Below, one piece after another: positions 1 through 64,000 of a DNA stretch of 64,000 nucleotides (the first letter of the stretch is position 1; the number at the start of each line of letters is the position of its first letter). Below the pieces are notes generated by a model. The model was given only the letters and a program-made list of their open reading frames with translations. It did no database searches and was not told the DNA's origin. The stretch comes from Cetorhinus maximus (taxonomy: Eukaryota), in contig NC_135880.1 of the NCBI RefSeq assembly GCF_964194155.1, positions 190,030,001-190,094,000 of the forward strand, in the 5' to 3' direction. The translations under genes and the position numbers were made by a program.

Positions 1-149
1 GAAGCATGTGCACCTGGCTCAGGGACATTTAAAGGTGGGGTGCACCCATAAGCTTTGTGCAGTCGTGACTAAGGTAAACAGGTCTCCATGTTGAACTCTG
101 TGGCACAAGGCCATGGGTGCTTAAAGTTTGGTGTTCGGGTGCAGGGAGG

Positions 150-900
150 TGCAGTGGAAGGAAGAAAGGGTGAACAGACATCTCACTGGCTACCACATAT
201 AGGTGCATAGAGGTGACCAATGCCTATTTAGTCATGCCAATGATTTTATCCACTTCACCATCGATGAAGACAGCCAGGCTGCAAGATCAGCCTGTTCGGT
301 GTGATCGCTGGGTTTCCTTGAGTGTAAGGTGTCATCGACTGCACTTATGTGGCCATAAAACCTCTCTGGGAACAGCCAGCAGCACTTGTAAATTATAATT
401 AGTCCATGGGCAGAATTTTACGGCCCTGTTTTGGCGGGCCGTTATAAATCCCATTGACGACAGCGGGAATGTAAAATCCCAGTGTCGTAAAATTCTGCCC
501 CATGAATGTACAACTGGTGTGTGACCACAGCAGAAAAATAATGCAGGTCTGTGCGCCTTTCCTTGGGAGCTGTCAAAACGCATACGCCTTGTACAACACA
601 TGGCTCTCAGAGCTTTTTGAAGCTCCAGCCCGGGTTGATGAATGGATCCCCAGTTTCATGGCTATCCCCTGCGTACATGGCTGATGACGCCAATGAGGCA
701 TCCCCAGAGCGAGGCACAGCAGCACTACAATCAATTTCATGTCTCCACCAGAGCCATTATTGAACAAACCTTTGGGCTTCTTAAAATTTGCATCTGCTGC
801 TTTGACTGGTCTGGGTGGGCTCTGAAATATATACCGCAGAGGGTACCATGAGTTGTATTGGTCTGCTGTACACTACACAACCTGGTGCTGTAATGCAGAC
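150..900 (+). pseudogene. HARBI1-like Harbinger DDE transposase remnant
   Basis: Motifs [45 protein letters not shown] spread over shifting frames; interrupted by the MITE at 408-500. Confidence 0.85.
408..500. mobile_element. 93-bp Harbinger-type MITE inserted in the transposase
   Basis: Perfect 15-bp TIR GGGCAGAATTTTACG/CGTAAAATTCTGCCC; 3-bp TSD CAT (405-407, 501-503). Confidence 0.9.
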
Positions 901-1329
901 CAGGGAAGAGTGTGAGGAAGATCAGCACTCCTCAGGTGTGTAGGATTTGTCAGAGCATGAGGTGGACCCCATAAATTCAGTAGAGCCTTTCATGGATTCC
1001 AAGTCCATGGAGAGATGTGCAAGGAATGCCAGGGACAAACCTAATCTATACAAGATTTTCAGAACAATGACGTGTCTACGTGACCATCACTCCATCACCT
1101 GACCTCCATCGCCTTGCTGGGATGCAGACCAGCCCTGCCATCCTCCCTTGCTGAGTAAACTATAAACTTGCTTCCTCTACCACTTAGAATATTGTGCGTC
1201 CTTTATTAATGCAACACCAAATGGAAAAATCACCTATTCCACTTTAGTGCTCATACATTTATTTTCTTCCATCATGACTAAGCGCAGCCCTAACATCAAC
1301 AGTTGAGTTAGAGACAATCTACTCAGTCT

Positions 1330-2777
1330 CATGCCCTATTGTCTTGGATGACCATGACTCTGGAGCCATGGGGCCTTAAGGGCTCCAGCCTACTGGGGGT
1401 CTCCCGCACTGATACAAGGGCGTCTGCCTTGGCCTCGCCTTCTGGGGCTATTGGTGGAAGAGATGAGGAGACGTTAACACTGGAGGTGCCCTGAGGTGAT
1501 GGCCCTAGGGTAGCTGGCATGCACTCCTCCTGTGCCTGTGTGCACGATGGCACCTCCTGTCCCTCTGAGGGGAAGGGGCTCCTGGAGGGAGGTCCAGGTG
1601 CCTCATCCCCATCTCACCTAACCATGGCTAGAATGATGGAATGCAGATCAGAACACATATGGATCGAAGGCTCAGCCTGGCTCTCTATGGTAGTCACCAT
1701 CTTCTCCATGGATGAAGTCATGGGCTCAAATGTCTGGAACATGGTCGAACTCATGGCTTACATGGACTCCTCCACACCCCACCTAAAGCTGTGCACAATC
1801 CGCCATATTTTCCCTTAGCCTTTGCAGGCTTCTTGAGGTCATGACTAGAGGCCCATCATCAGCCTGGGGTTCAGCTGGGGCCTGATCACCAGTGGTCCGC
1901 TGATCACCTGGGGACCTGGCTGTCACATCCTCTCTCAGCTCCTGGGATGTGTCTGTGGTGTGTGCATCAGATTGTGCTCCCAAATCTACACGTGAACCTT
2001 TTCCGGACTGGTTATAACTGTGCCGGCAGAGGTTGATGATGAGGCAGTTGACTATGGGGCACTGGTTGCTTCGTCCCCAGGGGTGAAGTCTTTGGGCTCC
2101 TGTCTTGGCTGAGGCCTGGCCTTTGGATGGTGATGACCTGTAGTGGAGAATAAAAAGAATCAGATTAAGAACCATTACAGTTTGAGCCTTCAAATTTCAT
2201 CACAGCCATCCCGTGTTTCCATTGCCACCAACAGGATGACTGCCTCTTTCCCTTTGCTCCTGGTTGGTCCAGCCTCACCATCTGACACTGATTGTGCTCC
2301 CTCCTCACCAATGATCTCCAACACCTCATCCTCAGTGGCTGTGACTTCATCCTCAGGTCTGGAACCTCTCCTCCTGTCTGTCTCCTCTCCCTGCTGTTGT
2401 GGGTGAGCTTATCCTGCACAACAAGGAGCAGAATTAGTGACATGTCAAGTGACACCTAATCCCTTTGTCTGCATGCATCCCCAGCATAACATACTACCCT
2501 GTCATTTACATGTTGCATCCCCCATGAGAAACTCCTGTTGAAGATGTGACACTGGCACTTTCCCTTACAAATCGGAGAAGGCCATTGAACAATTTTCTGC
2601 ACTGGACCCAGGTTCAGTTGCTCATCTCCTCTGCCTCCTCTGTCCAAGCCACCTTAGACAGGAGGGAGGACCTTCTTATGCCATCTTCACCTCCCGCCTT
2701 TCCCTGACAGCCCGGAGGAGAACATGCAGGGAGGCATCTCTGGGCCGTGGGGTTGGGTTGCTGTGACAGGCAGACAT
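1330..2777 (-). pseudogene. Harbinger Myb/SANT-like DNA-binding protein gene remnant (intron-containing)
   Basis: ATG at 2777; DASLHVLLRAVRERRE...AW...TWVQCRKLFNGL; after an acceptor near 2415, DKLTHNSRERRQTGG. Confidence 0.7.
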
Positions 2778-3304
2778 TTCTGCAAAGATTATGCTATTCT
2801 CAACCAGTGGTGAATTGTCCTGGCAGTGATGCACAGTGATGCTCTTTAATAGGCTGCCCGTAGATGCTGCATTGTCAGCTGACAGTAGGTTTTACCAATG
2901 AGAATCTACTCCACTGCTAAATTGCACATGTTTTGCATGCATGCCTCTGGCACTTAGAATTTGAATTATAATCGCTTGGGAAAAGGCAAAAAAAGAGAAA
3001 GCAGAAATAGCACTCAGTTCCTATTACAAAGTCGGAAATGACACGCTGTTGATAAAATCCTGGTCTCTTTGTTTCCAGCATGGATTCCTGCCTGCTAGAA
3101 GCACTTGTCAAAAATTCACAGGCACACAACTTTATAGCCAAGGTTTCAGCCTACTTTCTCAAAACTTAGCCCTTTTTAAAATCAGTTTAGTTCACAATTA
3201 AAACTGGTGACTTGTGGCATTTCCTCTCCTTCTGAGTTCTAACTAAATCCTCCATTCTCCTTCTTCCTCTATCCTCACTATATTAAAATCAAATCAGCAG
3301 AAGT

Positions 3305-3640
3305 CTTTTTTATTCTTTCATGGGATGTGGGTGTCACTGGCAAGGTCAGCATTTGTTGCCTATCCCTAATTGTCATTAAACTGATTAGCTTGTCACACTA
3401 TTTCAGAGGACAGCTAAGAGTCAACCATACTGCTGTGGATCTGGAGTCACTTGTAATCCAGACCAAGTAGGAATGACAATCAACAATGATTTCATGGTCA
3501 TCATGACTGAGACAACCTTTTCAATTCCAGATTATTAAAGTTCCACCAGCTGCCATGTTGAACCCTTGCCCCCAGAACACTAGCCTGGGCCTCTGGATTA
3601 CTAGTCCAGTGACATTACCATGACACCACCATCTCCCCCA
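3305..3640 (-). mobile_element. tRNA-derived SINE
   Basis: Reverse complement has a tRNA-like head (atggtggtgtcatggtaatgtcactggactagtaatccagag...gggttcaa) and tail cccacatcccatgaaagaataaaaa. Related copies at 5253, 50155, 62210, 63785. Confidence 0.75.
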
Positions 3641-4724
3641 AATGAGCATTTAGAGTGGAGAAAGGGCAGTGGATAGCTGTAGATGGCCACGGGCAGATGG
3701 GCATAGTGAGGAGCTCCCTAGGGTGCTGTCTGCATAGGAGCCACCTTGGATTAGGGCTGCTCCGCATGTGGCAGAGTCTGCAGGTCATGCATTGGACTTA
3801 TCAGCCATTTCAGAACCCATAGAATCAGAGTGGAAGCAAGTCATCCTCGTTCCTGAGGAACTGCCTAAGGAGAAGAAGAAAATCAAATTCAAGGCACCAT
3901 CTTCTACACTCACTCTCTTTTTCAGCACCACAGGCGTAAAGCTCCACAATCCTCATTTCCTCTGACAGACTTTTAAAACTGAAACTTGGTGCCACCTCAT
4001 CACCTCATCTTGATTTAGCTCCTCTTCTCTCATGTGCTTTTCAACCTTGATGGGACCTTCACAGTGTAAATAAATTGAATAAACAAAGAGTGTTTCCCCA
4101 TCACTGATGAACTATAATCTCGTGCTAAGTTGATGTGTGAATTTTTGCAGAGTAAATAAGATCCAGAATTACTTGTTGTTGTGGAATTTACATATTCTTA
4201 ATTAGCCGGCTGCATGCATTGATGATGATGATGTGTCTGTTCAGCAGGACAGAGATCCTCCTGTTGCTTAATGGAATATATTGTAGCTTTAATGTTGAGG
4301 CAGAATTGCTTAAATTATTGACAAATACTTAATACCCTGGTAATTATTTTTCAGGAAGTGTCTGTAGGAGTAAAAAGATGAATATTTAATGGAATCAGTT
4401 TACACAGATGTGAAAATGTAGCTGTCATTACACTTCATCAGGCAATGCACTGCAGGGAGTCTTGGAGAGGTGATGTGCTCGGACATACTCTTGGTGTATG
4501 CTTCATTTTTGAGAAAAATATATATTAACCCATTTAACCCAGCAATTCTATCATTCTTCAGATAGTGTAACAGACATACAGGATCACATTTTATTTTCTT
4601 ACTGCAAAACCTGAATCTGGCAGCAAGGTGTCATGTAGCATTGGCACTTTGAGTTGCCATTGCACTGACTGGTAAGATGTGAGACAATGTCAATGATTCT
4701 CAGCTAGTTGAACTTATGGGGCAT

Positions 4725-5125
4725 CAGGAGGAGGTACCGAGAAAGGAGCACTTAGACAGAAATGGAGAACAGGAAGGAAAGAGAGAGAAATCATTTAAAA
4801 GGTGGCGAGATAGGGTTAAAGTGGAAAAGGAGAAAAAGACGAAAGAGAAAGAAAATCTAAGAGGCAGAAAAAGAATAAAAAAGGGAGACGTATGAAAGAC
4901 AGAGAGAATGTAAGAGAAAAGGAACAAAAGAGAATGTGACCCAGAAAATGAGAATAACAGAAATAACAACTAGAGAATGTAGGCAGGATATGAGGGAGAA
5001 TTTGAGAGAATGTGATTGTGGCAGAGAGTAGAATGTGACTGAAAACGAGAGCAGATAAAAGTGCAAATAAATGGAAAAAAAGAACCGGCAGACCCAGAGG
5101 CCAAAAGGGAGAAGGGGAAAATAAG
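4725..5125. repeat. Purine-rich (GA) low-complexity tract
   Basis: Strong A/G skew with short gagagaatgtga repeats. Confidence 0.7.
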
Positions 5126-5174
5126 TGTCATCAGAAATATAGCATTGTAGAGCTAGAGAAAGATATAAAATATC

Positions 5175-6050
5175 AGCAACAACAATTTGTATTTATGTAG
5201 TAAACCATCCCAAGATGTTTCACAGGAAGATTATCAAATCGTATTTGATACTGAGGTGGTGATGTAGTGGTATTGTCACTGGGCTAGTAATCCAGAGACC
5301 CAGGGTAATGCTCTAGGGACCTGGGTTTGAATCCCACCACGTAGATGGTGGAAATTTGAGTTTGATAAAGTCTAATGATGTCCATGAAACCATTGTTGTA
5401 AAAACCCATCTGGTTCACTAATGTCCTTTAGGGAAGGAAGTTTGCTGTCCTTACCTGCTCTGGCCCTCATGAGACTCCAGATCCACAGCAATGTGGTTGA
5501 CTCTCAAATGCCCTGTGAAATGGCCTAGCAAGCCACTCAGTTCTCAAGGGTAATTAGGGATGGGCAATAAATGCTGGCCCAGCCAGAAATGCCCCACCTA
5601 ATCACCAGAAAAAACCATATGGAAATCTTAGGGCAGATGATGCAAAAGCTCAGTCAAAGAATTAGGTCTTAAGGAGCATCTTAAAGAAAGAGAGTGATGT
5701 AGCGAGAGAAGGAGATTTAGCATGGGAATTGGTAGCTGAATGTTTGGCTGCCAGTGGTGTAGCAATTAAAACCTGTGGTATACAAATGGCCAGATTAAGA
5801 GAACTGCAGATATCTCAGAGCATTGGAAACCTGGAGCAGATTATAGAAATGGAGAGCGGTTAGATCATGGAGGAATTTAAAAATAAGGATGAGAATTTTA
5901 AAATCAAGGTGTCGCTTAACCAGCAGTCTATGTAAATCAGTCAGCACAGGGGTGATGGGTGAATGGGACCTGGTGTGAGTTTGGACAGAGGCAGCAAGGT
6001 TTTGGATAACCTCAAGTTTTACAGAGGGTAGAATGTATGAGGCAGGCCAA
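5175..6050 (-). mobile_element. L2-like LINE 3' fragment with a nested SINE (about 5253-5600, + strand)
   Basis: caacaacaatttgtatttatgtag is the reverse complement of an L2-type tail; homologous to 21980-22560. The nested SINE has gtggtattgtcactgggctagtaatccagag...ggtttgaatcccacc. Confidence 0.65.
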
Positions 6051-6125
6051 AAGCAAAATTAAACAAATGCTAGTTTCAAAAATGCAGTGAATAAAACTAT
6101 CCTTACATTCAGTAACAAAATGAAA

Positions 6126-6335
6126 TGGTGGGCGGTAGAGACGGGGTCATTGAATATTTTTAAGGCAGAAGTGGATAGATTCTTGTTAGGCAAGGGAATC
6201 AAAGGTTATCAGGGTTAGATGGGAATGTGGAAATTGAAACACAAGAAGATCAGCCATGATCTTATTGAATTGTGGAGCAGGCTCGAGGGGCTGAATGTTC
6301 TACTTTTGTTCCTATTTCTTATGTTCTTAAGTTCT
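6126..6335 (+). mobile_element. CR1 LINE 3' end
   Basis: gatcagccatgatcttattgaat...ctcgaggggctgaatg followed by an (ATGTTCTT)-type tail. Confidence 0.8.
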
Positions 6336-6913
6336 TAGGATATGACCCCAACAACGCAGACAGTAGGAAACCTCCTCACTCGACATCAATCACCTCAATC
6401 AAAATGTTCCACTCCACGAACAATTTATTTCTTGTTGCTTCTCACACTTTCTTTTGCTGTTTTGAGCTTATCAAGATGAAGGATTTAATGCAACGCATGG
6501 AACACGTTTTCACTGAATGTTAGCATCATGGATTGCTGAGTGGGGCTCAAATATTTTGCAAATAGCCGCAGGGTAAATTACATTGCAGCTGTGCCCAGCA
6601 CTGAAAACACAGTTACCAGGTTGGAAACAACAACCGAGTTTGTCCTTCTTCAAACATTCGGGGTCTCTTACCACTATATCCAATTTCTCAGTATCTATCC
6701 ATCAATCTCCAATCTTACACCGCATGTATAACCCTCTATATCCAAAATCTCAGTGTATCTAGCCCTCTACCTCCAAACCTTCGGTCCATCTCTCCATTTC
6801 CCATCTCCTCTCACCGTACCTATACACCATCAAAATCCCTCAGTGTATCTATCACTGAATTTAAATCTCCCAGTGTGTCTCTCCCTCTACCTCCAATCCT
6901 TCAGTATGCCTAT

Positions 6914-7601
6914 GAGAAGAATTCTCCCCCCATTAGGGGGGGGAAATTCAGGAGCGGGAGCGTGCAGGCACGCCTCCGATCGGTGTCCCCAATCGGGGGC
7001 CCGCCGCCATTTTAAGTGGGCGAGCCAATTAAGGCCTGCCCAACATGACGTCCGCCAGGAAGCGCTATGCGCCCCCTGCGCGGGCAGGGGGGGATTCTCT
7101 AAGCCGAGAGTGCGTTCTTTAGTGCATGCGCAGGAAAGAGTGCACTAATCTCCCTGAGGATAAGTTCTGCCTCAGGGAGATCAGCGCCAAATTCAAAAAT
7201 GTAAAATATAGACATATAAAATTTCCCTGACATGTCCATCACTTTTAATTCAACTTTTATTAAATTTTTAAAAACCTACATGAAACCTCACCCCGCCCGT
7301 GGATGAAGTTTTATGCTTTTTCTAATGCCCGCCAGTGCTCCCAGCCTGCCCGCCAACCTTAAGGTTGGACGGGCAGGTCCTTTAACTACTTCTATTAGTT
7401 TTCCAATGGCCTCAATAGGCCATTGACAGGTCGGCGGGTGCACAGCTGATTTGGCTGCACCCCCGCTGACCTGAAAATGGAAATGGGGCGGGATGACATC
7501 GGGAGTTCCGCCCAACATCATCCCGCATCATTTTATGCGTCGGTGAGTGGGCCCCGCCCCCCAAAACCACAACCCCACTCGCCGAAGTCAATATCCTGCC
7601 C
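6914..7601. mobile_element. Non-autonomous Harbinger-type element, family A
   Basis: TSD TAT; degenerate TIR ending ATATCCTGCCC. Internally homologous to 56543-57174 and, inverted, to 59227-59728. Confidence 0.85.
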
Positions 7602-7610
7602 TATACCTTT

Positions 7611-8274
7611 GGGCTGGATTTTTAGCCCCATTGGAGCTGGAAGTGGAGGCAGGCAGCGTTAAAAATAGCATCAATGGCTGATTTCTCAGCTCCATTATAT
7701 CCCTGGGCCATTTTCCCAGAGGTGAGATTAGGGTGTAAGGCAGTGGTTGCGTGTAGCTGATTCATTTTATTAACATGGCCAATTATAGGAGGCTGGCTGG
7801 GACTTTCAAGAGGGGGGTCCTGGGCCAGGGAGGGGGACAGTTTAGCTGCCTGGAGGTGGCCTGCTGGTGGATGACCAGGGACCAACATAGCAGACAGGTT
7901 TAGAGGCCCTCTCTCTGTCAGCTGGGGTGCATCAGCAGACGCAGGCTGTCATGTAGAGTGGCTCCTTCCCCACAGAGCTGACCCAGCTGCAAAGGCCGTC
8001 TTTATTTAAATTTTGAAAATATTAAAGAATGGGTCCTCCATCTTGGGGTGCTGGCCCCCTCACTTGCCTGCCATGGCTGCTGTTTTCAAGCAGGAAGACC
8101 TCTGATTGGCCCACCAGCTTCGAGAGCCTGCCCGCCGTCCTTAATTGGACATCAAGCCTGACCTCTAGCCATTAATTGGTCGCTGGGGGAAAATCACACT
8201 GAGTGACTTTTTCCCACACATGACCCATTTGAAGCCCTCGGCAGGGTTCAGAGGCCCTCCAGGAAATCCTGCAC
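7611..8274. mobile_element. Non-autonomous Harbinger-type element
   Basis: Ends GGGCTGGATTT...AAATCCTGCAC; TSD TTT. Confidence 0.7.
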
Positions 8275-8811
8275 TTTATTTCTATCCCTCAGTCATATTG
8301 TACAAATAACCAGGGAGCTCAGCTAGTAGGACTTCAGGCTTTTCAGGTGAGGGTCCAATGTTCAACTCTTTGTCTGAGTCTTCACTTAAATCAAGATTAT
8401 CATGTGATTGGGGAGACGTGCATTTAAATGGAGTAGAGGTGCAAATCAGCCAAGAGATAATTGAATGGCAGAGCAGGCATGAGGAGCTGAATGGCCTCCC
8501 TTTTCTCTTGACTATCCTTCTATGAGCAATCCATCAGCAGGGTAGTTTTTCCCTGCATCCAGTAAAAAATAATAATGAAGTTAATTAGGGACCTGATGGT
8601 CCCAGAGCAGTGAAATGAATAGGTAAGGGAATTGCAAATGTGTTAGTCATGATTTGGCAAAGTTCTCCATATTCAGGAAATGTGCCTTTGAGTTGCAAGA
8701 TTACAAACACTATTCCATTATCTAAAAGGAAAGGTAAAGAAGAAACAGTCAACAACAGAGCCATCATTTTAATACTAGTTGTGGGGAAGTTACTGGAATC
8801 AGAGACACAGT

Positions 8812-9602
8812 AGGCTGAATTTTATGTGCCCCCAGCAGGCATAGCATGGTTCCTGTGGGGGTGGGGCGGAGGCACGTAAAGTGCGGTGAGCACCCATCCC
8901 ATCACCTTCGCACCCAACTTCTCCTTAATACAGGGGGCAGGGGAGGGGGTGTGTGCCGAAATCAGCAGCCCACCCACTATATTTAAATGAACAATTAAGG
9001 GTCAATTAATCCTATTATCGAGCCAATTGACCCTGATAATACGCTGCCCACACCGTAAAACATTTGGTGTGGGCAGCAGTGTGGGAGTGGGAGGCCCATT
9101 TTTAAAAAAACTTTAATGTTTAAAGGGTGGGAAGAAAGGGTGGGAATCACTCTTCGGGGGCTTCCCTTAGCTGAGCACGGGGTGGGCCCCCCCTTAGGTT
9201 GAATCACCCTTTCCTTCCTACCTGGTCCCTTCCTTAAAACCACCCCCTCCCACCCCCTGCCCCTCTACCTAACCTACCCAGACCCTCCCGACCCAAGGCT
9301 CCAGACTTACTTGCTGGGGGATCGATGGGCCTTGATCTTCTTTTCCTTCTGCAGTCCCGGCAGTGGCCACTGATGCTTTCCTGGCCCTGCTGGACTGATG
9401 GAGCTGACAGCTAATCTGATTGGCCAGCAGCTCCAGTGGGTGAGACATTCGCCCCAGGGGTGGAAGTCCCACTCGACCCACATTAGCCCTCCCACAGCGG
9501 TTTATGGCTGGAACATGTCAACTCCATGCCAACATGGGAGGGCATCATCTACCAACATCTGCCCCCCCCCCCCCACACTTCCCCCACCGTATTGTTCTGC
9601 CC
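8812..9602. mobile_element. Non-autonomous Harbinger-type element inserted in a CR1 RT fragment
   Basis: Ends AGGCTGAATTT...TTCTGCCC; TSD AGT; CR1 ORF2 remnant on both sides (about 8590-8811 and 9603-9670). Confidence 0.75.
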
Positions 9603-9669
9603 AGTGAATGAGCACATAATGATGAGCTGATCCTTAGAGAATCAGCATGAATTTGGTAAGGGTAGATCA

Positions 9670-11150
9670 GTGAGTGGTTACAGCACAGAAGGAGCAACTC
9701 TGCTAGTCACACTCCCTGCCTCTCCCTCTAGCCCTGTAAATATTTTCTCTTCTGGTGCTTATCTAATTCCAGTTTGAAAGCCTAGTTGTATCTGCCTCCA
9801 CCACACGTTCAGGTAACGCATCCTAGATCCTAACCACTCATTGTGATGAAATGCTTTTCCTCATGTTGCCATTGGTTCTTTTGCCAATCACCTTAAACCA
9901 GATTCTCCAATCTAGCCACGTACCTGGGAGTCCCTCATCCCTGGACACCATACTCCAGTTGAGGCCGAACCAGAGTTTTATACAGGTTCATCATAACTTC
10001 TTTGCTATTATATTTTGTCTCTATTTATAAAACACAGGATCCCATAGACCCTTTTGACCACTTTCTCAACCTGCCCTGCCAACTTCAATGATTTGTGTAC
10101 ATAAACCCACAGGTCTCTCTGCTCTTGCACCCCCTTTTTGAATTGTACCCTTTATTTTATAATGTCTTTTTTGTTTTTCCTACCAAACTGTTCACTTTAC
10201 ACTTCTCTGCATTAAATTGCATCTGCCACGAGTCTGCCCATTCCACCAGCCTGTCTATGTCCTTTGGAAGTCTATCGTTATCCTCCTTGCAGTTCATAGT
10301 ACTTCTAAGTTTTCAGTCATCTCCTGCAAAATCCAAATCTAGGGGCGGGATTTTCCGCACCCTCCCATCGCCGTGATCTTCTGGTCCCGCTGCAAGTCAA
10401 TGGACATCTGGCTGGGGCACCGCTTCACCCACGGCGGGTCCCACCCGCAACGAGGCCGGAAAATCCCGGCCTAGGTCATTAATATATGTCAGGAGAAACA
10501 GTGGTTCTAATACCGTTTCCTGGAGACCATCACAGTACACTTTCCATCAGTTTGAAAAACAATCCTTCACTATTACCCTCTGTTTCCTGTCAATTAGCCA
10601 ATTTCATAGCCGTTCTAATGCTTTCCTTTTTATTCTATGGGTTTCAACTTTGCAAGTCTATTTTGTGCACCTTAATAAATGTCTTTTGGAAATCCATATA
10701 CATCTCATCAAAGGCAGTATCCACATTAGCCATCTCTGTTATCTTGTCATAAAACTCAATCAAGTTAGTTAAATATAATTTGCCTTTAAGAAGCTCATGT
10801 TGACTTGCCCTAATTAATTTACATTTGTTCAAGTTACAGTTGATTTTGATCCAGATTATTGTCTTGAAAAGCTTTCCCACCACCAATGGTAAAGTGGCTG
10901 ACCTGTAGTTGCTGAGTTTGTCCTTACAACATTTTTAGAACAAGGGTGTACATTTGTAATTTTCTACCACTCCCTGTATCTAAAAAGCAGGAAGATTACG
11001 GCCAGTTCCTCTACATTTTCCACCGTCACATCTTGCAGTATCCTCGGATGCATCTCGCCTGGTCCTAGTCTATCAATTTTAAGTACAGCCAGCCTTTCTA
11101 ATACCTCTTTTTAATCAATTTTTAGGGCATCAAGTATTTCAATTATCCTT
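9670..11150 (-). mobile_element. Degenerate CR1 LINE ORF2/3' fragments (continue at 13385-13440)
   Basis: Minus-strand ORF with SQH...KGK...LTNLIEFY...YMDFQK (CR1 RT). Interrupted by the MITE at 10343-10471 and by the Penelope element. Confidence 0.75.
10343..10471. mobile_element. 129-bp Harbinger-type MITE
   Basis: TIR GGGCGGGATTTTCCG/CGGAAAATCCCGGCC; TSD TAG. Confidence 0.85.
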
Positions 11151-13370
11151 AGATAAAAGCAAAAAACTGTGGATGCTGGAAATCCAAAACAAAAACAAAA
11201 ATAAAAATACCTGGAAAAACTAAGCAGGTCTGACAGCATCTGCGGAGAGGAATACAGTTAACGTTTCAAGTCCGTATGAATCTTCAACAGAACTAAGGAA
11301 AAAAGAGAGGTGAAATATAAGCTGGTTTAAGGGGGGGAGCGGTGTGGGTGGTTGGGACAGGTAGAGCTGGATAGAGGGCCAGTGATAGGTGGAGATTGCC
11401 AAAATATGTCATAGACAAAAGGACAAAGAGGTGTTGACGGTGGTGATATTAGCTAAGAAATGTGCTAATAAAAAATAATTATAGGTAGAAAGTAGGACGA
11501 GCAAGGTACAGATAGCCCTAGTGGGGGTGGGGTGGGGGGAAGGGATCGAAATAGGCTAAAAGGTAGAGATAAAACAATGGATGGAAATACATTTAAAAAT
11601 AATGGAAATAGGTGGGAAAAGAAAAATCTATATAAATTATTGGAAAAAGGGGGATCGGAAAGGGGGTGGGGATGGAGGAGAGAGTTCATGATCTAAAGTT
11701 GTTGAACTCAATATTCAGTCCGGAAGGCTGTAAAGTGCCTAGTCGGAAGATGAGGTGCTGTTCCTCCAGTTTGCGTTGAGCTTCACTGGAACATTGCAGC
11801 AGGCCAAGGACAGACATGTGGACATGAGAGCAGGGTGGAGTGTTGAAATGGCAAGCGACAGGGAGGTCTGGGTCATGCTTGCGGACAGACCGAAGGTGTT
11901 CCGTAAAGCGGTCGCCCAGTCTGCGTTTGGTCTCTCCAATGTAGAGGAAACCGCATTGGGAGCAGTGTATGCAGTAGACTAAATTGAGGGAAGTGCAAGT
12001 GAAATGCTGCTTCACTTGAAAGGAGTGTTTGGGCCCTTGGATGGTGAGGAGGGGGGAAGTAAAGGGGCAGGTGTTGCACCTTCTGAGGTTGCATGGGAAG
12101 GTGCCGTGGGAGGGGGTTGAGGTGCAGGGGGTGATGGAGGAGTGGACCAGGGTTTCCCGGAGGGAACGATCCCTGCGGAATGCCGCCGGGGGGGTGAAGG
12201 GAAGATGTGTTTGGTGGTGGCATCATGCTGGAGTTGGTGGAAATGGCAGAGGATGATCCTTTGAATGCGGAGGCTGGTGGGGTGATAAGTGAGGACAAGG
12301 GGAACCCTATCATGGTTCTGGGAGGGAGAGGAAGGTGTGAGGGTGGTTGCGCGGGAGATGGGCCGGACACAGTTGAGGGCCCTGTCAAACACCGTGGGTG
12401 GAAAACCTTGGTTAAGGAAGAAGGAAGACATGTCAGAGGAACTGGTTTCGAAAGTGGCATCATCAGAACAGATGTGATGGAGGCGAAGGAACTGAGAGAA
12501 TGGGATGGAGTCCTTACAGGAGGCGGGGTGTGAGGAGCTATAGTCAAGGTAGCTGTGGGAGTCGGTAGGCTTGTAATGACTATCGCCAGAAATTGAGACA
12601 GAGAGGTCAAAGAAGGGAAGGGAAGTGTCAGAGATGAACCATGTGAAAATGATGGAGGGGTGGAAATTGGAAGCAAAATTAATACATTTTTCCAGGTCCA
12701 AACCTCCCTGTTGCTTGCCATTTCAACACTCCACCATGTTCTCATTCCCACATGTCCGTCCTTGGCCTGCTGCAATGTTCCAGTGAAGCTCAACGCAAAC
12801 TGGAGGAACAGCACCTCATCTTCCGACTAGGCACTTTACAGCCTTCCGGACTGAATATTGAGTTCAACAACTTTAGGTCATGAACTTTCTCCTCCATCCC
12901 CACCCCCTTTCCGATCCCCCTTTTTTCCCATAATTTATATGGATTTTTCTTTTCCCACCTATTTCCATTATTTTTAAATGTATTTCCATCCATTGTTTTA
13001 TCTCTACCTTTTAGCCTATTTAGATCCCTTCCACCCCACCCCACCCCCACTAGGGCTATCTGTACCTTGCTCATCCTGCTTTCTACCCTTAATGTCACCT
13101 ATTAGCACATTTCTTAGCTAATATCACCACCGTCAACACCTCTTTGTCCTTTTGTCTATGACATATTTTGGCAATCTCCTCCTATCACTGGCCCTCTATC
13201 CAGCTCTACCTGTCCCACCCTCCCCTTAAACCAGCGTATATTTCACCTCTCTTCTATTTTTCCTTAATTCTGTTGAAGAGTCATACAGACTTGAAACGTT
13301 AACTGTATTCCTCTCCCAGCTGCTGTCAGACCTGCTGAGATTTTCCAGGTATTTTTATTTTTGTTTTTGT
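11151..13370. mobile_element. Penelope-like element (PLE) with inverted arms
   Basis: Minus arm 11151-12700 holds the RT C-terminus, GIY-YIG domain and 3' region. Plus arm 12701-13370 is an inverted copy of the 3' portion. Perfect 14-bp TSD TTTCAATTATCCTT (11137-11150, 13371-13384). Confidence 0.9.
11686..12701 (-). pseudogene. PLE ORF C-terminus: RT thumb plus GIY-YIG endonuclease (5'-truncated, frameshifted)
   Basis: LPFFDL...YKPTDSHSYLDYSSSHP...SIPFSQFLRL; NLVYCIHCSQCGFLYIGETKRRLGDRFTEH...FRLGTLQPSGLN. Confidence 0.9.
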
Positions 13371-13440
13371 TTTCAATTATCCTTGTTCACTGTCATTTTG
13401 GCAGAATCTTGTTCCTTAGTAAACATAGTACAAAGAACTC

Positions 13441-13965
13441 ATTTGACAGAAAGCTGGGTGGGAGGGTGAGCTGTGAGGAGGATGCAGAGATGCTTCAGTG
13501 TGATTTGGACAAGCTGAGTGAGTGGGCAAATGCATGACAGATGCAGTATAATGTGGATAAATGTGAGGTTATCCACTTTGGTAGCAAAAACAGGAAGGCA
13601 GATTATGATCTGAATGGCTATAAATTGAGAGAGGTGAATGTGCAACGAGACCTGGGTGTCCTCGTACATCGGTCGCTGAAGGTAAGTCTGCAGGTGCAGC
13701 AGGCGGTAAAGAAGGCAAATGGCATGTTGGCCTTCATAGCGAGAGGATTCGAGTACAGGAACAGAGATGTCTTGCTGCAATTGTACAGGGCCTTGGTGAG
13801 ACCACACCTGGAATATTATGTGCAGTTTTGGTCTCCTTATCGGAGGAGCTATAGAGGGAGTGCAGCAAAGGTTTACCAGGCTGATTCCTGGGATGGAGGG
13901 ACTGACATATGAGGTGAGATTGAGTCGGTTAGGATTATATTCGCTGGAGTTCAGAAGAATGAGTG
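13441..13965 (+). mobile_element. CR1 LINE ORF2 C-terminal fragment
   Basis: MQYNVDKCEVIHFG...QRDLGV...LYRALVRPHLEYYVQFWSP. Confidence 0.9.
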
Positions 13966-13994
13966 CCCTCTGCCTCCATGTGTGGATCATTGTT

Positions 13995-14660
13995 TCTCTT
14001 CATTCATGGGATGTGGGTATCCCTGGGTAGGCCATTATTTATTGTCCATCTCTAGTTGCCATTGAGAAGGTGGTGGTGAACTGTCTCCTTGAACTACTGC
14101 AGTCCATGCGGTGAGGTACATCCACAGTGCTGTTAGGGAGGCCAGGATTTTGACTGAACGACAGTGAAGGAATGGTTATATAGCTCCAAATAAGGATGGT
14201 GTGTGGCTTGGAGGGGAACTTGCAGGTGATGGTGTTCCCATGCATCTGCTGCTCTTGTCCATCTAGGTGGCAGAGATCATGGGTTTGGAAGGTGCTGTCG
14301 AAGAAGCCTTGGCGAGCTACCGCAGAGCATCTTGTAGATGGTACACACTGCTGCCACTGTGCATTCATGATGGAGGGAGTGAATGTTCAAATGGTGGATG
14401 GGGTGCTAATCAAGTGGGCTGTTCTATCTTGGATGGTGTCAAGCTTCTTCAGTTGTTGGAACTGCACTCATCCAGGCAAGTGGAGAATATTCCATTCCAT
14501 GCCTGACCTGTGCCTTGTAGATGGGTGGACAGGATTTGGAAGTTAGGAGTTAAGTTACTCTCTGCAGAATTCCCAGCCTATGACCCACTCTTGTAGCCAG
14601 AGTATTTATATGGCTGCTCTACTTTACTTTCTGGTCAAAGCCCAGGATGTTGATACATCC
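13995..14660 (-). mobile_element. CR1-group LINE 3' fragment (second family, shares its tail with the SINEs)
   Basis: Homologous to 46200-46550 (+) and 62920-63530 (-); tail cccacatcccatgaatgaa. Confidence 0.75.
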
Positions 14661-16267
14661 TCTTATTGGCCCCTAATCTGCCCCACCCCTCCTCCTACTA
14701 CCCTTTTACTAGCGATATGTCTGTAGAAGACTTCTGTATTTCTTTTTATGTTAGCTGCCCATCTCCTCATACTCTTTCTTTGTCTCTCTTTTCACTTCCA
14801 CTCTGAATTTCCTATATTCAGCTGACAACTGTTGTAAAACCCTTTATTGTTTCATCTTACTCTATCTCCCTAATCATTCAGGGAGCTCTGGCATTGGTTG
14901 CCCTACCTCTTCCCCCAATGGAAGTTTACAGCCCCTCAGCTGTACCCAAATCATTTCCATTTTAAAGTCAGTTCATTATGCCATACAGTTTTTCCTGCCA
15001 ATTTTTGTTTCCAATTGTCCAAGGACAGATCTGTTCTCACCCCACTGAAATTGACCCTCTTCCAATTTAGCATTTTTTTTTACTTTAATTGCTCCTTGTC
15101 CTTTCTTATGGTAAACCTAAATGTAATATTGTGATCACTGTTCCCTAATTGACACCTCATCCACTTGACCCACCTCAGAACCAGATCTAGACTGCCTCCA
15201 TCCACGGTGGGCCATAAACATACTGAAAATTCTCCTGAACACATTTCAGGAACTTTTTCCCCTCTTTGCCCTTTACACTGTTACTAATTGAGTCTATATT
15301 AGGATAATTGTAATCCTCATGCAAATTTGCTCCTCTATATCTTTCTCACTAGTTTGTGACCTATAAAATACACAAATTATTGTAATGGCACGTTGATTGT
15401 TTCTTAACTCTAACCAAATAGATTCTGTCCTTGACCCCTCCAGAATATCCTCTCTCTACAGCACTATACTATCCTCCTTTATCATTACAGCTATCCCTTT
15501 ATCTTTATTTCTTTCCTATTTTTCCTGTATACAGGAATATTTAGTACCTAGTCCCACCCTTTTTAAGGCAGATCTTCATTATCACCAGAACCTCATTTTT
15601 CCATGTGGCTGTTTGTGCCTGCAGCTCACCAACCTTATATAGCATGCTATGCATTTACATATATGCACAGTTAACTTAATTTACACATTATTGTATTCCC
15701 TCTTAGTCTGACCCCACCTAATACCTTATTATTTCTTACTCTGGTACTATTTGCTTTTTCCAATCCTTTGTGCACCTTGTTTATCCTTCCTAATGGTACA
15801 GCCAAGTACCCACCCCTCTGCTATGTTAGCTTAAAGCATCCCTGACAGCACTAGCAAACTGTCCTGTGAGCACATTAGCCCTGGTTTTGGTGAGGTGCAA
15901 CCTGTTGAGGTCCCACTACCCCCAGAACCGGTCCTAATGTCCCAGGAACCTAAAGCCCTCCCTCCTGCACCATCTCTCCAGCCACGCATTCATCAGCTTT
16001 GTCCTATTTCTATACTCACTAGCAGTGGCAATCGGAGTAATCTAGAAATTACTATCTTTGAAGTCTGGCTTGTTAATCTCTTTCCGGGCTCGTAAATCTG
16101 TCTGCAAGACTTCATCCCCCTTTCTACCTGTGTCTTTTGTACTGATATAGATCACAATATCCGGCTATTAACCCTCACTCCTGAGTGTTCTGCAGCTGCT
16201 CATTCTTGACCTTGGCAACAAGGAGGTAATCTACCTTCCTGGATTCACATCTGCAGCCATAAAAACA
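14660..16267 (-). mobile_element. Old CR1 LINE ORF1/endonuclease-region remnant (resumes near 16917)
   Basis: Degenerate similarity to the other CR1 copies in the window; no long ORF. Confidence 0.6.
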
Positions 16268-16346
16268 TGTGTTTTTAATGGTATGTTAATTATATTGTCC
16301 AGATACACAGGTTAAGGGCCTTGTTTAATTAAGTACTTAGAGCACT

Positions 16347-16792
16347 TATAAAGAGAGACTACGGGCCCAGGCAGCGGGTGGTCGAAGGATCGTCCAGCCC
16401 GACCATCTGCCCCTCTTCTGCGGGTACATTCACAACTGGGTATCCTTGGAGAGGGAGCACGTGGGGTCCATAGGCACAATTGAAGCCTCTGTGACTGGTG
16501 GGCACTGTGGGGGCTGGAGTGTCTCACTGGCCCCAAAACAACATTTTAGTTTAATTTGGTAAGGTTCTTTTAAAGTTTTTCTTTAGTTATAGTGCCCCTT
16601 TGGGGCTATGAATTTGTTCAATTGGCTTTTTGTTTCAATTGATTAATTTGTTAACGTGTTTCACTCAAAAAAGTATAAAGAGAGACGAGTAACATGCCTA
16701 TAAATGCCTATCAATTGGTTTAATTGACATTTCTTAATTGATTAATTAGTTTTTGCTTTCACTGGTACTCAAAACAGTATAAAAAGAGAGAC
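16347..16792 (+). repeat. Repeat-spacer array of three TATAAA(AA)GAGAGAC copies separating tandem Tx1 3' ends
   Basis: Repeats at 16347-16359, 16674-16686, 16778-16792. Both spacers end similarly (aattgattaatt...tttcact...caaaa(a/c)ag). Confidence 0.75.
16360..16673 (+). mobile_element. Tx1-clade (L1 superfamily) LINE, 5'-truncated 3' end
   Basis: Translates QPDHLPLFCGYIHNWVSLEREHVGSIGTIEA...WWA..GLEC...NNILV*, resembling the Tx1-type ORF2 C-terminus (LPLFRGYIR.RVSLEREH, recalled). Flanked by exact 13-bp TATAAAGAGAGAC at 16347-16359 and 16674-16686. Confidence 0.75.
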
Positions 16793-17119
16793 GGCTGGAA
16801 AATTGGGTTGGAAGTAGATATATGTAATGCTGCATTCTGTGAACAAACTCATTATCAATAATATTTATTAGTGAGCAGTTTCATATTTCACCAACTGGCT
16901 TGGGATTGGATTAACACCTGTCTGCCCCCCTATCTTTTGAATCCCTTATTACTATTGTTTTCCCAATATTCCTCTTGCCCCCCTGTAAGCTAAGTCAGTT
17001 TGGTGCCATGGAATTAATTCTGGCTGCACTCCCCGGATGAACCATCGCTTTCACCAGAAGTCAGAAGAAACTACTGGTTGGAGAGTGGGGTGCATGCAGG
17101 GGACTCCTGCACTACCTGC

Positions 17120-17725
17120 CTGTTCTGGGGATGGCGGGACTGTCTTATGAAGACAGAGTAAGGAAGTCTTGCTTCAATTGTATAGAAGCTTGGTTCGACT
17201 GCACCTGGAGTACAGTGTGCAGTTTTGGTCCCCTTACCTCAGAAAGGATATTATTGCCATAGAGGGAGTGCAACGAAGGTTCACCAGACTTGTTCTGGGG
17301 ATAGTGGGACTGTCTTATGAAGACAGAGTGGGGAAACTGGGCCTGTATTCTCTAGAGTTTCGAGAAATGAGGTGATCTCATTGAAACCTACAAAATACTT
17401 TAAGGAATGGACAGGGTAGATGCAGGTAAGCTATTTTCCCTGGTTTGGGAGTATAGAACCAGGGGGAAGCCACTTAGGACCGAGATGAGGAGAAATTTCT
17501 TTACTCAGAGCGTTGTGAATCTTTGGAATTTTCTACCCCAGATGGCCACGGAAGCTCAGTCATTGAGTATATTTAAGGTAGGGACTAATAGATTTCTGAT
17601 TAACAATAATATAAAGGGCTTTGGGGAGAGTGTGGGTAAAAGGCATTGAAGTGTTCGATCAGCCATGATTGTATTGAATGGCGCAGCAGGCTCGACAGGC
17701 TGAATGGCCTTCTCCTGTTCCTAGG
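17120..17725 (+). mobile_element. CR1 LINE 3' fragment
   Basis: LYRSLVRLHLEYSVQFWSPYLRKDI...RRNFFTQSVVNLWN, followed by the CR1 3' UTR. Confidence 0.9.
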
Positions 17726-18739
17726 AAGTTATTTTGAATGAAGACACAGCATTTCATGAATAATGCTTCAGAGATGGACCAGTGCATGTGGATAATAGTA
17801 AAACTCCTATATAGACATAAATTAAAACAAAAATGAATGTATTTACTTAACACCTTAACATAGAAAAATGACTTTGAGCGCTTCATAAAAAGTGTAACCA
17901 GGCACAAATGGACATCACCCAAAGAAGAGATATGGGGAAGGGTCACTAAATCTGAGTCAAAGTGGTAGGTTTTAAAGAAGAAAAGAAGGTGGAGAATTTT
18001 AGGGAGAGTATTCCAGAGCATAGGGCTGAGATGGATGATCCTCCTGGACTGCTTGGTGGTCACCCATCCCTGATTTGCCTGCACAGTCTTCACTGTGGGG
18101 TGACATATTCAGAGATATGCTATCCATATAGCCCTCAGCCTTGCTGATGTGCTACAGTGATTCCAGATGCTACTCAAGTTCCAAAACCTGGAGCTTGAGA
18201 TCTTCCAGCTGGCAAAATTTCCTGCACATGTGGTTATCCAAGGTGCAAGAAGCGGCCAGGAGTTCCCATATGGAACAGGATATGCATTCCATGGGACTAA
18301 GGTACCTTTCCATGCCTCTATTTATTACAATAACTCAACTTAGCAGAAATAAATTTAAAGATTTATTAAGTACATATGTTAACAGAATACTTACCAGTTA
18401 TTTGCCAATCAGCACCTTCTCTTGTAGTGATATCAATTTTAGTTTTCTTTTAACCTCACTCCTCACTGCTTGTTTTCACTCTGCTCTGTTGCTCTGGCCC
18501 TGAACTCCTTCAAGGTCCCAGTCCTTGCCTCTGGGGTCTCCAAACAACCAATTGTTCACCTGCTGCCCTGTGATATCAGTCCTTGATTTTTTGATTTGTA
18601 ATTTGTTCTCTCAGTGCTCTCTGTGATTCACGCTGACTCAATGTTGTGGCTTTTACCTGTTGGTCTCTGGTACAGATGCCCCTCAGGCTTGGCTTTCTGG
18701 GCAGAATCTTGTCCACTTAAGGAATAATCTGCGGGTGGG

Positions 18740-19500
18740 ACACAAGAATACAAAAAATGGAAGAAGGATTAGACATATGATCCATTGAGCCTTCTTCGCC
18801 ATCAATATGATCATTTGGGCTTCCCACCAGCCTCTCATCATAGGACAACCCACTCATCCCAGGGACCAACTGAGTGAACCTTCACTTCAATGCAAGTATA
18901 TCCTTCCTTAAATATGAAGACCCAAAGTGCATACAGTATCCCAGATGTGGTCTCACCAAAGCTCTTTATTCTTTATTCCTGAGCTCTCAATCCCCTGACA
19001 ATAAAGGCCAACATGCCATTTGCCTTTCTAATTGCTTGCTGCACCTGCATGTTGACTCTCTGTGTTCCTTGTATGAGCACGCCCAAGACTCTTTGAACAT
19101 CAACATTTAAAAGTTTCAAACCTTTTAAAAACTATATTGCTTGTCTATTCTTACAACCAAAGTGAATAGCTTCATTACATTATTATCCATCGGCCATCTT
19201 GTTGTCCAATCACTTAACCTGTCTCTATCTCTTTGCAGCCCTCTCTGTGTCCTCCCCACAGTTTAGCTTTCCACCTAGCCTTGTATTGTTAGTGAACTTA
19301 GAGACATCACTCTCCGTCTCTTCAATTAAGTCATTAATATATATTGCAAATAGCTGAGAACCCAGCACTGACCCACTAGGTGCAGCCTGCATACTTGAAA
19401 ATGCCCCATTTCTGCCCACTATCTGCTTTCTGTCCATAACCAATCCTCTATCCATACTAATATATTAACCCCAACTCCATGAGCCCTTATCTTGCCTGTT
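18740..19500 (-). mobile_element. CR1 LINE RT/3' fragments
   Basis: GSVLGSQLFAIYINDL...VSKF on the minus strand; CR1 3' UTR at the left end. Confidence 0.75.
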
Positions 19501-19519
19501 CATGGGTTTATTCTTAGAT

Positions 19520-20025
19520 CATTTTCAAGTCCTGACCTCGCGCCTGATGGCAGCGTGCCTGCTTATGAGGTCTTCCCGGAGCTGCCAATTAAGACACCAC
19601 CTCTGGGAGCAATGCCCAATCAAGAATGATGCCCAGTTTCCTACGGTTGCAGGCCCAGTCTGAGGGCCTTGAAGCCCTGGAAGGACAGCAATGCCACTGC
19701 CAGAAGTAGGTGCTGCCATGTAGAAGGGGGAACGTGAGAGTGCCTCCATTTTGAGGGGCCCTTGAAGAGTTTTCAACAATTTTTAAAAATAGCTGCCAGG
19801 TCACCTTTGTAGAGGGGAAACTCCTCCACAGGACTGCCTGTGGCTGAAGCTGTAACTCCCTGCTACTCCTGTCAGAGGGTAAATGCAGGGGGCCTCGCTG
19901 GCCCCCAACCTGCCGGAAAGATCCCAGCAGTGCCTTCAATCTGTCCATAATTGGACATGTAATTATTCAAATTGGCTGCCTGTCACAGCTGTTGCCAGTG
20001 ATGACCCTCTTCAGGCAGGTTCACC
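19520..20025. mobile_element. Probable degenerate non-autonomous DNA element directly upstream of the array
   Basis: ccaattaag...taattgg internal motifs as in 7611-8274; termini not resolved. Confidence 0.4.
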
Positions 20026-20039
20026 TAGAAACAGTGACA

Positions 20040-20131
20040 AGTTCTGGCATGATAGCCAAGTGGTTATGGTACTAGGCTTGTAACCCCAAGATCAAGAGTT
20101 CAAATCTCACCATGGCAAATTATGAAATATA
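20040..20131 (+). mobile_element. Spacer 1: 5' head of a tRNA-derived SINE (3'-truncated)
   Basis: A-box TAGCCAAGTGG, B-box GAGTTCAAATC, then caccatggca as in the window's other SINE heads. Confidence 0.7.
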
Positions 20132-20145
20132 TAGAAACAGTGACA

Positions 20146-20270
20146 TGATGTCAGCTGTGGCTCAGTACTTTGCCTCTCCTCTCTGAAGAAGAAGGTTGTG
20201 AGTTCAACTCCCACTCCAAGACCTGAGCATAAAAATTAATGCCACATGACCAATTTTTGGAGAATAAATT
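20146..20270 (+). mobile_element. Spacer 2: 5' head of a second tRNA-derived SINE family (3'-truncated)
   Basis: tgtcagctgtggctcagt...gaaggttgtgagttcaactcccactcc; the same head occurs on the minus strand at 20681-20757. Confidence 0.75.
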
Positions 20271-20284
20271 AAGAAACAGTGACA

Positions 20285-20514
20285 CTGTCCAAGAGGACAG
20301 CTCTGCATCAAAGACTCAAGATACAGAGAAAAAAGACACATTTAAGAAAATGGAAGAGCAACTACTTTTCAATAAAGTGGACGTGCCATCTGAAGTAGTT
20401 AAAGACAAAAAGCTGAAGAAAAAAGAGAAACGGCAGAACATTAAATGTGGCATCACACCTCTGACTGGCAAAAACTACAAGCAGCTCTTAACTAGGCTGG
20501 AAGCCCAAAAGAAT
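20285..20514 (+). pseudogene. SURF6: Spacer 3: retrocopied internal fragment of SURF6 (surfeit locus protein 6) mRNA
   Basis: LLFNKVDV...KKKEKRQNIKCGITPLTGKNYKQLLTRLEAQ matches recalled vertebrate SURF6 LIFNKVEV...RRKEKRQRVKGNLTPLTGRNYRQLLERLQA. Confidence 0.88.
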
Positions 20515-20528
20515 TAGAAACAGTGACA

Positions 20529-20862
20529 CGCATGCGCGGGGCTCGGGGGTGACTAAGGCGGGAAGAGGAGGCGGGGAGCGGAGAGCCGAGTCTTGGTCAC
20601 CGGAGCAACAGGAAACTCTTTCGAGTTATCAACAGTCACAGATTGCAACTCTTTCGAGTACAATCACAGTTCTTGGTTTCCGGGAGTGGGACATGAACCC
20701 ACAACCCTCTGATTCAAAGGTGAGGGTGCTATGAACTGAGCCACAGCTGACACCTCAGAGCAACAGGAAGCCGAATCCCCTTGAGCCGCAAGCATGACGG
20801 ATAAAGAAGCAGCCTTTGATGATGCTGTGGAAGAACGTGTCATTAATGAAGAATACAAGATC
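20529..20862 (+). pseudogene. RBBP4: Spacer 4: retrocopied 5' UTR and first 23 codons of RBBP4 mRNA
   Basis: GC-rich leader, then ATG at 20794: [23 protein letters not shown] (RBBP4 begins [27 protein letters not shown]). Confidence 0.93.
20615..20757 (-). mobile_element. Short SINE insertion inside the RBBP4 leader
   Basis: tRNA-like head on the minus strand; exact 12-bp TSD GAGCAACAGGAA (20603-20614, 20758-20769). Confidence 0.85.
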
Positions 20863-21179
20863 TAGAAACAGTGACAGGCTCTTTGGGCTGTTGTGATATT
20901 TTTATTCACATCCACTTCGATCCACCTCGTAAGTGTTTTACGGAGACTCAGTTAACAAAATATTAGAAACAGGAACATGTTAGGCCACCGATTGATGCCT
21001 TCATTTCAGAATTTTCTCCTGTTCATGTTCAAGCCATCACTGCAGGGCCAAATAGATTCTACTCTCTGTCTCCCTTCGGCATTCTCTCTGCCTATGAGCA
21101 TATAAACATACAAAATTATGGACAAGAAAAATATACACTGGTCCATTGCATATCTGTCCCATATAGTTGTGACATAGTC

Positions 21180-21475
21180 CCTCAAAGAGAGGAGTTCATT
21201 TGCCTCGGAGCCCGTGGCAAGAGTTTGTGTTAGCGGGATTTTAGCATGGGGAGGCTGAGGTGCTGCAGCTACCACATGGTTCTGACTGACCAGGAAACTC
21301 TCCCTTTCTTACTGCCTGCCATAGGTGTATCGGAAGGATTTACGGGTTCACAATCAGCCTGCTTGGTCACGCCACAAATGTACCTCTCGCGGCCATCAAA
21401 TCCTGGGGTGGGACTCAAACCCAGAGTTTCTGGTTTAGAGATAAGGATGCTACCCAGTGCACCACCAGACCTCCA
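21180..21475 (-). mobile_element. tRNA-derived SINE nested in an old CR1 3' end
   Basis: Minus-strand head ggaggtctggtggtgcactgggtagcatc...gggtttgagtcccacccc. Confidence 0.65.
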
Positions 21476-21979
21476 CATCAGAATGCGGGCGGTCCCCAGA
21501 CACCCAAAGTCATGTAATCTCCTGAGGGAGGTGAAAAACCAGACAACACCAAAAACACAGCTCAAACAGAGAAAAAAAATATATAACATTTCTCTTCAAA
21601 ACCTTTAGACCACCAAAACTAATCCAAGAGATTAATTTGACCCTGTTTTATGTTATAGCTTTCACCCAAGGTGGCTCTTGTCCAGCCAGAAACAGCTCCA
21701 GCTCTCTCTTGAAGGAATGCTGTGAATCAGCATTCACCACATGAGCCTGTAACCTGTTTCCAGGTTTACTAATCTGTTGAAAAATAAGAACCGCCTAATA
21801 TGCAATTTTCAAAATTTGCATTACTTGTAATGTGAACCTTGGTTCACCCTATAATTTCTGATCCACATAAACACATCTAGTAGCTTGATTAGTTTATAAA
21901 CCTCAATCAAATTGCGCTTGAATCCACGATTCTCTAAAGTATATGGATCCATTTCTTTGAGTTTATCTTAGTAACTTGG

Positions 21980-22560
21980 TAACAACAACAACTTGCATTT
22001 ATATAATGTCATTGACATAATGAGACATCTTATGGTGCTTCACAGCAGTGTTTTCAAACAAAATTTGTCACCGAGCTGCATAAGAAGATATTAGGGCAGA
22101 TAACCAAAATTTGGGCCAATCGTCAAAGTTTTAAGGAGTGTCTTAAAGGAGGAAGGAGAGGCACAGAGGCTTATTTCAAAGCTTGGGACCATGATACCTG
22201 AAGGCACAGCCCCCAATAGTGGAGTGATTAAAATCAGCGATACCCAACAGTCTGGAATTGGAGATATGCAGACATCTCGAGGGTTGTAGGGCTGAAGGAG
22301 GTTACGGAGATAGGTGAGGCCTTGGAGGGATTTGAAAACAAGGGTGAGAATTTTAAAATTGAGTCTTTGCTGGACCGAAGCCAATGTAGACCACACAATG
22401 GTGATGGGTGGATGTGGCTTGGTGTGAGTTAGGGTGCAGGCTGCAGAGTTTAAGTTTATGGCGTGTGGAAGATGGGAGGCCAGGCAGGAGTGCTTTAGAA
22501 TAGTCATGGCATGGATCAAGGTTTTAGCTGCAGATGAGTTGAGGTGGGGGTAGAGTCAGG
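21980..22560 (-). mobile_element. L2 LINE 3' fragment
   Basis: HPPIT...VQQRLNFKILTLVFKSLQGLTYLRNLLQPY...SFKTLLKT, with an L2-type tail. Confidence 0.8.
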
Positions 22561-23812
22561 CCCTGGGTGAGAAATCATGGGTCTTGGTGCTTTTCCTGTT
22601 TCTGGGCCTCTTATTCTTTTTCCGCACCCCTACCCTTTAACCCTCAATCATGTATGACATATTTTTCCTTTCAAGATTCACCAGAAAGGCCCTAGTAACA
22701 TGATAATGGCCATTGTTGGCATCTGGCACAAATATCATTTGATACATATGCAGCATGGATCATTAATATTAAGAGCAGCAACAATATAATGCAGAGTCAG
22801 ACCATGTACGCCATATAGGTGATTCCACCTTGACTTTTAAACAAACCAGAGAGTACAAATTTTTCTTTCACAGCATCAGGCAATACTGTTAACTGACAGG
22901 AAAATACCCCATTAGTTACTTATAACACCGTGCACACTGATTTTGGTAACTGTCTCAGCCCTCATTAACATGTCTGCACTTGCACAATATGAACACAGTG
23001 ACAGTAAACTCGTATTTGGGGGAAAGATTCAATACTTGCAACCCAGATAACCTGCACGAGATGTTTTTCATTCAGTAGAAGAATTAAAAGACTTTCTCCT
23101 GCTTGGGTGCATGGTGTTATTAAATATAATTATTTCATACAATTCTACAAATAGATTGGATTCTATTTTATCAGTAATCTCATGGGGTAGAAGGATCAAA
23201 TGACTCCTCAGTAACAAAGTGTAATGATTGAACAACACAGGTCTTCACTGTCAGTGAGAAGTGTTAGAACTCTCAGGTGTCTCTGTGCAACACAACATTT
23301 AAGAGGCAGAGGACAAAGACTGAATAGTTCACAATTGTATCTGTGTTTTGTTGATGAGCAAGTCCGAAGACTCTGCTGATTGTTGCTTCAAACTACAATA
23401 TATTTTCAATATCTACTATGCAACACATCTTTATCAGTATTTCAATACCTCAAAAAACTCATAGAAGCACCAAGATTGAGTGGGATAATAGGTAAGTAGA
23501 CAACATGACAAGATTGAATTCAATAGAAATTTGAATCATGTGCAGTGTAAATATAAGCCCATTACAGGCTCCTGTCTGGACAATTTCACCCCACAAAGCC
23601 TGCTTACAGTAAACTTCCATTCACAAAATAAACAGAACTCCAGCCATTATTCTACCCTTTGTTCACAAGGTAAGTATGGATGAACAAAAGCTATCTAGCC
23701 CATCTCATCTCATCCATCCAAAATGACATACAAACATATATATAAGGAGCAGGAGTAGGCCATTCAGCCCCTCAAGCCTGCGCCATTTGGTACATTATAC
23801 CAGTGACTACAC

Positions 23813-24726
23813 CCTGGATTTTCACTGAGTTGGGATGACTTGGGAACCCTTTAAAAATGATGGACGGTCCTGAGTCTGGGATTCCTGACTGCATCCCCGG
23901 GCAGTCTGAGTTTTGGGAGTGCCTTTAAAGGTTGTGGGATGGTTCATGTCAAAAATCATAGGCTCGGCTGAGAGTCCAGACAACCATTAAGCCTGTTGAA
24001 CACATGTCCCGGAGAAAATATTGTTTCATTGGCAGCTCAGGCTCTCTAACCTCTGCCATCAATTTCACAATGTTCATTTACTCAAGTTAAGTGGTTTTAA
24101 GGGTTTGTGGTTTTTGTTACTATACTTTAAAGGGTCTGGATGGTTAACACTTCTATTAGTTTGTAGTGAAATACATTTTTTTCAAGATAGTAGGTTATGA
24201 ATGAATTCCTTTTTATAAAGCTATTTTTTAACATATGCTACTGTCATTATAGGGCTCATTGGTTCTATACAGTCAATGGGCATGAAAGTTCCATAGCTTA
24301 GCATGGGTGCATGAGGGGCCATAGGGGCTGCGTACAAGGACAGAGCCTGGCATTGGGGAATGAGGGGGCTGCAGGGAGAGTCGGTGGGGGCAAGAGGTGG
24401 CATGGATAGGACGTGGGGAGTTTTTGGAGGGTGAGGGAGGGGAGGGGAGGACTAGAGGGTCTGTTTTTATTTTAACTGGGACAAGTCCTACAGAACTGAG
24501 GTGGGCCCTTTAAACGGCCCACCTCGACACTCGGCAGCCCCTGTGGCTGCCTCCAACTCTTCTCCTGGACTGGTTGACCTGACTCAAGCCCACATCAGCC
24601 CCCACTCCACCACCACACCCCACAACTCTCCCAGCAATGAAGATCCCATTTTCTTCTTAGGTGTGCGGGCTGAGATGGGAATTTCTGTGAATCTGCTACC
24701 TGCCTCGAGGATGAAAATCCAAACCA
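23813..24726. mobile_element. Non-autonomous DNA element (Harbinger-type ends)
   Basis: Inverted termini CTGGATTTTCA/TGAAAATCCAA. Confidence 0.55.
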
Positions 24727-24964
24727 ATGTGGCTATAAAGTGATTTGGCACATCATCAAAAGTACTGTACACATATAGGTTTTGTCTTTCATTAAACCTG
24801 CATGAAATAGGCAAAGTGACTGTAGTAATGGTGAAATTGGAGGCCCAAGGCTGATTTTCTAAGGATAGTTAATCACAGAGCAATCAACTGATGTTAAGAA
24901 AGTGGCTACAAAGAAATCACTACATTTACAAAACAATTCAACTCTGTAGCTAATAGAACCTTAC

Positions 24965-25102
24965 CATTCTGACTTCTGCGGCACTGACCCACAATATTAC
25001 CATAAATGGTATCTACCCCTTTTACGCTAATGACACTATCCACAAGATTTGTCGACCAGACATCTACCAGCAGCTCAGGAATAATGTAGATTGAACGTTG
25101 AT
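24965..25102 (-). CDS. Candidate internal exon of an unidentified gene
   Basis: tttcag acceptor, G|gtaagg donor, 138 bp, phase 1-1. Only one open frame (DQRSIYIIPELLVDVWSTNLVDSVISVKGVDTIYGNIVGQCRRSQNG). Lies in non-repetitive AT-rich DNA. Confidence 0.45.
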
Positions 25103-28019
25103 CTGAAATTTTCAGAGAAGAATAATACATGGTACAAAAATTGAGCACAGCCTTAACCAAGAATCCAATTATTTCCTTTCACCCAAAAGCTGTCATACAA
25201 ATTGTGTTGTAGACTGTGAATTTACAGCCTGTCCCTACAGGTTCCATACAATGTTGCATTATATTTGTACTAAATAAATGAGCAAATAGTATTTTTTTTT
25301 ACTCTAATTGTTTGAAATGTGAGAGAAACTGGCAAATTAAGTGGAAAAAGTATTTAATGGATAAGAAACTTCAACAGTGGAAAAAGTGTGACAGCAAAAT
25401 CCTGAGAGAAATAATTGCTAGATGCTCTTAATTCACATTTCTGTAAAGACCATTTATGGTAAAAGCCCTTTAAGCTGCCTCTCTGGGATTTCAGTGGATT
25501 TTGTTTTGCCAAAGTTACACTGGATGATTGGGAATCCTCCCCTTCAGAAAAATTTTAGTCCCACAGTGTGACAATCTTCTGCTAGATTTAAAACAGGATG
25601 GTGCAGGGTAGGGTGAACCTAGGATGGAGTACAGCTTTGTTACACCTTTCTCTATGCAATCTCTTAGTGACAAATCAGGATTTAATTCCCAGACTTTGCA
25701 AGAGTGATAAGATGGGTGATAGTGAATCAGCACCCTGCTTCACATCACTCCCAGTTTTTAGTTTCTTATATTTCTTTTGATAAGATTCTCAAGCCTCTGG
25801 TACATCCGCACAACATGTCATCAGAATTCTGGCTATTTTAGGACAGAATGAAAATTTAGACTACTATTTATATGCTGGTTTAAATGCAAAAGGGAATTTT
25901 GAGAAGTGTAACAGCATTGAATTTTGTGGTACTAACCTTAAAAGTGACTGTCCCCATTCCCCCACCACCACTTCCCCACTCCACCAACCCCCACCCCCCA
26001 ACCAGTCAGACTGACAGTTCTGAATTTTTAAAAAAGCCTATCTTTCAGGTCTGCAGGTCTGGCTGCTCAAGCTGGACAACGAGAACTCAATTTACAATGT
26101 CAAATCTGAGCCCCCCTAAATCCCCGGGCCCCAGTGTTTGGCACTGTGTGCATCCCCCTGTCCCAGGCCCTGAGTGGAGTTGGGTGATGTTACAAAGGTG
26201 GAAACAGATAGTCTTAATTATGATGGGGCTATGTGGTTGGCAGCTCATCTTGGGGTCTAGCGTAACACCAATGGTGTGAGCATTCTGGTTCAGCCTCACA
26301 TTTAAGGTGCTTTAGACTGGTAATTAAACTTGTGGCCCTCCTCTCTAACTTTTACAAATCTTCAATATCACCTACCTTATATCAGGAGGTAAAATGTGGA
26401 CACAACATTTTAACCGAAGCCTAAGCAAAACATTGTACAAGATAAAAATATCATGCCTTGTCTTATAACATTTGCTTTTGCCATTGTTTCAAGCCATTGG
26501 TCATAATCCTCTAGAGAATGCTGCAGCATAAACATCAGGTCTCTTGCTTTAGCTTTGATTATGTTCCTTGTAGTGTGTATGTAAATTTAGCATTAGATCT
26601 GCCCATGGGCATAACACTTCACTTGCTAATTCATCATTTGCCAAAGACAGTGCCCATTCCCTAACATATTAAGATCTGCTTGAAGCTGCTTAGCATCCTC
26701 TATAGTCCTAATACTTACACATACGTACACACGTACGTAGACCATTTCCCCAACACGTCATGACCATTATGTCATGTTTGAATGTAAGATTACAAAAGAG
26801 TATGAAGATTAGTCTCAGTTTTATTTGTATATTTTACTGTATTTAAATTTCAAGTTACTGTCATTTACTTCATTTTAGCTACTCAATAATAAGAGCCTTT
26901 GAAAATTAGCTTAAATGTCATTTTGGATTATTGTTGTGCATTGCAATTTCCTGAGAATGTTTGCATCCCTTAAAGTATTTGGTAGAAGTGTTCAAAATAA
27001 TGAGGGTCCTAGACAGAGTAGATAGAGAGAAACTGCTGACATTAGCAGAAGTGTCGACAATTAGACAGCACAGATCTAAGGCGATTGCCAGAAGAACCAA
27101 CTGCATCATGAGGAAAACCTCTTTTATACTGTGAGTGGTTAGGATCTGAATGCACTGCCTGAGAGTGTGGTCGAGGCAGGTTCAATTTGGCTTTCAAAAG
27201 TGAATTGATAAAGTAAGCCAAACTACTTAAAGTACCCACCATAATGCATAATGCAATTAAAGTACTCGGTAGGACCAATACTCTTTAAAGTACCCGCACC
27301 ATCATCCGCACCATGTAAGTGAACCAGCATCATAAAGTGCTCCGCATGATCTGTACCACTTAAGGAATCTGATCCAAGAACTATTCAGCCACATCCACTG
27401 CAATGAAATTACTATATCATTAATGTATGTGGCATCATTGGCATCACTTAAATCACACACTATCCACATCTTTTAATGTTCCCTGCAAGATCCACATCAT
27501 TTAACGTAGTTGGCAAAATCTGAATCACTTCAAGCACTCAGCAAAACATCTGTATTGTTTACTCCATATGAAGCACATAACTGAAAGTATGCAGTGTGAA
27601 CTGCATCATTTAAAGTATGTGACAACGTCTGCATCACTTAAAGTACTCGGTAAACCACGTCAATTTGAGCACTCGGCATCATCTACGGTGCTTAAAGTAC
27701 TTGGCAGCAGCTGGCTCACTTAAAGTATTTGGTATTATTTACATCATTTAAAGCTTTTGACACAATCCCATCATTTAAAGAATTTGGTATCATCTACATG
27801 ACTTAAAACACTCATCAATATCAGCATCACTTAAAGTTCTCAGTATGAATAATATCACTCACAGGACTCGGCATGAACCACATCACTGACAGTATTCAGT
27901 GTGAAAGTCATTACCTGAACTATTCACTTTGCCTCACTTGAAGTATTTGACAACATATTCATCACTTACAGAACTCGGTGTGAACCTCACTAATTAATGC
28001 TCTCAGTATCAATCCATAT

Positions 28020-30760
28020 CATAGAATCATCGAATGGTTATAGCACAGAAAGAGGCCATTCAGCCTATCATGTCTGTGCCGGCTCTCTGCAAGAGCAACT
28101 CAGCTAGTCTCTTTTCCCCATAACCCTGCAATTTATTTTCTCTTCAGGTGTTCATCCAATTCCCTTTTGAAAGCCAAATTGAACCTGCCTCGACCACACT
28201 CTCAGGCAGTGCATTCAGATCCTAACCACTCGCTGTGTAAAAGAGGTTTTCCTCATGATGTAGTTAGTTCTTCTGGCAATCACCTTAGATCTGTGCTGTC
28301 TAATTGTCGACCCTTCTGCTAATGTCAGCAGTTTCTTTCTATCTACTCTGTCTAGGACCCTCATGATTTTGAACACTTCTATCAAATCTTCTCTCAACCT
28401 TCATTTCTTGAAGGAGAACAACCCCATCTTCTCCAATCTATATATTTAACTGAGGTCGCTCACCCCTGGAACTCTCGTAAATCTTTTCTGCATCCTCTCT
28501 AAAACTTTCAGATCTTTCCTAAAGTCTGGTACCCAGAATTGGACACAATACCCCCGTTCAGGCCAAGACAGTATTTATAAAGATTCAGCATAATTTCCTT
28601 ACTTTTGTACCTTGTGCCTCTATTTATAAAGCACAGGACCCTGTACACCTTTTTAACCACTGTCTCAGCCTGCTCTGATACCTTTAACAAGTCGTGCACA
28701 TAAACCCCCAGGTTTTTTTGTTTCTGCACCCTCTTTAGAATTGTATCCTTTATTTTATATCATCTGTCTTCATTCTTCCTACGAAAATGTATCACTTCAC
28801 ACTTTGCATTCGGTTTCACCTGCCGCTTGTCCACCCATTCCACCAGTCTGCCTGTGTCCTCCTGAAATCAATCATTATCCTCCTCATAAACAACCATTAA
28901 CTACTATTGTTTCCTGGCACTCAGCCAACTTTGTATCCATGCTGCCACATTCCCTCTTATTCCATGGGCTTCAACTTTGCAGGCAAGTCTATTATGTGGC
29001 ATTTATCAAACACTTTTTGAAAGTCAATATACATCATGTCAATGGCATTACACTCATCAACTCTGTTAAATCATCAAAAAGCTCAATCAAGTTAGTTAAC
29101 TATAATTTGCCTTGAACAAATCAATGCTAGCTTTCCTTAATTAATCCACACTTGTCCAAGTGATTGTTATTTTGTTGCAGTTTATTGTTTCCAAAATCTC
29201 ACCTATGATTGAGGCTATGAAACTAATTGTAGTTATTGGGTTATTTTTAAACCCTTTTTGAACAAGGATAGAAATATTTATGATTCTCCGGTCCACTGGC
29301 ACCACCCCATATCTCAGGAGGACTGGAAGATTATGGCCAGTACCTCCGCAATTTCCACCCTTACCTCTCTCAGTACCCACAGATGCATCCAAACCACCCT
29401 AGTGCCTTATCAATTTTTAGTACAGCCAGCCTTTCTAATACCTCTTCTTTAAAATTTTTTTTTAGCCTACTCAATACCTCAACTAGCTCCTCAGAATCAC
29501 TGAACCACAGAATTGTTACAGTGCAGAAGGGGGCCATTCAGCCCATCATGCCTGCACTGGCCTTCCAAATGAGCAACCAACCTAGTGCCACTCTCCCACC
29601 TTCTCCCTATAACCCTGCACATTCCTCCTCTTCAAATAACAGGCCTAGTTCCCTTTTGAATGCCTTGGTTGAACCTGCCTCCACCTCTCAGGCAGTGTGT
29701 TCTAGACTTTAACCACTTGCCACATGAGAAAGTTTTTCCTCATCGCTTTTGCTTCTTTTGCCGATTATTTTAAGTCTGTGCCCTTTTGTTTTTGATCCTT
29801 TCATGAGTGGGAATAGTTTCTCCCTACTTACACTGTCCCGACCCCTCATGATTTTGAATACTTCTATCAAATCTTCTCTTAGCCCTCTCTCCTCCAAGGA
29901 AAACAGTCTTAACTTCTCCAGTCTATCTTCATACCTGAAGTTCCTCAAGACTGGAACCATTCTCATGAATCTTTTCTGCACTTTCTCCAATGCCTTCACA
30001 TCCTTCCTGAAGTGTAGTGCCCAGAACTGGAGACAATACTCCAGCTGAGGCTGAACCGGTGTCCTATAAAAGTTCAACATAATCTCCTTGCTCTTGTACT
30101 CTATGCCCCTACTAATAAAGCCTCGAACATTGTATGCTTTATTAACCATGCTCTCAATCAATCCTGCCCTCTTCAATGATTTATGCAAATATACACCCAG
30201 GTCCCTCTGCTCCTGCACCCCTTTAGAGTTGCACCCCATATTTTATATTGTCTCTCCATGTTCTTTGTACCAAAATGAATCACTTCACAGTTCTTTGCAT
30301 GGAACTGCATCCGTTACTGTCTGCCCATTCCACTAATTTGTCTATGTCCTTTGAAGTTCTACACTATCCTCCTTACAGTTTACAATGCTTGCAAGTTGCA
30401 TTTCAGAGTTCCTCTATCATTAATGCTCTGGCAGCATTTTCTTCCTTGACAAAGACAGATGCATAGGATTTATTTAGTACCTGAGGATATTAGGAGCATG
30501 ATTAGACCATAGATCAGCCATGCCCTGTGCCTCCATGTGTAAATCCCCTGTTTGGTCCCTAATTGACCCCACCATCCTCTTACTCCCCTTTTACTATTTA
30601 TAAGCCTATATAGAAGACTTTTGGATGCTCTTTTCTGTCAGCTGCTAGTCTCTTCACATGCTCTTTCTTTGACTCTCTTATTTCCTTTTTCACTTCCCCC
30701 CTGAACTTTCCATATTCTGCCTGGTTCTCACTTGTATTATCACCCTGACATATGTCATAC
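28020..30760 (-). mobile_element. Nested CR1 LINE copies
   Basis: Two 3' ends (near 28020 and 29495). ORFs such as EQRDLGV...LEYCLQFWALHFRKDV...REDLIEVFKIM. Confidence 0.85.
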
Positions 30761-31199
30761 ATCAGTGAAAATACATGGTAAAATCTACACTCTTTAATGT
30801 CCTCAGCATTACATTCACATCTAAAGCACCCGGCATCATCAACATCATATAAAGTACTAGGCAGCATCTGCCTTGTTAAAACACTCAGCATTATCTGTGT
30901 CGCTTAGTATTTACCACAACAATTTAAATACTTATCAACATCCAAAACACTTACAGTGCTCAGCAACATCTGCAACACGTACAGTACTCAGTATTTAACT
31001 TTATCATACAAAGTACATGGCACCATTCACATCACCGAAAATACTCTCATCACCCACAATATTTAAAGTACCTAGCTCAATCTACAACATTTAAAATACT
31101 AATATCTGTCTCACTTAAAGTATGCAGTATGAACCATATTACTTAAAGTACTCTGTATGAACCTTGTTACTTAATGTACTTGCATCAATGTACTTGCTT

Positions 31200-31960
31200 A
31201 ACTTGCAGGTTGAGTCGGTAGTTAGGAAGGCAAATGCAATGTTGGCATTTATTTCGAGAGGACTAGAATATAAAAGCAGGGATGTGCTGCTGAGGCTTAA
31301 AAAGGCTCTGGTCAGACCACATTTAGAATAAAAACAGAATTACCTGGAAAAACTCAGCAGGTCTGGCAGCATCGGTGGAGAAGAAAATCTCTGTTTTTAA
31401 CTCACATTTAGAATATTGTGAGCAATTTTGAGCCCCGTATCTCAGGAAGGATGTGCTGGCCCTGGAGAGGGTCCAGAGGAGGTTCACGAGAATGATCCCA
31501 GGAATGAAAGGCTTAACATATGAGGAACGTTTGAGGACTCTGGGTCTATACTCGATGGAGTTTAGAAGGATGAGGGGGGACCTGATTGAAACTTACAGAA
31601 TACTGAAAGGCCTGGATAGAGTGGACGTGGGGAAGATGTTTCCATTAGTAGGAGAGACTAGGACCCGAGGGCACAGCCTCAGAGTAAAGGGAAGACCTTT
31701 TAGAACAGAGATGAGGAGAAACTTCTTTAGCCAGAGAGTGGTGAATCTATGGAATTCATTGCCACAGAAGGCTGTGGAGGCCAGGTCATTGAGTGTATTT
31801 AAGAGCGAGATAGATAGGTTCTTGATTGGTAAGGGGATCAAAGGTTACGGGGAGAAGGCGGGAGAATGGGGTTGAGAAACTTATCAGCCATGATTGAATG
31901 GCGGAGCAGACTCGATGGGCCGAATGGCGTAATTTCTGCTCCTATGTCTTATGGTCTTAT
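31200..31960 (+). mobile_element. Young CR1 LINE 3' fragment containing a 72-bp PLE-end insertion (31331-31402)
   Basis: LALERVQRRFTRMIPG...RRNFFSQRVVNLWNSLP; tail atgtcttatggtctt. The insertion is flanked by a 13-bp TSD CACATTTAGAATA. Confidence 0.9.
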
Positions 31961-34569
31961 CATCCACATCACCTAATGTGCTCAGCATCAACCACCTCAC
32001 TTAAAGTACTCAACTTGAAACTCATTACTTCACCTTCTCAACATAATTCACATCACTTAAAGTACTTGCATCATCCACATCACTTGGAATTACTTGCCAA
32101 CATCTGCAACACTTAAAGGTAGTTCATATGGTGTATGGGCCTCGCCCCTTTATCACCATAATCTGATCATCTGCAGTGATGTCACTGGTGCTTAATTTGT
32201 GATTTTTAGTCAAGGTTTGAGTGGTGACAACTTTGCTGATGAGGTCAGGATGTTAGTGCACAGGAACTGCTGAGAAACTGGCTGTTGATTTGCACCAGTA
32301 CCTCCCCCAGGATGAAGGACCCAAAGGTATCTAGCAGAAAGGTGAATTTGAAAGCGGAATTTCTTTTTCTCCAGTAGCCCATGTCAACCGGCCAGAGGCA
32401 CAGCTACACTTCAGGTCCATCTCCTGTTTATGGGTATAAGGTGCTTGATATCAGGCATGCTCTTGCACTGAGAGTGAGACCCACACTTTAATTACCCAGT
32501 GTACTAAATTCAGCAGCAGTTCAACCAGGACAGCCATAGTACACTTTGCTGAGTCTGTTTAGCACTAGGGGCTGAGGAGGCCTGTAGAATTAGCCCATCA
32601 TTGTTATTGAGCATAATGCATCGTTCATATTCTCTGTTGCCTGCCGCCTTTACGATTCCATTTTGCATCAGTAGACTATCACATCACATCACAATCATTT
32701 CTTAGCATTTATTTATTTAACCATTGTTAAAATGTTACCTTTCCAAAGGCATTTTAGCGAGGGAGGAGATTTTGCTAATCCTTCATCAACTCATTCCTCT
32801 TGAGGATTGGGCACTTGGGTAAGGTTTCAGAGAGCATGCCCTAACACCACCAGAGCAAGAACATGACATCTCTTTTCCAATGAAAAATTTCCAAAGTTCT
32901 TATCAGATCGAGCGCTAGAGCCCATCTTTGTGCTTTTAAATTATTTTAAACAATACATAGCAAGGATACTCCAACATTCTACACAGGGTACTCCATCATG
33001 TGTGTGGGCCTCCACACTTAGGGCAGAACCTGGAGGTGATAGAGGGGATCTTGGTCATTGGCTGGAGAGCCGGCCAGAGCCCCTTGTCACCTTTTTTAGG
33101 GATGCCCCCCCGCCCCGCCCCGCTTTGTGTTCCACTTAGGCACTTGACAGGCAAACAGGGGGCCTTCTCCTGGGATCATTGGTCTGGGAGTGAAAGTCCC
33201 ACCCACCGAGAGCTGCCAGCCATTCAGAGGCCAGCAGATCTGCTGAATTATATTGTTACTGGGGAGGAGGGGGCTCCTGCTAGTATATCACCCACCTGAG
33301 ACCTAAGGTCGTTGCTGGATCCCAGGCCAGAGATGGAGAGGGGATTGTGGGTTAAGGTTGGCAACAAGGGAAAGGGGCTGGTTCTCAGCGGGACCACCCC
33401 TCAGCCTGATGTTGGGTCTCTTAATCAGGCAGTAAGTTCCTTTGGATGAGTGTTTGCTTGTTATGCTCCCTGAATGGTGAACCCCTCCGCCTGCCACTGG
33501 GTTAATACCTGTGGTGCAGGAATGAAGCCCCTAAGTGGGCATTAATTGTCCACTTAAGGGCCTCAATTGGCGTTGGGGCAGGAAGGTTCACAGGCCTTCC
33601 CACCACAGAGTTAATCAGGGTGGAATGGGAAGGTGGAGGGATCCCCACCCACCACCCTCCCATAGAACCATAGAAAAGTTACAGCACAGGAAGAGGCCAT
33701 TCAGCCCATTGTGTCTGTGCTGACGGAAAATAAAAAAAACTGGAAAAAATAAAAAAAACACAGAAAAAATAAACAAAATGATTAAGCATGCCCGTCCCCC
33801 ACTCCAGCCAACAATGCACTACTGGGGGAAGGTGGGGGGTGGGTGGAGGGAGGGCACACAATTCCATCCTTAGCTATATAGCCTGCATTAAATGAAAAGA
33901 GAGCCAGTTTGTCCATGAAACATATTTGCACTATTTGTTGTTACAATGCAAGCTTAACAATATTCAGCACACTGGACCTAGATTGAACACCAGAATGGTT
34001 ACCATGGTGGATACAGCAGTATAAGAATAGCTTGTAAATAAAATCATAATAATTACTAAAACCATACAGGAACTTTGGCTACACGTACCACAGACAGTGT
34101 GTGATGTAGGAGTCACAACCAGGCAGTTATGACACAGGTGTTATGCCCTGACTGTAACTCTGAGCCATTAGCAGATCCTGGGACAGGGGAGGTACAAGCA
34201 GATGAAGAAATATGGTTACAAAGCGATTGTGACATCAAGAAAATTGGTGAAATCTTGAGTTAAGGGAAGTCCTGGAACTTGTGACATGGGAGTTGCCAGC
34301 ATACAGTTATACAGGGTTACCAACAAACAGTGTGGCACAGGAATTGACCAGAAAGTGTGACATGGGGGTCACCAGTCAGCTTTGAATCAAGAGTTACCTA
34401 ATTTGAAGCAGGAACCATCAACAGGTTCGGTTATTAACCTACCACCCACAGACTATGTGACACTGAAGTTACCAACAGACTTTGCAACACGGCAGCCGCA
34501 CTCTCCCTAATATCACCCCCACTATCTCTGTGACACCAGGTTTGCCAACATATCCCATGACCTGACAGG

Positions 34570-36492
34570 ATGTGCAGTAGGGGAGCCTCATCCCAGCTGC
34601 ACAGCACTGCCCTTAGCTCTGACTTGTGTAATCCAGGAATTCCTAGCATGATGTGCAATGGAAGAAGCTTTAGCAAGTCAGTTCCCTGCAGCCCCTGGGA
34701 TGCACAAGAAACCTCCACACAAAGTGACATAAGAATTTCCTGCTGGATGTGTGGGACTGAGATGTCTTGTAGTATCAAGGATGTGGATGCCGCCTGCAAG
34801 CTATGTGGAAAAGTGATTACTTGGAATACGCCCAACATGGGAGCTCTTTGCAGCATCTGTGATTTTGAAGCCACCTGTAAGAAATACTGTGCTAAATCCA
34901 GATGCAGATCTTATAATACAGGACTTAGCAGGCACGCTTCATGCACTAAAGCTACCGACAAACTGCGCAATGTGGGAGCCAACAGCAACATGATTTTTAA
35001 AAGCAAACCATATGACAGAGGACCTACCAGTAGACTCTATGACATGGGATATACCAACATGCCCCATGACACAAGATTGACCAGAAAGCCCTACAGCACA
35101 GAATATAACAGTGAAACCTGTAACAGGGGATTTACCAACAAACCCTATGGTATGGGGCTTGCCAATAAATCCAGTGACTCAGGATTCACCAGCAAACCCT
35201 ATGGCACAGGACTTACCACCAAACCCTACAGTATGGGATTTACCACCAAACCCTACAGCACGGGATTTACCACCAAACCCTACAGCACGGGATTTACCAC
35301 CGAACCCTACAGCACGGGATTTACCACCAAACCCTACAGCACGGGATTTACCACCAAACCCTACAGCACGGGATTTACCACCAAACCCTACAGCACGGGA
35401 TTTACCACCAAACCCTGTAGTACGGGATTTACCACCAAATCCTACAGCACGGGATTTACCACCAAACCCTGTGGCACGGGACTTACCACCAAATCCTACA
35501 GCACGGGATTTACCACCAATCCCTACAGCACGGGATTTACCACCAAATCCTACAGCACGGGATTTACCACCAAACCCTGTAGCATGGGACTTACCACCAA
35601 ATCCTACAGCACGGGATTTACCACCAAACCCTGTAGCACGGGACTTACCACCAAATCCTACAGCACGGGATTCACCACCAAACCCTACAGCACGGGATTT
35701 ACCACCAAACCCTGTAGCACAGGATTCACCACCAAACCCTACAGCACGGAATTCACCACCAAACCCTACAGCACGGGATTTACTACCAAACCCTGTAGTA
35801 CGGGATTTACCACCAAATCCTACAGCACGGGATTTACCACCAAACCCTACAGCACGGGATTTACCACCAAACCCTACAGCACGGGATTTACCACCAAACC
35901 CTACAGCACGGGATTTACCACCAAACCCTATAGCACGGGATTTACCACCAAACCCTGTAGCACGGGATTTACCACCAAACCCTACAGCACGGGATTTACC
36001 ACTAAAACGTGTGATATGGGATTTTCCGACAAACACTATGACACAGGATCTACCAGCCAATCCTATGGTATGGGGCCTCCCAGCAAACCCTACGACAAGG
36101 GAAATACCAGTAGTTTGTGCGACACAACAGCTACCAGTAGCACAGAATATATGCGTCTTCCAGCCAGACTCAACAACCTGAGACTCACCAGCAGCATTTA
36201 CAACCTCAGCAAACTTTGTGAGAGGAGATCCACCAACAGACTGTGTGACACAGGAATTACCTGTAGCCATTGTGACACAAAAGTTACTAGCAGAATGTGT
36301 AACCCAAGAAATGACAGCCACATCAGTAATACAAGCCTCACCAGCAGACCTTATGACACAACTGTCACCAGCGGCCTCTATGACACGGGACTTACCAGCA
36401 AACCTAATGACACAGGCCTTACCAGCAAACCTTACGATTCAGCAGTCAGAAGCAGACATTATAACACAGCAGATCTTATGACACGATTGTAA
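34570..36492 (+). CDS. 640-aa ORF built from 9-aa repeats (TTKPYSTGF core; TSRLCDTG-like degenerate flanks); coding status unproven
   Basis: Open for 1.9 kb, including the diverged flanks; no recognisable domain. Confidence 0.35.
   Translation: MCSRGASSQLHSTALSSDLCNPGIPSMMCNGRSFSKSVPCSPWDAQETSTQSDIRISCWMCGTEMSCSIKDVDAACKLCGKVITWNTPNMGALCSICDFEATCKKYCAKSRCRSYNTGLSRHASCTKATDKLRNVGANSNMIFKSKPYDRGPTSRLYDMGYTNMPHDTRLTRKPYSTEYNSETCNRGFTNKPYGMGLANKSSDSGFTSKPYGTGLTTKPYSMGFTTKPYSTGFTTKPYSTGFTTEPYSTGFTTKPYSTGFTTKPYSTGFTTKPYSTGFTTKPCSTGFTTKSYSTGFTTKPCGTGLTTKSYSTGFTTNPYSTGFTTKSYSTGFTTKPCSMGLTTKSYSTGFTTKPCSTGLTTKSYSTGFTTKPYSTGFTTKPCSTGFTTKPYSTEFTTKPYSTGFTTKPCSTGFTTKSYSTGFTTKPYSTGFTTKPYSTGFTTKPYSTGFTTKPYSTGFTTKPCSTGFTTKPYSTGFTTKTCDMGFSDKHYDTGSTSQSYGMGPPSKPYDKGNTSSLCDTTATSSTEYMRLPARLNNLRLTSSIYNLSKLCERRSTNRLCDTGITCSHCDTKVTSRMCNPRNDSHISNTSLTSRPYDTTVTSGLYDTGLTSKPNDTGLTSKPYDSAVRSRHYNTADLMTRL
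35215..36000. repeat. Homogeneous 27-bp tandem array (about 29 units, ACCACCAAACCCTACAGCACGGGATTT) within a degenerate 27-bp-period region (about 34100-38250)
   Basis: Units are directly visible; an accagca(g/a) motif keeps the period in both flanks. Confidence 0.95.
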
Positions 36493-39019
36493 CCAGCAGA
36501 TTTTATGACCCAAGTCTTACACGCAAACCTTATCACAAGGGTGTCAGTGTCAGTGATATGAGCAGACCATCTGATGGGAATGACACTGACAGACTTACTG
36601 AAAGGAATGTCTCCAGTAGTCTTTGTGATGGCAGTGTAACCAGTAGGCTTTCTGATAAGAATGTAACCAGTCCAGCATGTGATAGGAGTGTCACCTGCGA
36701 AGCGTATGAAAGGAATGTTTCCAGGAGACCATGGGATATGAATGACTCCAGCACACCTTGTGATGGGTATGTTTGTGGCAGGGCTTGCAATAAGAATGAT
36801 ACCAGCAAGCCTTGCAATCTGAATGCATCCAGCAGACCTTGGGATAACAATGTCGCCAACCCACCTTCTGATGAAAGATTCACCAGCAGACCTTTTGACA
36901 AGGGAACCACCAGCAAAGTTTCTGAACCGAAAAGCCACAGCATATTTTGTAGTTTGGGAGTTACCAACTCACTGTGTGCTGCAGGAGTTAAAACCACGCC
37001 ATGTAACACTGGAAACTATAGAAAACCTTCTGACAAAGGAGGAACCTGCACGCTAATTAACACAAGAGTCAACAATACATCTTGTTACACAGCAGCTTCC
37101 TGCAGAGTACCTGACATAGAAGATGACAGTATTTCAGAGACATGCAAGTATTCTCCAAAATCAAAGATATAGCAGTTTCTGAATGCTTTGAGAATGGAGT
37201 TACCAGCACATACCAGATCACATGTTTGTGCAATGAAGAAGCTGCAATGAAGCACACAGAAAGGACAGCGCTTTGTTCTGACAACTCAGATATTGTAGAT
37301 ACTGTTCTTTGTACCACCTCCCATGATAATGAACACCTCGCTCTTGCATATCCCTGCACTTTTTCCTTTCTCCATCATCTTGTCCCAAAACATGGAATGG
37401 ATTTTACAAAAACTAATGGAATATTTGTGTCATCCATAGGACTTGTCTAACTGCACAGCAACAGCCACCAATAACAATTCACTGCAGACTATGTAACACA
37501 GGTATCGCCAGCATGCTATCGAGGTGTTAATAGCTGGCTGTGTAATATGGATGTTACCAACACAATGACATAATGTATTAATAAGGGTGGTATCAGTCGA
37601 TTCTGAAATATGGGTGATGCCACATTTTAGGCTGCACAATATGCGTTTTACCAGCAGATTGTGTGATATGAATATTACCGACAGCTTATGGAATATAGGT
37701 TCTCTCAGCAGGTTATGCAATGCGGATATTACCAGCAGGTTGTATAATCTGCAAGTCAGCAGCAGATTGTACAGGGTGAGTTTTGTTAACACACTGTATG
37801 TAACATGTGTGTTAGAAAACCTGCTGTTAGCACTCAGAATTTAAAGATTGCATTTAATATAGATGTTACCAGCAAATGTGTAATATGAGCGTTACTAGCA
37901 AGCTGTATACAATGAATGCCAACAGCAGGTTTTCTAATGTGGATGTGGTTATCAGCTGACTGTATAATATGGATATTATCAGCAGATTGTATAATGTTCA
38001 TGTTACCCGTATCTTGTGTATTGTGAACCATACCAGCAGGTTGAGTAAGATAGATTGTATCAGCAAACTGCCAAACATGGGTGGTACCAGGAGTGTGTGT
38101 AACATGAGTGTTAGGTGTAGCCTGATTAATTTATATGCTACCAGCAAGTTGTGTAATGTGCATTTTACCAGCAGGTTGTGTCATAAAGATATTACCACCA
38201 GCTGTGTAAACTAGTTATTACCAGCTGGCTGTTTAATATGGGTGTTACCATCAAACTATGCAAAAACTTACTTTGATAGGGCACATTAAAAATACCAAGA
38301 ACTCTCAGGGCACTTAAAAGAGAATTAGTTGATCAAAGTGGTAGGTTTCAAAGAGCTCATAGAGGCAGATAAGTCTTGGAAGGGAATTCCATTCCTTAAG
38401 GCCACGGCAGTTTAAAGCAATAATGGAGTGATTAAAGTTGGGTATGTGTGGTGCCAGAATTGGAGGAGTGCAGATATCTTGAAGGCTTAAATATAAACAA
38501 TAGGTCAGGTAGCTGTTTTGTTGTGTGTTCAGGGTCCAGACGGGTTATTTGGGATTTGTCTATTCTCCCAGAGTAAGCTGCTTGAGACTGTAGTTTGTGA
38601 AAACCATTACTCATTATTTACTGCTACAGTGTATGCTTAAGGACCGCTGTTCAAGGTCAGAACTTCTGCTCCCTCCAGATCGCTGTTACTCAATCATGTA
38701 ATGTTATATCATCATCATCATGTGCATCTGATGTTAACCCTTTACTCTACATCTTCACCAAGTCGTTATCCCAATTATATACATTCTCCTGTAATAGCAT
38801 CTGTGGAGAGAGAAACTGGGTTAACGTCAGTGATTTTTCATCAGAACTGGCAAAATATCATTGATATGAAATGTAACTGTGCCAGCTGTCTCCTCTCTCC
38901 ATTCCTAATTGACTGTCCTCCTGTTCCCGCCCCTCCCCCACCACTTCCCAATGAGCTTCCTTTTCAGTCACCCCCTTCACTCAATCATTCCCTTCTCCTG
39001 CAAGAGCAAAATACTAAGG

Positions 39020-39950
39020 TGCTGGAAACTGACATAAGAACAGAAAATGCTGCAAATATTCAATGCGTCTAGCAGCATCTGCGGAGGGAGAAACTGTTCC
39101 AGTCAATGGCCTTTCTTTTCAGAACTGGGAAAAGTTTGAGATGTAACGGGTTTTAAGCATGTACAGAGGTGGGGAAAGGGAAAAGTGGGGAGCACAAAAG
39201 GGAAGACATGTGATAGGATGGAAAGCAGGAGAGACAAAATGACAAAAAAGTTGATGGTGTGAGGTCAAAGGGAAAAGGTAGTGGAACTAAAGATGTGATT
39301 AGAAGACGTGCAAATGGCAGAATCATAAACAGCTACCGTCTGAAAACAAAAAACGAGAAAAGTAACTAATTGAGGGCAGAGGGTATAATCTGAAATTGCT
39401 GAGTTCAATGTTAAGCCCAGAACACCTAATCACATTTACATTGGAACACTGCAGCAGGCCAAGGACAGGAAGGTCAGAGTGGAGGCAAGGTAGAGAATTA
39501 AAATGACAAGTGGTCGGAAGCTCAGGGTCATGTTTGCGGATGAGCAGCGGTGTTAAGCAGTCACCCAATCTGGGTTGGGTGCCCCAGTGTAAAAGAAACC
39601 ACATCGTGGGCTACAGTATACTAAATTGAAAGTATAGGAAAACTGCTGATTCACCAGGAAGGAGTGTTTGGGGATATAGACAGAAGGGAAAAGGCGGAAG
39701 GGTAGGCCTTGCATTTCCTGCACTTGCATAGAAAGGTGCCATGGAGATGGGAGTGTTGGGAACAATTGAGAATGCATCAGGGTACCACTGAAAAAACATT
39801 TCAATCAGAAGGCTGAAAGGGGTGGGGAGGCAAACATATTTGGTGGTGGCATCAAACTGGAGGTGGTGGCATTGGCAGAGGATGATCCATTGAATATAGT
39901 TGTGGTGGAGTGGGGAGGAGAGGACAAAGGAAATCCTGTCTGACCATAGC
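39020..39950 (-). mobile_element. Degenerate Penelope-like element 3' part
   Basis: FNLVYCS.RCGFFY, RLGDC, RKHDPELP..CHFN, GLNIELSNFR; homologous to 11151-12300. Confidence 0.8.
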
Positions 39951-39954
39951 ACCG

Positions 39955-40550
39955 TGGTGCAGGAACACATTCAGATGTGGTGAATGAAAAGGAAGTGTTA
40001 GTGAACAGGATAATCATGGGGATAGATACCATTCTCTGCACTTGCAACAGGGTGGTCCAAAGATTGTGATGCCTGCATGCCTGCCCAGTCCCAGGGTCAA
40101 AGACACTTCTCCTGGCTCTGAAGACAAACTTGGAGTGAGAGGGGAAGATCCGGTTGTCATGGTCCATGTAGGATTCAACAACATAGGCAGAACTAGGAAT
40201 GATGTTCTGCTGCGGAAGTTTGAAGAGTTAGGGTCCAGATTAAAATGCAGAACCCTCAAAAATAATAATCTCTGGACTGTTACCTGAGTCGCATGGCAAT
40301 TGGTCAGGTAGATTCAAAGTAGAAGGCACAATTTTTATACCAGAAATGGAGGATAACCAAAGGGCTAATAAGAATGAGGAAAAGTATTAGAGAAGCTTAA
40401 GGGATGGACAAATCCCCAGGACCTGATGGTCTAAATCCTAGGGTTCTAAAAGATGTAGCTGCAGAGATAATGGATGCACTGCTTATGACTTTTCAAAATT
40501 TCCTAGACTCTGGAACAGTCCAATCGGATTGCAAGTTAGCAAATGTTGGC
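39955..40550 (+). mobile_element. CR1 ORF1 (SGNH esterase-like) and ORF2 fragments
   Basis: CLPSPRVKD...EDPVVMVHVGFNNIGR; DKSPGPDGLNPRVLK. Confidence 0.75.
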
Positions 40551-41749
40551 AAGGAGGTCAGGGTTGGCGGGCAGACGGGTGCCTTTGGATGAGTTGAAGA
40601 AGCTTGTTTGCCTTGTCCCTCTGACAAACTGCTTTATAACGGGGTAAGCTGCATGTTAAATGAAAACATCCATGGCAGAATTTACCGAGCCCGCTGGCAG
40701 CAGGCGTGATGGGAAAACAGGTGGAGTGCGCGGAAAATATGGCACGAACTGCTTCGCGACGGCATGAAGGCAGGTGGCAATCATCTGCTCAGCCCACAGA
40801 CGGTGGGCCGCGTTTTCCGCCATTGGTCTGCGGGGAACTAATTGTAATACATTAGCATGTAACTAAAAAGCCATCTCGACAGGCTCTTGGAGCCCCGCCG
40901 TATTGTCCATCTGCATTGGCGGGAAAGCACGCTGACCTGTTTCACACCAGCACGGAGGAGACATGCACTTGGCGGCCTTCCCTTTGGAGGAACTGAGGTG
41001 AGTGAGCAGCAGCGCTCTCCACAGCTCGCCCGTTGTTTACAGGCCTCAGGAGCACTGGGTGGGGTGGGGGAAACATGCCTGGCCCCGGGGATGACAGCTG
41101 AGGGGGTGAAGGGATGGTATCCGAGGGGCAAGTGCTGGCCAGCCTTGGAGGTGACTGCTGAGGTGGGGGGAGGGGAGGTCAAGTGCTGCCCTGGCATTGC
41201 ATCCCGCGCACAGGGAATCGAGGTGTGGGACAGGGTAAACAAGGGAAGTGGCCACGCATCAAGGACACCTGTATAAACTGATCATGCCTCTGCAGCTAAG
41301 ACAGATCAGGCGCAGCCACAGTGATATGATTGGGGTCTGGCTCCGAGCCTGGCCGCCCATGCAAGCAGCACGGAGGTACCAAAGGGCCATCAAGTGTTCT
41401 ATACCTTACCCCACCCCCACCACGGCACAGACTTTGAGTCCGCCACCACTTTATTGGACTGCGGAGCAATTGGAAAATCTCCTCGCCAACACTGGCCATG
41501 TAGCAGTCACTGCTGGAGGTGCTCACAGCCTCTTGCAATCTCAACATCCTGGTTTGGACCAGTGTCCCCCATGTCGCAGGTTGACAGGGCAGCCATGCAA
41601 CGCACTCATCTCTGGCGATCTGAGGGGTGAGCAACACTCTCCGGGAAGCATTAAGGGGCAGTCACACAGGGCCAGGAAAGGTGCTAAATATAGCCATGAT
41701 AACCATGTCTCTCTCTCTTTCAAGCTGCAGGAGGACCATGTCAGGATCT

Positions 41750-42440
41750 TGGATCCTGATGACTTAGCTGTGTGCCTGATGGCCTACAGAGATCATAGAA
41801 GATGAAGGATAGAGGGACTGTGGCTTCTGGCTGCGCAAAGGCAGGAGCAGCAACCTCAGGAAGAAGGGGCAACAGGGGCTCCCGCATGCGCTGCCCAGGA
41901 GCGACAATGAGCCGTGGCTGGTTGGCGTCTAGTAACACCCAGGGTCTATAGACACCGCTTGCCATTCCTGCAGATGACTGAGAACCAGTGTCACTAGATG
42001 ACTGCACATGTCTAGGGACCTGTGCCTCAGATCTGCCACTTACTGCAGGACTTGGCGTCTTTCACTGCCAGTGGCTGTGAAAGTGACCGTGCCGCTCAAT
42101 TTCCACGCCAGTGGCTCCTTTCAGGGCTCCACTCGTGACCTCTGTGGGATTTCACAATCCGGCTCCCACATATGCATCCATGAGGTCACGGATGCCATCT
42201 TCTCCATGGCACACAACTTTGTGCATTTCACCTGGGACCGGGACAGCCAGGATGCAAAGGCCATTGGATTCTCCCGAATCTCGGGATTCCCACGGGTGCA
42301 GGGTGTGATTGACTGCACTCATGTGGCACTCAGGTCTCCATCGCTACACTCAGTGGACTTCATCAACCACAAGGGATTCCACTCACTGAACGTGCAGCTG
42401 GTGTGCGACCACCAGAAACACATCCTGCAGGTGCTCAACG
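41750..42440 (+). pseudogene. HARBI1-like transposase, N-terminal half only
   Basis: LPVAVKVTVPLNFHASGSFQ...GFPRVQGVIDCTHVAL...NHKGFHSLNVQLVCDH; the C-terminal half is missing. Confidence 0.88.
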
Positions 42441-42834
42441 TCATTGGTCACAGATGCTGGTGTGATGGGGGCCAGCCCCACCTTAAAGGTGCTGAGAGCA
42501 CACAGAGTGAATGAGGGAACTCTCTGGCGCCTGCCCACTACATTCTGGTGGCAATGACCAGCACCGCCGAGGTGCAGGCATCAGTAATATTTCCAGGGAG
42601 TGTGAGGATGGACCATCATTGTGGCCTGAAGGCTGCACAGAGCACAGGGAAGAGGCCCTGGACTGAGACGCCTGCCTTTTATCTTGTGCAGAAAAGTTTC
42701 ACATCTGAGTGACACAAACACTGCCCATCAGAACAAGGAGTCACAGGCAGGGTGTCATTCTTAGGAGTTTATTGACAATAGTGAACAGTATGTACAAGTG
42801 ATCAACATCCATGCCCAGGCTCTGCAGCTACTTT

Positions 42835-44450
42835 CATCTAACTTTCCTAACCCTGCCGCTATGTCTTGGTGTTCCCCGGACATCCACAGCAGCCTGCTGA
42901 CTGTGATGCCCTGTCTGTGATGACTTTAGCAGGCGTCTTCTGGAGGGCCGAGACTTGGAGGGCCCTGGCCTGCTTTCTGGGTCCTGCTGTGTGGCAGTGA
43001 CACCCTCCTCAGCCTGTGGAGCTGGATCTGCGGAGGTCACAGGAAGATAGGATTCAGATGGGCTGGTCACTCCCAGAGTCACCTGGGTGGATGGCCCCGG
43101 AGCGTGCCCAGCATCCCCTCGCATACACACTGTTGGAGGTCAACTATGGCTTCAGCGATGGAGTTAAACTCGTGCAGCAGTGCAGGAGTAATGTCCTGGA
43201 CCAAGGTCCCCATGGTGGCCGCCATCCTGCCAATGTTGACCTCGGTGTGTTGCAATGCCAGCGCTATCACCTCAGCCTGAAGACTCTTCCATCGTGCCTT
43301 GCAATCTGAGGAGAGCAGCGGACATCCCTTCCTCTTGTTCCCTAGCTTACCTTTGCAGCTCCAGCAACTGTGACATGACTGAGTCCAGGGGCTCATCATC
43401 TGACTCGGACTCAGCAATGTTCTGTCCTCCAGCAGTCCTCTGAGTGCCATGGTCCTGGGAATTACCTGCCTCCACCTGCTGTGGATCAGAAAGTGCTAAG
43501 TGCTCACCGGATTGTGATCCCGAGGCTACACTAAAGCTAGGACCCACTGAGGTGTGTGTCTCTGTGCTGGTGGAGGGTGTGAGTGAGCGCTATGATGACA
43601 CTTCAGGGAGGGTGCCTTCAGATTCCTCTTCAGAGGTTTCTTTGGAGCTTGGTTGGAGACCCTGGGTCATGGACTCTGTTGGCTGTTTGGCAGAAGTGCC
43701 TTTGAAAGCAAGGGGAGAAAATTAATGCATGGCAGTGGCCTGTGAAACAGGGTACATCACTCACAGCATGGTTGTCTGATGGATCCTCACTTGGTTGCAC
43801 TGCTGGATCCTCACTTGGTAGAGCAGCGCCAACCTCACCGTCAGCACAGGACCGGTCCCAATCATCGCCAGCCAGCTGGATGGCTCTGTTTTCAAATTGT
43901 CAGAAATTTGATTTCGGGCATTACTTCACCTGTCTGCGACCTTTCCCTCCTGTTGTGAGCCAGTTTGTCCTGCAAACTAGATAGTGATGGGGAGATTGTA
44001 TCAGGACTCCTGTCAGGCCAGATGATAAGTATGCCTAGCCTGTGTGTATGGTGAGCGGGCCCATGGACAGGATGAGGACAATGAAGGTGTGTGAGAGAGA
44101 GTGAATAGTGATGTCCTTTGCACTGGCAGTGAGTGAGGGCCCTGTGGGTGTGAGATGGGTTTTGAGTGTGTGGGTTGGGAGTGATGAAAAGAGCGACTTA
44201 CCCTGGCGGAACAGAGGAGATCATTCATCCTCTTGTGGCACTGGGTGGCTGTCCTCCTCTGCAGGGCATTCGCGCTGACCACCCCTGCCACCACCTCCCA
44301 AGCCGGGTTGGTGACATTGCTGCCCATCCTACGGCCAGAGTGGGGGTAGAGCACATCTCGGCTGGCCTCCACAGCATCCAGCAGTCGCTTGAGGGACCCG
44401 TCGTTGAAGCGGGGGGGGGGCTGCAGTTTTTTTTGCCTCTGCTGGCCATG
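42835..44450 (-). pseudogene. Harbinger Myb/SANT-like protein gene (multi-exon remnant)
   Basis: PRFNDGSLKRLLDAVEASRDVLYP...AWEVVAGVVSANALQRRTATQCHKRMNDL followed by a gtaagt donor; basic C-terminus RVRKVR*. Confidence 0.8.
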
Positions 44451-44949
44451 TCTCCCAGGAAGTGGTGGTGAGCTGGTGGTGATGAGCACTTTGCTGGTGG
44501 CTGCCTTTTAAAGATGGCAGCCAGCATGATGCAACAGCGGGGTGATGGCGAGTGGGCGAATAAGAGCCCACCCGCCTGAGAGCCCTACCCGCCATGGAAA
44601 CGGCGTGTTTCCCAAGAATGCATAAATAATAAGGCGGGCTTGGGAAGATACAGCATGAAAACCTGCCATTTTTGTGGTTGGATAGGACTCCATTTTACCT
44701 GCCTGCTACCACACTTAGTGCAATTCTGGAAAAATTCCACCCCCAGAGTAATTTTTTAAACTATATAATAACAAAACTATGCCAAGTTGGGGCTGATTAA
44801 AATGGGGTACAGCTGTACTTACCTTGTAGGCAGTAAAGCCAAGTTTAACCAGACTGGTCCCTGGGATGAGAGGGCTGTGCTATGTAGAACATAGTTGCTA
44901 GATTGCTAGAACCAACAAGAGGAAAAGCCCTATTTGGCTTTGCTCTCGC

Positions 44950-46550
44950 TAGTCTACCTGCATCTGTCAATGACAGTATTGGTAGGAGTGACCACCGCAC
45001 AGTCCTTATGGAGGCTAAGTCCCATCTTCACATTGAGGACACCCTCCATTGTGTTGTGTGACACTGCCAGCTAAATGGGATAGATTTAGAACAGATCGAG
45101 CAGCTCAAAACTGGGCAGATATGAGGTGCTGTGGGCCATCAGCAGCAGCAGAATTGTATTCAAACACAATCTGTAATTTCATAGCTTGGCATATCCCCCA
45201 CTCTACCATTACCATCAAGCCAGTGGAATCAATCCTGGTTCAATGAAGAATGCAGGAGGTCATGCCTAGAGCAGCACCAGGCATGCCTAACAATGAGGTG
45301 TCAACCTGGCAAAGTTATAAAACAACACGGGACTACTTTTGTACTAGACAGTGGAATCCACATATGATATTGGAACTAAGTGATCCCACAACAAATCGAT
45401 CAGATCTAAGATCAGTTTTGAATGGTGGTGGATAATTCAACAACTAACAAATATTTCCACCCTCAATGGTGGGGGAGCCCAGCACATCAGCACAAAAGAG
45501 AAGGCTGAAGCATTTGCAAACATCTTCAGCTGAAGTGCTAAGTGGATGACCCATCTCTGCCACCTTCTGAGGCTTCCAACAAACATGATGCCAGTCTTCA
45601 GTCAATTCGATTCACTCCACATGATATTAAGAAATACTGAAGACACTGGATACCGAAATTGCTACGGCCGTGACAACATATTGGCTAAAGTGCTGAAGAT
45701 TTGTGCTTCAGAATTAGTCGTAATTCTAGCCAAGCAGTTCCAGTACAGCTACAACACTGGCATCTACCCTGCAATATGGAAAATTTCCCAGGTATGTCCT
45801 GTCCACGAAGGAAGATGGAGGTCAATCATCTCAATCCCAGGAGTTTCTCAGGGTAGTGACCTAGGTGAACCATCTTCAGCTGCTTTATCAATGACCTTCC
45901 CGCCAGCATAAAGTCAGAAGTGGGAATGTTTGCTGATGATTGGACAATATTCGGTAGCATTCACGACACTTCAGATACTGAAGCAGTCCAGGTCCATATT
46001 CAGCAAGACCTGGGCAATATCCAGGCTTGGGCTGACAAGTGGCAAGTAACATTTGCACCATGCAAGTGCCAGGCAATGACCATCTCTATCAAGAGAGAAT
46101 CAAACCATCATCCCTTGACATTCAATGGCATTACTATCGCTGAATCGCCCCTATCAACATTCTGGGGGTTACCACTGACCAGAAACTGAACTGGACCAGC
46201 CATATAAGTACTGTGGCTATACGAGCAGATCAGAGGCTAGGAATTCTGCCAGTGTAACTCACCTCCAGACTTCCCAAAGCCTGTCCACCATCTAACTACA
46301 AGGCACATGTCAGGAGTGTGATGGAGTACTCTCCACTTGCCTGGATGAGTGCAGCTCCAAAAACATTCAAGAAGTTTTACACCATCCAGGATAAAATAAT
46401 CTTTGACTGACACCCCATCCACCATCTTAAATGTTCACTCCCTCCACTACGAATGCAGACTGCTGCAGTGTGTACTATATTCAAGGTACACTGCGACTCA
46501 CCAAGGCTCCTTCAACAGCACCTTCCAAAGCTATAACCTCTACCACCGAA
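44950..46550 (+). mobile_element. CR1-group LINE, deleted ORF2 remnant
   Basis: GVSQGSDLG, MFADD, IQAWADKWQVTFAPCKCQ. Confidence 0.8.
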
Positions 46551-46689
46551 AAGTAACTCAATAACATTCCAATAACATTCAAGAAGCTTAACACAAACTC
46601 AGAGGAGATGGTGGCATAGTTGTCATGTCACTGGACTAGTGATAATCTAGAGGCCCAAGCTAATTCTCTGGCCGTTCTGCCTACCCCAG

Positions 46690-47290
46690 TGTGAGTCAGG
46701 GAGGGGGATGGGGTGAGTCCTCGTTTGAGGAAAAAAAAAATCTGAAACACTGGAATGGAAGGTTGCATCCTCACAGCAGATGTAACAGGTGAGAAACTGG
46801 GAGAATGGAATAGATTCCTTGCAGGAAGTGGGATGTGAGGAAGACAGCAAAGTCAGGGAAGGGAAGGGAAGAGTCACAGATGGACAATGTGAAACCATGA
46901 GAAGGGTGGAAATTGGAAGCAAAGTTCAGGGTGAGGACAGGAAACTGCACTGATACAATAATCAATGTGCCAGAAATGAGGTGAGGGAGGGGACCTGAGT
47001 AGAACTAGAATAAAGAAGGTTCCACATATCAGATGAAATGGCAGGCATAACTGGGCCCCATTTGGGTTCCCATAGCAACATATTTTATTTAGAGTTAAAG
47101 GAGAACTTCAGGCAGGTGGAGGAGGGTGGGGGTCTAGTTGGTCCTCTGTTCAAGGAGGAAGAGGATGAGGTCAGCCTGGTTGGGGCTGGAAGTGTTGAGA
47201 GATTGGAGGTCAATGGTGAAAAGGAGATGGCTAGGACTAGGAAACTGAAACTGTTAAACTGACAGAGGACATCAGAATCGTCACAGAATG
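46690..47290 (-). mobile_element. Penelope-like element fragment
   Basis: NFASNFHPS...SHPTSCKESIPFSQFL, as in 12012-12701. Confidence 0.7.
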
Positions 47291-47329
47291 TTTGAATTAT
47301 TATTATTGGCTATCGACTATCCCTCGCTA

Positions 47330-48940
47330 GCAAGGATGTTTGTCTTAAACGAATCCCAAGATGGCTGATGAGGCCCATTTGGGATCTGCAGACTTTATGA
47401 CACGTGTCATGTGGGATGTTTGGTCATATATTATCAGTTCAGGTCATGGCGTGTTCTTTTCACTGCTTTTGCTTTTCCTCTTTATTTCGTCATCATTGGG
47501 TCTTAAAACGTTGGGATCCTTCCCACAGACTGTGCTGCCATCTGATTCGGTACAAGGCAATGGTCTCCCAGGAGTTGGTGTCAATGTTGCATTTCTTCAT
47601 GTTGGCTTTCAGCACATCCTTGAAGCTCTTCTTCTGTCCTCCTCTGGTGCGTCTGCCCTGACTGAGCTGGGAGAAGAAGACCTGTTTGGGGGCTTGATAT
47701 CTGACCCCTGAACTATATGACCAACCCAATGAATGGTGGCAGATGATCATAGCCTCAGTGCTTGTGGTGCCTGCCTGTGAGATGCTGGTGTCTCTGTCCT
47801 CCCACTTAATATGTAAGATCTTTCACAGGCAGCGTTGGTGGTATAACTCCAGTGCTTTGAGGGGCTTCCTATACGTTGTCCATGTTTTAGCCTTGTACGA
47901 TGAGGGAGTGATCATGACCACATGGTAGGCCACAAGCTTGGTTTCAGTTTTGATGTTGTGATCTTCAAACACTCGCTTGCTCAGGTGGCCAAAGTATGGA
48001 CCAGTAGAGTTCAGGTGATGCTGGATTTCTTCATCAATGTTAGCTTTCCGTATGTGAGAGATTTCCATTGCTCATCATGAATCCCAATCAGTGGGGCTGT
48101 GGTGTGTATATTTGGACCTTGCTGCTGGAGGACTTTGGTCTTCTGAATGTTGAGTATAAGTTCAGTCTTCTCGTATGCCTCAGTAAATATGTCGATGGTT
48201 CTCTGGAGATCCATTTCTGACACAGCACTTACTGCAGTGTATTAGAGCTCAATGACTGAGATTGAGGTGGTTTTAGTTGTTGATTGGAGTTCTCTGATAT
48301 TAAATAGTTTACCGTCCATTCGATAAATAAGCTGCACTCCAGCAGGGAGCTTGTCTCTAGTCAGAGCAGCAAGGAAGAACTAAAAAGGAGTTGGGGCGAT
48401 GACACAACCCTTTGACCCCTGTCGTAACCTTGAAAGGGGCTGTAATGGATTTGTTGTTAAGGATCATCGCTCGCATGTCATCATGAAGCAGGTGAAGGAT
48501 GTTAACAAATTTTGGAGGACACCCATACTTCTTCCAGAGTACCTCACGATTTGCCGAGTCAAGGGCCTATTTCAAGTCAAAGAATGCTATATAGAGAGGT
48601 TGATGTTGTTTGCACCATTTTTTGTGGTCGGTGAGCTGTAAAAATCATGTCAACCATGCCTCTTGGACACATTGAGATTTGGGGACCAGCCCTTAAGCAA
48701 GTGTAATAAGTTCATTCAGAAGGGCTCTTGGAATGATCTTTCCAGCAAGGGAAAACAGGGAGATGTCTGTATTTTTCATAGTTGGATTTGTCCCCTTTCT
48801 CGAAGACTGTCACAATCATGCTGTCACTGAGATCATTTGGGATTTCCTCTTCATTCTAGATTTGTAGGATAAGGGCATGGAGCTGGAATGTTAGATCCTC
48901 TTATCTGTGCTTAAAGATTTCAACAGGGATTCCTTCACTA
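47330..48940 (-). mobile_element. RTE-clade LINE remnant
   Basis: LNIQKTKVLQQ, IDEEIQH, TKLVAY..V, PKQVFFSQLSQGRRTRGGQKKSFKDVLK. Confidence 0.85.
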
Positions 48941-49133
48941 CATAAATGGAAGTCTTTCCTTCTATCTATCTGTTGCATTGCAGGGAGTTTTCCCTGTACC
49001 CCTGAATTTCTAAAAAAGAGAGTAGTGGTCAATGGATAATTTTGGGCTGGAGGGATACAAACAACAGAGTCAGCAGTAGGATCACTTTCAATGTGTACTT
49101 TAAAAGATTTAGACTTGGATATTGTGTGTTCTG

Positions 49134-49392
49134 TGGGGCAGTTGGCTCAGTTAGTTTGATTCATAGCGTATGGTTCAGAATAACACCAACAGCACAGCCT
49201 CAATGTTCCCGTTCTGGCTGAGGTAGGCTTGGGACTAGCCTCCTCACCTGGCCCCTGAGGGTGGAAGGCAATGGCAAACCACAACTGACAAAACAAAATG
49301 TCAAGAAAGCGGCTCAGGATGAAGCAACAACAGACAATGAGCCAAGGGCCTACCTTTGGGCAGAGCACTCATGATGATGATGATGATGATGA
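49134..49392 (+). mobile_element. tRNA-headed SINE with RTE-related motif and (GAT)n tail
   Basis: ggggcagttggctcagtt head, GAAGGCAATGGCAAACCAC, (GAT)7 tail. Confidence 0.65.
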
Positions 49393-50497
49393 TTGTTGTT
49401 GGTACTTTGGCAAAATTTGTAAACAAGCAAAAATAGGGATCACAGATAAGAAAAATGTAACTGACTTCATGAGGGCATAAACAGGTTAATAGATTGGGAG
49501 GATTTCATATGAAAATGAATTTGGAGAAACCATGTACTTATCAAAATTTACAAATTAGACATCTTTGCCTTCAGAGCAATTTTCAGTTGGCCCCGTCTCT
49601 TACATTATTTTTACTTCTTTTTTAACTTGCTGTCTCTCTTCTATTGTTCTGGCTGGACTGATTTAGAGTTAACATGCTCAACCTTCTCAGATGGTCCTGG
49701 CAATGGACCTTGTGGTCACAGCTTGAGGGAGAATAAATACATCAATGAGGTGAGGACTGCTGGAGGAAGAGTGAAGATATCGTATGACCTGGGTCCATTT
49801 ATGGACACTTTCTTTGAAATGTAAAGTCTATTCCAAACTGTTAGGTATTTCCTCCTTAATGTAAAACATTTGAGAAATTTTCACACATGAAACTATAGAA
49901 ACACAAGTTGTGAAGTTCTGTATCTCAGGATTACTTGTATTAAAAATGAGTTCATGCTACTAACTACTTTTAGTTGTATTATTGTGTCATTAAACTATGG
50001 TATCTGCATAAATTAGGCATACTGTGCTATAGACACTGCCTAGGGGTTCTGCTTCTGCCCTTAATAGATTTGATTCTCTTGCTCTTTATTAAACATAAAG
50101 AGGTTATGTATGGCAAGCACAGAAACTAAAGACCTCTGGTCAACATGTTTTTTCTTTATTCTTTCATGGGATGTGGGCAACGGTGGCAAGGTCAGCATTT
50201 GTTGCCCATCCCTAATTGTCCTTGACCTGAGTGGGTTGCTAGTCCATTTGAGGGGGCAGCTAAGAATGAATCACATTACCCTGGATCTGGAGTCACATGT
50301 ATACCTGACCAGGTAAGGATGGCAGATTTCCATCCCTAAAGGGGATGGGATTTTACAATAATTGATGACGGTTTTATGGCCACCATTTCTGAGACCAGCT
50401 CTGTGCATTACTTTCTTATGGTGAAGAAAATAAGGGTCATCTGTGACTTTATTTAATATTTAAAATAGCTTCTAGAATAAATGAGTTCCTGCTTCAA

Positions 50498-51933
50498 GGC
50501 CAGATTTGCAGTCAATTCTGAAAATGGACAAACATAAAGTTTAAATATGAAGTAATTTTTCCTCATATGGAAATGTTTGCACTGAGTCGAAATAAATTAG
50601 TCTGTTCAGTACTTACTCCCCATTTTAAAAAATTCTAAAGGCAGATTACAAAAAAAAACTCCTTGGCCATAATATCTGAGCTCCCCAGCATTGGACTGGG
50701 GGAGAGTCGGGGGGGTGGGGGGGTCGTCCCAAAGATGCACTGGGGAATCCCCTTCATTTCCCACAAGTACAAACTTCCTCTGAGCAATTGCCCTGCGCAG
50801 GGAACCATCCGACAATGATTTAAATTGCAAACTTCGGGTGATTCCGGCTGTGTTACACAAATAGTTACCCAGAAAAAGTTGGAAGAATTAAAACCTCTTC
50901 TGACTTCAGGGTAACTATTGGAAAGACCCAGACTGAACCCCCCCCCCCAGGAGACTCCCCCACATCCCTGACCAACCAGGGTACTCCACCCACCCCCAAT
51001 GGGACTGCCCCACACCCCCCCATTAACCACTCCCTCCCTCCCCTCCATACTATTCCTCACCACCCCCTGCCTACTTCTCATGGTATTCCACTCAACCTGA
51101 CTGGACCCTTGCCACAGGACAGACACCCCCTCCCAACCTGACCGGACCCCTGACATCCCGACCACCCCCCACCAACCTGACTGGACCCTACCTCCGACCC
51201 TGGCCCCACAGGCCTGACTGCGCACCCCCCCCACACACACCCGACCTCTGATGAAGTCCAAGGTCCGTCCCCTTCCCCCCAAGGTTCCACACCCCCAGCA
51301 CCCCCACCCTTACCCACCCGAGGTTCAACCTACCCAAGGTCTGTCCACCATGCTTCCCGACCTATCCAACCCTCCCACCCTCCCCGAAGTCTGACCCACC
51401 CCACCCGCACATTCGAGGTCCGACTATCCCACTCCCACACCCCCACCCGAGGTCCAACCCACCCAAGCTCTGAACACCCCACCCCTCCTAGCTCTGACCC
51501 TCTTTACCCCCTCCAGACCACCAAGCACCTCCACCGCACCCCCCCGACCTCCGAAACCCCCATCCCCCACCCTCCCGACCTCCGATTTCCCCTCCTCCCC
51601 ACCCCCCCCCCCCATCCTATCCACTTACCTGAGAGACTTACCTACTCCCTGGCCTGTCAATTTCAATCGGGTATTTAAACTTACCTGGTTTACGGCAGCT
51701 AGTGCTGTAAAAAAGGGGCTGTGTCCTTCTTCACTCTGATGGAGCTGGACTGCGATGCTGGGCTGCGCTTTCTGGATCTCGTCTGAGTCAGAAGGTCGGG
51801 TGAGACACGCAGGCAAGAAAACCCTCAAAGGTAACGGCACAGAATGGCAATCCGATGCTGACTGCCACTCTGAGGTCCGGTCGGCTTTTCCTGCCAGTAC
51901 AAATATTTTGAGAAACCTTCTGCAATCTTGGGT
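50498..51933. mobile_element. Probable non-autonomous DNA element with a C-rich interior (about 50930-51620)
   Basis: Imperfect inverted ends CCAGATTTGCAG/CTGCAATCTTGG. Confidence 0.45.
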
Positions 51934-52440
51934 TTGAATTTCTATCGGCTTTGTCGAGATTCATCATGATAACTTTGGTGCACAGAGCCCTCAGGAACAG
52001 CATAAAGGAAGTTCCTGAAAATTTGCCAACCAAGTTACCACAAATGATCATGAGAACACCCGCAGAAATTAATGACAACATCACAATGACGTTGCCATGT
52101 GTTCTTGGCAAAAATCAAGAGGTTTTGTTTTTACAAAAAGAAAATCGAATTGCAGGATGTAATTGCAAACACTGGTAAAAATGTTAGCGTCCATGTCAGA
52201 AAGGCAGAACTTAACTTATTCCATTGTCATAAAGCCATTGCCCTGGCAGATGCATGTAATCATGGCTGTTCTTAAGTCAATTTGGAGAGAAAAAAAATCA
52301 AAAGGGATAAAGGAATGTTGGTCTGTCACTGAAGGTGCTGGATTTAGAAGGAGGAGAAAGTTATACTTCCATTTTACAGGGCCCTGGTCAGATTCCATTT
52401 GGAACACTGAGTTCAGTTTTAAGCACTGAATCTCAGGGAG

Positions 52441-52576
52441 AGATCTGAAGAAGGGTCATATGGACTTGAAACATTAACTTTGTTTCTCTCTGCATAGATG
52501 CTGTCAGGCCTGCTGAGTTTTCCCAGCATTTTCTGTTTTAGTTTCAGATTTCCAGCAACCGCAGTATTTTGCATTT
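52441..52576 (+). mobile_element. PLE terminal fragment with hammerhead-like motif, inside a CR1 remnant
   Basis: CTGAAGA-AGGGTC-ATATG-GACTT-GAAAC; flanked by a duplicated ATCTCAGG. Confidence 0.7.
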
Positions 52577-53949
52577 ATCTCAGGAATGATCTGTTGACTA
52601 TGGGGGGCACAGAATCATAGCAATTATCATGGTGAATTTTCAGGCCAGCTTTCATAAACTTGGCATGCATTCCCCTTTAGTATAGAAGATCAAGGAGTGA
52701 CTTAAGATATTACAAGTGATAAAATAATTAGATAGGGTTAGAAACATAAGCTATTTTCTCTGATAGGGGAATTCAGAACAAGAGGACACTATTTTAATAT
52801 TAGTGCTGAACCATTGAGGACTGAAATCAGGGATCAGTTTTTCACATGAGGGGTAGCAAAAGTCTGGAATTCTGTGACCTAAAAGCCAGTGGATGCTGGG
52901 TCAATTGAAAATTTTACGGCTAAAGGATGAATTTTATGGTGGGGGGGTGGTGGTCGTAAGGAGGTATCACTTGCTCCACTCTCTGTTAAAAAAAAGTCAG
53001 CTCCAAACCGACCGACTTTAAAAAAAGGCCCATCTGTAGACGAGAGTGGGACCTCCGCCCCTCAGTAGAAGGAAGTCCCACCCGCGACCATTCCGGCCAA
53101 TCTGATTGGCAACTCTTGCCGTCCTTGCAGCGCCAGAACTCAGTAGTGGGCACTGCTGGGGCTGTATAAGCAGTTGCACAAAGAAGATGGCATAGATGCC
53201 GGAGTGTGATGGATCCAGCCCTCTGGGGCATGGAGGGATCAGACACCCTAGGAAAGATTGGGAAGGGGTGTGTGGGTGGGATTTTGGAGGCTGGGGGTGG
53301 AGGGAAGGGGAAGCACAAAGGGCTGGATACCATCTTAGTGGGGGGAGGTACCCTCGGTACACACAGGGCACCCCTTGAAGGAGGTATCCCACCTTTCTTC
53401 TCGAGTTTTCAGATCAGAAGATGAAAAAGCATGCTTCCCACTCTTATCCACCTTCCTGCTCTTATGCAGAGAGGAGACAGTAAAATCCACCCCTGAATTT
53501 ACATTTTTAGTAGGTAAAGGGATATGAATCAAAGACAGGTAAATGAGGTTGAACTACTGATGAACCATCAACCAATGGAATGGCTGGAGGGACTTAATGT
53601 CCTATTCCTATTACCATGGCCCTAAGGTCTTCCTAAATTTAGGGTGATGTTAATCTTTTCAGTGTTGTCAGTTCTTTAAGGCAGGCATGCATTAGAATGT
53701 AATTTTCCTGCATGGCGATTTGCATAGATATTGGAACACTTCTCACCACTGAACTGTGGAAAGAAAGCAATGAAGCAGCCAAAGAGCAGCTAATGGGATT
53801 TATTGTGGGCTCCAGTTGGCACAGAGTGATCCTGGAAGTGTTAAATAAGGTGGAACCTATCCAGTTTTGGACCGGGGAGTTTAGTTTTTGAGTAGGTCTC
53901 CTGCAAATTGCTAAAATATAAACCTGACTCAAAAAACTGATTTAAAAAT

Positions 53950-56430
53950 CTTTCTACCACTTAGCCCAATGCTTCACAAAATGAATGACCAGTGTAAATG
54001 CACTCCCAAGAGTGTCTTCTGGCCTGTGGCTCCTTGTAATGATGAGCAGTGTTCGTGTCACTCAGATGTGAAATCTTGGTTCCTGCACAAAGTGAAGGCA
54101 AGTGTCACAATCCAGGACCTTTTGAGCACAGAGATTGTCTGGCTTCAAACTCACTCTCCTGATCAGTGATGCGTGCACCTTGATGTGGATTGTGTTTGCT
54201 GCAAGAATCTCGTACCCAAGTGTCACTGGGCTCCATGAAGTTCTCTGTGTGCTCTCAGCACCTTAGAGGCGGGGCTGCCCCCCATCTCTGTACCATTCCT
54301 GACAGGTGAAGGCGTGGTGCTGCAGGGAACAGGTGATGAAGTCTGCGAAAGGATCAAGTTGTCTTAAAGTCCATGTGGTCACTGTCTCTCAGCAGCGTCT
54401 CCATGATATGAGCCTCTTCACAGAACATATGTGCGCTGCCCTCAGCCAGACAGGTGCCAGACGTTCCCAGATGCAATGTGAAGATCTCAGGAGTGTCCTC
54501 ACTGCATCTTGTCATCATCCTCCTGCAATCTTGCGGCAATGAGGGTCACGCGACAATGCCTGCCTTGTCTGGCCAGCGCAATGGCCTCATTGCCTGCACC
54601 CTCACCTTTCAAGACCTCATCCCCTTTGACTTCCTCCTCATCAGAGGAGACAAGGAGGTCTTGCATTTCCTCATCATACAGGTCCACTCAACATTGCATC
54701 GCCAGGTTGTGTAGCATGCAGCAAGGCACGATGATGCGCGAAACTCTCTGGGGAGTGTACTGGAGTGCTCCACCAGATCTGTCAAGACACTGGAACCTCA
54801 TTTTCAGGATGCCAGTAGTGCGCTCTACCAAACTCCGGGTTGCGGCATGAGCCTCGTGGTACCTTCCCTCAGAAGCTGTCTGAGGCTGCCACATGGGCAT
54901 CATCAGGCATGTCCTTTGTGGGTAGCCCTCGTCCCTGAGGAACCAGCCCTGCAGCTTGCGCTGTCTCTGGAAGATGTCAGAGATCTGAGACCTGCAGAGG
55001 ATGTACAAGTCATTGATACTTCCGAGGTATCTTGCACAAACCTGCATGATCAGTTTATTATGGTCGCAGACCAGCTGAATATTGAGAGTGGAAGCCTTTG
55101 GGGTTCACATACTGGACTGCTTGTTGCCAGGGAGATTTAAGAGCCACATGAGTACAGTCGATGGCACCCTGCACCTGTGGGAATCTGGAAATCTCAGCAA
55201 TTCCCAGTGTTCTTGCTTCTTGGCTCGCCTGATCTCTGCCGAAGTTGAGAAAGTTGTGTGCCTTGGCAAAAAGGGTGTCCATAACCTCCTGGATACATTT
55301 GTAGGTGAAGGCTTGTGCGATTCTGCACAGGTCCCCAGTGGGGCCCTGGAAGGAGTGACATGCTGAAGAAATTGAGTGCAATGGTAACTTTAACTGACAC
55401 TGGCAGTGGATGCCCTCTGAGTCCCCATGGCGCCAAATCCTGCCAAACATGGCATATGTGAGTGATCAGTTCCCTTGACATGTGCAGTCATCAGCGGCAC
55501 TGGTTCTCGCTCATCTGCAGGTAGTACATGTGCAGTCTGTAAACCCTGGGTCTAGTGAGGCGCCTATGAAGGCCAAGCCGCCCCTTGGTCTTCAGGGTTC
55601 TGCTCCTCCCTTTGGTGAGCCAGTTGCCTCCATCACCTTCTTCTCCGTCTTCTCTCCTGCCCATAAGCAATGAGGCAGACAGCGAGATCACCAGACTCCA
55701 TCTTCCTGATGGTCTCCTCACTGCAGTATCAATGGGAGAGATACAAGGGTCAGCAATTGTCTCCTCAGGACCACTCATGGTCAAGTCATTGCCTGTGGCT
55801 ACCTCTCAAGATCCCTTAGCGCATGCCAGGGAGTCCACGCCACCACATGGATGCCCAGTGTTTAGTGTGCATGATGGTTGACCAAAACCCCACCCAGCAC
55901 CGCCCCACACCACATGACCGAGTGGCGATAGCTTTGGCCATTCAACTGCATCCTGAACTCTCATCTCAGGTGCAGGAATTGTCCTAACCTGCACTCCAAG
56001 GCTCCACAGTTTACTTGAACATTGAGGGCGACTTTAATGCCTACTTAAATATAACGTGAGGGATTAGGAGCGCACTCCTCCATCAGTGTTCCATGGCCAC
56101 CTTTCCCAAATGGATCCTCAGGCTTGCCCAGCTGCCCAATGGTTCTGCAGCACTTATTCGAGTTTGAAGTGTGTGCGCGAGGGGTTAAAAGTAGAGAAGC
56201 AATCATTGGCACTCTCAGGGATTAGTGCAGCTTGAGTGGGCACATTTGCTTGACTAACCTGACTCCAAGAATGTCCGATGGCAGGAAATGCGCTCCACCA
56301 TTGATGGGGGAGGGAACAATCACTTCCTGGATTTATGTTGCAGGGAAACGTGCTTCAAGCTTTCTCATGAGATTTTCCAGTCTCACCACTGAGCACGTCT
56401 GCCCTGATCGGGCGCAAAAATATCCCGGCT
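53950..56430 (-). mobile_element. Harbinger transposon remnant with near full-length degenerate transposase (about 54530-55720, - strand)
   Basis: HPLPVSVKVTIALNFF, FPQVQGAIDCTHVAL...NPKGFHS, DEGYPQRTCLMMP, RSLVERTTGILKMRFQCLDRSGGALQY...CCMLHNLA. Confidence 0.85.
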
Positions 56431-56542
56431 ATTGATGAACCCTCAATCAGCTTCAATGAAATATTCTAAGCTTTTGACGAGTATTTTAATCTTTAAGTTG
56501 TGGAGTGCACAGAGCTTAAAAAGAGGGATAGAAAATCACCAG

Positions 56543-57174
56543 GGGCAAAACTTTCCCCCCGCTGGGGTGGGGAAGAGCAGGAGCGGGTAGGTTCCTGACT
56601 GGCGCCCCCCAGCATGATGTCCACCAAGAGGAGTGCTTTCTGTGCGGGGGGAGGGGGATTCCCTCAGCTGGGAATGTGTTCTTTTGTGCATTCGTGCAAA
56701 ATAGCACACCGATCTCCCTGAGGCTAAGTGCTGCCTCAGGGAAATCGACTCAGATTTTCAACGTTTAATAAAGGAGTTCAAAAATATTCCCTGCCATGTA
56801 CCCTCATGTGGCACTTTCACATGAGTTGGGACATGTCCATATCTTTTATTTAAACCTTTCATTAAAATTTACTTACCCTCATGAATTCTCATCCCGTCCG
56901 TGGATGATGTTTCATGTTTTTTCACAAGCCCGCCTGGGCTTCCGGCCTGCCCGCCAACCTTAAGGTTGGACGGGCAGGTCCATTAATGAGCTGAATTGGT
57001 TTTCTAATGGCCTCAATAGGCTGTTGACAAGTCGGCGGGCGTGCATCCGACTCAGCTGCGCCCCCGCTGAGCTGAAAATGGAAATGACGTGAGGTGACGT
57101 CGGGAGTTCCACCCGACATCACCCCGTGTCATTTTATCTGTCGGCGAGCGGGCTCCGACCAGAAGATCCTGCCC
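56543..57174. mobile_element. Family A Harbinger-type non-autonomous element
   Basis: TSD CAG; homologous to 6914-7601. Confidence 0.85.
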
Positions 57175-58535
57175 CAGGAAAGCTATGGAAGGGAAAAGAC
57201 ATTATCCGAGCATGCCACACAAGGGCACCACAGAGGCCAAGAACTTTCCAGAAGTCCCGAAAATATATCTTTTTCGGCATCATGTCATATTATCCGAACT
57301 GCAACAGCAGGTAGCAGTGCGGAGTGAACAGCTGAATGCGAATGAAGGAAAGTTATGTAATGGAATCCAAAATGCACAAACCCTGTAAAAGGAAAATGAA
57401 ATAAGGTTGTAAAATGTTCGCTGCAAAGTTGAATTGGAAGGCTTGAAACACAAAATTCAAGCTGTGTATATACCTTTGAAAACCCATGATAAAATAAAGC
57501 CTTCAATGAGCCATGCTGTTTGAGATCTGAACAAACTAATTTCTGAGGCATCACAAAGATACCAGGAGGAAATGACAACTCTGAATTCCAATGTTGGCAA
57601 ATCAAAGTGAAAGTTGGGAAAACGCAGCCAGAAATACAGCCAGGCACCACAGCAGGCAGAAAATGCACTCAAAGAAGTTATGGCCTTGGAAGTTCTGAAG
57701 AACCAATTGGCAGAGAAGGCTCATAAATGCTTTACATTCCAGGAGAAAGCCAGGAAGTACAAGAAAGAAACGACAGATCTCAAGAAAATTGTTGGATATT
57801 TGGAAGAAAACTTGGGAAAACATTACATTTCCAAAAATATATATGAGATGAAAATTAAGAACCTAGAATGGCAAGAGCAAGGAGGACTTCTCACAAAAGA
57901 ATAGTCTCGGAAACAATTGGCAGGAGTGCAGTTACAGAATGTGAGCATGATGGATAGCGCAGAGGAATTATGCTCTGCTAAAAAAAAAAACTGATCAGCA
58001 TAGAGAACCAATGCGCACTTAAGAAAGAGTTTGTAAAGGGAAAATGAGAACTGATGAGAACACTGTGGAGTGTCATTAATAGGAAATAGAGCACTTGAAA
58101 GAGGACTTCAAACGCTTAAATGACAAACTTGCAGAAGCAAATTCAACAAAGATACATCTTAAATTAAATTTGATGAACTTAGGCATCACAAGTCTCTAGA
58201 AAGCATTGTGTAAAATGTCTGTAACAGGTGAAGGAATTGCTGATACATCAGAGCAGTTGCTTGAAAGCAGAATTAACAGCCAAAATTGATGAACTGCTTG
58301 AACTTTGGTCCAATCTGGACAACATGAAGGTTGAGATACACGATATGAAAGAGCAATCAGAGAAATTCTACAAAACAGACTGATGATCTAACGAGTGAAT
58401 TGAAAGAGTCTAAGGAGCAGTCAGTGACCATTGAAGAAAGAGTCCAAACAGAACAGAATGCCCAGGTCAAGTTTTCAAACTTATATAAGAGTTCCACAGA
58501 TAACTCTGAAATGAAAACAACTGAACTTACTAGAG

Positions 58536-58692
58536 ATAAAAGCAAAGAACTGCAGATGCTGGAAATCCAAAACAAAAACAGAACAGTTCTGCTGAAGGGT
58601 CATGAGGACTCGAAACGTCAACTGTGCACTTCTCCGCTGATGCTGCCAGACCTCCTGAGTTTTTCCAGGTATTTCTGTTTCTGTTTTTGTTT
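58536..58692. mobile_element. Mini inverted PLE-end insertion
   Basis: Same termini as 11151-13370; 14-bp TSD TGAACTTAC(T/C)AGAG. Confidence 0.8.
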
Positions 58693-59226
58693 TGAACTTA
58701 CCAGAGTTGTTGCTGAGCTGAATGAAAAGATTCATAAGCTCAAAAAACAACTGGATAAGAGGAAACTAGTCAAAAAGTTGGGTAAAATTGTGAAACAAGT
58801 GGGAAAAAGGGATTCATTTTTGAAACATAAGCTTCCACATACCTCACAACACCCCACATGATGACAGAAGCGGTGAAAGAAATGACAAGAGCACAATGTT
58901 CGTCCACCCTTCAAGAAACGCATTAGAATAGCAACCACCGATCAGCGCAACAACCACACTGAACAAGGGCAGTTCAACGTGAAAGAATGGAAGAAAAGAA
59001 TGAAAATATACAAAGATGCCAGAACAATCTGCAAACCTACAGGGGGAAGCAGCAGCGACAGAACATACGACTCCCCTGATAGGAGTCCGAATGAGATATA
59101 GAAGGGTTATAAGACCTACAGACTATCTGAACCTTTGAATTCAAGGACTTCAAGGGGGGAGATAAGGTAGTGATAATGTAGTAATGACAATGTAAATGTA
59201 TGATAGTAATAACAATGTAAGACATA

Positions 59227-59728
59227 GGCCAGGATTTCCCATTCAGCGAGCGGGGGTGGGCAGGGCGGAACTCTCGACGTCAGCCCGCCCCATTTCAATT
59301 TTCAGGTCGGTGGGGGCGCAGCCGAATCAGCTGTGCGCCCCCCCGACCTGTCAATGGCCTATTGAGGCCATTGACAAAGTAATTAATGTAATTAGTGGAC
59401 CTGCCCGTCCAACCTCGAGGTTGGAGGGCAGGCCGGGAGCCCTGGTGGGCATTAGAAAAAGCATGAAACCTCATCCACGGGCGGGATGAGCTTTCATGTA
59501 TGTTTATAAATTTTTAATAAAAGTGAAATTGAAAGTGATGGGCATGTCCCAATGCATGTGACAGTGTCACATGAGAGGACATGGCAGGGAAATAGATGTC
59601 ACGCTGGGTGGGCCTTAATTGGCCCACCTACGTAAAATGGCGGTGTGCCCCCGATTGGGGGCGCCGATCGGAGGCACGCCTGCACGTGCCCGCTCTTGAA
59701 CTTCCCCGACGGGGGGAAAATTCTGCCC
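59227..59728. mobile_element. Family A Harbinger-type element (inverted) inside the LTR
   Basis: TIR GGCCAGGATTT/AAATTCTGCCC; TSD ATA. Confidence 0.85.
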
Positions 59729-61449
59729 ATAAGATAAACTATAATCACTTCAAATACAGTGGACAAAGACTTGAGGATGTGTAGTATAAGGATCTAACAC
59801 ATATAAGGTTAATGGGAGACCGAGTACAGTACTGTCCACACAATGATGTAAGAAAGCACGTGACCCACACCCAAGGCCAGTCAAGTGTTGGACAGAGCTG
59901 TGTGTACTAGCAAGCATGGAGATAGCTTCTAGCCTGTATCATTTACTGTATATTTGTAAATAGCTGTAAGAGTCAATAAAGACTTACAGTTAACCTACTT
60001 ATGATTACAAAGACTTCTTCAGATCTGTACTGAACTGTAACCAATACCCTACGACAGAACCCAGAGAATCCAGCTCAGAGGTAGGGACGCTACCATTGTG
60101 CCATAAGACCTAGCCAGGAGTATATCTAATTAAAAACTGGGATCTTGGAAAACTTAAGTTATTTCTATTGTAGAATTAAATTTATCAAATTATGATGCTT
60201 CCTGAATTTATTTCCCCCTCCCCTACCCACTTCCAGGCTGAAGACAGCTGGCTACTTTACATCTCACCAAACACTTTGCCTTGACTTGATGCATTTCAGA
60301 TAAAAAGCCAGTAGCCTGTTCTAAGTGTTTTCTACTTGCTTTGAAATGAGCTTTGCATATCAACAATAATATGCATCTGATCTAGCCTGGGGAAATCAAG
60401 CTGGCTTAAATTTAAAGTGACTGGTCAAATCTTTTAGGTAATGATAATTAGACAAATATATCAATTGTCTTATTATTAAAAAATTGATACAATTATTTAA
60501 TTGTTGCAGAAGAGTTCCTACCTGAAATATTAAACTGTGTCACTAAACCATTTTTCTCAGATTCCAGTATCGCAGCTTATTTTTATTGGCAATTGGCCTA
60601 AAATCCCAGTAAAAATGAGTAATACAGGCACCAGTTCCATTTTAAGATATACAAAACCAGTTGGGATAGGGGTTTTACTGGTACCCTTCATTTGCCAGTT
60701 TAACTGGCTTTTCCACTGAAGCTGTCAGGGGCAAAAACAGTATTGGGAAAGTGGAAAATTCTTCAGATGCATTTGAGTACGTTATCCACTGCTTTGTGTG
60801 TGTGGCAGTTCACTCAGGGCGTCTGAGTTGATGTGGCAACAGGCACTTTTACATGCATGTTGTAGTCTGGAGCTATTGTTAGTGATGGGAGACACTGCAA
60901 CATTCTTTCCAAAGCATCGTTGATCAGGATTCTCTCCCACTCTTACCGCCTGCCATTGGCATGTTTTGGAAGAATTTGCAGCTTGAATCTCAACCTGTTG
61001 GTCATGTTATGAAAGCACCTTCCTTGGCCATTACGTCCCGCTGAACAGAGGCCCATACAATGTGACCCCCACCCTCCTCAAAGAGCCTCCCTGCCTGGTC
61101 CTGGCGAAACTTCTCCATTCACCTTGGAGTCTGGCCTCCAGCAACGATTCTTGGGGGGGTTGGGGATGTGGGGAGTGGGTGGGTGGGGTTGGTGAGACTA
61201 GCTACAGTCCCAGTCGTGGCCACTGCTCCCTGTGGCGCTGCTGAGACTGGAGAGCTGTCAGGGGCAGGAAGCTATCCTGGATAGGGGTGGAAGTCAAAAC
61301 CTGAGCCGCATTACAGTCAGCCAGCTGTAAAATCTGGTCAGGACTTCCAGGCCAAGTGGGGGTGAGCACACCTCTAACTTTTCAGCCAGAGGGCACAGCC
61401 ACCACCTCTGCAAAAAATTCCAGCCATTGTTTCGAAATCCTCACCCACC

Positions 61450-62900
61450 TCTCACGGTAAAGTGACTGACCTGAAGTTACTAGCAATAACCTCACACCTC
61501 TTCTTGAATAAGGATCTCACATAATCGTCTGACATCTTCCGCATATTGAGGGAAGGTTGGAAGGTTATGGCAAGTCTTTCTCCTATTTCTATTCTCACTT
61601 CTTTTAGCAACCTAGGATGCAAACCATCTGGACCAGCCACCATGTCCATTCTAAGCATAGCCAGCCTTTCTAGTACATCCTTCAGCTCAATTTTCACCCC
61701 ATTCCTTATCTCTACCATTTTTGCATCTATTGATATTCTATCAGTCTCCTCTTCCTTAGTAAACACTGATATAAAGCATTCAATAAATATTCTAGCCTTG
61801 CGTTGCGTTTCTTTATCCCAAAAAGGAGCCACCCGGTCTCTTGCACATACTATTTAGACATAGGTAGAGGATTTTTGGGTTCACTTTAAGTTAACTGCCA
61901 TTCTATTCTCATATTCTCCCTTTGGCTTATTTTCCTCTTCACTTCCCCTCTTAACTTATTGTATTTGCCCGGTTCTCACTTGAAAAGTTCCCTTGACATG
62001 CATCATACACCCTCTTTTTCTTTGTCATCTAAGGAGCCCTGGCTTTGTTTCCCTTATGTTTCAAACTTTTTGGAATGTTCCTAGCCTATACCTAAAACAT
62101 CTCCTCCTTAAAGATCAACCATTGTTCTGTTGCAGATTTTCCTGTCAGTCGTTGGTTCCATTTTACCCTGGCTAGGTCCCCCCTCATTCCATTGCAGTTA
62201 ATTTGGAATTGAAAGCTAGTTTAGTAATGTTAACCATGAAACTATCATTGGTTGTCATAAAAACCTATCTGGATCACCAACAGTCTTTAAGGAAGGAAAT
62301 CTGTCATCTTTACCCGGTCTGACCTACATGTGACTGTAGACCCACAGCAATGTAACTGCTATCAAAGGGCAATTCTGGATGGGCAACAAATGCTGCCCTT
62401 GCCAGCAACACCAGCATCTCATGGATGAACAAAAAAGAAATCTCTTTCTCTTTAGAAGTTCTACTTTAGATTGTTCCTTGCTCTTGTTCATACCCTTTTT
62501 GCTTTTCCACTCTCAACAAATGGACTGTCTTTGCTCGCTCAAAGACATCCTCTCTTTCCAATATTCCAATGTCTTCCCTAATCAGTACTGCAACTCACCT
62601 TTTTTTCTTCACTATCTTTTTTGAACATATTTTATCCTAGTGCTCACTATTTTAAAGTTAAATTTCAATTATCGCCATGATATCATATTCCCACACAGCT
62701 CTTTGTGTTTGTCATCTCACCAATCTTACCCACCACACATTGTGCGTTTACATACATGCATTCTAAACCTGTCTTTGTATTCATTGTAGTCTTGTCTCTG
62801 CTTGTACCCGATATAGAACTACTTCCTTCTTTAGTACTCTCCAACACTCCCACTCTTTTGTGTACCTTATTCCTCATGCCTACTTCTGTATCCTAGTACC
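61450..62900 (-). mobile_element. Old CR1 LINE ORF2 remnant with a nested SINE (about 62210-62440)
   Basis: FISVFTKEE...GPDGLHPRLLKEV; LECMYVNAQ (endonuclease start). Confidence 0.75.
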
Positions 62901-62919
62901 CATCTCTCTTTTTATGAAT

Positions 62920-63530
62920 TTATTCATTCATGGGATGTGGGTATCACTGGCTGTGCCAGCATTTACTGCCCATCCCTAATTGCCCTTGAGAAGATAGTGG
63001 TGAGCTGCCTTCTTGAACTACTGCAGCCCACGTGCTATATGAACACCCATAGTGCTGTTAGGAAAGATTTTGACCCAATGACAGTGAAGGAACAGTGAAG
63101 GCGATACAGTTCCAAGACAGGATGGTGTGTGGCTTGGAGGGAACTTGCAAGTGTTCCTATACATCTGCTGCTTTTGTCCTCCTAGGTAGTAGAAGTTGCA
63201 GGTTTGAAAGGTGCTGTTGAAGGACCCTTGGTGAGTTGCTGCAGTGCATCTTGCAGATGGTACATACTGCTGCTACTGTGTGTCAGTGGTAGAGGGAGTG
63301 AATGTTTAAGGTAGTGGATGGGGTGTCAGTCAAGTAGGCTGCTTTGACCTGAATGGTGTCAAGCTTCTTAAGTGTTGTTGGAGCTGTACTCATCCAGGCA
63401 AATGGAACGCATTCCATCACACTCCTGACTTGCACCTTGTAGATGGTGGAAAGGCTTTGGGGAGCCAGGAGGTAAGTTACACACCAAATAATTTCCGAGC
63501 CTTTGACCTGCTCTTGTAGCACAATATTTA
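62920..63530 (-). mobile_element. CR1-group LINE 3' fragment
   Basis: LSTIYKVQVRSVMECVPFAWMSTAPTTLKKLDTIQ. Confidence 0.8.
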
Positions 63531-64000
63531 TACCTTGCCATTTTAATTTGAACGCTTCCTATCCATACCAGTGAGTTTCCCTGTGAGGACATTGGCCCCA
63601 GACCTGTTGAGGTGTAACCTGTCACTTTTGAACAGGTGAATCCTGTTACGTTCTTCTTTACTTGAATGTAAACATACTAATCATACACAAGAATTGGAGA
63701 AACAATAGCATGGATTCTTTATTTGAAGATATATGCAGATAGGGTTAACTGGCTGACTAATATACACACATCTTACGCCAATCGATGATAGTTTAATGGT
63801 CACCACTATTGATGCCAGCTTTCAATTCCAGTTTCTAATTTAATTGATTTTAAATTTCAACAGCTGCCATGGCAGGATTTGAACCCATATCTCTGGAACA
63901 TTAGCCTGGGTCTCTATGTTGCTAGTCCAGTGTCATTACCACTCCGCCGCCACCTCAATTTTAATTAATACCACTAGACCACTCTGTGCCAATGCTCCTA

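Follow-up and report, generated by a model that had tools for sequence, protein, structure and literature searches.

The DNA analysed here is a 64-kb stretch (the window) that carries, between positions 20026 and 20977, an array in which copies of a 14-nt linker alternate with five spacers (S1 to S5). For the read comparison, contigs of X1 (organism A), X5 (organism B), X12 (organism C) and X15 (organism B, guessed to be an RNA run) were used on positions 18000-23000. The features of the array are as follows:

20014..20025, + strand: left junction letters GGCAGGTTCACC, placed by contig alignment of organisms B and C together with the sequence
20026..20039, + strand: linker copy 1, TAGAAACAGTGACA, exact
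20040..20131, + strand: S1, a tRNA-like SINE head preceded by 6 nt and followed by a short body
20132..20145, + strand: linker copy 2, exact
20146..20270, + strand: S2, head of a tRNA-type SINE
20271..20284, + strand: linker copy 3, AAGAAACAGTGACA, one mismatch, first letter as in the S2 parent
20285..20514, + strand: S3, internal SURF6 coding fragment, frame 3 open
20515..20528, + strand: linker copy 4, exact
20529..20862, + strand: S4, GC-rich 5' UTR and first 23 codons of RBBP4
20615..20757, - strand: full-length tRNA-type SINE in S4, antisense to the spacer, with a perfect 12-bp duplication GAGCAACAGGAA
20863..20876, + strand: linker copy 5, exact
20877..20963, + strand: S5, with a second locus in organisms A and C (identity was assigned for S1-S4 only)
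20964..20977, + strand: linker copy 6, TAGAAACAGGAACA, two mismatches, at the position of the native site

When up to two mismatches were allowed, the 14-mer was found six times in the window, always on the + strand and always within 20026-20977 (four exact copies, one with one mismatch and one with two). None of 100 dinucleotide-preserving shuffles reached six matches (mean 0.65, largest 5). There were no further matches at this stringency on either strand of the window outside of the array, while matches with three mismatches occur at chance density (17 outside of the array); one such match, at position 20627 (11 of 14 letters), lies inside the SINE of S4. A search for complex 11-mers clustered in at least three copies within 2.5 kb, with gaps of at least 40, identified the array as the only such cluster in the window apart from tandem and family repeats. 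The spacers are 92, 125, 230, 334 and 87 bp in length. The six copies and five spacers of 87-334 bp described in the first-pass annotation are thus borne out by the 14-mer search, the shuffles and the spacer lengths. The sequence flanking the array is non-coding and unique, and the site is single-copy by contig depth.

Four of the five spacers could be identified (two tRNA-type SINE heads, SURF6 and RBBP4), and all four are in the sense orientation on the + strand. The tRNA match of S1 (20046-20117) is full-length but sub-threshold (24 bits compared to an Rfam gathering score of 29, E-value: 0.11); it is the only relevant match in an Rfam scan of 18000-23000 at E-values up to 1, and an ARAGORN search called no tRNA. 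The first bases of S2 (TG..TGTCAGCTGTGGCTCAGT) align with the 5' end of the full-length, TSD-flanked SINE that lies inverted in S4, and the start of S2 therefore coincides with the SINE RNA 5' end. The spacers had been described as unrelated to one another; this holds overall, with the exception that S2 shares 80% identity over 70 nt with the inverted SINE in S4. Frame 3 of S3 matches the Pfam SURF6 profile (27.9 bits, cutoff 23.1) at positions 39-104 of 196, indicating that it is an internal fragment. The end of S4 (ATG and 23 codons) corresponds to residues 1-23 of RBBP4 chains (E-value: 3.5e-8). S5 has a single-copy parent, as organisms A (depth 19.5 of 33.5) and C both carry a second locus with A at 20928. 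No A-run was found at the 3' end of any of the five spacers in the junction table; the earlier observation that the identified spacers are sense and lack poly(A) is therefore correct.

The SINE inside S4 is a clean insertion without an A-tail, with its 12-bp duplication located at 20603-20614 and 20758-20769. Among organisms A, B and C, its family is very abundant in organism A only. The SINE tail (ACTCTTTCGAGT, twice) has no exact copies elsewhere in the window. The duplicated sequence GAGCAACAGGAA, which is preceded by TCACC, resembles the native array site TTCACC-TAGAAACAGGAA in the same register, with a local score of 11; this score is attained by 1.2% of 19,634 random 50-mers from the window and the observation is post hoc. 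The likeness hints at a shared target preference and may be taken as a lead. If one enzyme made both this SINE (- strand) and the array (RNAs on the + strand), growth of the array would have started from the nick that normally comes second. The target motif AGNAACAGGAA has four exact matches: the two SINE duplication copies, linker copy 6 and a site at 22593 on the - strand. With one mismatch it has 12 matches, a number that is not above shuffles (6 of 100 reach 12), and the motif is likewise only a lead. CAGGAA/ACTCT was also considered as a recurrent insertion junction and was rejected when its second exact match, at 21291, proved to be internal to another SINE.

The array is missing from both relatives. 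One contig each of organisms B and C aligns with 19471-20013 and then with 20964-21291, with two letters between these segments. These empty-site contigs are 873 and 876 nt in length, have depths of 32 and 29 (the level of unique sequence) and extend for at least 325 letters on each side. Both contigs lack positions 20014-20963 (950 bp). As the block is missing in both B and C, it is a gain specific to the lineage of organism A; precise loss in both B and C would be less parsimonious. Linker copy 6 occupies the alignment position of the single copy in the empty-site contigs. Judged by this position, the copy 6 type may be ancestral. At the left edge, B and C align to 20013 and have just two letters before the native 14-mer; ten of the left junction letters are either filler in this lineage or were lost in B and C between TTCA...TTCA repeats, with GGCAGGTTCA being a possible filler. 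Compared with a second locus in organism A, one or more differences are present in both S2 and S5 (those listed are at 20240 and 20928, respectively), which suggests an array age of approximately 1% divergence, compared to roughly 4-5% for the flanks of A versus B or C (23-26 differences in 543 nt).

The array resembles a library construct in that a constant oligomer links short cDNA-like pieces, and it might be asked if it is an assembly or library artefact, such as an adapter-joined cDNA concatemer. In addition, the runs that match the array strongly (X1-X4) all derive from a single sample, and this sample possibly underlies the assembly as well. We consider this explanation to be very improbable for five reasons. 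First, contigs built independently from the four runs of this organism A sample contain 0.79-0.89 of the words sampled from 19700-21300, a share that is the one line of support for the inner junctions and that falls to about a quarter in runs of organisms B and C. Second, X1 contigs reach unique flanking sequence across both outer junctions (19471-20078 at depth 15.4 and 20898-21289 at depth 14); as these depths are those of neighbouring unique X1 contigs (11-16), the array is present in the reads, and it is probably homozygous in this sample. Third, the last linker copy is genomic in two other organisms. Fourth, S4 contains a SINE with a perfect 12-bp duplication. Fifth, neither the 14-mer nor its complement occurs in any searchable paper text. 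In X15, the guessed RNA run of organism B (which is without the array), the unique flanks are at zero depth.

Parent-like contigs allow the 3' ends of four spacers to be judged. For S3, the match of a 3575-nt DNA contig from organism C (20284-20518) reaches into the linkers by 1 nt on the left and by 4 nt (TAGA) on the right. Single-copy contigs of organisms B and C that contain the nearest relative of S2 match 20149-20273; because this parent continues through AAG, the first letter A of linker copy 3 is explained. The match of the 1549-nt X15 contig (20782-20867) contains two mismatches in total and extends into the linker by 5 nt. This match indicates parent-like sequence at the end of S4 and does not imply splicing of S4. 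The S1 family consensus in B and C departs after 20127 (loose ends CAATGTAAC..., agreement 0.69-0.78), leaving four letters before the linker (TATA) unaccounted for, and no microhomology was seen at this junction. The linker 5' end is thus overlapped by 3, 4 and 5 nt in the parents of S2, S3 and S4, respectively (three of the four judgeable 3' ends), and each of these spacers ends inside its parent, as the parent-like contigs diverge after these 3-5 nt. The overlaps show microhomology priming, in which a DNA end ...TTTCTA-3' annealed to an RNA and was then extended. With regard to the other spacer ends, S3 starts inside an exon and S4 starts in a GC-rich leader, plausibly close to the transcription start.

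Two other origins of the linker were considered. It is not native to each parent RNA, as the parent-like contigs share just 3-5 nt with its 5' end; the first-pass annotation had named a 14-mer native to each parent transcript end as evidence against its reading, and this is not what the contigs show. It is also not the 3' tail of a LINE or SINE in the window, where no other copy with up to two mismatches was found. The annotation had further suggested proteins of the L1 superfamily as the source of the activity. Nothing tested points to L1: the nearby SINE insertion is clean, lacks an A-tail and has a 12-bp duplication. The priming end ...TTTCTA also does not correspond to the T-rich consensus described for L1 nick sites.

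Linker copies 1, 2, 4 and 5 are identical to one another. Copies 1-5 are separated from copy 6 by two adjacent letters (GTGACA in the former and GGAACA in the latter); copies 1-5 share CAGTGACA, while the corresponding letters of copy 6 are CAGGAACA. The presence of GTGACA in all five new copies points to one common template. Copies 1 and 6, which frame the block, agree at 12 of 14 letters, and the native upstream letters TTCACC are retained at the leftmost copy. The earlier proposal that each event regenerated the target is not supported by these sequences, as all five new copies differ from the copy now present at the native position.

Taken together, the evidence supports retro-derived array pieces, inserted at one site with a 14-mer-like sequence, by priming free of A-tails and with a linker related to the target. 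The inserts are non-cognate RNAs in all five cases, and no LINE sequence or SINE 3' tail was found within the array. We predict, with a probability of roughly 0.55, that a reverse transcriptase acting at one nicked site produced the 950-bp block as a mosaic retro-insertion, and that this most likely happened in one aberrant event of target-primed reverse transcription (TPRT). The observations counted in favour of a single event are the lineage-specific gain, the presence of the array in the organism A reads, the tailless sense spacers, the start of S2 at the SINE 5' end, the microhomology, the identical linkers and the non-cognate RNAs. Retro-integration at one site, as proposed in the first-pass annotation, is consistent with the tailless retro-derived pieces and the lineage-specific gain, while the repeated independent hits that formed part of the same proposal are not favoured.

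A single event might have proceeded as follows. A pair of staggered nicks exposed a - strand 3' end where the native TAGAAACAG... sequence has its left edge. As the junctions show, this end primed cDNA synthesis on a nearby cellular RNA by annealing over a few bases, with TAGA-like letters in the RNA at this point, and synthesis then either reached the 5' end of the RNA or broke off. The cDNA end may then jump to a 14-nt template reading TAGAAACAGTGACA and copy it. One candidate for this template is the + strand 3' overhang that a staggered second nick leaves; the other is a short RNA tail bound to the enzyme. Its copying would recreate the primer end ...TTTCTA-3', which might prime on the next RNA instead of sealing. 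Five such rounds would give five linker-spacer units in a single orientation, and the left side would be closed by a final microhomology join at TTCA, possibly with GGCAGG as filler. Such a course would reproduce precisely the order and orientation of the units, the identity of the linkers and the clean frame that are observed. Non-LTR reverse transcriptases have reportedly been seen to undergo serial template jumping, while no literature precedent was found for re-copying of a linker between template switches. The array would be a product with no shown function that records the RNAs near the enzyme at that moment.

For a single event, the two-letter difference of copy 6 needs an extra assumption, and three options can be considered. 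The true overlap may be the 9 nt TAGAAACAG, with TGACA added once to the + strand end and the resulting 14-nt product then copied; here, three of the five letters of TGACA would match the native GAACA by chance. Alternatively, the linker may be copied from a separate short template, such as an RNA tail of the enzyme, whose pairing with the site would cover 12 of 14 positions. A later doublet substitution in copy 6 is unlikely, since no more than one change is seen among the remaining 70 linker letters.

An alternative is that the site was hit five separate times in an R1-like manner, by an endonuclease and reverse transcriptase recognising the upstream flank and the 14-mer. Each hit at the leftmost regenerated duplication would add one RNA fragment primed by microhomology, such that S5 would be the oldest spacer and S1 the youngest. 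R1 provides a model for such iteration, as its re-insertion into a 5' duplication gives tandem arrays with a 14-bp target duplication (PMC2718515). The linker here is also 14 nt in length and its leftmost copy retains TTCACC, the 12-bp duplication of the S4 SINE resembles the native site in the same register, and the A that opens copy 3 is compatible with a nick shifted by one base. We nonetheless regard iterated TPRT as unlikely for four reasons. First, the inserts are non-cognate RNA fragments in every case, with neither a LINE nor a partner SINE between the copies. Second, a single-copy site is an unlikely home for a site-specific element. Third, both relatives are fully empty and no intermediate array was seen in either, although two species make for a weak test. 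Fourth, the two-letter difference from copy 6 cannot result from simply duplicating the present sequence of the site.

The same observations bear on the ordered record of germline transcripts proposed in the first-pass annotation. Such a record would require machinery in this lineage that recognises TTCACC-TAGAAACAG..., re-enters the regenerated duplication and writes in those germline RNAs that anneal, giving a chronologically ordered, leader-proximal series that formally resembles spacer acquisition, with other such loci in existence. We find this improbable. The two relatives have no intermediate, and none of the five inserts is a LINE or its SINE, which fits poorly with independent insertions by a site-specific element. 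The annotation had itself named a block insertion without intermediate states as evidence against stepwise acquisition, and this is the pattern in both relatives, within the limits of a two-species comparison.

It is also possible, if improbable, that the block arose by break repair without a retrotransposon endonuclease. Here, an error-prone polymerase with reverse transcriptase activity, or endonuclease-independent LINE reverse transcription, would pass through cycles of annealing, extension and dissociation that alternate between flank and RNA templates. Templated insertions that copy flanking sequence are a hallmark of theta-mediated end joining. The short junction microhomologies, the possible filler and TTCA repeat at the left junction and the fact that every piece is tailless and 3'-truncated are all compatible with such repair. 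In contrast, the clean 14-nt period and the direct-repeat frame formed by copies 1 and 6 look like the product of a staggered nick with target duplication, and pieces of 87-334 nt far exceed the templated insertions usually described for theta-mediated end joining. Two further candidates, a recombination-signal-like heptamer on the - strand and Helitron or integron-like cassettes, were considered on the sequence alone and set aside: a second motif at constant spacing is missing, and the pieces have the look of RNA copies.

If a single event did produce the array, then the locus preserves a natural snapshot of TPRT stalled midway. In that case, a regenerated primer end would be able to start again several times on further RNA templates using 3-5 nt of microhomology, and a staggered overhang or bound RNA tail could serve as a repeatedly copied template. 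This would bear on the resolution of the 5' junction and second strand in non-LTR retrotransposition, as well as on the origin of SINE-like chimeras that consist of a tRNA head and a short foreign tail. If serial hits were instead responsible, this would be the first R1-like re-targeting mechanism that stores host transcripts. A LINE tail carrying TGTCACTGTTTCTA, were one to be found, would support a dedicated or tail-templated mechanism. Under either reading, this is one locus and there is no evidence of function.

We found no description of a linker-separated mosaic in the main texts of the literature searched, and the array can best be placed by comparison with four known systems. R1 elements of several Drosophila species lie in tandem in the rDNA with a 14-bp duplication between them, having inserted into a resident 5' duplication by TPRT with a staggered nick of 14 bp (PMC2718515). 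The likeness to these arrays is that units in one orientation are separated by a 14-nt target-like copy. R1 units are a site-specific LINE in a multicopy rRNA target with exact target copies as separators. In contrast, the units here are fragments of unrelated cellular RNAs (SINE heads, SURF6, RBBP4 and S5, with no LINE sequence) at a single-copy site; a 14-nt linker is present at every joint, with the five new copies two letters off copy 6.

Bipartite and tripartite chimeric retrogenes are formed by LINE template switching, with their parts in the same orientation and a single frame of 10-20 bp direct repeats (PMC2104539). As in these retrogenes, where several same-orientation RNAs are joined in one insertion and 5' parts can reach the 5' end of an RNA, the four identified parts here are on the + strand and the block is framed by copies 1 and 6. 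The known cases have at most three parts, which are directly fused, and their 3' part is a LINE or a tailed RNA. The present array has five parts, no LINE part and no tail (S5, at the 3' end, is 87 nt in length and tailless), with a linker copy at each joint.

Tailless retropseudogenes of mammals are 3'-truncated copies of tRNA-like RNAs, small RNAs and mRNAs with target duplications (PMC5322556). The spacers here are similarly 3'-truncated, lack an A-run and have linker copies on both sides. The difference is that tailless retropseudogenes are described as solitary insertions, dispersed and produced by L1 in therian mammals, with no series at a shared site.

The first-pass annotation had compared the array to CRISPR. 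The likeness is one of outline only, in that short direct repeats alternate with unrelated inserts in one orientation, and the analogy fails with respect to repeat length, spacer uniformity and spacer source. The repeat here is 14 nt and the spacers, at 87-334 bp, are far from near-uniform. Rather than being foreign, four of the five derive from host SINE, SURF6 and RBBP4 sequences, the spacers come from host RNAs and parent-like contigs exist in relatives. There is no evidence that a record is used. No CRISPR-associated genes or leader were found: among the window ORFs of at least 130 aa, six were scanned against Pfam, one matching DDE_Tnp_4 and five having no match. Overall, we take the array to be, in all likelihood, a rare side product of reverse transcription where the DNA was nicked, and not an immune-memory array.

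The fourth spacer of the array, which carries the RBBP4 5'UTR and first 23 codons (20529-20862), holds a retroelement of its own:

20615-20757, minus strand: full-length tRNA-type SINE within spacer 4, spanning 20603-20769 with its duplications

The tail of this element consists of two copies of ACTCGAAAGAGT and lacks an A-tail, and the element is flanked by a perfect 12-bp duplication, GAGCAACAGGAA. Its target resembles the native site of the array in the same register, with an equal score reached by 1.2% of random 50-mers. Either the SINE inserted into the 5'UTR of the parental RBBP4 gene, or it entered the array once the array existed. In organism A (the sample with the array), many contigs link the element's 5' end (20753-20757) to its own 3' end (20610-20650), with 1-15 variable letters separating the joined ends among the 12 of 271 cases listed. 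These joins may represent head-to-tail SINE copies or a repeat-contig effect.

The summed contig depth of the spacer-4 SINE (20505-20838) was 643,668-827,382 in organism A versus 1,300-3,264 in B and C, two related organisms with an empty site. For the family of the tRNA-like SINE head in spacer 1 (20004-20170), organism A had a sum of only 656, whereas B reached 816,781 and C 1,495,008. Because the unique flanks of A diverge from those of B and C by only ~4-5%, these opposite depth extremes look like lineage-specific SINE bursts.

At the left edge of the array, ten letters, GGCAGGTTCA (20014-20023), lie between two TTCA repeats and have no counterpart in the B and C contigs that carry the empty site. 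Either these letters are filler from the sealing of the array, or the other lineage lost them through a slippage deletion. A second exact match to the target motif lies nearby:

22593-22603, minus strand: AGAAACAGGAA, 1.6 kb from the array and in the opposite orientation

Close to this match is the 5' end of a high-copy repeat, which terminates in (GTT)n at ~21980; no clear link between the match and the array was found.

Three further features were identified in the window:

34570-36492: 640-aa ORF, mostly a 9-residue repeat (KPYSTGFTT) with a 27-nt period
42008-42511: ORF fragment matching Pfam family DDE_Tnp_4 (27.9 bits)
55061-55450, minus strand: fragment similar to the 42008-42511 ORF, itself unmatched

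The 640-aa ORF had no match in a Pfam scan and looks like a coding-like minisatellite; further long ORFs occur in other frames and on the opposite strand of this region. The two shorter fragments are the remains of DNA transposons.
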